Origin: a virus
Lineage: Duplodnaviria > Heunggongvirae > Uroviricota > Caudoviricetes
Strand: one strand, 5' to 3'
Length of the DNA stretch: 41,474 nucleotides
Virus record (IMG/VR): IMGVR_UViG_2563366877_000003
Coordinates: 1-41,474 of that record
In this document: piece after piece, positions 1-41,474 of the stretch
Position numbering within the stretch: position 1 is the stretch's first letter
Layout: every line of letters begins with the position of its first letter
Made by a program: the position numbers and the translations under genes
The notes under the pieces: model-generated
The model's input: only the letters and a program-made list of their open reading frames with translations
What the model was told of the DNA's origin: nothing
Database searches by the model: none

Positions 1-1173
1 TCAGGCCTTATGGTGGAAATAATCACTCAGGCGAGAAAACATGCCGCCTTCCCCGACAGATTCCAGGGTAACCAGCGGCCAGTGCGCCACCTGTTTATCA
101 CGGTCGTAAAGTTCAATTTCCCCTACCCGCTGATAGGCGCTAATTGGCGCGGTGAGTTCTTTACCATCAAGGGTATATTTGGCTTTGATATGTGGAATTT
201 CGGCTTTCGGTAGCACCATCCAGAACTCTTGTTCCGTTCCCAGGTCGATATTTTCTTTATCGCCATACCAGATGCGTTCCGTTCCGACCTTTTTCCCACG
301 GTGCAAAATTTGCACCGTAGTAAAGTTTTGTTGCCCCCAACGCAGTAATTTTCTTGCCTCTTCCTCACGACCTTTTGCACTGTCAGCCCCCATTACCACT
401 GCAATGAGACGACGCTGCCCATCTACAGCCGAAGCAATGAGATTAAACCCGGCACCAGAAGTATGACCCGTTTTCAGGCCGTCAACATTCATGGTTTTAT
501 CCCACAACAACCCGTTACGGTTTTGCTGGGTGATACCGTTCCAGGTGAGACTTTTCTCACTGTACATATGATAAAACTCGGGCTCGCCGTGGATGATAGC
601 GCGAGAAAGCACAGCTAAATCATAAGCCGAGCTATGCTGGCCAGGTGCATCCAGACCATGCACTGTTTCAAAATGCGTATCCTTGAGATGCAACTTCTCG
701 GCATAGTTGTTCATCATTTCAACAAACTGCCGTTGCCCACCGGCAATATAGTCAGCCAGTGCAACACAAGCGTCATTTCCGGAATCAACAATTAAACCAC
801 GGCTTAAATCACGTACCGATACGCGATCGCCCTCTTTCAAAAACATCAGTGAAGAACCGACAAACACCGGATTATCTTTCGCCCACGCATCGCGCCCCAC
901 GGTGACAATATCGTCTGGCGTAATGCGATGACTATCGATAGCGCGATCCACGACATAACCCGTCATCAGCTTTGTCAGGCTGGCGGGATTGCGCTGTTGA
1001 TGCTCATTACCCGCGGTGAGGATCTGTCCGGTGGTGTAATCCATCAGTACCCAGGACCCGGCATGAATCTCTGGAGGCTGAGGTGAAAAATGAATGTTTT
1101 CCGCCGCAAAACCAGACGATAAGTTAAAAACGAACAAAGAAGCAGCAATAATAAGACGGCGTTTCAACAGCAA
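1..1173 (-). CDS. dacD: D-alanyl-D-alanine carboxypeptidase, penicillin-binding protein 6b
   Basis: Full 390-aa ORF with signal-peptide-like N-terminus and the low-MW PBP motifs SxxK (SLTK), SxN (SGND) and KTG (KTGHT). Sequence recalled as E. coli DacD. Confidence 0.9.
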   Translation of the reverse strand: MLLKRRLIIAASLFVFNLSSGFAAENIHFSPQPPEIHAGSWVLMDYTTGQILTAGNEHQQRNPASLTKLMTGYVVDRAIDSHRITPDDIVTVGRDAWAKDNPVFVGSSLMFLKEGDRVSVRDLSRGLIVDSGNDACVALADYIAGGQRQFVEMMNNYAEKLHLKDTHFETVHGLDAPGQHSSAYDLAVLSRAIIHGEPEFYHMYSEKSLTWNGITQQNRNGLLWDKTMNVDGLKTGHTSGAGFNLIASAVDGQRRLIAVVMGADSAKGREEEARKLLRWGQQNFTTVQILHRGKKVGTERIWYGDKENIDLGTEQEFWMVLPKAEIPHIKAKYTLDGKELTAPISAYQRVGEIELYDRDKQVAHWPLVTLESVGEGGMFSRLSDYFHHKA

Positions 1174-1962
1174 ACCCTCAGGAGTTTCAAATAGCTGTTC
1201 TTTTTACGGAAATACTTATGAACTGGCTGGAATAAAGTGCAAGAAAATGTGACTACCCTCTCATTTTTATCTGACATGATCTGTTGCCACTCGCTGTCAA
1301 ATTGTCGCGCTAAAGCTGATTAGCACGGTGATATTTGATACTCTGGCAGACAGCAGAAATAACGGATTTAACCTAATGATGAATGACGGTAAGCAACAAT
1401 CTACCTTTTTGTTTCACGATTACGCGCAACACCCCTGAGAACCGCCATGAACAAGGGTTTCATGATTTGTAATTTTAGTTTGGTACGCAATTTGGTACAC
1501 AACACAATTTTCACTTCATCGGGTAGTCATCAAACTCACCATAACGAGCATCGTTGATGATGTATGTGATCACCACAAATATCACATCTGGACTAGTTCC
1601 GTCTTCATGCGCAGGTATCTGTTCACGCCTCCCTTTCTGCAAATCCTAAAGATGAGATTTTGGGGTTTTGGGATATCTTTTAATCCTCAGTTCTCTATCC
1701 ATTCTACAAAGCAGTAATGAACCATCACCGTGTGATAGTGAGGCATCCGCTACGTTAAGCGCAGAGAAATGATGCAGTGGTGGGCGGATTGGCTTGATGA
1801 AAAGGTGGAGGGATCCACCTTAACTATCGAATGACACAAAGACTTGCAAACCAGTGCAAAGCTTTGTTTGTCTCAGTTTTGTCTCAGCAATTACAGCAAG
1901 TATCGATCGATTGAGACTTGGATGATAGACTTCATGCCTTTGATTATTAGCTGATAGAAGAA

Positions 1963-2325
1963 ATGTTAAAGCTATTTGCAAAGTACACCTCTATTGGTGT
2001 GCTGAACACACTTATACACTGGGTGGTTTTTGGTGTATGTATCTATGCCGCGCATACCAATCAGGCTCTGGCAAATTTCGCAGGTTTCGTTGTGGCTGTG
2101 AGTTTTAGCTTCTTCGCGAATGCAAAATTCACATTCAAGGCATCGACTACAACGATGCGTTACTTGTTATACGTGGGATTCATGGGAACATTGAGTGTTG
2201 TCGTCGGGTGGGCTGCTGATAGATGCGCACTTCCCCCGATGGTCACCCTTATCACTTTCTCCGCCATCAGCCTGGTGTGCGGTTTCGTCTATTCAAAGTT
2301 CATTGTCTTTAGGGATGCGAAATGA
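1963..2325 (+). CDS. gtrA: GtrA, bactoprenol-linked glucose translocase (flippase)
   Basis: 120-aa hydrophobic four-helix protein directly upstream of and overlapping gtrB; typical serotype-conversion operon order. Confidence 0.85.
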
Positions 2326-3254
2326 AGATATCTCTTGTCGTTCCTGTCTTCAATGAAGAGGAAGCGATACCAATTTTTTATAAAACGGTACGTGAATTCG
2401 AAGAGTTGAAGTCATATGAAGTGGAAATTGTTTTCATAAATGACGGAAGCAAAGACGCTACGGAGTCAATCATTAACGCTCTGGCTGTTTCTGATCCGCT
2501 AGTTGTTCCGCTGTCATTTACACGCAACTTTGGTAAAGAACCAGCATTATTTGCAGGGTTAGACCATGCAAACGGGGATGCGATAATCCCAATTGATGTT
2601 GACCTGCAAGACCCGATTGAGGTTATTCCTCATCTTATTGAAAAGTGGAAGGCAGGTGCTGATATGGTACTGGCTAAGCGCTATGACCGTTCTACAGATG
2701 GAAGACTGAAGCGCAAGACTGCAGAATGGTTCTATAAGCTCCACAATAAAATAAGCAACCCAAAGATTGAAGAGAATGTTGGTGATTTCCGGTTAATGAG
2801 CCGTGAGGTTGTCGAAAATATCAAGCTTATGCCAGAGCGCAACCTTTTTATGAAAGGGGTACTGAGTTGGGTAGGAGGCTCGACAGACATCGTCGAATAT
2901 TCCCGCGCAGAACGTGTTGCTGGTAATTCAAAATTCAATGGATGGAAATTGTGGAATCTTGCGCTCGAAGGGATTACAAGCTTCTCAACATTTCCCCTGC
3001 GCATATGGACTTATATCGGGTTAGTGGTAGCTGGCCTAGCATTTCTGTATGGCGCATGGATGATATTTGACACTCTCGCATTTGGAAATGCTGTACGAGG
3101 ATACCCTTCACTGCTGGTGTCCATTCTGTTTCTTGGAGGGATCCAACTAATCGGCATCGGTGTACTTGGAGAGTACATCGGGAGGATTTACATAGAAACC
3201 AAGGCAAGACCTAAATACATCTTAAAGGAGAAAATAAATGACAAGAAGATTTAA
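2322..3254 (+). CDS. gtrB: GtrB, bactoprenol glucosyltransferase (GT2 family)
   Basis: 310 aa, GT2-like N-terminal domain plus two C-terminal TM helices; start overlaps gtrA stop. Confidence 0.9.
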
Positions 3255-5028
3255 ATTACTACTTTTTATCTCGTTTATTATTCTAGTGGCTATGAATTGC
3301 TACATTGGATATGGTTACACCCCGAGTTCTGATCAGGCTTCTGGTGTAATCATTTCACACGACATAGCAAATGGAAACATTCTACTTTCAGGATGGTTTC
3401 TTTCAACCGTAACTTTCTATTTTACAGACCTTATTTGGTATGCATTGCTGGATATAATAGGTATCAGTAATAAAGTTCAATCATATTTAGTTCCGTCAAT
3501 CCTTATTTCTGCTCTGACAATATGCTGCATAATACTTTCATATCACAAAAAGAAGTTGCCATGGGCAATATTCTTCTCATTTGGAATTCTAGGAGCTTAT
3601 TCATCAAATATATTTAACCTTGCCGTATCACATATTGGGGCTTATTTATATACAGCAATTATTTATATTATAATAGAAAGAACAACTGTATACAAAGCTA
3701 ACATACATCATTATCTCATTGTTTTTCTCTTAAGCCTAGCCATATTTTTTAGCGACGACATAAGCAAATACGCATTTTTGATACCTTTAATTTCATCATT
3801 GGCAATTGAATTATTTTACAAACGAAATAAAGTTCACCTGCACTATGCGGCATCTATATTTCTTGCCTTTATTTTATCGAAAACACTCTTATACTACGTG
3901 CAAGAAATTGGCGGATTTCAATTGCCAGGAATAGGTTATCCTAAGTTTGCCACACAAGAAGAATTTATTAATAACTTATATTTCTTATGTGTTGGTTTAT
4001 TACGTCTTTTCGAAGCATATTTTTTTGGAATGGATATTGGGCTACAGTCTTTTTCATCAATAATTAGACTGTGCTTTCTATTGTTCTTTGTTTACATCAT
4101 TGCTTCTAATGCAAGAAAAATAACAAGATTCTCAACCATTGATAGAGCTTTGCTTCTTACGGCGATTATAATGCCGTGCGCATTCTTATTTAGTAATATT
4201 CCATCAGCGGTTGAATCAATAAGATATATTGCTCCATCTGTAATTTTCGGGGCTGTATTCATCTGTAGAAATGTAAATATAAGCCAAAAAACATCTTTAT
4301 TCCTGCTTTCCTTGTCTTTTGTTAGCGGTGCCATAATTTATGGTAACGCCATTTCATTAGATAAAAAAAACCATGAAATTAATGATATTTCAAAATATAT
4401 AAAGGAGCATAATCTTAAAGCAGGTTTTGCTTCATTCTGGTTTGCGTCGTCAGTTTCATTAAATAGTGGTTCAGAGATATCGCCAGTAGTATTTAATAGC
4501 CATGAAGGAAGTGTAAAACCATTTTTATGGTTAGCTAAAATAAATAATTATGAGCAAAACAATTCATTTATTATAGCTGATAGTAAAGAAGACATGGACG
4601 CTGCAATAATGCAATATGGAAGACCTGATGTAATTGATAAAGTCATGTCAAAGTTTATCTTAGTATGGAATGACGGGATAAATATACCATTTACCGGTTT
4701 TCACACGTTAACCAATTCAAAATACTTTGGTTCTCTAGGTTATAGTGATGAATTTCAAGTATGCAAAAAAGACGGTGCTACATTCTTGGTAACAGGACCA
4801 TACAAACCTCTCAAGAAAGGTATGTATAAAATGCATATTGAAAAAAGTGGTAGAGGTGATGTATTAGGTGATATTGTAGCGTTTGGTGGTAAAAAATTAA
4901 TTGCTAAAATCAATAATGTAGTTGACATGGATTTCTACATTGATAAAACCTATCCTGATGTCGAGGTGAGAATATATAACTCAGACACAAGTTCATGTAT
5001 TAGCTCAATTTCAATAGAGATGAAATAA
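3238..5028 (+). CDS. GtrC-type serotype-specific O-antigen glucosyltransferase, polytopic membrane protein
   Basis: 596-aa ORF overlapping gtrB end, many hydrophobic segments, strongly AT-rich compared with flanks; third position of a gtr operon. Confidence 0.6.
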
Positions 5029-5037
5029 TTATATTTA

Positions 5038-5067
5038 CTGGCAGCAGCATGCTGCCAGTTCTTTATC
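5038..5067. terminator. Hairpin terminator between convergent gtr operon and tailspike gene
   Basis: Perfect 8-bp stem ctggcagc/gctgccag with 5-nt loop, followed by T-rich run on the plus strand and A/T-rich on the other. Confidence 0.5.
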
Positions 5068-5170
5068 AAAAGACTGTAACTGTTATTTAGTCAATAAAGC
5101 TTCATTTAAAACTTGATTGAACATATAAATCATGAAATCACATAAATCTATATACAGCATCCAAGTGTGA

Positions 5171-6961
5171 TCAGTTATCATTAAGGCCTACATTTGCCAT
5201 GGCTGTATAAACTGTCCTTCCAGACCCTGTCTGCCCTACCACTCCGGGTACACCTACGAAAGTGTTGCCAGTTATTACCCATGCAAGGTTATCGTTGGTG
5301 TTAAAGTTTATCCCTCCAGTGCATGTATTCCATCCGCCAGTGACTTTCTGGTTACCGAAGAAATTACCATTCACAGTAACATTACGACAATATTCTGCTT
5401 TTATTGCATAACCGTTGCAACTACTGAATTGGTTATTACCCATTAATAGATTCTGCACGTCATAGAGGTACATGCATTCCTGACCGGCGAAATGGATAAC
5501 ATTGGCGTTAAAGCTAAGTCCCAAAACCTCTGTTGCACGTATTGCTGGAGTCCCTGACACTCTGCCTCCAGAAAACAGGCTGTTTGTGATAGTTCCTACC
5601 GCCACTCTGTTAAGGTCCAAGCAATAACCGTCAATATTGTCAATTACGCTATTAGTTATAAATACCGGTAATCCCCGAGAATCCGCCCCTGAATCTAAAG
5701 GTCGGTGTGTCGTTGACTTTATGCCGTAAGGTCCGTAAAACATCGAAGTGCCTACTAGTCTCAAATCGGCAACATCAGTTATATCTATAGGGGATCTGAC
5801 CATATAGCAGTCGATAAATGCTGGACCCTCGTTAATAGGAAATGCTGGTGATACACTGGCCTCGTTAATTGTGGTCATACTGTCGATTAATACGCAGCCA
5901 TTCCAAGTAACCCAGTGTAAATCTGATGCGTAAATCGGTGCCTTGTAAAAACCGCACTTATCAAATTTAAATAGACTCGCATGTTGCAGTGATATAGCCG
6001 CATTGCTGGGGGTAGAGCTGGAGTCATTACTAAAATGAATGCGCTCGAACACTGTATTTTCAGCCCAAGAAGATGCACTCCCGGTGTTGGCGAAGAACAC
6101 CGTGGCGTCCGCATTTATATTTTTGTTTCGCCAGAATGTTTTAGCGCCACCGCTGCCGATGAAATGCATAGACGGCTTGATGACGCATGGAGGTGTAAAG
6201 TAGTAGCTTCCGTACTGAAACTCTATCGATCGACCTTCATATAACTGTGCGTTAGCCAGGATAGGAGAATGATCTAAACTCTGATCTTCAGATTTGCCAC
6301 CGAACCATTCAATTATAACATGACTACCTGCGCCACTTCGTACCCAATATACAGATGGGGAAGCAGACGAAATAAATACTCCATCATCATCTGTGTAATT
6401 CCCTGATACAGCTACGAAAACACCACCACCTAACAAACCACGTCCTGTGGTGTGCTCCTTCACCATGGCCTTATCACCTACAGATGGTGCTACATCCCGT
6501 AAATTTGATATTTCGGCATATTCACCTATGAGATTCAGCCCATCTTCACTACCCAGGTTATCATAACTAACGGCACCATTAACTAAGTTTACGCCGCCCT
6601 GTGAAGACAAATCCTGTCGTAACTGATCAGGGTCATACTTCAGCACATTAGGAAAATAGAACTGCTGCGCACCGTACGTATCATAAACAGCCATCGAATG
6701 ACCTTGCACAGTTACGAACTTGGCAATCTGTCCGTTATATACAGGGTAACCAGCAGAGTTAATAATGATTGGTTGCGAAACAGGAATGTGAGAGCCGTCT
6801 TCGTTCTCTACATAAACCTGAATCTGGTTTTCAGGATTTACAGGGTCAGTGTCAATTTTACCGATATAAATCTTTCCATTAGCTACGGCTTTAAAAGAAC
6901 GAGCCATAGTGAAGAGTTGCGAAGGCATGCTGACCACAACATTTGCGGTGATATCTGACAT
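5171..6961 (-). CDS. Tailspike protein, P22 gp9-type N-terminal head-binding domain with divergent receptor-binding domain
   Basis: N-terminus [10 protein letters not shown]...[12 protein letters not shown]...DTDPVNP...VTVQGHSMA...NVLKYDPDQ matches P22 tailspike head-binding domain; remainder differs. Start set at internal ATG 6961 rather than the ORF-track start 7009. Confidence 0.85.
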
Positions 6962-7082
6962 TTCATTGCTCCAGACGAATGATATGATGCAACCATGATG
7001 TGATTGCATACCGAAATGGTACTATTGAGTATTTATCCAGTAGGTTACGATGCCATTCCACCCAACTGGTGAGGCATCAAGG

Positions 7083-7343
7083 ATGTACAGCAAATACGAC
7101 GAGGCGCAGTTTCACTTGAGACTTCCGCATGAACTCCACGCGAAAATTAAGCAGCGTGCGAAGATGAATAACAGGTCGCTGAACTCAGAGATAATTGCAG
7201 CGATTGAGGAATCATTGGATAAACAAAGCTCTGCATCAGTTTACATTGACGATGCAGAGCGTATGGCAGAACAACAATCTGATATGGTTAAGAAAATTGT
7301 CTTTGATACGCTCAAGAAGCTATATAAAAAAGACAGCAGATAA
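7083..7343 (+). CDS. mnt: Mnt-like ribbon-helix-helix repressor
   Basis: C-terminal half (RSLNSEI...DAERMAEQQSDMVKKIVFDTLKKLYKK) matches P22 Mnt; start set at internal ATG 7083 with AAGG upstream. Confidence 0.7.
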   Translation: MYSKYDEAQFHLRLPHELHAKIKQRAKMNNRSLNSEIIAAIEESLDKQSSASVYIDDAERMAEQQSDMVKKIVFDTLKKLYKKDSR

Positions 7344-7432
7344 CCATCCGTTACGGAGGATTTATGCACAGAGATATGCTGAATATTGCGTTCTACATAT
7401 TTGGTTTTTGCACGTTCCTGGTGTTTGCAAAG

Positions 7433-9430
7433 CTATTCTGACAACGCATCAGACTTAGCCCCCTGCGTCAGGGCGTTAATTGCCTTTTTTGCCTGCTGCA
7501 AGGCTTTCTCAAACGCTGTTGATCCGCGTTGGGTGTTTGCCATTCGGAGCATTGCATTTCTGAATGGCTCGCTCTCATAGGCGCGAGTAAGAAGTCCGTA
7601 GCTTACCGCTGCGCCAGTTGTCGCCGGGTTCATTGCCGTCCCATACCCGATAATGAACGGGATAGTTTGCTGCCCTGTAGGTGTTGTTACTGCCGCTTTT
7701 GCAGCCTGCTGCGTGGATTGCAGGTAGTTTTTTAATCCTTTCAGGTAAGCAGCGTCCTGCCCCTTAAATGTGATGCCAGTCTGGTTTTGCAGGATGTTAA
7801 GCTGCCGAAGGAACTGGTCAGGGGATCCGCCAGATTTCTCCATCGCCTTTCCAATGATGCCATTGCGCATTTGCGCCCTGCCAACACGACCAACTGAGTT
7901 ATACAGCGTCTTAATTTCAGATTTGTTCTTGCTGAATAGCATGTTGTTGACAACTTCCGGCGTCAGGTCGCCTTTCATGAGAACATTCTTCAGCCTGGTA
8001 TTCTTTAGTTTCGCCGCTTCGTCAGCGTAGACGGCATTGGCCTGCTGATATTTACGGAGAGTATCATTGCCAAGATTCTGACCAATGGCACCATTTATAT
8101 CGTCGGTCATCGCCTTGTAAACGCGCTGTATGGCGGCATCAGAACGGTTTGGTAACACTGGTCGCTCACCCTTCACGTCCATTCTGAACTGGCTGCGCAG
8201 ATCGCTTAATTGCTTCAAATCCAGATTTACCGGGCCATCAGGACCAGCATTGCGAACAAGCTCATCACGATATGACTGAAGTTTTGAAATCGTCTCGTTA
8301 TCAGCAACCTTACCAAGCTTCTGCAGGTTAGATATCTCAGTATCAATCTGCTGAATTGCGCGTGCAGGCTGAATGTTTACTCCTGCCATAGCATTCTGAA
8401 CCTGCTCCAGTCGATTACCGGCGGCACGACGAATTCCTGATGTTTTCGCTTTGAGGCTGTCAATAACAACCGCTGGATCATACTCACCGAATTTATCGGC
8501 AAATCTCTGCACCAACTGGCTTCTCGCTTCCTGTTGCGTTGCTCTCATTCCGCTTGTGCCAGCCAGAGGGATATTTTCCGCTGTCGTCTGCGCCATTTTC
8601 CCGACGCGGGAAGTCGGTTGTAACAGGTCTGTGGTGTGCAGAGGCACGCCTTCACGCTCTGCAAACCTGATAGCCTGTTGCGCTTCGGGTGCGATAGCAC
8701 CACGAACGCCACGATAAGCAGCACCTAATCCACGTCCGGCAGCGTTAATAGCACCGCCAGTAAGTACACCAACGCCTAAATCGGTGGCGAGTGCTTCCGC
8801 ATCATCTTTCGCACTATTTGCAGCAAGTGACCCGACTGCGTTTTCAGCGAGAAGGCGAGTTGCACCCTGAGCGATTCTACCAGCGAGTGTTGGTGCCTGT
8901 GTTGCCGCTCTCTCAATGCCAGCAGGAGTGAGGTAAGGCAATGCCTCAGCAAATACCCTGCCCTCTGTAGTTTGTGGAGTCAGCGCGCCTTGCTGAAGGC
9001 CAAAGTCCCGCTCTAATCCCTGCGTTGTTACTCGTGGCGCTGGTTGATATGTCCCATCGCCAATGCCGAGTTTACCGCCAGCCCAAGCCGCCGCGCTTGT
9101 TACAGCATCGGCAACTGATGCAGGTATGTTTGCCACGTTCACGCCAGCCTGCACCAGTCCGCGACCAGTCTCTTTTACTGCTTCACCAAGATCAGACATA
9201 AATCCGCTTTGCTGTGGTTGTTGCTGTGCTACTGGTTGCTGTGTCTCCACTGGCTGCACAGATGGCAATGGATAGGCTGCATAGAAAGCTTGCTTAGCCT
9301 GCTCTGCATTTTCTCCGGCTTGCGGGGCCACGACTTCATTGAAGTATTGCTCCTGAGCCTGCGCTTTTTGTTCTGGTGCTAACGCCTGATACTGTGGAGA
9401 GGCGATAACATCTTTCCATGCTTTAGCCAT
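7433..9430 (-). CDS. Ejection (injection) protein, P22 gp16-like
   Basis: 665 aa, last gene of the 7-20-16 ejection-protein order downstream of gp20. Confidence 0.75.
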   Translation of the reverse strand: MAKAWKDVIASPQYQALAPEQKAQAQEQYFNEVVAPQAGENAEQAKQAFYAAYPLPSVQPVETQQPVAQQQPQQSGFMSDLGEAVKETGRGLVQAGVNVANIPASVADAVTSAAAWAGGKLGIGDGTYQPAPRVTTQGLERDFGLQQGALTPQTTEGRVFAEALPYLTPAGIERAATQAPTLAGRIAQGATRLLAENAVGSLAANSAKDDAEALATDLGVGVLTGGAINAAGRGLGAAYRGVRGAIAPEAQQAIRFAEREGVPLHTTDLLQPTSRVGKMAQTTAENIPLAGTSGMRATQQEARSQLVQRFADKFGEYDPAVVIDSLKAKTSGIRRAAGNRLEQVQNAMAGVNIQPARAIQQIDTEISNLQKLGKVADNETISKLQSYRDELVRNAGPDGPVNLDLKQLSDLRSQFRMDVKGERPVLPNRSDAAIQRVYKAMTDDINGAIGQNLGNDTLRKYQQANAVYADEAAKLKNTRLKNVLMKGDLTPEVVNNMLFSKNKSEIKTLYNSVGRVGRAQMRNGIIGKAMEKSGGSPDQFLRQLNILQNQTGITFKGQDAAYLKGLKNYLQSTQQAAKAAVTTPTGQQTIPFIIGYGTAMNPATTGAAVSYGLLTRAYESEPFRNAMLRMANTQRGSTAFEKALQQAKKAINALTQGAKSDALSE

Positions 9431-10818
9431 TAATCACCCCATAGTGAAGAAAAGTTACTGCTGGCTGCTGGCTGTGATACCTGTGCAGGTTGAGATTGCT
9501 GCCGCTGAGATTTACCAACATTAACGTTATATTGTTGGTTGTAATTGTTGGTGTATTCCTGAATCTCACGAATCGACTGCTGCATAGCCTCCGGGCTTGA
9601 ATAGTCAACCTGCGGCATCCCCTGAAAATACATCTTCGCTTCTGCAACGGTGTTAATACCACTGGCACCCATGTCCCTTGCTGCCGCCACACCCTGATTC
9701 TGCATTCTGCCCTGAATACGTTGTGCTGAGTTATATAACTGGCGCTGCTCTTTTCCTGTTAATCGGCTGCGAACATCAGCACCAATTGCTGGATTACCCG
9801 CACCGCCTGTCATTCCTGTCATGAAATCGAGAGCAGAAGCGTCTGCATTTGCGATCGCGTCGATATCCTTCTTCATGGCATAGTTTTGTGCTGATGCAGA
9901 CGATGTTGCAGGCGCTGCGATTGAACTGGCAGGAACGCGAACCATATTCCCCTCGTTGTCGATGCCTTCGTAGAACGCATTAGCCCCAGCGCCGTGAAGC
10001 TTCCCGCCTACCGTTACAGTTCTGCCATCTGATAACTGAACTGTACGCTCATCATTCCCAGCGGTTCCTCTTGTTGACGCTCGCTGCATTGCCAAATCCT
10101 GCCCGCGTCGCGCAGTAGAAGCAGATAAGTCCTGCCCGCGCATCGTGATGTTCTGGCCTCGTGCTGTTAGCGCCTCGCCAGCCTGATTGCTGCGGATTGT
10201 CTCTGCAAGTTTTCCGCGATCAATCTCACGACCAGCCATCTTGTCCTGAACATTGAAGTAATCAATCGGACCAAGAGCAGCCATTCCAAGGTGATCAACA
10301 AACTCACCAAATCCTGAAGGGTTCTGCTGATACATCTGAGCAACGTTATTAGGGTCAACACCGACGCGAGTCAGTTCCTTGGCGTTGTTTTGCAGCCATG
10401 ATTGCATTGCTTCTGGAGACGATGACGCAAGGCGTGCGCCAGCCGCTAAGGTGCCGATAGAATTACGCTGATCTTCATCAATGAATCCCATGCCTTTACG
10501 AACGGATTCAATCTGGTCTGGATATTGAATAGCCAACTGACGCAAAGCTCCGCGATCACCAGACGCATAAGCATTAGCGTACGCCTGCTGAAATTCTTTC
10601 TGCCGCTGAGCCTGCTTTTTCTGCTGAAACACCCCTGCAATACCTGAAAGACCTTGCAAAGCAGTCAGCCCAACATTGTTAGCGCCTGAACGCTCAATAT
10701 CATTGTTCTGCCTGATAAGCTGAAGCGTATTGCCGATGTCATTTACGCTCGGAGCGTTTGAGTTGACGCCGCCGATACCAGCTAACAATCCGCCATTTGA
10801 TCCTTGCCAAGTAGCCAT
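9430..10818 (-). CDS. Ejection protein, P22 gp20-like
   Basis: 462 aa, N-terminus [17 protein letters not shown], between gp7 and gp16 homologs. Confidence 0.8.
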
Positions 10819-10827
10819 GATTACCCC

Positions 10828-11520
10828 TTAAAACAACGAGCCAAGCAATCCGATACCAGCACCAATGCCAGCGCCCCAAGGTGTTGATGTTCCCAAAAGG
10901 CTGGCAAGACCTGCACCGGCAATCGCACCAGACGTTCCGCCACTAATTGCTGTCTGAAGACTTGATGGTTTGTTGGCATTAGCAGCGGCAAGAGCTGCAC
11001 TTTGCTGTGCAATGCTGCTCATGTTGTTGGCGTATGTCTGCCCAGCATTTGCCTGACCTTGCAGCGCACCAAGCCCAACGTTTGCCAGATTGTTGTAATT
11101 GCTCATCTGGTTTGATAACCACGACTGACCGAGAGTCGGAGCAATCGTAGCCAGTTGATTGCTTGTGGCTGTCGAACCAAGTCCGCCAGTCGCCTCCGCA
11201 GTAGCAAGACTCTGGTAACGAGCCTGACCTGCAAGGTCTTTATACTGCTGAGAGTTGTAATACTGATTAAGTGCCTGCCCCTGACCTTCTAAACTGGAAA
11301 GGTTCTGAAGCTGGTTAACATACTGCTCCGCAAGAGGCGTGAACGGAGCAAGGTTTTTCATGATCGTCTGCCACTGCTGATTTTGCAGGTCTGCGGCATA
11401 CTTCTGAGCTTCTGCTGCATACTTTGCGCTTTTATCAGAGCTGCCACCTTTCCCGCCTTTTTCAGGGCAATAAGGTTCCTCGCCACGCAGTTTTCTGCCT
11501 AGCTTAAATGCATATAACAT
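10828..11520 (-). CDS. Ejection protein, P22 gp7-like
   Basis: 230 aa, MLYAF.LGRKLRGEEPY...GIGAGIGLLGSLF matches recalled P22 gp7. Confidence 0.8.
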   Translation of the reverse strand: MLYAFKLGRKLRGEEPYCPEKGGKGGSSDKSAKYAAEAQKYAADLQNQQWQTIMKNLAPFTPLAEQYVNQLQNLSSLEGQGQALNQYYNSQQYKDLAGQARYQSLATAEATGGLGSTATSNQLATIAPTLGQSWLSNQMSNYNNLANVGLGALQGQANAGQTYANNMSSIAQQSAALAAANANKPSSLQTAISGGTSGAIAGAGLASLLGTSTPWGAGIGAGIGLLGSLF

Positions 11521-11698
11521 GGCTATCTCCTGTGATTCAGGAAGTCGATTAGTTCTTCGCGTGTGGCGCTGTAAAACGTCACGTCATCCACGCCTTTGAA
11601 GTATTTCTTGATGGTTCCTACACGCTTAAGGCCAATCATTGCGCAGTACATCTGCCTGAACCGCCCCGGGTTTCCTGGAGAGTGTTTTATCTGTGAAC

Positions 11699-12589
11699 TC
11701 AGGCTGCCAGATCATCGTTTCCGATGGAAGCATAATAAGCTTTTTCTGCTTCTGCCGGAGGAGTATGGCCCAGCCTTTCCAGCAATCGTCGATTGTTATA
11801 CCAGTCCACCCACGTGAGTGTGGCCAGTTCCACTTCTGCACGGTTTTTCCAGCTCTTACGGTGTATTACCTCCGCTTTGTAAAGACCATTGATGCTCTCC
11901 GCCATCGCGTTGTCATACGAGTCGCCTGTACTTCCTGTTGATGCCAGTAATCCGGCTTCCTTAAGCCGCTGTGTGTAGGCCAGCGATACATACTGAGAAC
12001 CTTTATCACTGTGATGGACCGTGCCGGACGGTCGACGGGCCCATAACGCCTGCTCCAGTGCATCCAGCACGAATGTCGTTTCCATGGACGATGAGACCCG
12101 CCACCCCACGATGTATCCGGCAAACACATCAATGATGAACGCCACATAGACGAAGCCCCGCCATGTGCTGACGTAAGTAAAATCAGCCACCCACAGCTGG
12201 TCAGGTCGTTCTGCCACGAACTGACGGTTTACGCGGTCGCCTGCGGCAACGGCTTTCCGGCTGATGGTCGTACGGACCTTTTTACCCCGGAGAACACCGG
12301 CAAGTCCCATAACCGCCATGAGACGTGCCACAGTGCATCTGGCCACTCTGATACCTTCCCGTAACAACTGACGCCAGACTTTACGCACACCGTATACCTT
12401 GTGATTTTCATCGTATACGCGCTGTATCTCTTTCTTCAGCCAGTCATCGCGCTGCGCACGGGCACTGCGTTTATCCGGATGATGTCGCTGTTGCTGACAG
12501 TGGTAATACGTTGACGGGGCAATATGCAGTTCGCTGCATAGCGGTCCGACCCCGTACTGCTCACGCAGCTTATCCAGCAGTGGCATCAT
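11699..12589 (-). CDS. IS3-family transposase OrfB (DDE catalytic domain)
   Basis: 296-aa ORF overlapping orfA in the -1 frame; DDE-type integrase core. Confidence 0.9.
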
Positions 12590-12912
12590 TTTTTCCAGAG
12601 GCGGTCGAACTCCGCCTTCGCAAAATAAGCGGAAGCCTGGCGAAGGATATCGTTACTGCGGCGCAGTTCACGATTTTCACGTTCCAGCTCTTTCAGACGC
12701 TGACGTTCAGCGGTGGTGAGCCCTCCATCACCGCCCCCGGTATCCCGCTCATGCTGGCGAACCCAGACACGCAGAGTCTCCGGCGTACAGCCAATCTTTG
12801 GAGCAATGGAACAAATTGTCGCCCATTGTGAGTCATATTCGCTCTGACTTTCCAGAACCATACGGACTGCCCGTTGACGGACTTCGGGGGAAAAACGAGT
12901 ATTTTTAGTCAT
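12586..12912 (-). CDS. IS3-family transposase OrfA (HTH DNA-binding)
   Basis: 108-aa [22 protein letters not shown]..., ends in A-rich slippery run GGAAAAAATGA overlapping the orfB start. Confidence 0.9.
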
Positions 12913-13290
12913 CCTGTTTACCTCTTTCTCAGGAAGTTTAGTCTCCAGGATTCCCGGGGCGGTTCAGCCCGTGGCGGAATTTGCGTGCAGCGAACGATGT
13001 GACGCACTGAACGGTGGTGTTAGTCAGAATGTATCGCCAGAACGCCAGCCCGATTTCCTTGCTGAATCCGCGAATCTCTGGCAGGTACATGGCGTGGCAA
13101 TCGAATGTAAGCGGCTGAATCTCCTGATAGTAAACAATGCCGCCGAACTGCCCGTGCACGTTCACCTCAAAGTAACGGCAATCAGGTTTGTAGTCGTATC
13201 CATCACCGTTGTTGCTCCCGGCAATAATGTCAGGGTGATTTCCGACTGCTTCGATCAGGTCGATGTTTCGCGTTGGTTTGAACTGAATCA

Positions 13291-14139
13291 TTACTGCTCC
13301 GCGATTATCTTGATGGTTGTGGCAGTAAACGCCGCACCATTTGACTGGATGGTTAACGTACTGCCATTTGCGGCAAGAAAGCCGTCTTTATCCACGCTGA
13401 AAAACGTAGCTAACAGGATGTTATCGGTCGTTGTCGCCGAGTTGCGACTGCTTACCAGTGTGTCAGGAACAGAGCCGGAAAAGGTTAGCTGCATTGACCT
13501 GTTGGCGGTTCCGCTGGGCCACGTCCCGACGATCGACAGCTTGAAGAACAAGGTTTTGTTCTCGTTGAACACAACCATCTTGTTGTTAACAGTGTCGAAG
13601 AATGGTGCCAACGTCCCGGATGACGGCGTGAGCGTTTTCAGCAGGCTAACAAGGTTGGTCGGCGCTGTCGGGATGGTTACTGATACGCCAGAGTAAACAA
13701 CCTCTGACTTCTTGCGAGTAGTGGCATACTCCAGAGCATTGATGCGCGTTTCATGGTCTGAAACCTGCGATTCCAGCGACTGAACTCTGGTATCAAGCGA
13801 CGCAATATCGCTTTCATTCTGAGCTATTCGTGTTTCATGTTCCTGAAGAGTTGATTCTGCCTGGCTGATTCGATCCTCATGATTAACAAGCGTTGCTTCC
13901 GCAGCAGAAATTCGCTGCTCATGGTCAGCGAGAATCACATCCTGCTCATCGTTCCTGACCTGTGCATCATAAGCGCCCTGTCCGGCCTCGTTGGCCTTGT
14001 TAGCCACGTTACCAACATCAGTGCCCTGTGCGATAACGTAAAGCAGATACGACTGCGAGAAGATATTGCGTGGAAGGACTGATGTGTCGAGCCGTGTAGC
14101 CTGAATGATTACCGGCACATTGAGATTAGAATCCGCCAT
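13291..14139 (-). CDS. Tail needle protein, P22 gp26-like with divergent C-terminal domain
   Basis: N-terminus [43 protein letters not shown]...GQGAYDAQV matches P22 gp26; C-terminal region differs, suggesting a knob-type needle. Confidence 0.8.
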
Positions 14140-15557
14140 TACTCAATCCTTATCTGAGCACCAGACAGAGTGACAGGTGACTTCGTGATAACGCGCAATT
14201 TGAAGCCAATGTTTTTCCTGATGCGCCCAACTCGCTTCCACAAAACGCGTTTGTCGTAAACGAACGGTTCATTCTGCTCAATCATCTGCTCACGACCATA
14301 ATTTATGCCGTCAGTGGTTGCAGAGAGGAACAGGCGGTCGGCGTACTGCGCAACTCCAGTTGACGATTCAACTTCAAGGTCGAAAACTCTGGCGTTATCC
14401 GCTTTGAACAACGGAGTAAACAGCAGGTGTTCCTGTTGCTTGTCGTACTGGCTGCTGATGTCGAATTGCAGTTTCCCGGTAACAGATTCCAGCTTATCGC
14501 CGCACGTTATCTGATTGCCTTCGTAAATGAAGTCGATAGCGCGGTACACATCGTCATACAGGCCTGTTTTCAGTACACACCATTGCGGACCATTGGCGCT
14601 TGAAGATGCGTCGTACACGAGGACGTGACGCGTAAGATGGATAATCAGCAGTTCATGCGCATCAAATCGCAGCGATTCCATCACACCATCAGCCAGTTCA
14701 TCAGCAGTGTAGGAGCGTAGTATTTTCTCAATGCTCGCGCTGGCGATTGGTGATACCTGACCGGAGCCGATGATATACACAGACGGCGCACCTGTTGCCG
14801 GATTGCTGATGAACGCATACGAATCAGCAAACGGCGTTTTGCAGTAAGTTCCGGCAATACCTTTCTGCACCATCAGCGATGGCTGTGCGACATACAAAGC
14901 GGCACCAATGGTGGTTGCACCAGTCAGGGAGAAATATTCAATCGTCGATGAACCAAAGCAGACGATGAAGTCTCGCCATGTTCCGATACCGATGATGCCG
15001 TCCGGCTGAGACTCGGCACGATATTGTGCGCTGTAGCGGTCAGGATGCGATTCGTCTTCAAGGTCAGTGATAAACCATGAATCGGTGCCGTCTTTTGACC
15101 ACGCATAACGCCCACGTAATCGCGTAATGTCGCGGACTGAGCCTAACTCATACTGCGTGAATCCGCTGTCTGTAGGCCAGTTTGAGACGGTTTTAACCGT
15201 GCCATCATAGCGATATTCGACCAGTTGACCATTAACGCCTACTGCCTGTGATGTCCTACCGTGTGCCATTGATACGCGACCACTTCCGGCAACATCACCG
15301 ACCTCGCTTTCGCCCTTATACAGCTTGCCGCCACACACGCGATATACAGCATTCTGCGCCATGTTGTACTCGACTCCGCGCGATACACCGTTCACATCAG
15401 AACGTTTGGCAATGCCCGGGAATGAGCGAAGATATCCGCTGCTGTTAAGGATTTCTTTGGGTGTAGCCAACATATTCACTGGCAGATAGTCGATATAGTC
15501 GGCGTTTCGAAAGTCTTTGCCGACACCTTTCATAAGCGGAAGTTGCTGAATCGGCAT
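14139..15557 (-). CDS. Tail hub protein, P22 gp10-like
   Basis: 472 aa, same length as P22 gp10, between gp4 and gp26 homologs. Confidence 0.8.
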
Positions 15558-16058
15558 TTATTCGCTCCCGTTATCGCAAGGTTCCTTTCGGTGGAAGTAA
15601 TTCCAACCGTTCCACTTCGCCAACTGGTTACCGCTACCAACAGGCATACGGTTTGGATAACCGGACTTACATTTAGCGGCTTTTGCTCTGTCCATTGCAG
15701 ACAGTTTGACGAGTCGCTCTTTCCCGTATCTGGCAGTGGTTATAAGTTTTGCAGACGCTTCCAGCGCATAATCTGGAGCAATGCGGCAGGCAAGGTTGAA
15801 AATGACGGCATTGATAGCGTTATTTGACAAACCGTGCTCATCGCCAGGATCCGGAGCGACATCTGCATCAGCGAAAATGTAGCCAACGTTGATACCAGGT
15901 GACGCATCACCTCCAAGCCATTCAGCCATCATCATTTCAAGGTCGTTGACGCCGTCTTCCATAGACTGCGGTTCGACATCGGTTAACGTGGCATTTGATG
16001 CCACACCGAGCTTACGTAATGCCGCAAGGACTAAATCACCCTTCGTTGTCAGGTTCAT
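15558..16058 (-). CDS. Tail accessory / head-closure protein, P22 gp4-like
   Basis: Start set at internal ATG 16058 ([21 protein letters not shown]...TDVEPQSM), matching recalled gp4. Confidence 0.8.
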
Positions 16059-16272
16059 CTGCTGCCGCCTTAGGTTTTCGACCAGGCTTTTTACGCTGTT
16101 TTTCTTCTGGCTCTGGCTCTGGCTCTGCAACATCCTTCAAAAGGTCATCAGGATGTGAAAACCAACCAGCATCCAGATATTCCTGAAGCTCTTCGGCTTT
16201 CACGATTTCAAAGTCGTAGCCAACGCCTTTCCACTTCTTCATGTCGCCATGACGAAAGATCATGTGTGTCAT
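16036..16272 (-). CDS. Small acidic hypothetical protein between coat and gp4
   Basis: 78-aa ORF starting ATG 16272 with GGAGA Shine-Dalgarno just after the coat terminator; acidic EPEPEPEE tail encoded by a (TGGCTC)3 repeat. Confidence 0.35.
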
Positions 16273-16282
16273 GCTTGTCTCC

Positions 16283-16308
16283 AGATAAAAAAGGGAGCCG
16301 AAGCTCCC
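16283..16308 (-). terminator. Intrinsic terminator downstream of coat gene
   Basis: On minus strand GGGAGC-TTCG-GCTCCC followed by TTTTTT, just after the coat stop. Confidence 0.6.
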
Positions 16309-16316
16309 TCTGGTTA

Positions 16317-17612
16317 TCACGCGGTCTGGTTAGGCAGACCAACACCAATTGCCTCTGGTCGTACAGCACATGCTGAATACCACACAGCAATACGGCACTT
16401 ACCAGACAGAGTGTTGATATCACCCTGCGTTGCGAAGATGCCGTTAACACCAATACCAGGAATGCTGAAGGAAGACGTTTTCATGCCAGCAAACAGTTCA
16501 TGGGTTACCGGGATCGGCTGAGACAGCAGACGGATTGAGTCATCAGCCCAGAACACATTAGCGGTGGTTGTTGCCACGTTCAGAACGTTTACCGGAGTGG
16601 TATCAGCAAGAGAGGTGTTTACGTTAGCGTAAGCCTTCTCTTCTTTTGTCAGTGACGCGTCATCAAGCGCAATCGGCTTCGGCGTGATTTCGATGTGAGT
16701 ACCATCGATCACACGGGTGATTGAGAAAGTAGCATCATCAGTCAGCACGTTCTTCGCCATCTGAGACAGGAATTTCACACCAGTGAAGCTGATTTTGTCG
16801 CCGCGCTTAAATCCGGTGGTGGAGGATACGGTCACCGTTGCAACACGGTTGTCGACGTTCTCTTTGTTACCATCGGTATCAAGAGTGTATGCCTGCGGCT
16901 TAAACTTCTGCGCACCAGAAACAGTTACACCAGTAGCGGTTGACTTGGTAACTGCCGGAAGTTTCGGTGAGCGAAGAATTTCATCAAAGCCAGCAATCTG
17001 ACGCTGAATAGTACCGTTGCGATACGCTTCTTCAGGAACTCGCCCGAAGATGTCGCCATCTACCAGGTTGCGGCCTGCTTTGCGGTAATCGTCAGGGTTC
17101 AGGAAGTAACTGATGCCCATATCGCGGTTTAGCTCACGGGAGAACATCAGGCGCTCTGCATCAGACACAAAATCCCAGCCAGACAGGCCAGTAGATGGAC
17201 CAATTGCGCGGGTATCGTGAACAACAAGCGAGCCCATTTCAGTTGCCTGTTTGGCAATCGCTGACTCAATGTTATTCGCCAGTTTTTTGGCGGATGCCTG
17301 GATGCGGCGACGGTAAGAACGCTCATCACGCAGGTCATCTGCACGAAGCTCGAAGAAATCGTTATCCGGATCGCCCATGTTGCATTTCACGGAGAGTTCC
17401 AGAATCCCGGTTGCGTTGCCCGTTAAATCCCAGCCAGTCTGAGTTGGCGCTTCCTGCTCAACAGGCATCCACACGGTGTTGCTTGAACGTTGCATGGATT
17501 CTGCCGGAGGGGTGTATTTTGTCACTTTGGACGCCATTGGCGTCAGGTTCTGGACGGTTTCGATGATTTCATCCAGAGCATACGTGACCAGTTGACCTTC
17601 ATTTAATGCCAT
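16317..17612 (-). CDS. Major coat protein, P22 gp5-like
   Basis: 431 aa, MALNEGQ...RIAVWY...[14 protein letters not shown] closely matches recalled P22 coat protein. Confidence 0.9.
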
Positions 17613-18523
17613 TATCGAATTCCTTTATTGAGTTGAGCCTTGAGCTTGCGGTACGTCTCTACATCCCCTTTGTTTGCTGCCGCTTCCATCTGCTTTTCAA
17701 TCGCAGAGATATTTGCAGCAACAGCGTGCCCCTGAATGGGCTCATCAGGTAACGGGGCTTCTGAAACAGGCTTGGCTCGAGGCTTGAGAGTTAAACGTTC
17801 TGACAGTCGAGTGAGTTCAATCAGCGCGGATTGCCCGTCCATCGCCAGCAACTGGCGTGTTTTCTCAGGATTAGCACCAAGGTGATACATGAGAGCAGCG
17901 GATTTCTCCGGGAAGAGGCGCATGATGTCGGCACCGACTGCTGGCGGCACCAGTTGCATGAATGCGTCCTCTTTCTCCTGATAGTCAGGGATATTGAGCT
18001 TTTCCGCTGCGTCGTAGTGCTTACGGGCTGCCTCGACGTATTGCGCTGATTGCTGGGTGAACTCCTGAGTTTTGCGGCCCTGCTCGGCGACAGCCTGGCT
18101 TCGTGCGTCCATAGCCTTGATCTGCCATTCACTGTTTGCCTGCTGGAAGGCAGCCAGTGCGCGGCTCTGGTCATAGTCGTACTTAGCCAGTGCGTCTTCG
18201 GAAAGATAATCGTTAGGGTCTGGTTGTTTTGGTAACTCAGGGTTCACCCGCAGGTGCTCCGGCAACTCTCCACGCTTAACCGCTTCCATCTGCTGCTCAA
18301 GCTCACGCTGGCGTTTACGTTCGATGCGGCGACGGGCAAATTCAGCATTAGTTGCCGGGTCTTGTTTTGGTTTCTCATCGTCTTTCAGGACAATCTCGAA
18401 GCCTTCTTCCTGACCTGCGTTGTCGTTGGCATTATCGACAACTAAGCCATCAGCAGATGCCGCTGCATGATTGCCGGGCAGGGTTAATTCTTCAGAAGCC
18501 TGAATGTCGGTGGTTTGGTCCAT
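17612..18523 (-). CDS. Scaffolding protein, P22 gp8-like
   Basis: 303 aa, acidic and coiled-coil-rich, between portal and coat genes. Confidence 0.85.
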
Positions 18524-18536
18524 GATTAACTCTCTC

Positions 18537-20705
18537 TTATTGAGGTGTCTCGGCTACTCCGCCGGAGGGGATTTGAACTTGACGCATAAGATTCGCGAAA
18601 TCCATGCGTTGTGAATGAGTCTGGTCTGCATCTTTAAGAAGCAGCTCAGCGTTAGCACGAGCATCTTTGCTGCGCTGTTGCTGGAATTGACCTACGAGCT
18701 TGAGGTACTCACGCAGTTCTGCCTGCTTGTCGAGGTCCATATTGTTGAAGATCTCTGCGATCTTCGCGGCGTTGAGTTGGTTTTGGGCTTCAACCTTGGC
18801 GGCTTCAACCTGAATCTGCGCCTGTTGGTTCTCTGCCTTGAGCAATTCAGCCTGACCTTGTAGAAGGATACCCTGCGCCTGAATTTGCTCTGCTGATGGC
18901 TGCTGCGGCTGTTGTTGTGCCTGCTGCACCATCTCCATCTCTTCAGGTGTTTCTGGTTTCTTCAGCCCCATCATCACCAGTTGCTTGTTCGCGTACTCTC
19001 GCATCATCTCGACGCCTTTACCGTCAAGCAACGTGAAGTATTGCAGCATCAGCATCTGGAACTCTGGAGTACCTTGCGGAACCTTGGTTAGCAACTCCTG
19101 AATCTCTGCGCGATTCTGTTCCTTCATGCTCTGGAAGGATGGCCCAACGTCCGTATAGCACTCATAGCGACCGCGAATGTCGTTGAGTGTGACCACATTG
19201 CCGGACTGATAATCGACAACTTGCGCATAGAGTTGAACGTCTTTCTCGCTTCCATCTTCAAGTGTCAGCGTTACATGACGAGGAACGTCATAAATATCGT
19301 TGACCATTGAGGCATAAATCTCGCCATCACGTCGCATTGCGGTAGCCAGGTTATCCTGAAACACGTATGTCTCAAGATCTGCCCGCATGTTCAGTTGATT
19401 GACGGTATCGAAAGCGACCTGAGAGTTTGCCGCCTGCGCATCCACGCCAAGACTAGCCACCTCTTTCACTGCGTTGGTGGCAGCCTCAAGCATGTAAGCG
19501 TTGGCTTGCGGCACTTCAGGGTTTTCCATGTAGGAGATTGGACCAATCGGCAGGTCGTTACCGTTTTCATCGGTCCTGTTCTGCAGATAGTACGGATAGT
19601 CATCATTTCCACCGTACATGTATTCGTAGCCTTCGATTTGCTCAGGGAAGAAGGTCGGTTTCTTCTTCGGTGAACGGGCAACGATATCGGCGTTGAACGA
19701 CATGATCATGTTACGAAGGCGTTGACCGTCTTTCGTCAGCCTTACCACTCCTTCGTAGCACTCCTTGTCACCAGCGAATGACCATTCGCCATACACTGGA
19801 ACGATTGGAATATGCTCTCCAGCTATCTTCTCGCGGTCTTTCAGTATCTGCGTGCAGGTGATGATCGACTTATACACACGCCGACGCTTCACCTTGCGCT
19901 CTGCTACCTTAATGAATCCACGATTAGCCAGGTCGTCGATGACGTCTTTGATATCCTGCTGGTAATAGCTGACTGGCTCACCTGTCAGCGGGTCGCGGTA
20001 GATGAAGACTTTCTCTTTCTTCTCTTCGACCTCGTAATACTCAGCGACGTAGACGACATCATTCGATACCCACGGGAACAGCCATGTATCGTTCGGATTC
20101 TGGAAAGATGGCAAGGTGTCCGGATCAATACCGTAATCCTCTGCGAACTCTTTCCAGCCATTGCGCGACAAGGCGTTAATCACCGTGCAGTGCTTAGCGT
20201 CGCTCTTATCCATCTGCTTGCTGTTGGCGTCCCATATGACGTGTGAGCAGGCTTCATGAATTGGCAGGCGTCGAATTACCTGATTGTTGCTTGTTGGGTC
20301 GTTGTCTTCGTACTGGGTGACCAGACGCCATGCACCAACGCCGGACTCTATCTGCTCACGAACGCCAACGTTAACGGCAATCTTTGCCGTGTTATGGCGC
20401 ATATCAGTACGATACATTCCCATCAACACATCGGCAGCATCAGGATTAGCGCCGTCTTTGGGTCGGAAGAGAACGTCGATAGGGTTCCGGCGCATCTCTG
20501 CGACAAGCTTCCTGACCACCGGGCGGACAACATCGAATTGTCCGCGATATTGCAGGGTGGTGTAGTTTGATAGCCAGTCATCCCATTGCGACACTCGGCT
20601 AAAATACAGGTCATTTGTCGCCTCGGTTCTGGCCTCATCGCTTGCTGCCCAATCCCTGTCAAACCGAAGGAGAATGGTTCGCAATTTGTCGTCTTGGTCG
20701 GCCAT
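18537..20705 (-). CDS. Portal protein, P22 gp1-like
   Basis: 722 aa with Q-rich C-terminal barrel region, directly downstream of large terminase. Confidence 0.9.
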
Positions 20706-22165
20706 TATCTACCTCTGGAAATTGGACGAATTGGAGCCGGTAATGGCTTAGTTGGTTTGTTTTTGACTACCGGGAATGCAAACGTCAGGGCTAGCGCATC
20801 AGCGCGGTTTGGTGAAGGAACCCCACGGCGCTTCATGTCCTCTTTGGCCTCAAGGACGATGCGCCCATCGAGCTTAACCCTGTACTCAGGAGCAACGATT
20901 TCGTCAGCTGTTTGCTGATCATCGATACTCCCCCCTTCTTTGAGCCATGACTTCATTGAGTTCCACATCTCACCGCGCTTGTTCAGCATGCCGGGGTCTT
21001 TGGATTCACCCCCAAAGTTAACCAGCTGCCACTTCCTTCCCCACGACCTACCTATTGAGTGAATTCCGGTGCCATACCCGAAGTCTATGAACACTGCATC
21101 TGCCTTATGCTCATCCTCAAATCCTGCGACGATTTGCGCGAACTTAACGTCGTCATCTGTTTTCGGGTAGGTGCCAAGCAGGCGCGCATGAAGACCCTGG
21201 CGAAGGTAAATTGATGCCTCATCACTACCTGTGTAAGCAGGGTCAACGCCGATTATTTTGGATGCGAATGTGTAAGACCCGGGCTCAAGCGTGCGAGACA
21301 TGGCCTCATCCACATATGCCTGAGGTATGAACTGGACTTCTGATGTCGATGGGAATAGACCGCGAACACGTACTTTAAAGAAGTCGCTGTCTTCACCGTA
21401 ATCCTTGCGCCACTCTTCGATGAGCTCTTTGTTGGTCATCTTTGCCAGGCGGCTATCAATTTGACGTCGACGCCATCGGTGTTTGAACTTGCGGAAGCAC
21501 TCTCGGAATCGACCGGTGTTACGGGTCGGGTTCCCAAATGCAAACCAGAAAGGCTCGCCGTCAGTAAGGCCGCCCTCTGCTACTTCCCAAATTTTGTCAG
21601 GAACCGCTGAGGCTTCATCGAAGATGTAGAACGGGCTTGAGTTAGCTGCATGCAGGCCAGCAAATGACTCGCTGTTCTCTTCCCGACACGTCTGGCCGTC
21701 ACAGCGCCATGATTCCATGTGATCCACATGGTAGATGTTCATGTTGCCTTTGCCGTTGTTGTACTCAAACCAGTGACCAGTGATGCACCGCTTCTTCCAC
21801 TTGCCAAGCTCGCCCCATGTTTTGGTGCGAAGCTGTTCAGAGGTATTGGCTGTCACGACGCCCTTGCAGAAAGGACGAGTGCTGAGGATGTACAGAATGA
21901 CCCAGGCAGTTAGAGCACTTTTACCGATACCGTGACCAGAGCTGGTAGCGCAACGATAGGCTTCAACAGGTTTAACACCGTCGAAGTTATTAGTCCTGAT
22001 TGCGTCTCCCCAATCTGTCAGAAACTCTTTCTGCCATTCATCGGGTCCGTCAAAGCCCTCAAGCTCACCAGTTCCCCAATCAAACGCATACATAACGAAG
22101 CCAAGCGGATCGTAAAAGAATCGCCCCATATCATCGGCAAGCATTGCCTCGAATTCTGACGACAT
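20705..22165 (-). CDS. Terminase large subunit
   Basis: 486 aa, Walker A-like GHGIGKSAL near N-terminus, downstream nuclease domain; follows the small subunit. Confidence 0.9.
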
Positions 22166-22602
22166 TACTCACCTCTCGCGCGTTTTCTGGCCTCCTGAAT
22201 GCGCTGAATCAGGTTAACCTCTCCGGTGTGTTCAACTTCTTGCTTATCGCGCCATTTATCCTTCTGTCGGTTCTTAAGCCAGAAGATGGCAGCGGTTGTA
22301 TCAGGCGGGTAATACTTCTCAAGCGGAGTTTCGACAATTCTGTTTTCAATAACACGAATATCGATGTCTGGAGCCACGAAGCCCATAGCGCGTTGATAAA
22401 GACGGTCACTAACTTCTGCATCAGCTACGGCCTTACCCTTTTTTATGGACTCCGAAAACTCAGGATAATCAAGCTTCCACTTGTTAATAGTTGACTCACT
22501 GACTTCGAAGAAATCAGCAAGCTCTGCATCGGTGTAGCCCAGCAAGCACAGTTTGCGTGCCTGTTCGGCATACGCCTCTTGATACTTTGTTGGGCGCGCC
22601 AT
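22165..22602 (-). CDS. Terminase small subunit (HTH DNA-binding type)
   Basis: 145 aa, HTH-like segment ELADFFEVSESTINKWK, start overlaps large terminase. Confidence 0.7.
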   Translation of the reverse strand: MARPTKYQEAYAEQARKLCLLGYTDAELADFFEVSESTINKWKLDYPEFSESIKKGKAVADAEVSDRLYQRAMGFVAPDIDIRVIENRIVETPLEKYYPPDTTAAIFWLKNRQKDKWRDKQEVEHTGEVNLIQRIQEARKRARGE

Positions 22603-22604
22603 GT

Positions 22605-22847
22605 TTATGCTCCGGTAGTGAACAGGTCTAACGCTTCCTTCGATTTACGCACCGCTTCGATAGTGCGGGTCGTGATATCCGAATTAGCGCCGCCTGACTG
22701 GAAGTGAATTTTGAATAGCTCAAGCTTCAGTTCGTCAGTGCCAATGAACTGAAATGCTTCCTCTGCTGCTGCGTTCTGGTTCATGACCAGTTTGTAAATC
22801 TCTAACTGGAATTTCTGTTCTTCAGTCATGGGAATAATCTCTGCCAT
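22605..22847 (-). CDS. Hypothetical protein upstream of terminase
   Basis: ORF in track starts 22859; internal ATG 22847 has a GGAG at good spacing. No recognisable domain. Confidence 0.4.
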   Translation of the reverse strand: MAEIIPMTEEQKFQLEIYKLVMNQNAAAEEAFQFIGTDELKLELFKIHFQSGGANSDITTRTIEAVRKSKEALDLFTTGA

Positions 22848-22867
22848 TGTTGGCTCCATTTATCCGT

Positions 22868-22894
22868 TAAAAGGGATATCAGTTAAGTTATCCC
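22868..22894 (-). terminator. Hairpin plus short T-run
   Basis: Minus strand GGGATAACTTAACTGATATCCC followed by TTTT. Confidence 0.4.
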
Positions 22895-22950
22895 GTGTAG
22901 GGTATAAGCCATTATCAAAGCCACTCTGTAGGGAATGGCTTTTGTAATAA

Positions 22951-23331
22951 CTACTGTTCGCTTAGCTTCTGCTTCAGCAAGTAACCTTCGAGCATCCAGA
23001 TTTTGTTTACAGCATTCTGCCGGGCAATCTTCCGACCAATTTCTGCATCAAAATTTTCCGGACTTGCACAGGCACTCTCTCCGGTGACGGTGAAGCCATT
23101 CTTCAGTACCAATACGCAGAAAGTGAGCAACTTCAATGGTGATAAATCACGATCGCCTTCTTCTGGTTTTTCTCTGCCACAATATTCGTTGCTGGAAATG
23201 GCACCATTACGTCCATCATAAGCAGTAAAGTAATGCTCGCTTTTAATCACGTCTTCGATGTGCTGCGGAGTGATTCTCGGGGCGGTTTTGCCTTTCTCAA
23301 CGATTTCTTTTTCGATTTGCTGGTCGTTCAT
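22951..23331 (-). CDS. Phage protein of unknown function, possibly Gp49/Sf6 gp66 family
   Basis: 126-aa ORF between lysis genes and terminase; family assignment from memory only. Confidence 0.45.
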   Translation of the reverse strand: MNDQQIEKEIVEKGKTAPRITPQHIEDVIKSEHYFTAYDGRNGAISSNEYCGREKPEEGDRDLSPLKLLTFCVLVLKNGFTVTGESACASPENFDAEIGRKIARQNAVNKIWMLEGYLLKQKLSEQ

Positions 23332-23615
23332 AATTATGACCCTGTGGAGTGGTTGCTTGATTAGGATGTCTTTCCATCATTCCGCCACCACAAAGAATCT
23401 TTTTTGCCATAAGGCAGGAGGTTCATCTTTCAGTGGCTGCCAGTGTTATTTCCCCACTTTCTGGCTTGGGTTGTTTCGCTGTACTGCCGTTAATTGGTGG
23501 TGCACAGATTTAGTTAAATCTGTTCTCGCCTGAACTATCTTTTACATACCCGGATTGTGGGGATGTAAATCACGGTTTCATTATCAAGCCCACCCGTAGA
23601 TGGGCTTTGTAATGG

Positions 23616-23903
23616 CTACTTCTTCAGAAATGATTCGATGAATTCACGTCGAGGATGACGATAGTTCAGAATATCTTCTGGCATCCTCATAAAGCGGTTG
23701 TTGCCGTCTTTGGCAGTAACAAAACAGCTGTGAACTCCGCAGACATCCGTTTTGATTGTGTCGCTATACTCAAAAAGCAACTGAGCCATCTTCTCTTGCC
23801 ATTCTGGCGGCATAGCCTCCATGAATACTCGCGGCATCACGCAGAACGACGCATGCGTCAGGCCAAACCACAATTGCAGGTCTTTACGATATTCTTCATC
23901 CAT
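23616..23903 (-). CDS. Hypothetical protein
   Basis: 95-aa ORF downstream of Rz in the late operon; no recognisable motif. Confidence 0.45.
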   Translation of the reverse strand: MDEEYRKDLQLWFGLTHASFCVMPRVFMEAMPPEWQEKMAQLLFEYSDTIKTDVCGVHSCFVTAKDGNNRFMRMPEDILNYRHPRREFIESFLKK

Positions 23904-24121
23904 CGTCTTTACCTTTGTTGCAATAAAAAACCCCGCGAATGCGAGGCTAAATCCTGGTGTTTGTGATGACTGGCTCTTATCTCAACGCAGCCCCTTACCG
24001 CGCGCCAGATGCTCAATATCAAGCATCAGCAATGAGATGTTTAATCTGGATTTACTCCAGAAGTGATCACCACCCTGTCTACAGAGCCAGATGTGAAGGA
24101 TGATGAGTAGAATTATCGCTA

Positions 24122-24589
24122 TCATCGAAGGCATTGTGTCCTGATATATTCCTGAAGCGTTCTCAGTGCTGTTTGGTCGCGGATAATTCCGTCCCGGATA
24201 TCGAGAACGTTTCGTCCAGCAACTGGAGAGAGTTCGACGGAGGCATCATTGCCCATGCCGGAGGCGCTGGAGGTTTCGGCTGAGGATGGCATAGGGCATT
24301 TTCCTTTGACGAACACCCGACCACCATTATCAAGCTTGCGCCGAAGAGCATCATTTTCAGCTTTCGCATCAGCTAACTCCTTCGTGTATTTAGCATCGAG
24401 TGCATCAGCAGCACGCTGGCGTTGCTGCATGTCAGTAATGGTGGCAGTCGCCTGCTTCAGCTCACTGACTTTTTTATCGCGCTGCTCTTTGTAGGTCATG
24501 GCGTTATCACGGTAATGATTAACAGCCAATGACAGGCAGACGATGATGCAGATAACCAGAGCGGAGATAATCGCGGTGACTCTGCTCAT
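24122..24589 (-). CDS. Rz: Spanin inner-membrane subunit Rz
   Basis: 155 aa, [20 protein letters not shown]...AVNHYRDNA...[20 protein letters not shown] matches lambda Rz. Confidence 0.9.
24163..24369 (-). CDS. Rz1: Spanin outer-membrane lipoprotein Rz1 (embedded in Rz, +1 frame)
   Basis: ORF wholly inside Rz; lipobox VVGC and proline-rich PPAPPAW as in lambda Rz1. Confidence 0.8.
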
Positions 24590-25062
24590 ACCTCAATCTC
24601 TCTGACCGTTCCGCCAGCCTCTTTGAATTTTGCAATCAGGTTGTCAGCCTTATGCTCGAACTGACCATAACCAGCGCCCGGCAGTGAAGCCCAGATATTG
24701 CTGCAACGGTCGATAGCCTGACAAATATCACCGCGATCAATCATCGGTAAAGCGCCACGCTCTTTAATCTGTTGCAGTGCCACAGCGTCCTGGCTTTTCG
24801 GAGAGAAGTCTTTCAGGCCAAGCTGCTTGCGGTAGGCATCCCACCAACGGGAAAGAAGCTGGTAACGTCCGGCTGCTGTTGATTTGAGTTTTGGGTTTAG
24901 CGTGACAAGTTTGCGAGGGTGATCGGAGTAATCAGTGAATAGCTCTCCGCCTACAATGACGTCATAACCATGATTTCTGGTTTTCTGCCGTCCGTTATCA
25001 GTTCCCTCCGACCACGCCAGCATATCGAGGAACGCCTTACGTTGATTATTGATTTCCACCAT
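24586..25062 (-). CDS. R: Endolysin R (lytic transglycosylase)
   Basis: 158 aa, near-identical to recalled lambda R ([35 protein letters not shown]...). Confidence 0.95.
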
Positions 25063-25369
25063 CTTCTACTCCGGCTTTTTTAGCAGCGAAGCGTTTGATA
25101 AGCGAACCAATCGAGTCAGTGCCGATATAGCCGATGAACACGCTCGTTATATAAGCGAGATTGCTACTTAGTCCGGCGAAGTCGAGAAGGTCACGAATGA
25201 ACCAGGCGATAATGGCGCACATCGTTGCGTCGATTACTGTTTTTGTAAACGCACCGCCATTATATCTGCCGCGAAGGTACGCCATTGCAAACGCAAGGAT
25301 TGCCCCGATGCCTTGTTCCTTTGCCGCGAGAATGGCGGCTAACAGGTCATGTTTTTCTGGCATCTTCAT
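25046..25369 (-). CDS. S: Holin S (class I, dual start)
   Basis: 107 aa [22 protein letters not shown]..., lambda S with dual-start MKM; upstream CCCCTTCTGGGGG hairpin as in lambda. Confidence 0.95.
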
Positions 25370-26170
25370 GTCTTACCCCCAGAAGGGGATCTGTTCAAAT
25401 TAGGAATTATGGATATGGTCGCTTGAACAAATCCGGGTTACGGTTGATTTGTAACGGGCTTGTTCGTGACCGCATTCATGAGCAAATCAGGCGTGGATTG
25501 CGCCAACAATACATGCCGCTCATATCACGAAGCCCAGCCATTGATGCTGGGTTTTCTTTTTTAAAGCGCACTAGACAACCGTATCCACAGAGTGTCAGCA
25601 ATGAGTTGGTTAGGTCTGGTTCTTGGTGGAAGTACGCTTTAAAAAATGGGCTGAGGGTTGTAGCCCAAAATACTGAGGGAATGGTAAGGATGAACAACGG
25701 TTTTGCTCTGGGTGGATTTGGCTGTGGTGGCCGGCGCTGATCTCCGGCTTGTATACAGGCACCTTGTTCTTCCGAAGCTCTCCTGCGCGCATCAGCCTGC
25801 GCATTCACCACACCGGAAAGAGCACTCAGTTGTATCGGCCAGTTGTGCCACTAAGAAATGCTTTCGCAGACCGTTAAGCTCTTTGCCAGTTCTTTAATGC
25901 TCTTACCTGTTGTGTGCCCATTATTAATCACACCGGGCCAGTGCGCCGAATTTGTTTACAAGGAGTCGGAAGACCTTGCTGACTTACAGGCTATTACGCC
26001 GCCATCAGAACAACATCATCGTTTGCATTTATCTTTGTGGTCAGTTTCTAAAAAACCGCAAAGTCGCCAACTCTGACGAAAACTATCGTTGTGCTGCCAC
26101 AACGATAAGAGCACTCGGTGCATTTAAGCCAAGCCCCATAAGGGAGAATGCTCTTACCTGTTACACAGAT

Positions 26171-26229
26171 ATAAAAAATCCCGAAACCGTTATGCAGGCT
26201 CTAACTATTACCTGCGAACTGTTTCGGGA
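26171..26229 (-). terminator. Late terminator tR' (end of the short pR' transcript)
   Basis: Minus strand CCCGAAAC...GTTTCGGG hairpin followed by TTTTTTAT; matches recalled lambda tR'. Confidence 0.8.
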
Positions 26230-26362
26230 TTGCATTTTACAGACCTCTCAGCCTGCGATGGTTGGAGTTCCAGACGATGCGTCGAAGTGACCAACTAGGC
26301 GGAATCGGTAGTAAGCGCCGCCTCTTTTTATCTCACTACCACAACGAGCGAATTAACCCATC

Positions 26363-26400
26363 GTTGGGTCAAATTTACCCAACTTTATTCAAAAAGTCAA
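26363..26400 (-). promoter_or_regulatory. Late promoter pR' with overlapping Q-utilisation (qut) site
   Basis: Minus strand TTGACT (26400..26395), 17-bp spacer, TAAATT (26377..26372); sequence matches lambda pR'. Confidence 0.8.
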
Positions 26401-26442
26401 TATTATGCCGTTAACATGTTGCCATCCGTGGCAATTATGCTG

Positions 26443-27066
26443 CTAACGTGTGACCGCATTCAAAATGTTGTCTGCGATTGACTCTTCCTTGTGGCATTGC
26501 ACCACCAGAGCGTCATACAGCGGCTTAACAGTGCGTGACCAGGTGGGTTGGGTAAGGTTTGGGATTAGCATCGTTACAGCGCGATATGCGGCGCTTGCTG
26601 GCATCCTTGAATAGCCGACACCTTTGCATCTTCCGCATTCTTTCTCAACAACTCTCCCCCACTGCTCTGTTTTTGCTATATCAACCGCACGGCCTGTACC
26701 GTGACAATCTCTGCATCTTGCGCCAGGCGTCGCGGCACTACGGCAATAATCCGCATAAGCGAATGTTGCGAGCACTTGCAGTACCTTTGCCTTAGTATTT
26801 CCTTCTAGCTTTGCCACACCACGGTATTTCCCCGATACCTTGTGTGCAAATTGCATCAGATAGTTGATAGCCTTTTGTTTGTCGTTCTGGCTGAGTTCGT
26901 GCTTACCACAGAATGCAGCCATTCCGAATCCGGCTTGTGATTGCGCCATCCCCATAGCAGCCATCACATCAGTACCGGAAAGAGAGTCAGAAGCCGTGGC
27001 CCGTGGTGAGTCACTCATCATCGGGCTTTTTGGCGAATGAAATTTAGCCACGCTTTCGAGTCTCAT
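26443..27066 (-). CDS. Q: Late antiterminator Q
   Basis: 207 aa, matches recalled lambda Q including the CRDCHGTGR...CGRCKGVG zinc-binding region. Confidence 0.95.
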
Positions 27067-27728
27067 GCGCCTTCTCCCTGTACCTGAATCAATGTGAGAT
27101 TTCCGCAGAACACTGCCCCAGTATCGATATACATCTGGTTGGCAAATTTGAGTGGTTTCACTGCTGGCGTATGACCAAAGATGAACGTGTCCGCGCCTTT
27201 GATTTCTTTCACGATCCCGTCTTGTGAGTTGCTGATTCGTTCGCGGTTCCAGATTACCTGCTGATGATCAACTGGCTTTCCAAACTCGTATTCGTCACAA
27301 GGATAATCGGCGTGGCAGATGACATATTTTTTATCTTTGCTCACCAGTTCGATGATTAACGGAAGTTCATCTGCTTTATGGGCAAGAGCTTTAGCCAGAA
27401 TTTCTTTGTCGTAATCGAGATTAAAGAACCAGCCACCGCCATTAAGCATCCAGTGATTGACGTTTCCTCGCTCTGATAAGCCATCAATCATCATTTGCTC
27501 ATGGTTTCCACGTACAGCTCTGAACCAGGGGAATGTGATTAATTCCAGGCATTCGACGTTCTCTGTACCGCGATCGACCAAATCGCCAACCGAGATAAGC
27601 AGGTCTTTTTTGGTGTCGAATCCTATCGTCTCCAGTTTTTTCATCAGGTTCGTGTAGCATCCGTGCAGATCGCCAACTACCCAAATATTTCGGTATTTGC
27701 TGCCATCAATTCTTTCGTAATAGCGCAT
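27063..27728 (-). CDS. Ser/Thr protein phosphatase (lambda ORF221 / NinI type)
   Basis: Metallophosphatase motifs GDLHG, GDLVDRG, GNHE; matches lambda phosphatase from the internal start MRYYE at 27728. Confidence 0.9.
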
Positions 27729-27912
27729 CTCTTTCACTCCATCCGCGATGAACCATAAGAACGTCGTTGACGATGGCGTGCATTTTCCCGTCTTTATCAT
27801 CAACGTATTTTCTGACCGTACAGCGACTACATTTCAGTCTGCGTGCTACTTCTGTCTGGTTTCCGTATGCTTCAACGAGCATGTCTGGAATGGTTTTTAC
27901 TGAGAACGTCAT
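27706..27912 (-). CDS. ninH: NinH
   Basis: 68 aa [36 protein letters not shown]..., matches lambda NinH. Confidence 0.8.
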
Positions 27913-28520
27913 GCGGCCTCACTTCTGCTATTTCGCAGGTCTTTGAGTTTCTGTTGGTACTCTGCCTTGATCGCCTTGCACTCTTCGACAGTCCAGCGAT
28001 GGCGGTTATGGTTTGATTCGATTTCGTCTACTGCTTCCTGCCCGATACGGCTAATCAGTTCGACGCGATACGGAACGAGATTTCCGCTTTTGTGCTGGTT
28101 GCACACCACGCATTGCTTGTGAATATTGCGTTCATCAAATCGGAGTTGAGGTGCCGCAGCAGTTGTCCGGTAATGTCCGGCATCCCACTGAGCAGACGTG
28201 ATCGTTCCGCATGAGATACATGGTAAGTCGCGGTCTCTTTCTCTGATGAAGGCGTTTACGGCTTGTTGGGCTTGTTTAATCCAGTAACTGCGGGGCTTTA
28301 AGGCGAGTTTTCGAATCTTAAGTTTATCTTTCTGTTTCTGCTCCTCTCGTCGTCGTTTCTTCTCTGCTGCTTTTTCCGCTTTTTCGCGTTCTTTGCTTCG
28401 TCGTTCGAGTGCTATCTTTGTTCCACACTCTGGAGAGCACCACCACTGATTAGCGAATGCAGGGTGAAACCATTCCCGACATTCATCGTTTTTACATCGT
28501 CTTCGCGCTGGTTTAGCCAT
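27909..28520 (-). CDS. ninG: NinG (Rap-like recombination endonuclease)
   Basis: 203 aa, Cys-rich N-terminus; matches lambda NinG. Confidence 0.9.
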
Positions 28521-28689
28521 CGTCTTCTTCCTCGTACATTGAGCTATTCGGATCGCTCATCAGTTCTGCGCAGCAGTGCTCACACACGTGAACTTCCAGC
28601 ACATGCAGCTTCTGACCGCAGTTAGCGCACGTTAAAGCCCGCTCGACGCTTTCTTTCTGGTATTGAAGAGATTGGGATGGACTAAGCAT
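28513..28689 (-). CDS. ninF: NinF
   Basis: Internal start [40 protein letters not shown] matches lambda NinF (58 aa). Confidence 0.7.
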
Positions 28690-29089
28690 GGCTTTCACCA
28701 TTAAAAAGTCGCTTGTAAGCATCAATGTCTCGTTTTGCTTCACCAAGCTTTCGTCTTAATTCCATGTTTTCTGATTCAAGCTTTTCCATGTCTTGCTGGT
28801 ATCGATCGCGGTGTTCTTTCCATGCTTTTCGATACGCCTTCATGTATGTCGTATTGGCCTTTCTCTTTGCCTGACGAACTGCATGGTGGTTATTCACAAA
28901 CCAGTCAGGGTCGTTAAATGCTGCTCTGGCGCATGTATACCAATAATTTGTTGCCTCCCTGTTTAGCCAATAAATACTGATAAATGGCAACTGTATCGAC
29001 ACCATTTTTCGTTGAGACTCTTTCTCGCCAAACATGTGCCCTTTTTTGATGCTAAGGCCAAATCCAGGTTGAATTAAAAGCATTGTCAT
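28682..29089 (-). CDS. Hypothetical protein between ninE and ninF (NinX position)
   Basis: ORF with ATGA overlap to the ninE stop at 29086..29089; charged coiled-coil C-terminus; not present in lambda. Confidence 0.45.
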
Positions 29090-29262
29090 TTCCTCGCACG
29101 ATTTCTTAGCCACCGGATATCCCACAGGTGAGCCGTGTAATTGAAGGTTTTTACGTCAGATTCTTTTGGAATTGGCTTGCGTTTATTTCTGGAGCGTTTC
29201 GTTGGAAGGTATTTGCAGTTTTCGCAGATTATGTCGGTGATACTTCGTCGCTGTCGCCTCAT
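29086..29262 (-). CDS. ninE: NinE
   Basis: Internal start [53 protein letters not shown] matches lambda NinE. Confidence 0.7.
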
Positions 29263-29786
29263 GCCGCTCTCCTGACGCCCTGCCCGATCGCCATCAATGC
29301 CGCTTTGGATACGGTAGTAAACATCCGTCGAGGACTGATGAACGGTCGCCAAATCAGCAGCATGGAGCCTTTGCTGTTTCCCTTCTTCTCCAACCCTGTC
29401 GATGGTTCGATAAAATTAATCCGTCCATCAGTGATAATGCGAACTTCGTCGACACTCTCCAGAGCCTTGCTGAACCATCCGACTGACATATCCTCTGGCA
29501 CAAGCATAACTACCGTCTGTCGCTGTTGTATGCACTGCTCAGCGGCTTTTTCCACCCACGGCCTGATATTGCTGTACGGTGGGTTATTCCAGATTGCACC
29601 GTGGCTTACCCACTCAGAATTGAGCGCGTCGTCGGCCTCAGTTAGCCAGTGAGCACACAGAGCATTTTTGTCGCTCGCTGCCGAATCCAGCCAGAATCCA
29701 AACTCAATATCCAGTGCATCAAAAAGCCAAAGCGGCGTTTGCCAGCAGTCCTTGTCGTGTGCTGGCGTATTTGATTTGATAGTCAT
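29259..29786 (-). CDS. DNA N6-adenine methyltransferase (phage Dam family)
   Basis: Catalytic NPPY motif (IWNNPPYSN); start at [25 protein letters not shown] with ATGA overlap to the upstream ORF. Confidence 0.8.
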
Positions 29787-30385
29787 GCAGCCCGATCTCC
29801 CCATCTCGCTTTCATTTTTTCATTTGCAAATCGCCAGAATCTTCCTTTGTGATATGAGCTTTCGCCATTACAGCAACGACTAATTGACGAACTATCAAAT
29901 CCTTCTCTGACAGCATCCATAGCTGCTTCATAATAAACCTCCTCCCCAGTTTTCATGTCAGTAGAAATAACAGCTTTACTGGCAGGATGGTCACCACTAA
30001 ATTTACCTAGCGATATAGGTATTCTTCCATTTTGTTTATATCCGTGTTTTGAGTTTTCAGAATGTGATACCCATTCAAGGTTATCAGCCCTATTGTCATC
30101 TCTTCGCCCATTTTTGTGATTAACTACCAAGCCATCACAGAACCCTGTACAGAATGCTTTCGCAACTATCCTGTGGGCGCTGTATTTCTTACCGTATACC
30201 TTTATTTGAAGATATCCTGTCGACTTGCACTTGAATGGTTTTACACTAGTGCCATTAATTATTTTCTTATATGGCCTCTGTCTGGTTGATGTTACTGTAA
30301 CTTCCCTCGTAATAGACCTAAAATTTCCTTTATTGCTAACCTGATAAAATGGAATCCCTTCGATATCTACCCAAACCTCAATCAT
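29783..30385 (-). CDS. HNH homing endonuclease (NUMOD4 N-terminus, HNH core)
   Basis: N-terminus EVWVDIEGIPFYQVSNKGNFRS (NUMOD4-like); HNH core VVNHKNGRRDDNRADNLEWVSHSEN; C-terminal HKGRFWRF motif. Last residues KARWGDRAA equal the recalled lambda NinB C-terminus. Confidence 0.8.
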   Translation of the reverse strand: MIEVWVDIEGIPFYQVSNKGNFRSITREVTVTSTRQRPYKKIINGTSVKPFKCKSTGYLQIKVYGKKYSAHRIVAKAFCTGFCDGLVVNHKNGRRDDNRADNLEWVSHSENSKHGYKQNGRIPISLGKFSGDHPASKAVISTDMKTGEEVYYEAAMDAVREGFDSSSISRCCNGESSYHKGRFWRFANEKMKARWGDRAA

Positions 30386-30794
30386 AATTCCTCCATTCGC
30401 TAAGATGAATTGAGTTCATGGCACAATATGCTTCTATGTAGTCCATTATTTCGGATATTTTTTTTACAGATAGAGTCGCCGTACTCTCTCTGATGTTTAT
30501 TAGCTCACCTTCTAACCCTGATATAATCTCAGGGTGCTGATTGGTTGCAATCTGCCAACCAGAAACGAATAACCCCTTCCAAAACTCAATATTTCTTGCT
30601 TTTCCATGATATGTAGCCTTCTTACTTATTTCAGATAGCATCGCGTGAAGGCGTGCATTTTGCCGAATGCTGCGGTTGCGTTCCTGAATGGTTACTACGA
30701 TTGGTTTGGTTGGGTCTGGAAGAATTTGCTGTACCGCGTGAATAGCGTTTTGCTGATGTGCTGGAGATCGAATTTCAAAGGTTAGTTTTTTCAT
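30378..30794 (-). CDS. ninB: NinB (Orf-family recombination mediator), mosaic allele
   Basis: From internal start MKKLTFEIRSPAHQQNAIHAVQQILPDPTKPIVVTIQERNRS (lambda NinB N-terminus); C-terminal two-thirds diverge. Confidence 0.85.
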   Translation of the reverse strand: MKKLTFEIRSPAHQQNAIHAVQQILPDPTKPIVVTIQERNRSIRQNARLHAMLSEISKKATYHGKARNIEFWKGLFVSGWQIATNQHPEIISGLEGELINIRESTATLSVKKISEIMDYIEAYCAMNSIHLSEWRNYD

Positions 30795-30867
30795 GACTTC
30801 CCTCTCCCCCAAATAAAAAGGCCTGCGATTACCAGCAGGCCTGTTATTAGCTCAGTGATGTAGATGG

Positions 30868-32244
30868 TCATACGTCAGCCCCTTGTGCATATCGTCTGCC
30901 ACGTGCAGCGGGTGCATTTGATGTTGTGCAAATCTGTCTGGCTTCATCCTGGTCACATGCAACAAAGTGTCCGTTGCAGAACCGCTGGTAAACCGTACCA
31001 AGCGAGCCAAAACGGTTTTTCGTCACAATGATTTCAGCAAATGGCGCGGCGCTACTGTTCTCGTCATATACCGCTTCCCGATAGAGCATGATGATTGAGT
31101 CTGCATCCTGTTCAATGCTTCCTGAATCACGCAAATCTGCGTTTGTCGGGCGTTTGTTTGGTCGCTTCTCAACATCGCGCGAAAGCTGACTCAGGGAGAT
31201 AACAGGCGTTTTCAGGTCTTTCGCCATCGCCTTCAGGCTTCCGGAGATGTGAGCAATTGCAAGGTCGTTGCGGTCTGCTTTCGGCTTCTCAATCAGGCCA
31301 AGATAATCCGCCATGATGAGTGACAGGTTTGGATTTTCCTGTTTGTGCCGTTCTGCGATTGAGCGTATTTCTTCGACCGATAACCGCGAGGCATCGACTA
31401 CCCATACATCCAAATCTGCAAGCTGACTCATGCCGTTAGCAACACGTGCCCAGCCCTCGTCATCCATCGATGCAGGATTTCGCAGTACGCTAACCGACAT
31501 CCTCCCGGCGTTGGCAATGCTTCGCTCTGCAATCTGCAATGCGCTCATTTCCATTGAGAAAATCAATACCCCGCGCCGGACGTCAGAACCAGGAATAACG
31601 CGGCTTGCAACGCCTTCGGCAATCTTCAGCGCCAGTTCGGTTTTCCCCATACCAGGACGAGCAGCGATTATCACAAGGTCTTCCGCGTTCATCCCTCCGG
31701 TGATGGCGTCAAGTTCTTCGATTCCGGTCTTCAGGGTATCTGACTCTTCTCCGTTCCTCAGACGCCTGTCAAGCGTGTCAGTGTAGTCAGTGATGATTTC
31801 CCCTAACCGTACCGGTTTAACCTCGTCACGGGGCTTTCTGATGGCTGAGAGACGCTTTACAAGTTCATCCATCGCCTGACTCGATGCGTCGATGGTTCCG
31901 CTCTGAATTGGTTCACGCATTTCATCCATGATTTCCAGCACCAGACGGCGGTGATAGTTATCCGCGACCATTCCGGCATATCCCTTCAGGTTTGCGGCAC
32001 TCGGGCAGTTTTTGCTGGTCATCAGGATTGACGTGAAATGCTCCTCTCCGCACGCCTCGGCAACCATCAGCGCATCGATTAGGTTTCTGTTTCTCGCCTG
32101 CTTGCGGATAACCTCGAAGGCTTTCCGGTAGAGCGGAATTGAAAACGCTTCCGGCTCCAGCGTTGCCAGAACGTCGCTGGCGGTTGGCGTTAATCCACCA
32201 ATCAGCAGGCCACCGATAACGCTCGCTTCGATATCCTGTCTCAT
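30868..32244 (-). CDS. Replicative DNA helicase (DnaB family, P22 gp12-like)
   Basis: 458 aa, Walker [10 protein letters not shown], DnaB C-terminal domain; overlaps the initiator gene. Confidence 0.9.
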
Positions 32245-33062
32245 GCAATCCCCCTGTCTGCAAACTTCCCTTCCCGAACTCCCGTTAACGAGTCTTCCCT
32301 CAGCAGGTAATCAAAATCAGCCGTCCAGCCCGTGTCGTTGTCTCCGAAGTAAAACGGCTTGGCCTGATGCACAAACGCCCTGACATACGCTCTGAAACCG
32401 TCCACATTTGGCGTTTTCAGTTGCGGGATGATTTTCTTCAGGCGGCGTTTGCGTTTCTCGTTGACCGAAACAGCGTGTGGCAGTCTGTCACCGACTTCGG
32501 TGTTGTAGGCGTTCAGGAAGGATTCGTAGTCGATTCGTTCTGCCTTGCGACGTTCAGGTTTAACCTGCCCATCGCCACCCCCGTTAGGGGGTAAGGGGGT
32601 ATTTGTATTTATTGTCTTTTGTATATTGTCTTTTGTGTTTAGCTGACTTGGCTTATACCCATTAGCCGACTTGGCTAATGTTTTATTAGCTGTTTTAGCT
32701 AATGTTAAGCTGTCCTGGCTAATCCACTGAGAAACCACCTTGTTCACTCCGATTTTCACGCCATCAGCAATGAGGAATTTACGCTCAATAAGCTGGCGCT
32801 TGGCAGCGCAAACATGAGTGTGATGAATACCTGTCATGGCTGCTATCTGCGTGTTTGTGAGTCGATCCATCGGCTTATTGAATCCGTATGTCTTGCGCAT
32901 GATAGCGAGCATCACCTTCATCTGCCGGACGGTTAAATCAGCCATCAGCAGACTGTCGGTAATCTCGTTAGCAACGCGCATGAAACCATCTTCGGTATCT
33001 GCCACGCGATGCTCCACGACCTCCAGTTGAGGCCTGTAATCAGCTAACTTAACGACGCCCAT
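32241..33062 (-). CDS. Replication initiator, lambda O / P22 gp18-like
   Basis: 273 aa; N-terminal region resembles lambda O; gene contains iterons. Confidence 0.85.
32601..32720. repeat. Replication origin: AT-rich tract plus four 13-bp iterons inside the initiator gene
   Basis: Iterons AGCTGACTTGGCT (32641), AGCCGACTTGGCT (32664), AGCTGTTTTAGCT (32688), AGCTGTCCTGGCT (32708) at 20-24 bp spacing, next to ATTGTCTTTTGT x2. Confidence 0.7.
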
Positions 33063-33210
33063 GTTTCACTCCTGCTTTGGCTAGTCTGTAAACACCAACA
33101 AGGCGCTCTGCGAACGCCCTGTTATTTGCTGCGGCTACCACTAATCCCTCAGGTGAATCAGGGTGTCGAATCTCTTCTTTTTCCTGGTATTTCTTACGAC
33201 GTTTTGTCAT
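33049..33210 (-). CDS. Small basic hypothetical ORF between cII-like and initiator genes
   Basis: 53 codons (MTKRRKKYQEKEEIRH...), AGGAG 5 nt upstream of ATG 33210, end overlaps initiator start. Below the ORF-track size cutoff. Confidence 0.3.
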   Translation of the reverse strand: MTKRRKKYQEKEEIRHPDSPEGLVVAAANNRAFAERLVGVYRLAKAGVKHGRR

Positions 33211-33244
33211 AATGACTCCTGTGGATTGATCCAGTCTTTCTACA

Positions 33245-33526
33245 TCAGGCCTCGAAGAATTCGCCGTTCTTCGGGGCTTTTTCTTTTGTCAGGTAATTGG
33301 CAAGCCGCTTAGTCAGCTCAGCCATTTCATCGTCTTCGATTCCGTATTCCAGAACAGCCAGCATCATGCTTACCTGCGAGAAGAAACCATTCTTCCATCG
33401 GCTTACCTGATATTCAGGAATCCCCATTGCTCGAGCGAATGTCTTCTGCCCCATCAGTGCCAGTTTGTTCAGCAAGGCTGACTCGATGCGAGCCGCTTTC
33501 TTGCTTTTAGTTGCAATAGTACCCAT
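33245..33526 (-). CDS. cII: CII-like transcriptional activator
   Basis: 93 aa; ARIESALLNKLALMG...YQVSRWKNGF...MMLAVLEYGIEDDEMAEL aligns with lambda CII. Confidence 0.75.
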   Translation of the reverse strand: MGTIATKSKKAARIESALLNKLALMGQKTFARAMGIPEYQVSRWKNGFFSQVSMMLAVLEYGIEDDEMAELTKRLANYLTKEKAPKNGEFFEA

Positions 33527-33642
33527 AGATAATTTCCTTAATGATTAGATAGAGTTGGCTTCGCAAAGAAACGCAAAACCATAGAGATTTGTTTCTGGTA
33601 ATGCCCTTTTTCAGGGCGGGGATGTGTAAGAGCGTTAATAAC

Positions 33643-33873
33643 TTAAGCGGCCATTAATTCAGGCCAGATGCTTTCCCAATCAACCGGATGAAGGTCTTTG
33701 CGAGTCACTTCACCATTGCTGAACTTCTCAATCAGAACACAAAGTGCTGCGCCCAATTCATGATTACGGCTAAGTGCTTTCCTCAAATAGCCGATAGAAG
33801 TTCCGCACTTGGTGGCAAATTCTCTCTGCTCTTCCAGTGAAAGGGAGTTCAGATACAAGCGGAGTTCTTCCAT
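33643..33873 (-). CDS. cro: Cro-like HTH regulator
   Basis: 76-aa ORF divergent from cI across the operator region, HTH-like segment FATKCGTSIGYLRKALS; assignment mainly positional. Confidence 0.55.
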   Translation of the reverse strand: MEELRLYLNSLSLEEQREFATKCGTSIGYLRKALSRNHELGAALCVLIEKFSNGEVTRKDLHPVDWESIWPELMAA

Positions 33874-33907
33874 TTGCTATCTCCTTCCCGTTGTTGAATA
33901 AGATGAG

Positions 33908-33963
33908 TTTACCTGTAGGTAAAAAGCAAATCAATACCCATAGGTTATTTACCGGCAGGTAAT
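33908..33963. promoter_or_regulatory. Right operator region (OR) between divergent cro and cI
   Basis: Palindromes TTTACCTGTAGGTAAA (33908..33923) and TTTACCGGCAGGTAAT (33948..33963), with a weaker site between. Confidence 0.6.
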
Positions 33964-33981
33964 CAAAGATAGAATTAAATC

Positions 33982-34668
33982 ATGGATAAATACGAACAAA
34001 GACGACTAAGGCTGATAGAGATAAGAGACCGATTCTGTAATGGAAAGGCCTCAGAGTTGGCTCGTCGAATAGAAAGGGAACCATCATACGTTTCCAGAAT
34101 GCTGTATCCGGAAGGAAAAAGCGGAAAAAAACGCATTGCTGACGATATGATGGAACTAATTGAAAAATCTTTTAATCTCCCACGCGGATGGATGGACATG
34201 CTTGCAGATGGTAAAGCTGGAGCTACAGACCATCTTGAGTTTGCGGGTAACGTTCGTGCGGGTTTTGTTCCGGTAATTGGTGAAGCCGTTTTGGGAGTTG
34301 ATGGCTCAGTGGATATGATTGAATTCAGATCCGGTTGGTTAAGCATCTACAGCGGCGATAAAGATGCTTACGGTCTGAAGGTTAAGGGTGACAGCATGTG
34401 GCCAAGGATTCAGTCAGGAGAATATGTTGTTATTGAACCAAATACGCCAGTACATCCAGGTGATGAAGTCTTTGTAAGGACCAAAGACGGTCACAACATG
34501 ATAAAGATCATGAACAAAACAAGAGACGGTGATTATCAGTTTAGTAGCATAAACAGTGATCACCGCCCAATCACTCTTCCTGTTGAAGAAGTTGATAAAA
34601 TGCATTTTGTTTCAGCTATTGTGAAACACACCAGGTACGTAGACCAGGACGATCTGCCAAAAGTTTGA
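33982..34668 (+). CDS. cI: CI-type prophage repressor (HTH plus S24 LexA-like autopeptidase domain)
   Basis: 228 aa; C-terminal S24 domain with GDSMWP serine and downstream lysine; N-terminal HTH; divergent from cro. Confidence 0.9.
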   Translation: MDKYEQRRLRLIEIRDRFCNGKASELARRIEREPSYVSRMLYPEGKSGKKRIADDMMELIEKSFNLPRGWMDMLADGKAGATDHLEFAGNVRAGFVPVIGEAVLGVDGSVDMIEFRSGWLSIYSGDKDAYGLKVKGDSMWPRIQSGEYVVIEPNTPVHPGDEVFVRTKDGHNMIKIMNKTRDGDYQFSSINSDHRPITLPVEEVDKMHFVSAIVKHTRYVDQDDLPKV

Positions 34669-34979
34669 GGATAAAGCAGCAAGTGTTTATACCCGGCATA
34701 GTAGTCGCTGTTGTAATCATCTGCTTCATATGGGCAAAGTTATCTCCTGTAAGCTCTAAGCATACAGCTGAACTCATGAAGAAGAAGCATCTTATACATG
34801 AGGCAGAATCGATAATTAAAAAGTTCAAAGGCATGTCATACGACGACATGTCATCAGAGCAGATTGCTATGTATAAATGCGCCATTGAGCGTCTTGACTA
34901 CTTAAACGGACTCAAACCCAAACACACCCCAGTAGAATCAAAATTGCCGCAATGGCCAAGCAATCCAAATAGCTTCTGA
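34665..34979 (+). CDS. Small single-pass membrane protein apparently co-transcribed with cI (rex/sie position)
   Basis: 104-codon ORF beginning with TTG overlapping the cI stop (TTGA), or GTG at 34683; hydrophobic segment FIPGIVVAVVIICFIWA then charged domain; followed by a terminator. Confidence 0.4.
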   Translation: MRIKQQVFIPGIVVAVVIICFIWAKLSPVSSKHTAELMKKKHLIHEAESIIKKFKGMSYDDMSSEQIAMYKCAIERLDYLNGLKPKHTPVESKLPQWPSNPNSF

Positions 34980-34990
34980 CATCTCCTTTC

Positions 34991-35013
34991 AGCCCGCAAA
35001 GCGGGCTTTTTTA
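34991..35013 (+). terminator. Intrinsic terminator ending the cI transcript
   Basis: AGCCCGC-AAA-GCGGGCT followed by TTTTTTAT. Confidence 0.65.
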
Positions 35014-35032
35014 TATCAATCCAAAAAATTAA

Positions 35033-35115
35033 TTACCTGAAAATTCAAGCAGGTAAACTCTTACATCAATTTTATTTACCTACAGGTATAGACAGCTGTT
35101 TTACCTGTAGGTATA
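35033..35115. promoter_or_regulatory. Left operator region (OL)
   Basis: TTTACCTACAGGTATA (35075..35090) and TTTACCTGTAGGTATA (35100..35115), plus TTACCTG-N10-CAGGTAA (35033..35056); same half-site as OR. Confidence 0.6.
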
Positions 35116-35125
35116 TTTTAGGCCA
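35089..35125 (+). promoter_or_regulatory. Early leftward promoter pL
   Basis: TAGACA (35089..35094), 17-bp spacer, TATATT (35112..35117); sequence from about 35125 (ATCAGCAGGACGCACTGACC) matches the lambda pL transcript start. Confidence 0.6.
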
Positions 35126-35157
35126 TCAGCAGGACGCACTGACCACCATGAAGGTGA

Positions 35158-35188
35158 TGCTCTTAAAAATTAAGCCCTGAAGAAGGGC
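35158..35188 (+). promoter_or_regulatory. nutL site (boxA and boxB)
   Basis: boxA TGCTCTTAA (35158..35166) and boxB hairpin GCCCTGAAGAAGGGC (35174..35188), as in lambda nutL. Confidence 0.8.
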
Positions 35189-35345
35189 AGCATTCAAAGC
35201 AGAAGGCTTTGGTGTGTGTGATACGAAACGAAGCATTGGCCGGAAGTGCGAATCCGGATTAGCTGTCAATGTGCCATTGCTGGGTGTTTTCGTTCAGGAC
35301 TACGACTCCCACACACAACCAAAGCTAACTGACAGGAGAATCCAG

Positions 35346-35672
35346 ATGGATGCACAAACACGCCGCCGCGAACGTCGCGCAGAGAAACAGGCTCAATGGA
35401 AAGCAGCAAATCCCCTGTTGGTTGGGGTAAGCGCAAAACCAGTTAACCGCCCTATTCTCTCGCTGAATCGCAAACCGAAATCACGAGTAGAAAGCGCACT
35501 GAATCCGATAGACCTTACAGTGCTGGCTGAATACCACGAACAGATTGAAAGCAACCTGCAACGTATTGAGCGCAAGAATCAGCGCACATGGTACAGCAAG
35601 CCACGCAGTGAAATGGGTGTGACTTGTGTTGGTCGCCAGAAAATGAAATTAGGCAGCAAGCCACTTATTTGA
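35346..35672 (+). CDS. N: Antiterminator N
   Basis: From internal ATG 35346: MDAQTRRRERRAEKQAQWKAANPLLVGVSAKPVNRPILSLNRKPKSRVESALNPIDLTVLAEYH..., matches lambda N; the ORF-track start is a GTG extension. Confidence 0.9.
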   Translation: MDAQTRRRERRAEKQAQWKAANPLLVGVSAKPVNRPILSLNRKPKSRVESALNPIDLTVLAEYHEQIESNLQRIERKNQRTWYSKPRSEMGVTCVGRQKMKLGSKPLI

Positions 35673-35683
35673 GAGGAATTAAT

Positions 35684-36307
35684 ATGTCATCAATCCGCTT
35701 AACTACGAGAATGAAAGAGGAAATCGCTCGTAACGCTTTAATTAAGTCTGGGGTTTTCACTGAACTTGAAGAAGTAACAAAGTTAAAGAACCAGCTTGCA
35801 CTTGACGCCAGAGTTATTGCGTTTGGCGGTAAAAAGAAAACTGAGGAAGTGGATCAGTTATCATCTAAGTTTGTAGCTATAAGTGAAGAACTTGAAAAGA
35901 TGGGATGTTCATTTTACTCATACGATTTTCGTTCTACTTCAATTTATCTGACTGTATCTGGCAGAAGGGTTGGATGGCATTCATATGGGAAAGACGGCAA
36001 CGGCGAAGATATATTTCTCCCTACTCCAACCAAAGATAAATGCATGTTTGACGCAGAACACGAAATAACAAAAAGGTTTGATGAAATCTGCGCATTGCAA
36101 CAAAAACTTGAAGCCAAGAAAAAGGATATCGAATCAAATGTATGGGCTGCTTTAAACTCAGTCACAACAGTTAAGCGACTCATTGAAGTTTGGCCTGAAA
36201 GCAAAGAATTGCTACCAAAAGAAGCAGATAAAGCAAGTACAGCACTTCCTGCTTTACGGGTAGAGGATTTGAATAAGATGATTGGACTTCCTTCCGAGGC
36301 CGCATAG
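35684..36307 (+). CDS. Hypothetical early-left protein immediately downstream of N
   Basis: 207 aa from ATG 35684 with GAGAGGA upstream; soluble, Lys/Glu-rich; no recognised motif. Confidence 0.5.
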   Translation: MSSIRLTTRMKEEIARNALIKSGVFTELEEVTKLKNQLALDARVIAFGGKKKTEEVDQLSSKFVAISEELEKMGCSFYSYDFRSTSIYLTVSGRRVGWHSYGKDGNGEDIFLPTPTKDKCMFDAEHEITKRFDEICALQQKLEAKKKDIESNVWAALNSVTTVKRLIEVWPESKELLPKEADKASTALPALRVEDLNKMIGLPSEAA

Positions 36308-36323
36308 TCGGCCTTTATTTTTG
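36297..36323 (+). terminator. Intrinsic terminator (tL1-like)
   Basis: AGGCCG-CATAGT-CGGCCT followed by TTATTTTTGG. Confidence 0.6.
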
Positions 36324-36441
36324 GCATAAACAACAGAATAAACACAGCACTGTGTATTCATTCCAACGAGTGAATACACGGAGCAATGTCGCTCGTAACT
36401 AAACAGGAGCCGACTTGTTCTGATTATTGGAAATCTTCTTT

Positions 36442-36468
36442 GCCCTCCGATGTGAGGGCAATTTTTTT
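36442..36468 (+). terminator. Intrinsic terminator
   Basis: GCCCTC-CGATGT-GAGGGC followed by AATTTTTTT, just before the next gene's GGAGG and ATG. Confidence 0.6.
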
Positions 36469-36480
36469 GACGGAGGATAT

Positions 36481-36792
36481 ATGAAATTACGTGTCTGGCA
36501 TATCCCGCAAGTACCTATGAAGCCGTTCATTGTAGAAGTGGCAAGTGTTGAAGAGGGTGTTCGCCTGATGGACGCACTGGCTGATTATGATGCCTTTCAG
36601 TATGACAACAACATCAAGCCTGACTACTGCAATGCTAACGGCCTTGAGATGTGGGATGAGAGCCTTACTGATGAAGATTTATCAGAGATGGGGCTTACGG
36701 ATCGCTGGGTAGATTGGTACAGCGAATGCCAATGTTACGACGACCCACGTAAATATCTCGAAAGCCTGAAAGAAGAAACATCAGCCGCCTAA
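36481..36792 (+). CDS. Small acidic hypothetical protein
   Basis: 103 aa from ATG 36481 (MKLRVWHIPQVPMKPF...), GGAGG upstream; rich in Asp/Glu. Confidence 0.5.
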   Translation: MKLRVWHIPQVPMKPFIVEVASVEEGVRLMDALADYDAFQYDNNIKPDYCNANGLEMWDESLTDEDLSEMGLTDRWVDWYSECQCYDDPRKYLESLKEETSAA

Positions 36793-36867
36793 GCGCGGCT
36801 TTACCGCATACCAATAACGCTTCACTCGAGGCGTTTTCGTTATGCAATCAAATATAAGGAGTTACCC

Positions 36868-37002
36868 ATGATGCACTTTCAGCTCGCGGGTAGCGGCGTC
36901 ATGTCCGCTTTCTACCCGCACGAATCTGAATTATCACGCCGAGTTAAACAATTAATCAGAGCAGCAAAGAAACAACTGGAGGCGTTATGCGCAATGAAAT
37001 AG
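36868..37002 (+). CDS. cIII: CIII-like small protein (FtsH inhibitor family)
   Basis: 44 codons MMHFQLAGSGVMSAFYPHESELSRRVKQLIRAAKKQL..., AAGGAG 6 nt upstream; resembles lambda CIII (MQYAIAGWPVAGCPSESLLERITRKLRDGW). Below ORF-track cutoff. Confidence 0.5.
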   Translation: MMHFQLAGSGVMSAFYPHESELSRRVKQLIRAAKKQLEALCAMK

Positions 37003-37139
37003 CCATCAATCACCAGATGCTTCGTGCAGCACAAAACAAAGCAGTAATAGCCAGATTTATTGGTGATTCAAAAATGTGGCTTGAAGCAAATAAAGCGATG
37101 AAATCAGCTATCAACCTTCCGTGGTATCGCAGGAAATGA
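36987..37139 (+). CDS. Kil-like small protein
   Basis: 50 codons, GGAGG upstream; IARFIGDSKMW resembles what I recall of lambda Kil; position after cIII fits. Confidence 0.4.
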   Translation: MRNEIAINHQMLRAAQNKAVIARFIGDSKMWLEANKAMKSAINLPWYRRK

Positions 37140-37294
37140 GTTTTACAGATAACTGGTCAGACGAAGAATTCATTCGTCAGATGAAAGAATTAATCGGTAA
37201 CGAAGGAGATATTCATGTCACTTGCAACCACAGTGAAGGAGAGCAAGTTACAGAGACGCATGTACACGCAGAAAGCTCTCTGGTATCGCCATAA
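37136..37294 (+). CDS. Small acidic hypothetical ORF
   Basis: 52 codons with ATGA overlap to the previous ORF. Confidence 0.25.
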   Translation: MSFTDNWSDEEFIRQMKELIGNEGDIHVTCNHSEGEQVTETHVHAESSLVSP

Positions 37295-37395
37295 TGGTGA
37301 CCGCGAAGGAATGCGGGTATGCCTTAATTTGTCCCGAGTCGAAGTATTAAATCAGCGTTATTTCCTTGGGCCGTGTCCATTCTGAGAACAATCAT

Positions 37396-38001
37396 ATGAG
37401 CAAAGAATTTTACGCAAGACTGGCAGCTATTCAGGAGAATCTGAACGCGCCAAAGAATCAGTACAACTCATTCGGCAAATATAAATACAGAAGCTGCGAA
37501 GATATTCTTGAAGGCGTTAAGCCGTTACTGAATGGTCTGTTTTTATCAATCAGCGATGAAGTTGTGTTGATTGGTGATCGGTATTACGTGAAAGCCACGG
37601 CAACTATTACCGATGGCGAAAACAGTCATACGGCAACCGCCCTTGCACGAGAGGAAGAAAGCAAGAAAGGAATGGATTCTGCACAAGTTACTGGAGCTAC
37701 AAGCTCTTATGCACGCAAGTATTGCCTCAATGGTTTGTTCGGCATAGATGATGCGAAAGATGCAGATACAGACGAGCATAAACATCAGCAGAACGCAGCA
37801 GCAAAGCAATCAAAACCATCACCTACACCTGAACAGGTTCTAAAAGCATTCACTGACGCAGCATTGCAGAAAAACACCGTGGAAGAGCTTAAACAGGCGT
37901 TCGCCAAAGCGTGGAAGATGCTCGAAGGCACACCGGAGCAGCACAAAGCGCAGGACGTTTACAACATCAGACGAGACGAATTAGAAGGAGCGGCTGCTTA
38001 A
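37396..38001 (+). CDS. erf: Erf single-strand annealing recombinase
   Basis: From ATG 37396: MSKEFYARLAAIQENLNAPKNQYNSFGKYKYRSCEDILEGVKPLL..., closely matches recalled P22 Erf. Confidence 0.85.
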   Translation: MSKEFYARLAAIQENLNAPKNQYNSFGKYKYRSCEDILEGVKPLLNGLFLSISDEVVLIGDRYYVKATATITDGENSHTATALAREEESKKGMDSAQVTGATSSYARKYCLNGLFGIDDAKDADTDEHKHQQNAAAKQSKPSPTPEQVLKAFTDAALQKNTVEELKQAFAKAWKMLEGTPEQHKAQDVYNIRRDELEGAAA

Positions 38002-38384
38002 TGGCACATTCGATTACTGTAAGACTAAACAAGCCCGCAAGAGAGTTTCAGGCCGGGGAAAATATCGGATTCAACATCCGTGCTGGCGTTCAGTATTACG
38101 ATCGCCAGACAAAAAAGAAAGAATGGACAAACTACAGAGCCGTTGTATTTGCCAAGCCGGGAGCGCAAGCGGATTACTACCGTAGCGTTCTTGTTGAAGG
38201 TGGCATTGTTGAAATTACCGGAGAAAACATCAGGGTTGATGTTTATCAGGGGCAAAATGGTCAATCAATCACTCTTGAATTACTGAATTCAAAGATTGGA
38301 TTTGCAACTTCAGGAAACAGCCAACAGCAACAAAGCAGTAACCAGCAGAACACTCCTGTATACGACGATTCCATCCCATTCTGA
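38001..38384 (+). CDS. SSB-like single-stranded DNA-binding protein
   Basis: 127 aa, start overlaps erf stop (TAATG); Gln-rich linker and C-terminal DDSIPF, the acidic tail typical of bacterial SSB. Confidence 0.6.
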   Translation: MAHSITVRLNKPAREFQAGENIGFNIRAGVQYYDRQTKKKEWTNYRAVVFAKPGAQADYYRSVLVEGGIVEITGENIRVDVYQGQNGQSITLELLNSKIGFATSGNSQQQQSSNQQNTPVYDDSIPF

Positions 38385-38407
38385 TTTAGAAAAATAAGGA
38401 TTCCATT

Positions 38408-38701
38408 ATGCCAGCGCCTCTGTATGGTGCGGATGACGCGCGCCGCTGTTCCGGCAATTCCGTATCGGAGGTGCTGGATAAATTCAGAAAAAACTACGAC
38501 CTGATAATGTCGCTACCGCAGGAAACGAAAGAGGAAAAGGAATTTCGCCATTGTATATGGCTTGCAGAGAAAGAAGAACGCGAGCGAATTTACCAGACAT
38601 CAATCCGACCATTCCACAAAGCCACATATACCCACTTCCCTGAAATTGACCCGCGCCTGCGTAATTACCGCTCACGCTATGGCGCTATCAGTAATGACTG
38701 A
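38408..38701 (+). CDS. Hypothetical protein
   Basis: 97-aa ORF with AAGGA upstream. Confidence 0.4.
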
Positions 38702-38711
38702 GGAATTTACC

Positions 38712-38894
38712 ATGAGAGGACTTGCATACAATCCCGGCATTCTTCCGGCAGAAATGATTATTCGCCAACGCGTAAAGCCAATGCCATCGAGAGAGGAATT
38801 GCTAAAGAGAAATTCTTTTCCGTCAGTGAATCAAAACAAATATCTGAATGCGATGTGGCGGAGTGGGAAAAATGAAACAAATGACACTAATTGA
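38712..38894 (+). CDS. Small hypothetical ORF
   Basis: 60 codons from ATG 38712 with GAGGAA upstream; in frame with ORF-track entry 38562..38894. Confidence 0.25.
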
Positions 38895-39372
38895 GATGGA
38901 TGGATTTCTGAAAGGTAAATGCATCCCATGTGATTTAAAGGTTAACGAAACAAACGCTGAATATCTTGTGCGTAAATTTGCTGAAGCGGAGGCCAAGATT
39001 TCAGCTCTGTCCGAAGACCAACAGAAAGCGATTGAATCAATTAAGCAGGCTGATTCGGCTGTTAAGTTGGCACACGAGAAGTTTTCGGCGCTGGCAGCGG
39101 AGAATGCAAAGCTGAAGAAGTTCTGCAAAGACGCTGCATTCGATGCCGATTACGAAGCAGAGCTAGGTATGGAGAGAGGTGGATTCAGTGATGCACTTAA
39201 CGAAATCAAAACCCCGGCCACCGACGCATTCCTTGCTGAAATTGAACGCAAAGCAATCCGCAAGTTCATTAACAGCATTGAACACATCCTGCGTGACAAG
39301 TTGTCACCGTATGACACCGAAGAGATGCTTGAGGCTATGCGTATTTTTCTGGAAGAACAGGAAGGTGAGTAA
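38872..39372 (+). CDS. Hypothetical coiled-coil protein
   Basis: From ATG 38872 ([12 protein letters not shown]...), GGAG upstream. Confidence 0.45.
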
Positions 39373-39374
39373 AA

Positions 39375-39692
39375 ATGACGATCACAAAACAACGTGTAGA
39401 AGAAATCATATCCCGTATTGAAATGTATGGGCATGGTGCCGGGTATACCGCTGATGAGGTTTATGACCTTGCTGTACTGGCGCTGAATTTATCAAATATC
39501 GCAAAACTCAAGCGATACGAGCTTGATATGGATGGTTGTGACTCGTTCGGTCAGGATTGTGGCGCTGACATGACTGAAGATTCTGATGGCGATTATGTCC
39601 TGTTTGATGACGTGGTTAAGTTGTTTGAGTTTGATACAACCACTCAGAAGTTAGAAAGCCCAGCAAAGGAGGCAGCCAGTGAGCGAAATTAA
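39375..39692 (+). CDS. Hypothetical acidic protein
   Basis: 105-aa ORF tightly packed after the previous gene. Confidence 0.45.
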   Translation: MTITKQRVEEIISRIEMYGHGAGYTADEVYDLAVLALNLSNIAKLKRYELDMDGCDSFGQDCGADMTEDSDGDYVLFDDVVKLFEFDTTTQKLESPAKEAASERN

Positions 39693-40482
39693 CTATCAGG
39701 CACTGCGCGAGGCGGCAGAGAAAGCAACGTGTGGCGAGTGGTCGCTCGAATATGGAGATGGCCGATTTGATGGTGATGATGCACTAATTCATCGTGAAGT
39801 TGCTGGATATATTCCCATTTGCAGAATTGAAGGAGCGCATCCTGAAAGCGGTTTCGATGAAGATTTCCAAACTGAACAGCAGGCCAATGCTGAATTCATC
39901 GCCGCAGCCAATCCGGCTACTGTGCTGGCGCTTCTGGATGAACGGGAAAGAAACCAGCAATACATCAAACGCCGCGACCAGGAGAACGAGGAAATTGCGC
40001 TAACGGTAGGGAAGCTGCGTGTTGAGCTGGAAGCAGCAAATAAGCGCATAGCAGAACTGGAAGCCGAACCTGTAAGCCAAGCTTACAACTTGGCAGAATT
40101 AATCGAAGGCATGGAAGTTTCCATTGATGTAAGCACTTGTGATGCTGATTTAGGTAATCGCTATTTCGGCACCGTCACCGAGGCGTTAGAACTTGATACG
40201 GCCAAGAATGGTTACATCCTCCTGGTTCAGGACGCAGAGCCAAACTTCGATGTAAATGGCAACTCTCCGGTAACTCCGGATGGTTGGATAAGTTGTAGTG
40301 ATCTAATGCCGGAAGACACCAAAATGTTACTGGCATTTAGTCAAGGTGAAATCGTGGCAGCATATTGGAACTGGGTTGTAAATCCAATTGATTACAAAAA
40401 ATATAGAGCTTTCACGTATTTATCAGGAAATATCTTGGATGACGTAACTCACTGGATGCCGCTACCAGAGCCTCCACTTTGA
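39679..40482 (+). CDS. Ead/Ea22-like protein
   Basis: N-terminus MSEINYQALREAAEKATCGEW and C-terminal ...THWMPLPEPP resemble the Ead/Ea22 family of lambdoid prophages (from memory). Confidence 0.55.
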   Translation: MSEINYQALREAAEKATCGEWSLEYGDGRFDGDDALIHREVAGYIPICRIEGAHPESGFDEDFQTEQQANAEFIAAANPATVLALLDERERNQQYIKRRDQENEEIALTVGKLRVELEAANKRIAELEAEPVSQAYNLAELIEGMEVSIDVSTCDADLGNRYFGTVTEALELDTAKNGYILLVQDAEPNFDVNGNSPVTPDGWISCSDLMPEDTKMLLAFSQGEIVAAYWNWVVNPIDYKKYRAFTYLSGNILDDVTHWMPLPEPPL

Positions 40483-40578
40483 AAGCGAAGCTTATACATA
40501 TCTTTTACATCAGCAATCTATTGTTAATCTCCAATCAATGTTACGTTGTCATCTCACTCATGCTTTGGAGGTAGTGAT

Positions 40579-40758
40579 ATGTCTTGTCCAAAATGCGGTT
40601 CTGGAAATATTGCAAAAGAAAAAACAATGCGTGGATGGTCTGGTGATTATGTGTGCTGCGATTGCGGATACAACGACTCTAAAGACGCATTTGGAGAGCG
40701 TGGTAAAAACGAATTTGTCAAAATTAATAAAGAACGCGAAGGCAACGAAAAAAGCTAA
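40579..40758 (+). CDS. Small zinc-ribbon protein
   Basis: From internal start MSCPKCGSGN...; CPxCG and CCDCG cysteine pairs. Confidence 0.4.
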   Translation: MSCPKCGSGNIAKEKTMRGWSGDYVCCDCGYNDSKDAFGERGKNEFVKINKEREGNEKS

Positions 40759-40823
40759 TTTATTTATTCATATATGAAAACAATGTAACCAATATTCGAA
40801 TTGAAGAACTGAAAGAACACCAA

Positions 40824-40847
40824 GCCGCCTGATGGCGGTTTTTTATT
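40824..40847 (+). terminator. Hairpin plus T-run
   Basis: GCCGCC-TGAT-GGCGG followed by TTTTTTATT. Confidence 0.5.
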
Positions 40848-40858
40848 GGAGACAAGAA

Positions 40859-41203
40859 ATGTCAGATTTGGCTATGAAGATTTTGAAATGGCAATCGACT
40901 GGCGATGTCGGCATCAGTAGCGCAACTCTTGCCTCAATCGCATGTGGCCTGAAAAAGAATATCTATGGTCATCACTTCGGCGCTCCCCATGACGCAGCAG
41001 ACTTTCGGCGATGCGTTGCACTTGTTGAGCAGATTCCAGAAATCAGAGATTCATTCGACAAGGTTGCAAAGCGCGTTCCGGCATTCAAAGGCATCCTCAA
41101 CGAATGGGATTCCCTAGTTGCTCTGTTGAAGTCTGAAATGAAGATACACGGAAACAAAGCACCAGAGACTTACAGAAGAATCAGCGAGCTACGCAATGAC
41201 TAA
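40859..41203 (+). CDS. Hypothetical protein
   Basis: From ATG 40859 (MSDLAMKILKWQ...). Confidence 0.45.
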   Translation: MSDLAMKILKWQSTGDVGISSATLASIACGLKKNIYGHHFGAPHDAADFRRCVALVEQIPEIRDSFDKVAKRVPAFKGILNEWDSLVALLKSEMKIHGNKAPETYRRISELRND

Positions 41204-41242
41204 CCCGCCTCACACTCGATGAGGCCTGTTCATATCTGATAG

Positions 41243-41267
41243 AGCCGCTATATGGCGGTTTATTTTT
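41243..41267 (+). terminator. Hairpin plus T-run
   Basis: GCCGC-TATAT-GGCGG followed by TTTATTTTT. Confidence 0.45.
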
Positions 41268-41282
41268 GCCTGGAGAATTAAG

Positions 41283-41474
41283 ATGACCGATACCAACCTG
41301 ATTCCTGAGAAAGAAGTGATGAACAAGCTCGGTGTTTCATCACGTCAGACAATCTGGAACTATACCAAACGGCATGGATTTCCGAAGCCAGTCAGAACCC
41401 ACCCCAAATCATACCTTCGTGAAGCTGTTGAAGGGTGGATTCTTAACGGTGGCGTTAATCAGAAATGCTCCTGA
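41283..41474 (+). CDS. AlpA-family excisionase / transcriptional regulator (Xis-like)
   Basis: 63 aa ending at the window edge; HTH-like LGVSSRQTIWNYTKRHGFPKP; position suggests int lies just beyond the window. Confidence 0.55.
   Translation: MTDTNLIPEKEVMNKLGVSSRQTIWNYTKRHGFPKPVRTHPKSYLREAVEGWILNGGVNQKCS

Follow-up and report, generated by a model that had tools for sequence, protein, structure and literature searches.

Sequence evidence for an mEp043-type immunity cassette next to a lambda-type nutL leader and N gene in a mosaic lambdoid prophage

Introduction

How did an immunity region foreign to lambda come to be joined to lambda-type nutL and N sequences at the edge of the pL promoter, and is the repressor specificity that it encodes a new one? 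These questions are raised by a stretch of 41,474 nucleotides from a virus of the Caudoviricetes (IMG/VR record IMGVR_UViG_2563366877_000003), referred to below as the window. Our analysis indicates that the region is very probably a lambda-style cI/Cro switch of the type found in coliphage mEp043, carried as an exchangeable cassette (about 33652 to 35115) by a lambdoid prophage that is itself mosaic and has virion genes like those of P22 and Sf6.

Results

Genes of the immunity region

The plus strand of the window corresponds to the leftward strand of lambda. Along it lie cII, nutR, cro, a 108-bp OR region, cI, orf104, a terminator, the OL/pL region (35033 to 35124), the nutL leader and N. 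The cII gene (33245 to 33526, minus strand) is P22 C1-like (Pfam Phage_CII, E=7e-30) and lies outside the immunity cassette; a putative CII-binding site of pRE, TTGC-N6-TTGC, was read from the sequence at 33501 to 33514 on the plus strand and is also annotated in mEp043. The lambda-type nutR (33603 to 33634, minus strand) consists of boxA CGCTCTTA at 33627 to 33634 and boxB GCCCTGAAAAAGGGC at 33603 to 33617, and alignment with lambda and 434 showed it to be an island of identity between unrelated cro and cII sequences. The remainder of the window was also mosaic, with virion genes like those of P22, Sf6 and IME10 and with early and late genes like those of HK544, HK446 and Sf101. The whole window was covered by no single phage record.

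The cro open reading frame (33643 to 33873, minus strand) encodes 76 amino acids. Its product was assigned to PHROG 35 (transcriptional repressor) and matched the PDB Cro chains 8CO2 and 8C7K with an E value of about 1e-10, and it had no significant match to lambda Cro. The cI repressor (33982 to 34668, plus strand; 228 amino acids) belongs to PHROG 4. At its C terminus the protein has an S24 autopeptidase domain (Pfam Peptidase_S24, PF00717, E=1.4e-17), in which Ser138 of a GDSM motif aligns with the serine of the lambda GNSM motif; the motif spacing suggests Lys175 as the dyad lysine. Similarity to lambda cI was confined to 31% identity over 55 amino acids of the protease domain. Neither gene is thus a lambda allele, as had been predicted. 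The orf104 frame (34665 to 34979, plus strand; PHROG 10450, unknown function) encodes a small protein with a hydrophobic N terminus, which is labelled hypothetical in mEp043. It occupies the place of rexAB in lambda or hex in 434, and it is predicted to be cotranscribed with cI. A terminator scan found an intrinsic terminator of the immunity operon, a 7-bp GC-rich stem and then a T run, at 34991 to 35013 on the plus strand.

Operators and promoters

A pattern search found exact matches to TTTACCNNNNGGTAWA only at 33908 to 33923, 35075 to 35090 and 35100 to 35115, and the number expected by chance was 0.00 (100 shuffles). When mismatches were tolerated, the copy at 33948 to 33963, with one mismatch, was added. 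OR1 (TTTACCTGTAGGTAAA, 33908 to 33923), which is palindromic and matches on both strands, overlaps the -10 element of pR. OR2 (AATACCCATAGGTTAT, 33933 to 33948) was found by eye and is degenerate, with 4 mismatches; it overlaps the -35 element of pR and abuts that of pRM. OR3 (TTTACCGGCAGGTAAT, 33948 to 33963) overlaps the -35 element and the spacer of pRM. On the other side of the region, OL2 (TTTACCTACAGGTATA, 35075 to 35090) overlaps the -35 element of pL, and OL1 (TTTACCTGTAGGTATA, 35100 to 35115) overlaps its -10 element. The spacing is 25 bp both between OR1 and OR2 and between OL1 and OL2. The nonlambda half-site that OR and OL had been predicted to share, TTTACC-N4-GGTA(A/T)A, was therefore exact at 33908, 35075 and 35100 and weaker at 33933 and 33948.

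According to the promoter scan, pL (35089 to 35117, plus strand) scored 10/12, with TAGACA at 35089 to 35094, a 17-bp spacer and TATATT at 35112 to 35117. The mEp043 record annotates the same span as putative PL. The pL start, the A at 35125, was placed by homology to the annotated first transcript nucleotide of 434 and HK542. A putative pR (33906 to 33934, minus strand) was recognized by eye, with the -35 element TTGATT at 33929 to 33934, a 17-bp spacer and the -10 element TAAACT at 33906 to 33911. Its consensus score of 8/12 is weak and under the threshold of the promoter scan, which thus did not report it; it is positioned over OR1 and OR2 exactly as pL is over OL1 and OL2, and its transcript would be expected to begin at about 33899 on the minus strand. 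A putative pRM (33948 to 33975, plus strand), supported by both the promoter scan and the sequence, consists of TTTACC, a 16-bp spacer and TAGAAT. Because the ATG of cI lies 6 nt past the -10 element of pRM and is not preceded by a Shine-Dalgarno sequence, cI is probably translated from a leaderless message, as it is in lambda.

A divergent repressor and cro pair on either side of a three-site OR (33908, 33933 and 33948) that overlaps pR and pRM, with a second operator cluster, OL1 and OL2, over pL, is the arrangement of a lambdoid switch. With lambda, the region shares the gene order, the tripartite OR, the position of the operators over the -10 and -35 elements of pL and pR, the likely leaderless cI, an accessory gene after cI and the terminator of the immunity operon. 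The operators themselves differ, being 17 bp in lambda (TATCACCGCCAGTGGTA) and 16 bp in the window (TTTACC-N4-GGTAAA). The cI N-terminal domain and Cro of lambda are unrelated to those of the window, which also has only two canonical OL sites and no rex genes. Neither the 17-bp operators nor the cI and cro genes of lambda immunity were thus found in the window.

A third OL site at the 15-bp spacing seen in OR (35060 to 35075) was rejected, since a single poor half-site is present there. An inverted-repeat search found a split repeat, TTACCTG-N10-CAGGTAA, at 35033 to 35056, a candidate site whose half-sites are separated by one extra helical turn; a substitution was found inside its left half-site in one variant prophage.

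The N-terminal domain of cI belongs to no Pfam family. A MarR helix-turn-helix match at amino acids 22 to 41 was below threshold (Pfam, E of about 0.1), searches of NCBIfam gave only weak matches to LexA/UmuD, and a PDB sequence search with cI found no relative. A single-sequence AlphaFold2 model of cI, of low confidence (pLDDT 40), placed helices at residues 23 to 32 and 36 to 41, and the domain may adopt a helix-turn-helix fold. Relatives of the domain were found in SfV, cdtI, Stx2c, Mannheimia and Pseudomonas phages, and a related GTACC half-site is present in the OR of SfV. We found no published footprint or biochemical characterization of the mEp043 operators in the literature. It is conceivable, and in our judgment unlikely, that this domain and TTTACC-N4-GGTAAA form a recognition class never characterized structurally or biochemically, with the split site at 35033 to 35056 as a functional third OL operator. 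If so, the displacement of its half-sites by one helical turn would imply an unusual mode of binding or looping.

The join at the pL edge

In the alignment to lambda, no similarity was found upstream of 35124. Unbroken identity starts at this position, one base before the pL start, and the segment from 35124 to 35647 was 94.1% identical (blastn). The lambda-type pL leader and nutL (35124 to 35188, plus strand), with boxA TGCTCTTA at 35158 to 35165 and boxB GCCCTGAAGAAGGGC at 35174 to 35188, form the left-hand conserved flank. N (35346 to 35672, plus strand; Pfam N36, E=1.5e-26) was 91% identical to lambda N: residues 1 to 60 are identical, residue 64 is the one substitution among the first 86, and the roughly 22 residues at the C terminus differ. 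The N arginine-rich motif and boxA and boxB at both nutL and nutR, the elements of lambda-type N/nut antitermination, are all present and are identical or nearly identical to those of lambda. The original prediction that the sequence matches lambda from the pL start through nutL and N thus agrees with the alignment from 35124 on and went slightly too far for the 3' end of N.

To what extent the join coincides with the promoter boundary depends on the phage used for comparison. The pL regions of twelve phages were aligned at +1 of the transcript. Five unrelated operator sets (lambda/HK542; 434/Sf6/HK633/HK446/Huey; mEp213; Louie/phi458; mEp043/window) all join the same leader, ATCAGCAGGACGCACTGACC and on to nutL, within 1 to 14 bp of +1. 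Against lambda the break falls at -1, whereas against the other four types the common sequence reaches upstream to about -9. This stretch, TTTTA[G/A]GCC, begins at the base right after OL1. In the window, positions -9 to -1 (TTTTAGGCC) match the flank of the 434/Sf6 type and not that of lambda. Position 35121 is G or A among prophages with mEp043 immunity, a polymorphism that makes the stretch identical to the 434 type. A join exactly at +1 would therefore hold for the lambda comparison only. On these comparisons, the pL-edge join appears to be a standard cassette boundary common to many lambdoid phages rather than a singular event. The pL comparisons and the GenBank annotations of HK542 and 434 suggest that this boundary is already a recognized one.

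A unique, recent illegitimate recombination between lambda itself and a foreign phage, exactly at +1 of pL, would also place the start of lambda identity at -1, and it could draw on the spacer between nutL and N, which is lambda-like in the window and not in mEp043. However, the same join is found in mEp043, in 52 E. coli prophages and in four other immunity types. Since positions -9 to -1 are 434/Sf6-like and the C terminus of N is nonlambda, the flank is a common lambdoid segment and not lambda proper. We consider such an event very improbable, and the pL-edge join is better read as the shared cassette boundary.

Identity with the mEp043 immunity type

The region from 33600 to 35200 (1,601 bases) was 99.4% identical to that of mEp043, with nine base differences. 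The mEp043 records (JQ182734/NC_019706/PV340537), from the Kameyama collection, represent two independent GenBank depositions, both of which were compared. All residues of cI (228/228) and Cro (76/76) were identical, and one residue differed in orf104. Every operator half-site was identical as well; within the operator regions, differences were limited to the spacers and to a single central base of OL2. The published qPCR primers for mEp043 cI matched the window exactly. The pL promoter, the terminator and the way in which the region joins the nutL leader are also common to both. The two phages differ between nutL and the ribosome-binding site of N, where about 230 bp of mEp043 are unrelated to the lambda-like spacer of the window, and in the replication and virion modules. 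Among 5,426 complete E. coli genomes, the cassette was present in 52, full-length every time.

Immunity typing of the mEp collection distinguished 19 lambdoid groups (Kameyama et al. 1999, summarised in PMC11893012). A further paper (PMC3442831) assigns mEp043 to a different immunity group from the rest of the phages used there. The immunity type of the window thus appears to be distinct from that of lambda, as had been suggested, yet it is already known as the mEp043 type. That the repressor and operators represent a previously unknown specificity might be argued from the operators, which are unlike those of lambda, 434, mEp213, Louie and 933W/phi24B, and from a cI N-terminal domain with neither a Pfam family nor a sequence relative in the PDB. 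This reading is hardly credible and, at the level of sequence, is refuted by the identity of cI, Cro and every half-site to those of mEp043, a phage in GenBank with an immunity group of its own, and the type is common in E. coli genomes. The comparison of operators with known immunity types, which had been proposed as a check, therefore removed the novelty, an outcome that the original prediction had itself allowed for, and left the mosaic junction standing.

Relatives of the repressor

The relatives of cI separate its two domains. Compared with the cI of the phi24B/933W type, the nearest relative over the full length, identity was 49% overall, and the likeness was confined to the C-terminal two-thirds, concentrated after residue 80 or so. 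The oligomerization/S24 domain is closely related, and these phages also have a two-site OL. In contrast, their N-terminal domain is different (BLASTP found almost no identity over about 80 N-terminal residues), and their annotated operators have half-sites of the GAAC/GTAC type, so that the window does not carry 933W/phi24B immunity.

A tblastn search with residues 1 to 80 of cI identified Escherichia phage CharmingMan (PP925830). The N-terminal domain of its cI was 81% identical and its Cro 49% identical to those of the window, whereas its S24 C-terminal domain is of another type and cI as a whole was 41% identical. The OR of CharmingMan contains the sites ATTACCCACAGGTAAT, AATACCCACAGGTAAT and TTTACCAACAGGTAAC at 25- and 15-bp spacings, with AATACCCACAGGTAAT as the homologue of OR2, and two OL sites lie 25 bp apart over a TATATT -10 element. 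Its early-left leader differs, diverging right after the -10 element with no lambda nutL after pL. Since CharmingMan shares the N-terminal domain and the operators while 933W/phi24B shares only the C-terminal domain, operator specificity seems to track the cI N-terminal domain.

Natural variation at the operators

Besides the window and the two mEp043 records, the alignment of OR and OL took in eight E. coli prophages, eleven natural variants in all. Although 22 of the 220 intergenic positions were variable, none of the 59 half-site positions in the five 16-bp sites was, including those of OR1 (hypergeometric P=7e-4), whereas 7 of the 20 central N4 positions varied (P=1e-3); given the partial relatedness of the variants, the P values serve only as a guide. 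This pattern is that expected of contacted half-sites around an uncontacted center, and the variation in the population supports the predicted operator model.

Boundaries of the cassette

The exchangeable cassette (about 33652 to 35115) comprises all of cro but the last two codons, OR, cI, orf104, the terminator and OL. Its limits follow from sibling prophages with the same flanks and other cassettes, from CharmingMan and from prophages that diverge near nutR. The prophages of E. coli NCTC9112 and NCTC11121 match the window at about 96.6 to 98.6% identity on both sides of the cassette, as far as 33651 and again from 35115/35117, and have other repressor/cro pairs in between. Three prophages with mEp043 immunity diverge from the window just past nutR; a lambda-type cII is annotated in two of them, both of those whose cII lay in the compared stretch. 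As judged by these comparisons, the cassette is delimited at its cro end by the last two codons of that gene plus nutR, and at its OL end by the outer edge of OL1/pL.

Fast divergence by descent of the operator and repressor segment beside a slowly evolving leader, with no recombination, would fit the coevolution of operators and repressors expected under diversifying selection for new immunities and the relationship of the cI C-terminal domain to that of 933W, but it is scarcely tenable: identity falls from about 94 to 99% to undetectable within a few bases, no likeness of Cro to lambda Cro can be detected, flanks that are about 96.6 to 98.6% identical surround unrelated cassettes, and CharmingMan pairs the same operators and N-terminal domain with an unrelated leader and C-terminal domain, so that exchange is needed.

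Discussion

The arrangement described here points to the following working model of the mEp043-type switch. Dimers of cI would bind the 16-bp operators through the TTTACC/GGTAAA half-sites, leaving the 4-bp center uncontacted, and this binding may be cooperative. Occupation of OR1/OR2 and OL1/OL2, which cover the -10 and -35 elements of pR and pL, would keep the lytic operons off. With OR2 abutting and OR3 overlapping pRM, the cI-orf104 transcript would be subject first to positive and then to negative autoregulation; this transcript, presumably leaderless, would run as far as the terminator at 34991. Self-cleavage of cI through its S24 C-terminal domain, stimulated by RecA, is predicted to lead to induction, with the Ala-Gly pairs at residues 79 to 80, 87 to 88 and 92 to 93 as candidate cleavage sites. 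Cro would work at the same operators as cI.

The same dependencies may explain where the cassette ends. The operators would be tied to their own cI and cro, and the nut sites to a matching N, here of the lambda type, so that crossovers leaving a viable phage would be expected in just two short conserved segments, one separating OL1 from nutL and the other separating cro from nutR. Taken together, the two constraints would make the cassette end sharply, toward nutL with the outer edge of OL1/pL and toward nutR with the 3' end of cro. The near-identical flanks would supply the homology for phage recombinases. Rad52-like phage recombinases have been shown to make lambdoid mosaics from short, diverged homologies (PMC3945230), and repeated cotransfer of cI and cro has been reported in the same phage collection (PMC9836094). 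From the sequence pattern, we infer that the cassette was exchanged by homologous recombination at its flanks.

The main value of these results lies in the correct annotation of the region, which is a clean textbook case of the swap of a lambdoid immunity cassette between conserved nut-site flanks. As by-products, they provide precise boundaries of the cassette and an explicit operator model for the mEp043 immunity type, backed by the variation in the population and by CharmingMan, a second phage that shares the DNA-binding domain. Judging from the identity of repressor and operators, the prophage in the window is expected to share homoimmunity with mEp043, as well as with about 1% of the E. 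coli prophages that have been sequenced.

Mosaic boundaries of the immunity cassette and the N region

The right-hand limit of the cassette was examined at the end of cro, whose final two codons and stop (GCC GCT TAA, 33643-33651, minus strand) are common to 434 cro and to prophages with other cro genes. Therefore, the right-hand boundary lies within the 3' end of cro and not in the intergenic region.

On the other side, the stretch between nutL and the ribosome-binding site of N (35219-35311) was lambda-like in the window, whereas in mEp043 (L001, 4620-4823) its place is taken by a longer insert, roughly 200 bp in length and unrelated in sequence. Many E. coli prophages of the same immunity type also carry such an insert. 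The stretch is a second small mosaic patch, within the N leader. At the 3' end of N (35604-35672), the last 22 codons or so were unlike lambda and common to mEp043, while the remaining N hardly differed from lambda. Divergent C termini of a similar kind are reported for gp24 of P22 and L (PMC8022706). Directly after N, within 35684-36792, lie a gene of the Nmad5 family (E=3e-72 for nucleotide-modification-associated domain 5) and a gp17-like superinfection-exclusion gene (36427-36792), and then an Erf recombinase (37366-38001).

Accessory gene and repressor

The start of orf104 (34665-34979) overlaps the stop codon of cI, and the immunity terminator lies downstream of orf104. It encodes a small protein with a hydrophobic N terminus (PHROG 10450, annotated "unknown function") and is a candidate prophage-expressed accessory gene, placed where other phages have rexAB, hex or stk.

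Immediately upstream of OL2, a split inverted repeat, TTACCTG-N10-CAGGTAA (35033-35056), contains the operator half-sites with a TTACC-to-GGTAA core gap of 14 nt versus the usual 4 nt, longer by one helical turn than in the 16-bp operators. The site is identical in mEp043; its left half-site is substituted in one E. coli variant, and CharmingMan has no counterpart.

Judged from its sequence, cI (33982-34668) is a chimera of two domains. Residues 1 to about 78 had no match in Pfam or PDB and form a type of their own. The CharmingMan repressor has the same N-terminal domain joined to a different C-terminal domain, and the 933W/phi24B repressor has a C-terminal domain closely related to that of the window cI. 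In SfV, the cI N-terminal domain shares 39% identity with that of the window repressor. The OR of SfV (L025, the record of this phage, 1150-1175) contains TGTACC-N5-GGTACA, a TACC-type half-site related to that of the window but differently spaced. Together, the SfV half-site and the N-terminal likeness hint at a wider family of related repressor specificities.

What the first reader, a model, noticed from the sequence alone, without database searches (positions are those of the whole stretch)
34665..34979. Small membrane protein apparently co-transcribed with the cI repressor: candidate superinfection-exclusion or abortive-infection gene
A 104-codon ORF starts by overlapping the cI stop (TTGA) and ends just before a strong terminator and OL. 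This is the position held by rexAB in lambda, where lysogen-expressed protection genes sit. It encodes one hydrophobic helix followed by a charged domain, and I do not recognise the sequence. The start codon is non-canonical (TTG, or GTG at 34683), so it may not be a real gene.
Basis: inference. Interest (0 to 1): 0.6.

Follow-up and report, generated by a model that had tools for sequence, protein, structure and literature searches.

The report
Small membrane gene behind prophage repressor
A real, conserved 98-codon gene for a small membrane-anchored protein of unknown function sits just after the repressor gene of this P22-like prophage; its relatives occupy the slot where phage P22 keeps its exclusion gene sieA, so it is a good but untested candidate for a new prophage protection gene.

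Summary
The ORF is real. Its true start is 34683 (GTG here, ATG in 22 of 25 related haplotypes), giving 98 aa (34683-34979), not the TTG at 34665. It lies between the cI stop (34668) and a terminator (34991-35007). The OR and OL operators flank the cI-ORF pair, so it occupies the slot of lambda rexAB and BTP1 bstA.

It is intact in 35/35 copies and under purifying selection (omega 0.25-0.34). It evolves about 18 times faster at the protein level than the adjacent cI.

It belongs to PHROG 10450 (function unknown). Pfam, NCBIfam, PADLOC, PDB sequence and fold searches find nothing.

The family has two contexts:
- directly after this cI type, in a P22-like prophage (the window), in the long-tailed phage mEp043, and in diverged metagenomic modules;
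- in the gene 16-tailspike region of P22-like phages, abutting gene 16 where P22 has sieA, in three loci downstream of an Mnt/Arc-type gene.

It is not homologous to SieA.

The prediction is one N-terminal membrane helix and a cytoplasmic helical hairpin of about 80 aa.

My best reading, which is inference, is a lysogen-expressed inner-membrane protection protein that most likely blocks phage DNA entry. Abortive infection or a function unrelated to defence remain open. It is a moderately interesting experimental candidate.

The parts
33643..33873 (-). cro-like gene (76 aa) of the immunity module, divergent from cI
   Evidence: ORF. Annotated Cro or transcriptional repressor in mEp043. 88-92% identical in the diverged modules L044 and L045.
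33910..33961 (.). OR operator palindromes TACCTGTAGGTA (33910-33921) and TACCGGCAGGTA (33950-33961)
   Evidence: 4 matches of TACCNNNNGGTA in the window against 0.15 expected, all at OR or OL.
33948..33975 (+). PRM-like promoter (TTTACC-16-TAGAAT), ending 6 nt before the cI ATG
   Evidence: This is a consensus match only. The role is inferred from its position overlapping OR.
33982..34668 (+). cI-type repressor gene (228 aa, Peptidase_S24 C-terminal domain)
   Evidence: PF00717, E 1.4e-17; phrog_4. The cI-ORF junction is 99.6% identical to mEp043, where the upstream gene is annotated cI / prophage repressor.
34668..34672 (+). GAGGA, candidate ribosome-binding site, 10 nt before the GTG start
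   Evidence: Sequence. The equivalent GAGGA in L045 lies 9 nt before its GTG, inside the end of cI. Function is inferred.
34683..34979 (+). ORF98, the gene in question: 98 aa, GTG start, TGA stop at 34977-34979; member of PHROG 10450
34683..34739 (+). Codons 1-19: the single N-terminal transmembrane helix (MFIPGIVVAVVIICFIWAK)
   Evidence: Kyte-Doolittle 2.84, no K or R before it and a K/R-rich stretch after it, a pattern seen in all 11 family members tested; helical in both models.
34740..34976 (+). Codons 20-98: predicted cytoplasmic helical hairpin plus a tail, carrying the near-invariant residues H27, K34, I38, E40, A41, M56, Q60, C66, A67, R70, L71, L74, K78, W91, P92
   Evidence: The topology rests on the positive-inside rule and is inference.
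34991..35013 (+). Intrinsic terminator-like hairpin (7 bp stem, 6 GC pairs) plus T-run; counterpart of lambda tImm
   Evidence: A similar hairpin plus T-run follows the ORF in L044.
35077..35117 (+). OL operators (35077-35088, 35102-35113) overlapping a PL-like promoter TAGACA-17-TATATT (35089-35117)
35346..35672 (+). Lambda-type N antiterminator gene, preceded by a nutL boxB-like hairpin GCCCTGAAGAAGGGC at 35174-35188
   Evidence: PF11438 N36, E 1.5e-26. The hairpin is seen. That it equals lambda boxB is from my own knowledge.
7009..7433 (.). The window's gene 16-tailspike gap, which is the P22 sieA / 'ant moron' slot. It holds only an Mnt/Arc-type gene (7050-7343, +), with no sieA and no second copy of the family
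   Evidence: Gene 16 (7433-9430, -) is 33% identical to P22 gp16 (E 6e-77) and gp20 is 69% identical. The tailspike (5171-7009, -) has a P22 Head_binding domain.

Best explanation
ORF98 (34683-34979) is a genuine gene of the prophage's immunity module. It is transcribed with cI from PRM (and from PRE during establishment), read through to the terminator at 34991-35007, and translated from GTG 34683. Translation may be helped by ribosomes terminating at the cI stop 15 nt upstream.

The product is a 98-aa protein anchored in the inner membrane by a single N-terminal helix. An approximately 80-residue helical hairpin and a short tail carrying a conserved W-P are predicted to lie on the cytoplasmic face.

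Its most likely role is to protect the lysogen from superinfecting phages at the inner membrane. Most probably it interferes with the last step of DNA delivery, at the cytoplasmic side of the entry channel or of a host inner-membrane protein the channel uses. That would make it a functional counterpart of P22 SieA, although unrelated in sequence.

Shown here: the gene is real, selected, linked to cI, and has relatives in the sieA slot.

Inferred: expression in the lysogen, membrane location and topology, and all of the protective function and its mechanism.
For: Real gene:
- ATG/GTG polymorphism exactly at the start.
- Intact in 35/35 copies, pN/pS 0.25; the other five frames are broken or have pN/pS of at least 0.28 with stops.
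- In unsaturated comparisons omega is 0.26-0.34.
- Homologues of 30-42% identity share 19 near-invariant positions.

Operon with cI:
- The gap to the cI stop is 14, 3 and 4 nt in three modules whose synonymous sites are saturated, so the linkage is old.
- A further module, L074, shows the same cro-cI-ORF order.
- There is no terminator before the ORF and one after it.
- OR and OL flank the pair.

The slot is a known home of lysogen-expressed defences: lambda rexAB and BTP1 bstA. The cI-N gap is described as a hotspot and the cI promoter as highly active in lysogens (PMC8585504).

Second context:
- In six P22-like loci (L035, L037, L038, L041/phage N7, L042, L043) the homologue lies between gene 16 and the tailspike.
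- In five of them it abuts gene 16 convergently; in L043 a called 72-aa ORF intervenes.
- In three (L037, L041, L042) it lies downstream of an Mnt/Arc-type gene on the same strand.
- This is where P22 has sieA. [quoted passage not shown]
- No SieA-type gene (phrog_7745) was found among the neighbouring genes tested.

Fast evolution next to slowly evolving neighbours: the ORF is 70% identical where cI is 98% and Cro 99% (dN 0.16 against 0.009). This is typical of accessory or defence genes.

Topology: one hydrophobic helix, 0 K/R before it and K/R-rich after it, in all 11 members tested.

Independence of virion type: the module occurs in long-tailed mEp043 as well as in this short-tailed P22-like prophage. 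That fits a cargo gene rather than a virion or replication function.
Against: - There is no functional evidence of any kind.
- There is no hit in PADLOC, although P22 SieA itself has none there either.
- No literature on the family was found.
- Position is only suggestive. The same slots also hold genes that are not defences, for example orf59a and hkcC of unknown function.
- If the soluble domain is cytoplasmic, it cannot meet the periplasmic part of an injection conduit.
- The Shine-Dalgarno spacing (10-11 nt) and the GTG start in this particular copy suggest modest translation.
- PGAP leaves the gene unannotated in most RefSeq E. coli genomes.
- Omega of about 0.3 shows constraint, not positive selection, so an arms race is not demonstrated.
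Confidence: 0.4

Rival explanations
1. Abortive infection. ORF98 is a membrane-anchored sensor or effector that is harmless in the lysogen. When an infecting phage triggers it, it collapses membrane potential or otherwise kills the cell. This works like RexB, SieB or the staphylococcal membrane-anchored PdpSau.
For: It sits in the same slot as rexAB and bstA, both abortive-infection systems (PMC8585504). Membrane-anchored prophage Abi proteins exist (PMC10127798, listed). A cytoplasmic domain could sense a phage product.
Against: A single helix with no partner gene is a poor channel former, whereas RexB has four helices and needs RexA (my knowledge). There is no second conserved gene in either context. 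Nothing in the sequence resembles a nuclease, a protease or a pore.
Confidence: 0.2
2. Lysogenic-conversion or host-physiology factor unrelated to phage defence. A small membrane protein would bind and modulate a host inner-membrane protein such as a transporter, protease or signalling protein, improving lysogen fitness.
For: Small prophage proteins that act on host inner-membrane proteins are known, for example DicB acting on ManYZ (PMC6832061, listed). The family occurs in about 2% of complete E. coli genomes from many hosts (52 and 57 of 5426). Its conserved cytoplasmic face suits a conserved host partner.
Against: A conserved host target would predict slow evolution, but the protein changes about 18 times faster than cI. 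Both contexts are phage slots known for exclusion genes. DicB itself ends up conferring phage resistance, so this rival partly merges with the main explanation.
Confidence: 0.2
3. Regulator of the prophage's own lysogeny circuit. A membrane-tethered protein would modulate maintenance or induction, for example by acting on FtsH, on repressor cleavage, or on the Mnt/Ant circuit. That would explain why it follows a maintenance repressor gene in several of its contexts.
For: It lies directly downstream of cI in the window type and in four diverged lineages (L044, L045, L074, L075). It lies downstream of an Mnt/Arc-type gene in L037, L041 and L042.
Against: In L043 and L035 it has no repressor gene directly upstream. 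P22 and lambda manage without it. The partner repressors, cI and Mnt, are unrelated proteins. The module works in phages of different architecture.
Confidence: 0.1
4. Not a functional gene: a chance or decaying ORF in the spacer between cI and the terminator.
For: Non-ATG start and a sub-optimal ribosome-binding site in this copy. PGAP usually does not call it.
Against: ATG start in 22 of 25 haplotypes, intact in 35/35 copies, a third-position excess and omega 0.25-0.34. Conserved homologues down to about 30% identity occur in two genomic contexts.
Confidence: 0.03

Closest known systems
P22 SieA (superinfection exclusion A; phrog_7745; types A-C of Leavitt et al. 2024, PMC10883804)
   Same: Both are prophage-borne small inner-membrane proteins (predicted for ORF98). 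The second branch of the ORF98 family occupies the very slot of sieA, between gene 16 and gene 9 of P22-like phages and next to gene 16. SieA's best-conserved motif is also predicted to be cytoplasmic.
   Different: No sequence relationship: hhalign probability 0.3% and a different PHROG. ORF98 is 98 aa with 1 helix, against 162-200 aa with 3-4 helices. It lacks FxRYPxEAxxFNK. The window copy sits after cI, not in the sieA slot. No exclusion has been shown.
Lambda RexA/RexB
   Same: Same position and same orientation between cI and the terminator before OL/PL, presumably on the PRM transcript.
   Different: Rex is a two-protein system, with a cytoplasmic RexA and a four-helix RexB (my knowledge; PMC8585504). 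Here there is one 98-aa single-helix protein, with no Pfam or PHROG relation.
BstA of the P22-like prophage BTP1 (Owen et al. 2021, PMC8585504)
   Same: A defence gene directly downstream of cI in a P22-like prophage, sharing its promoter and followed by its own terminator.
   Different: [quoted passage not shown] No similarity to ORF98 was found: a Pfam scan with E up to 1 gave only chance hits.
Lactococcal Sie2009-type and streptococcal Ltp-type exclusion proteins
   Same: Small membrane-associated proteins encoded in the lysogeny module beside the repressor and expressed from the prophage, which block DNA injection (my knowledge; Ltp paper PMC3952083 listed).
   Different: They come from Gram-positive phages and have a different topology (an extracellular domain, or a lipoprotein). 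ORF98 has no conserved lipobox. Homology was not tested here.
PHROG 10450 / mEp043 gp49 / phage N7 ORF14
   Same: ORF98 is a member (E 1.4e-54) and is 99.6% identical in DNA to mEp043 gp49. N7 ORF14 is the sieA-slot branch.
   Different: None. However, the family carries no functional annotation at all.

Membership tests
PHROG 10450 (unknown function) | Significant full-length match to the family profile | tested here: met
   E 1.4e-54, residues 7-104 of the 104-aa translation against profile positions 1-98 of 98. N7 ORF14 also matches (E 3.2e-52).
SieA (P22 superinfection exclusion A) | Sequence homology to SieA types A, B or C | tested here: not met
   hhalign of the family profile against P22 SieA gives probability 0.3%. 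In one search SieA falls in phrog_7745 and ORF98 in phrog_10450. Only type A was compared directly.
SieA (P22 superinfection exclusion A) | 162-200 aa with three or four transmembrane helices and the motif FxRYPxEAxxFNK | tested here: not met
   ORF98 is 98 aa with one hydrophobic segment; the next best window has Kyte-Doolittle 0.38. The motif is absent in all 13 members. SieA features are taken from PMC10883804.
SieA (P22 superinfection exclusion A) | Located between genes 16 and 9 of a P22-like prophage | tested here: not met
   The window copy follows cI, and the window's 16-9 gap holds only mnt. The other branch of the family does meet this feature.
SieA (P22 superinfection exclusion A) | Blocks DNA injection by P22-like phages; escape mutations in gp16/gp20 | not testable with these tools
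   Needs infection, K+ efflux and DNA-entry assays.
RexAB | Two genes, rexA (cytoplasmic sensor) and rexB (four-helix membrane protein), after cI | tested here: not met
   There is only one ORF between cI and the terminator, with one helix. The position criterion alone is met.
BstA | Homology to the BstA protein family, downstream of cI | tested here: not met
   A Pfam scan with E up to 1 gives only three chance-level hits. The size is 98 aa. Only the position matches. No direct alignment with a BstA sequence was made.
T4 Imm / Sp and other Pfam-defined exclusion proteins | Match to a curated family model | tested here: not met
   Nothing above threshold in Pfam, NCBIfam or PADLOC.
Lipoprotein exclusion factors (Cor, Llp, Ltp type) | Signal peptide with a conserved lipobox cysteine | tested here: not met
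   there is no lipobox in 12 of 13 members, and the one match is not conserved. No K or R precedes the hydrophobic helix.
Prophage 'moron' expressed in the lysogen (general kind) | Variable cargo gene in a transcription unit that is active in the prophage and bounded by a terminator | tested here: inconclusive
   The architecture fits, and the slot is a known hotspot. Expression itself could not be tested.

The most novel reading that the evidence does not exclude
PHROG 10450 is a previously unrecognised, sequence-novel class of superinfection-exclusion protein. It would act from the cytoplasmic face of the inner membrane to stop phage genome entry. It is interchangeable with SieA in P22-like phages, and it travels with a cI/Cro immunity module, so repressor immunity and injection block would be inherited as one unit across phages with different virions.
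Probability: 0.25. Interest if true: 0.65.

Novelty: new variant of a known kind. Interest (0 to 1): 0.5.

Why it matters
Prophage genes co-expressed with the repressor are a productive source of new anti-phage mechanisms; rexAB, bstA and sieA are examples. This family is uncharacterised and absent from the defence-system catalogue searched (PADLOC). It is usually not even annotated in RefSeq E. coli genomes, yet the two branches sampled here are each present in about 1% of complete E. coli genomes.

Its occurrence in both the rexAB slot and the sieA slot gives a sharp, cheap hypothesis to test: does it exclude P22-like or other phages, and at which step? A positive result would add a minimal, 98-aa, single-helix tool for studying how short-tailed phages get DNA across the inner membrane. 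It would also show that immunity modules carry their own exclusion gene. A negative result would still define a conserved lysogen-expressed membrane protein needing another explanation.

Tried and rejected
- TTG 34665 as the start: rejected.
- Antisense ORF 34616-34885 as the real gene: rejected. It shares third codon positions with ORF98 and carries a TGA in 10 of 35 copies.
- Homology to any known family: Pfam, NCBIfam and PADLOC gave nothing. A PDB sequence profile search gave only E 0.17 hits to designed helical filaments.
- Homology to P22 SieA: rejected.
- Lipoprotein or cleavable signal peptide: rejected.
- An RNA element in the region: Rfam found nothing above gathering score.
- Promoter scans for an own promoter in the sieA-slot relatives were uninformative.
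- Positive selection: not supported. Deep comparisons are saturated at synonymous sites, and unsaturated ones give omega of about 0.3.
- Literature on mEp043 gp49 or the family: none found.

Full report
**What is there**

The window is a P22-like prophage.
- It encodes homologues of the P22 ejection proteins. gp16 (7433-9430, minus strand) is 33% identical to P22 gp16 (E 6e-77), and gp20 is 69% identical.
- It has a tailspike with the P22 head-binding domain, a GtrB-like glycosyltransferase, a lambda-type N and a gp17 homologue.
- Its immunity region runs in the lambda order on the plus strand: a PRM-like promoter at 33948-33975, cI at 33982-34668 (S24 peptidase domain), the ORF in question, a terminator-like hairpin at 34991-35007, the OL/PL region at 35077-35117, a boxB-like hairpin, and N at 35346-35672.
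- The operator palindrome TACCNNNNGGTA occurs four times in 41 kb against 0.15 expected: twice at OR and twice at OL. The cI-ORF pair is therefore bracketed by the two operator regions, and the ORF occupies the place of lambda rexAB.

**Is it a gene, and where does it start?**

The mechanical ORF runs from TTG 34665, but the gene starts at 34683.
- Across 35 copies (25 haplotypes) from phage mEp043, E. coli chromosomes and IMG/VR contigs, position 34683 is A in 22 haplotypes (ATG) and G in 3, including the window (GTG).
- Every full-length homologue begins at the aligned M-[YFW]-I-[PS]. The start codon is ATG or GTG, and the distant homologues have strong AGGAG/GGAGG sites 5-7 nt upstream.
- The 98-position PHROG 10450 profile aligns to residues 7-104 of the long translation.
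- In L044 the sequence printed shows an in-frame TAA two codons upstream.

Evidence that the frame is under selection:
- Within the near-identical clade the ORF is open in 35/35 copies.
- 12 of 20 variable sites are third positions, and there are 10 synonymous and 10 mostly conservative non-synonymous changes, giving pN/pS 0.25.
- The two other sense frames and two of the antisense frames are closed in all copies. The long antisense ORF (34616-34885) shares third positions with ORF98 and is interrupted by TGA in 10 of 35 copies, so it is a shadow ORF.

**Relatives**

The immediate module (cI plus ORF) is 99.6% identical to phage mEp043. It occurs in 52 of 5426 complete E. coli genomes, and RefSeq annotates a gene there in only 2 of the 40 genomes listed.

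An exhaustive HMMER search of 1.84 billion representative proteins found only ten hits. Seven are true homologues of 33-43% identity (one of them a 55-aa fragment), two are hits to proteins of about 1300 aa that I regard as spurious, and one is the near-identical cluster representative. A profile search added about a dozen more homologues. None has a name or a Pfam domain. Pfam, NCBIfam, PADLOC and a PDB sequence profile search gave nothing. Fold searches with two models returned only generic helical hairpins.

**Two genomic contexts**

*Branch A* lies directly after the same kind of cI. It comprises the window and mEp043 type plus the metagenomic modules L044, L045, L074, L075 and L082. The gap between the cI stop and the ORF start is 14 nt in the window, 3 nt in L044 and 4 nt in L045. 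mEp043 has lambda-like long-tail genes, whereas the window is short-tailed. The module therefore moves between phages of different virion type.

*Branch B* (phage N7 ORF14, P0011, P0016, P0022-P0024) lies in P22-like phages between gene 16 and the tailspike.
- In five of the six loci it abuts gene 16 convergently. In L043 a called 72-aa ORF intervenes.
- In L037, L041 and L042 it lies downstream of an Mnt/Arc-type gene on the same strand.
- A seventh member, P0009, sits beside a degraded remnant of such a prophage.
- This is the slot of sieA in P22, a region the epsilon34 genome paper calls the 'ant moron' (PMC2629481).
- None of the neighbouring genes tested is a SieA-type protein.
- The N7 type is present in 57 of 5426 E. 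coli genomes.
- The window's own 16-9 gap holds only an Mnt-type gene.

**Not SieA**

A profile of the family against P22 SieA gives a probability of 0.3%. SieA proteins are 162-200 aa with three or four helices and a motif FxRYPxEAxxFNK (PMC10883804). ORF98 family members are 97-114 aa with one helix and no such motif.

**Evolutionary behaviour**

Between the three deep lineages of branch A, synonymous sites are saturated. cI stays 83-87% identical and Cro 88-92%, while the ORF is only 40-48% identical. The linkage is therefore old.

In the unsaturated pair L045/L074:

| Gene | Amino-acid identity | dN | dS | omega |
|---|---|---|---|---|
| cI | 98% | 0.009 | 0.37 | 0.02 |
| ORF | 70% | 0.16 | 0.60 | 0.27 |

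The protein is constrained, but it changes roughly 18 times faster than its neighbour. Nineteen positions stay near-invariant across both branches: M1, I3, H27, K34, I38, E40, A41, V44, W53, M56, Q60, C66, A67, R70, L71, L74, K78, W91 and P92. There is no evidence for omega above 1.

**Protein anatomy**

Residues 1-19 form the only hydrophobic segment. In all 11 members tested no K or R precedes it, and the following 15 residues are K/R-rich. By the positive-inside rule this predicts N-out/C-in, with the rest in the cytoplasm. That is inference.

AlphaFold gives a long helix continuing from the membrane helix to about residue 47, a second helix at 58-76, and an extended tail carrying the W-P (pLDDT 75.7 with a 12-sequence alignment). 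There is no conserved lipobox and no signal-peptide n-region.

**Interpretation**

Both contexts are slots known to hold prophage-expressed accessory genes: the cI-N gap with rexAB and bstA (PMC8585504), and the gene 16-tailspike region with sieA. In several loci the family gene directly follows a maintenance-repressor gene (cI or Mnt).

Put together with membrane anchoring, cargo-like mobility and rapid sequence change, the most economical reading is a lysogen-expressed protection protein acting at the inner membrane. I favour a block of DNA entry, a SieA-like job done by an unrelated and much smaller protein. The reasons are that branch B takes the sieA slot in prophages whose tested neighbouring genes include no sieA, and that SieA's own best-conserved motif is cytoplasmic.

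I put this at about 0.4. The rivals are abortive infection (about 0.2), a host-physiology factor (about 0.2) and a role in the prophage's own lysogeny control (about 0.1). None of these can be separated by sequence analysis. The experiments are listed under next steps.

**Verdict**

The functional guess is strengthened circumstantially but remains unproven.

This is an uncharacterised family in a well-known kind of locus. It is a worthwhile, inexpensive experimental target rather than a surprise.

Noticed in passing
window 7009-7433 (ORF 7050-7343, +): The gene 16-tailspike 'ant moron' of this P22-like prophage holds only an Mnt/Arc-type ribbon-helix-helix gene (Pfam Repressor_Mnt and Arc). 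It has no ant, arc or sieA, so the Mnt repressor has no obvious target gene beside it.
   Followed up: partly
window 35684-36307 and 36478-36792: Directly after N lie an Nmad5-family gene ('nucleotide modification associated domain 5', E 3e-72) and a homologue of P22 gp17 (PF17420). These are further accessory genes in the early-left operon.
   Followed up: no
window 34683: The start codon is polymorphic: GTG in the window and two other haplotypes, ATG in 22 haplotypes. Several distant homologues also use GTG (L037, L038, L042, L045, L074).
   Followed up: yes
E. coli RefSeq genomes (one search hits H4-H43): PGAP annotates no gene over ORF98 in 38 of the 40 genomes listed, although the ORF is intact in every copy examined. 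This is a systematic annotation gap for the family's cI-linked branch. The N7-type branch is annotated.
   Followed up: partly
window 34616-34885 (-): An 89-codon antisense ORF overlaps the end of cI and most of ORF98. It shares third codon positions with ORF98 and is broken by a stop in 10 of 35 copies, so it is a shadow ORF.
   Followed up: yes
L036 4449-5747: Family member P0009 lies beside a truncated remnant of P22-like ejection genes and next to a T6SS Hcp plus Tlde1-domain pair. This looks like a decayed prophage retaining the small membrane gene.
   Followed up: no
L037 2554-2886: The 110-aa gene just upstream of family member P0023 matches phrog_6324 and, weakly, holin and hemolysin PHROGs. 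It is another small membrane protein in the same Mnt-side operon.
   Followed up: no
L074 vs L082 (ORF at 3501-3794 in each): Two near-identical modules differ by 3 non-synonymous and 0 synonymous changes in the ORF, but by 0 non-synonymous and 3 synonymous changes in cI. The counts are too few to test, but the direction fits diversifying change in the ORF.
   Followed up: partly

Follow-up and report, generated by a model that had tools for sequence, protein, structure and literature searches.

The window, the whole 41,474-nucleotide stretch that was analysed (IMG/VR record IMGVR_UViG_2563366877_000003), is a P22-like/lambdoid E. coli prophage whose early-left (pL) operon lies on the + strand. 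A gene for a cI-like S24 repressor (33982-34668) lies upstream of a pL-like promoter (TAGACA-17-TATATT, 35089-35117, +), which a promoter scan recovered with 10 of 12 matches. Reading the sequence, we found two operator-like palindromes, TACCTnnAGGTA, that overlap this promoter, and a nutL site (35158-35188, +) made up of a boxA-like TGCTCTTA and a boxB, GCCCTGAAGAAGGGC, the latter presumably a match to the boxB of lambda. Phage HK542 is 98% identical over the nutL segment, and its nutL boxA and boxB are annotated at the equivalent position between pL and N. The gene for a lambda-type antitermination protein N (108 aa; 35346-35672, +; Pfam N36, 1.5e-26; PHROG 271) follows, and the two genes under study stand next. 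The first, ORF-A (207 aa; 35684-36307, +), begins 12 nt past the N stop codon with an ATG and an upstream Shine-Dalgarno sequence, GAGAGGAA, and the second, ORF-B (103 aa; 36481-36792, +), has an ATG start with GGAGG upstream. Beyond ORF-B are cIII (36868-37002, +; Pfam cIII, 2e-30) and kil (36987-37139, +; Pfam Lambda_Kil, 1.7e-20), giving the 17-c3-kil order of the P22 map.

Judged by sequence, ORF-A and ORF-B are both genuine genes, because both are full-length matches to large, conserved protein families. Our coordinates and the N36 match agree with the sequence-only reading, which had put a 207-aa gene and a 103-aa gene directly downstream of N, and its view of this position as an early accessory slot is borne out by the place of the two genes at the head of the pL operon, where P22 carries sieB/ral/orf78/orf87/17. 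That reading had also held that the genes match nothing recognisable, and in this it was mistaken: ORF-A is a member of the Nmad5 family (PF18757) and ORF-B is orthologous to the textbook P22 gene 17 (PF17420). Both genes are in fact already known, as PGAP names both in E. coli genomes, and as sequence features they are ordinary. Their value is as leads, namely as candidates for anti-defence screens.

The product of ORF-A matches Pfam Nmad5 across the entire profile (positions 1-206 of 206; 3.2e-72, 243.4 bits against a cut-off of 27) as well as PHROG 1965, a family of "unknown function" (9.6e-84), and carries the PGAP label 'Nmad5 family putative nucleotide modification protein'. Copies that are 95-98% identical occur in HK542 (HK542c102), mEp235 and Stx1/Stx2 phages, and other named members of the family are Kapi1_018, YuA gp15 and CDS7 of Dhillonvirus SM_A8. 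At the megablast level the gene is present in 211 of 5426 complete E. coli genomes (~4%), and a profile search returned 2290 representative clusters, nearly all of them ~200 aa long and single-domain. Nmad5 is a very large phage-specific family, and in the window it occupies the most privileged place for expression in a lambdoid phage.

We aligned 147 Nmad5 sequences with a median identity of 29% to the window protein and found the best-conserved residues to be R5, R43, G48, G93, T162, L166, W170, P171, E172, E175, L176, P178, L196, N197 and G201. Conservation peaks across residues 161-203, a C-terminal module of the form T-x-KR-L-x3-WPE-x2-EL-x-P ... LP-x6-LN-x3-GLP, and no conserved His/Cys/Asp catalytic set runs through the 147 sequences. 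AF2 models ORF-A (pLDDT 84.9) with three long helices and a small beta domain (residues 86-125), besides a short helical region, a disordered linker and the conserved C-terminal helix, an arrangement that does not resemble an enzyme fold. Searching BFVD with Foldseek gave matches from 5e-13 to 6e-4, several of them Nmad5-annotated phage proteins (top TM-score 0.75); above noise these were all other phage proteins, none of known function. Inside the Nmad5 gene there is also an antisense ORF of 133 aa (35944-36345, -), annotated as HK542c101 in HK542. As a gene it is probably spurious, since in diverged homologues the antisense frame is reduced from 120 codons to 63-74.

ORF-B encodes a protein that matches Pfam GP17 (PF17420) from end to end (positions 1-98 of 98; 7.3e-56, 186.8 bits against a cut-off of 25) and PHROG 1510 (5.7e-58), and that is 88.3% identical to P22 gp17 (NP_059600; X15637, NC_002371) over 103 of 103 aa. 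Besides its length and sequence, it shares with P22 gene 17 the slot directly upstream of c3 (cIII) and kil, a hairpin over the stop codon and ~100 nt of upstream sequence. The two settings differ in that P22 has Salmonella as its host, whereas that of the window phage is E. coli, and in that P22 carries sieB/esc, ral, orf78 and orf87 between N and 17, where the window has Nmad5. At the megablast level ORF-B is found in 135 of 5426 complete E. coli genomes (~2.5%). The gp17 family, with identities of 50-98%, extends from temperate phages (P22-like and lambdoid) to virulent ones of the N4-like type (N4 gp18) and to Vi01-like myophages, with further members in Klebsiella, Serratia and Pectobacterium phages and in metagenomes, and Bacillus phage SBSphiC has a more distant copy (41% identity). 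Homologues of greater length (133-171 aa) were considered as informative fusions and set aside, as by eye their N-terminal extensions resemble start-codon miscalls or read-through rather than extra domains.

The description of the 103-aa protein as strongly acidic was correct: it has a pI of 4.14, with 23 D+E against 9 K+R and a net charge of -14, and acidity is a trait of the whole gp17 family (median net charge -14). The residues that are invariant in the family are mostly aromatic or polar, together with two Asp (P9, Q10, F16, L33, Y36, D37, F39, Q40, K46, D48, Y49, N51, W76 and W79), and W, Y and F make up 12.7% of gp17 residues. Residues 57-72, the most acidic part of the protein, vary between homologues and are frequently deleted. 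AlphaFold (AF2) produced a confident model of ORF-B (pLDDT 92.2), a small compact alpha/beta fold, for which we found no structural match, known DNA mimics and sponges included. The homology searches and structure predictions proposed by the sequence-only reading thus delivered both families and both models, and left ORF-B without a fold match. A PDB sequence search with ORF-A and ORF-B gave nothing meaningful, PADLOC matched neither, and NCBIfam gave nothing significant.

To assess how the two genes travel, we compared 80 loci, these being E. coli viral contigs that carry Nmad5. Gene 17 is present in only 3 of the 80, on which grounds we rejected a functional pairing of ORF-A with ORF-B. The downstream neighbour of Nmad5 varies widely (40 ORF variants, comprising more than a dozen clearly unrelated proteins), and upstream are either other small ORFs or many N alleles that share just their last ~25 residues. 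One IMG/VR contig shows 99-100% protein identity to the window for every gene from cI to ssb. The N alleles of the window and of the 80 loci differ in their arginine-rich N-termini and have the tail RKPRSEMGVTCVGRQKMKLGSKPLI (35592-35672 in the window) in common. The 3' end of N therefore contains a mosaic junction, and its tail moves together with the Nmad5 module. We put a probability of about 60% on the overall reading in which ORF-A and ORF-B, both catalogued before, are accessory modules of the lambdoid pL operon that are independent of each other, together with the functional proposals made for them below. The classical occupant of the slot after N is Ral (lambda/P22), which resembles the two genes in its early pL position between N and cIII/kil; however, the only significant Pfam matches of ORF-A and ORF-B are to Nmad5 and GP17, with none to Ral or another anti-restriction family, and we saw no ral orthologue between N and cIII in the window.

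The sequence-only reading further stated that each gene is followed by an intrinsic terminator, which holds clearly for ORF-A and less well for ORF-B. A terminator scan found six sites, compared with 2.8 +/- 1.7 in shuffled sequence, and none between N and ORF-A. The first terminator-like hairpin after pL (hairpin 36296-36315, whole feature 36296-36324, +; -11.0 kcal/mol) overlaps the ORF-A stop codon and runs into UAUUUUU. A second terminator (36440-36461, to 36468, +; -13.2 kcal/mol), with an 8-bp stem and seven U, sits just 5' of the ORF-B ribosome-binding site. The two hairpins after ORF-B are weaker. The first (36783-36800, +; -10.4 kcal/mol) overlaps the ORF-B stop codon and has a poor U tract; in the P22 record the matching site is annotated as a terminator. 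The second (36816-36835, +; -9.9 kcal/mol) is followed by UUUCGUUAU.

These predicted terminators bear on the timing of expression. Because none lies between N and ORF-A, ORF-A is probably an immediate-early gene, made together with N and independently of it. Two terminators precede ORF-B, so ORF-B and the genes downstream would be expressed solely from pL transcripts that N has antiterminated. Within the terminator stems lie the last codons of both genes, GCC GCA TAG for ORF-A (36296-36307) and GCC GCC TAA for ORF-B (36783-36792), so that both proteins end in Ala-Ala. Such ends are enriched in both families (20 of 54 for close homologues of Nmad5, 31 of 115 for gp17). They may act as a ClpX-type degron or simply follow from the terminators built into the gene ends; the latter is the simpler account, given that the Ala codons form the GC-rich terminator stems.

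The non-coding linker between the two genes (36308 to ~36465, ~160 nt) is kept in 68-80 of the 80 Nmad5 loci, with conservation falling beyond it. It contains the first terminator, a 14-bp hairpin (36350-36381, +; -23.0 kcal/mol for the 53-nt stretch 36340-36392) and the second terminator. A segment of ~420 nt (36381-36802) matches the P22 gene-17 segment at 81.7%, an assignment to P22 made by coordinates; the second terminator falls within it, and by the same coordinates the linker from 36381 onward also stands upstream of gene 17 in P22. An Rfam search of 34600-37500, the 14-bp hairpin included, gave nothing at or near gathering scores. In HK542 and other wild lambdoid phages there are annotated 'boundary sequences', which the linker resembles; it looks like a recombination boundary sequence common to these loci, or possibly a processed 3' UTR or small RNA.

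With regard to the role of ORF-A, the genomic contexts of its family are diverse. In prophages of Klebsiella and Providencia, Nmad5 comes first after the repressor on the pL side; the N4-like phage SP-058 has it between ThyX and exonuclease/primase/Sak4/SSB, and in a Vibrio phage it adjoins a replication initiator. Directly 3' of the Nmad5 gene, phages of Klebsiella, Providencia and Vibrio carry an ORF of only 36-62 aa. The family owes its name to M6/YuA/SN1-like phages, in which Nmad5 belongs to thymidine-hypermodification cassettes. This last setting favours a part for ORF-A in nucleotide or DNA modification, through which a modified phage base would evade restriction, and the window does encode a Dam-type methyltransferase (29262-29804). 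Yet when 20 non-structural ORFs from the window were scanned against Pfam, no hydroxymethylase, 5-hmdU kinase or aGPT-Pplase was detected, so that ORF-A, unlike its YuA/M6/SN1 relatives, has no adjoining nucleotide-modification genes; such a neighbourhood is a trait of some members of the family and not a requirement for membership. Most Nmad5 genes stand alone in replication/recombination or pL contexts, and ORF-A itself has neither an enzyme-like fold nor conserved catalytic residues. We therefore consider a role in modification very improbable.

The sole experimental report on the family comes from Dhillonvirus, in which a K-to-E change in nmad5 confers escape from the Tmn (KAP NTPase) defence. 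Only the C-terminal half of the Dhillonvirus protein is common to ORF-A (residues 103-203, 33% identity), and the changed residue aligns with R165 of ORF-A, inside the most conserved motif. The same report found that the gene was toxic to clone and that its deletion left Tmn sensitivity unchanged, so the link to Tmn is indirect. Toxicity and the escape residue, along with the position of ORF-A as the first gene past N, ahead of any terminator, and of its relatives as first pL-side gene in diverse prophages, lend some credit to the idea that ORF-A itself serves in anti-defence or host takeover from the onset of infection. We regard this as doubtful, though the least improbable of the alternatives, given the lack of effect of the Dhillonvirus deletion on Tmn sensitivity, the lack of a PADLOC or other functional match, and the location of Nmad5 inside the replication modules of virulent phages. 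ORF-A looks non-enzymatic from its model and sequence, and we favour its being an adaptor that would dock onto a host factor or onto the machinery for replication, recombination or modification of DNA. The proposal of an adaptor draws on the missing enzyme-like features and the gene neighbourhoods. Of a general role in countering host defences, as the sequence-only reading had suggested for the slot, we found no evidence for ORF-A; for ORF-B it is supported by homology.

That homology concerns escape from exclusion. The P22 RefSeq record describes gene 17 with the words "allows growth on phage Fels2 lysogen", and a passage in PMC6486243, citing Semerjian et al. 1989, gives the requirement for gene 17 on a Fels-2 lysogen. 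By orthology with P22 gene 17, ORF-B is a predicted counter-exclusion factor, a role supported by homology. The name 'superinfection exclusion protein' that PGAP and PHROG give to ORF-B is a misnomer, in fact backwards, because the phenotype of P22 gene 17 is escape from exclusion, and this misleading label on gene 17 homologues spreads through annotations. Nor does ORF-B look like a defence or exclusion protein in its own right, as it has no PADLOC match and is encoded downstream of two terminators in the pL operon, which is repressed.

Orthology suggests that ORF-B would neutralise an exclusion or abortive-infection function of a resident P2-like (Fels-2-type) prophage. In Fels-2 (NC_010463), a cargo hotspot between the portal and replication genes (22639-25335) holds STM2723.1, which matches both PADLOC AbiU (2.7e-112) and Pfam AIPR (8.8e-43). 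It is the only one of the four Fels-2 cargo ORFs tested with a defence-model match, the other three having none, and the presence of abiU in Fels-2 has also been noted in a Salmonella genomics paper (PMC3853940). Its neighbour in the hotspot, STM2726 (243 aa), is without a family match, and STM2723.1 and STM2726 may form a two-gene system. We infer that the AbiU/AIPR protein is the most likely target of ORF-B, although other Fels-2 genes, for example STM2726, or unannotated functions could be responsible for exclusion. The target in E. coli could also be an AIPR protein that has diverged, or something different, because Fels-2-like abiU (near-identical AIPR genes, at the DNA level) is present in 7 of 5426 complete genomes, as against 135 of 5426 for gene 17. 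Our literature search found no mechanistic work on PF18757, PF17420 or gene 17/Fels, and none that links AbiU to P22. Gene 17 is a genetically defined counter-exclusion factor, and the Fels-2 AbiU/AIPR gene provides it with a concrete candidate target. If true, inhibition of AbiU by gp17 would explain a decades-old observation on P22 and Fels-2 at the molecular level and make gp17 the first known anti-AbiU protein.

As for the mode of action, the sequence-only reading had raised the possibility that the acidic protein is a DNA mimic. In that case its acidic surface would imitate the DNA backbone and block a defence of the nuclease type that binds DNA, for instance a restriction enzyme or a RecBCD-like complex. 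The charge of ORF-B (net -14, pI 4.1; family median -14) and its early operon slot, in which P22 and lambda carry ral, are in keeping with this, and like T7 Ocr and ArdA it is small and strongly acidic. It has no sequence or fold match to these proteins, however, its compact alpha/beta model is not similar to known mimics, and its invariant residues are mostly non-acidic. Beyond acidity, then, we found no support for mimicry, and judge it quite unlikely; aromatic/polar invariants combined with a variable acidic stretch are better fitted by a specific binding patch. We accordingly prefer a model in which ORF-B would bind a defence protein directly via a conserved aromatic/polar patch, which we propose is formed by the end of helix 1, the KPDYCN loop and W76/W79.

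That gp17 is so highly conserved in unrelated phages might instead mean that it recognises a conserved host factor, or a small molecule as ligand, with ORF-B acting, for example, as a 'sponge' for an immune signalling nucleotide. Identity within the family is unusually high (50-98%) across Enterobacteria phages, metagenomes and a Bacillus phage, and the invariant cluster of aromatic residues, Lys, Asn and Gln could line a pocket, in line with the aromatic content of the protein. Against this, the fold is not similar to that of known sponges, and no signalling-type defence was matched among the Fels-2 cargo genes tested, AbiU/AIPR being the sole match; we think ligand binding about as improbable as DNA mimicry. 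Returning to direct binding of a defence protein, a wider proposal, which we hold to be unlikely, though less so than either mimicry or ligand binding, is that the gp17 family broadly inhibits AbiU/AIPR-type proteins of P2-like prophage hotspots and, separately, that Nmad5 is immediate-early and that its KR-L-x3-WPE surface is sensed by KAP-NTPase (Tmn-like) defences. The most useful products of the analysis are the AbiU/AIPR candidate for gp17, the probable immediate-early placement of Nmad5, and the mapping of the Tmn-escape residue to the conserved C-terminal module.

Other parts of the window yielded observations in their own right. A 104-aa ORF with a single transmembrane segment (34665-35007) has a TTG start that overlaps the cI stop codon, is without a Pfam match and is served at its 3' end by a strong terminator (34991-35007; -12.6 kcal/mol). 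Its slot is a prophage-expressed 'moron' position, in which lambda has rex and HK542 two unrelated ORFs, and its product could be an exclusion or defence protein expressed by the lysogen. Between erf and abc2, an ORF of 127 aa (38001-38384), also without a Pfam match, ends in DDSIPF, an SSB-type C-terminal tail, and is probably a divergent phage SSB. Finally, in the nin region, on the - strand (29262-30385), an HNH/NUMOD4 homing-endonuclease-like ORF (29786-30385) adjoins the gene for the Dam-type N6-adenine methyltransferase (29262-29804).
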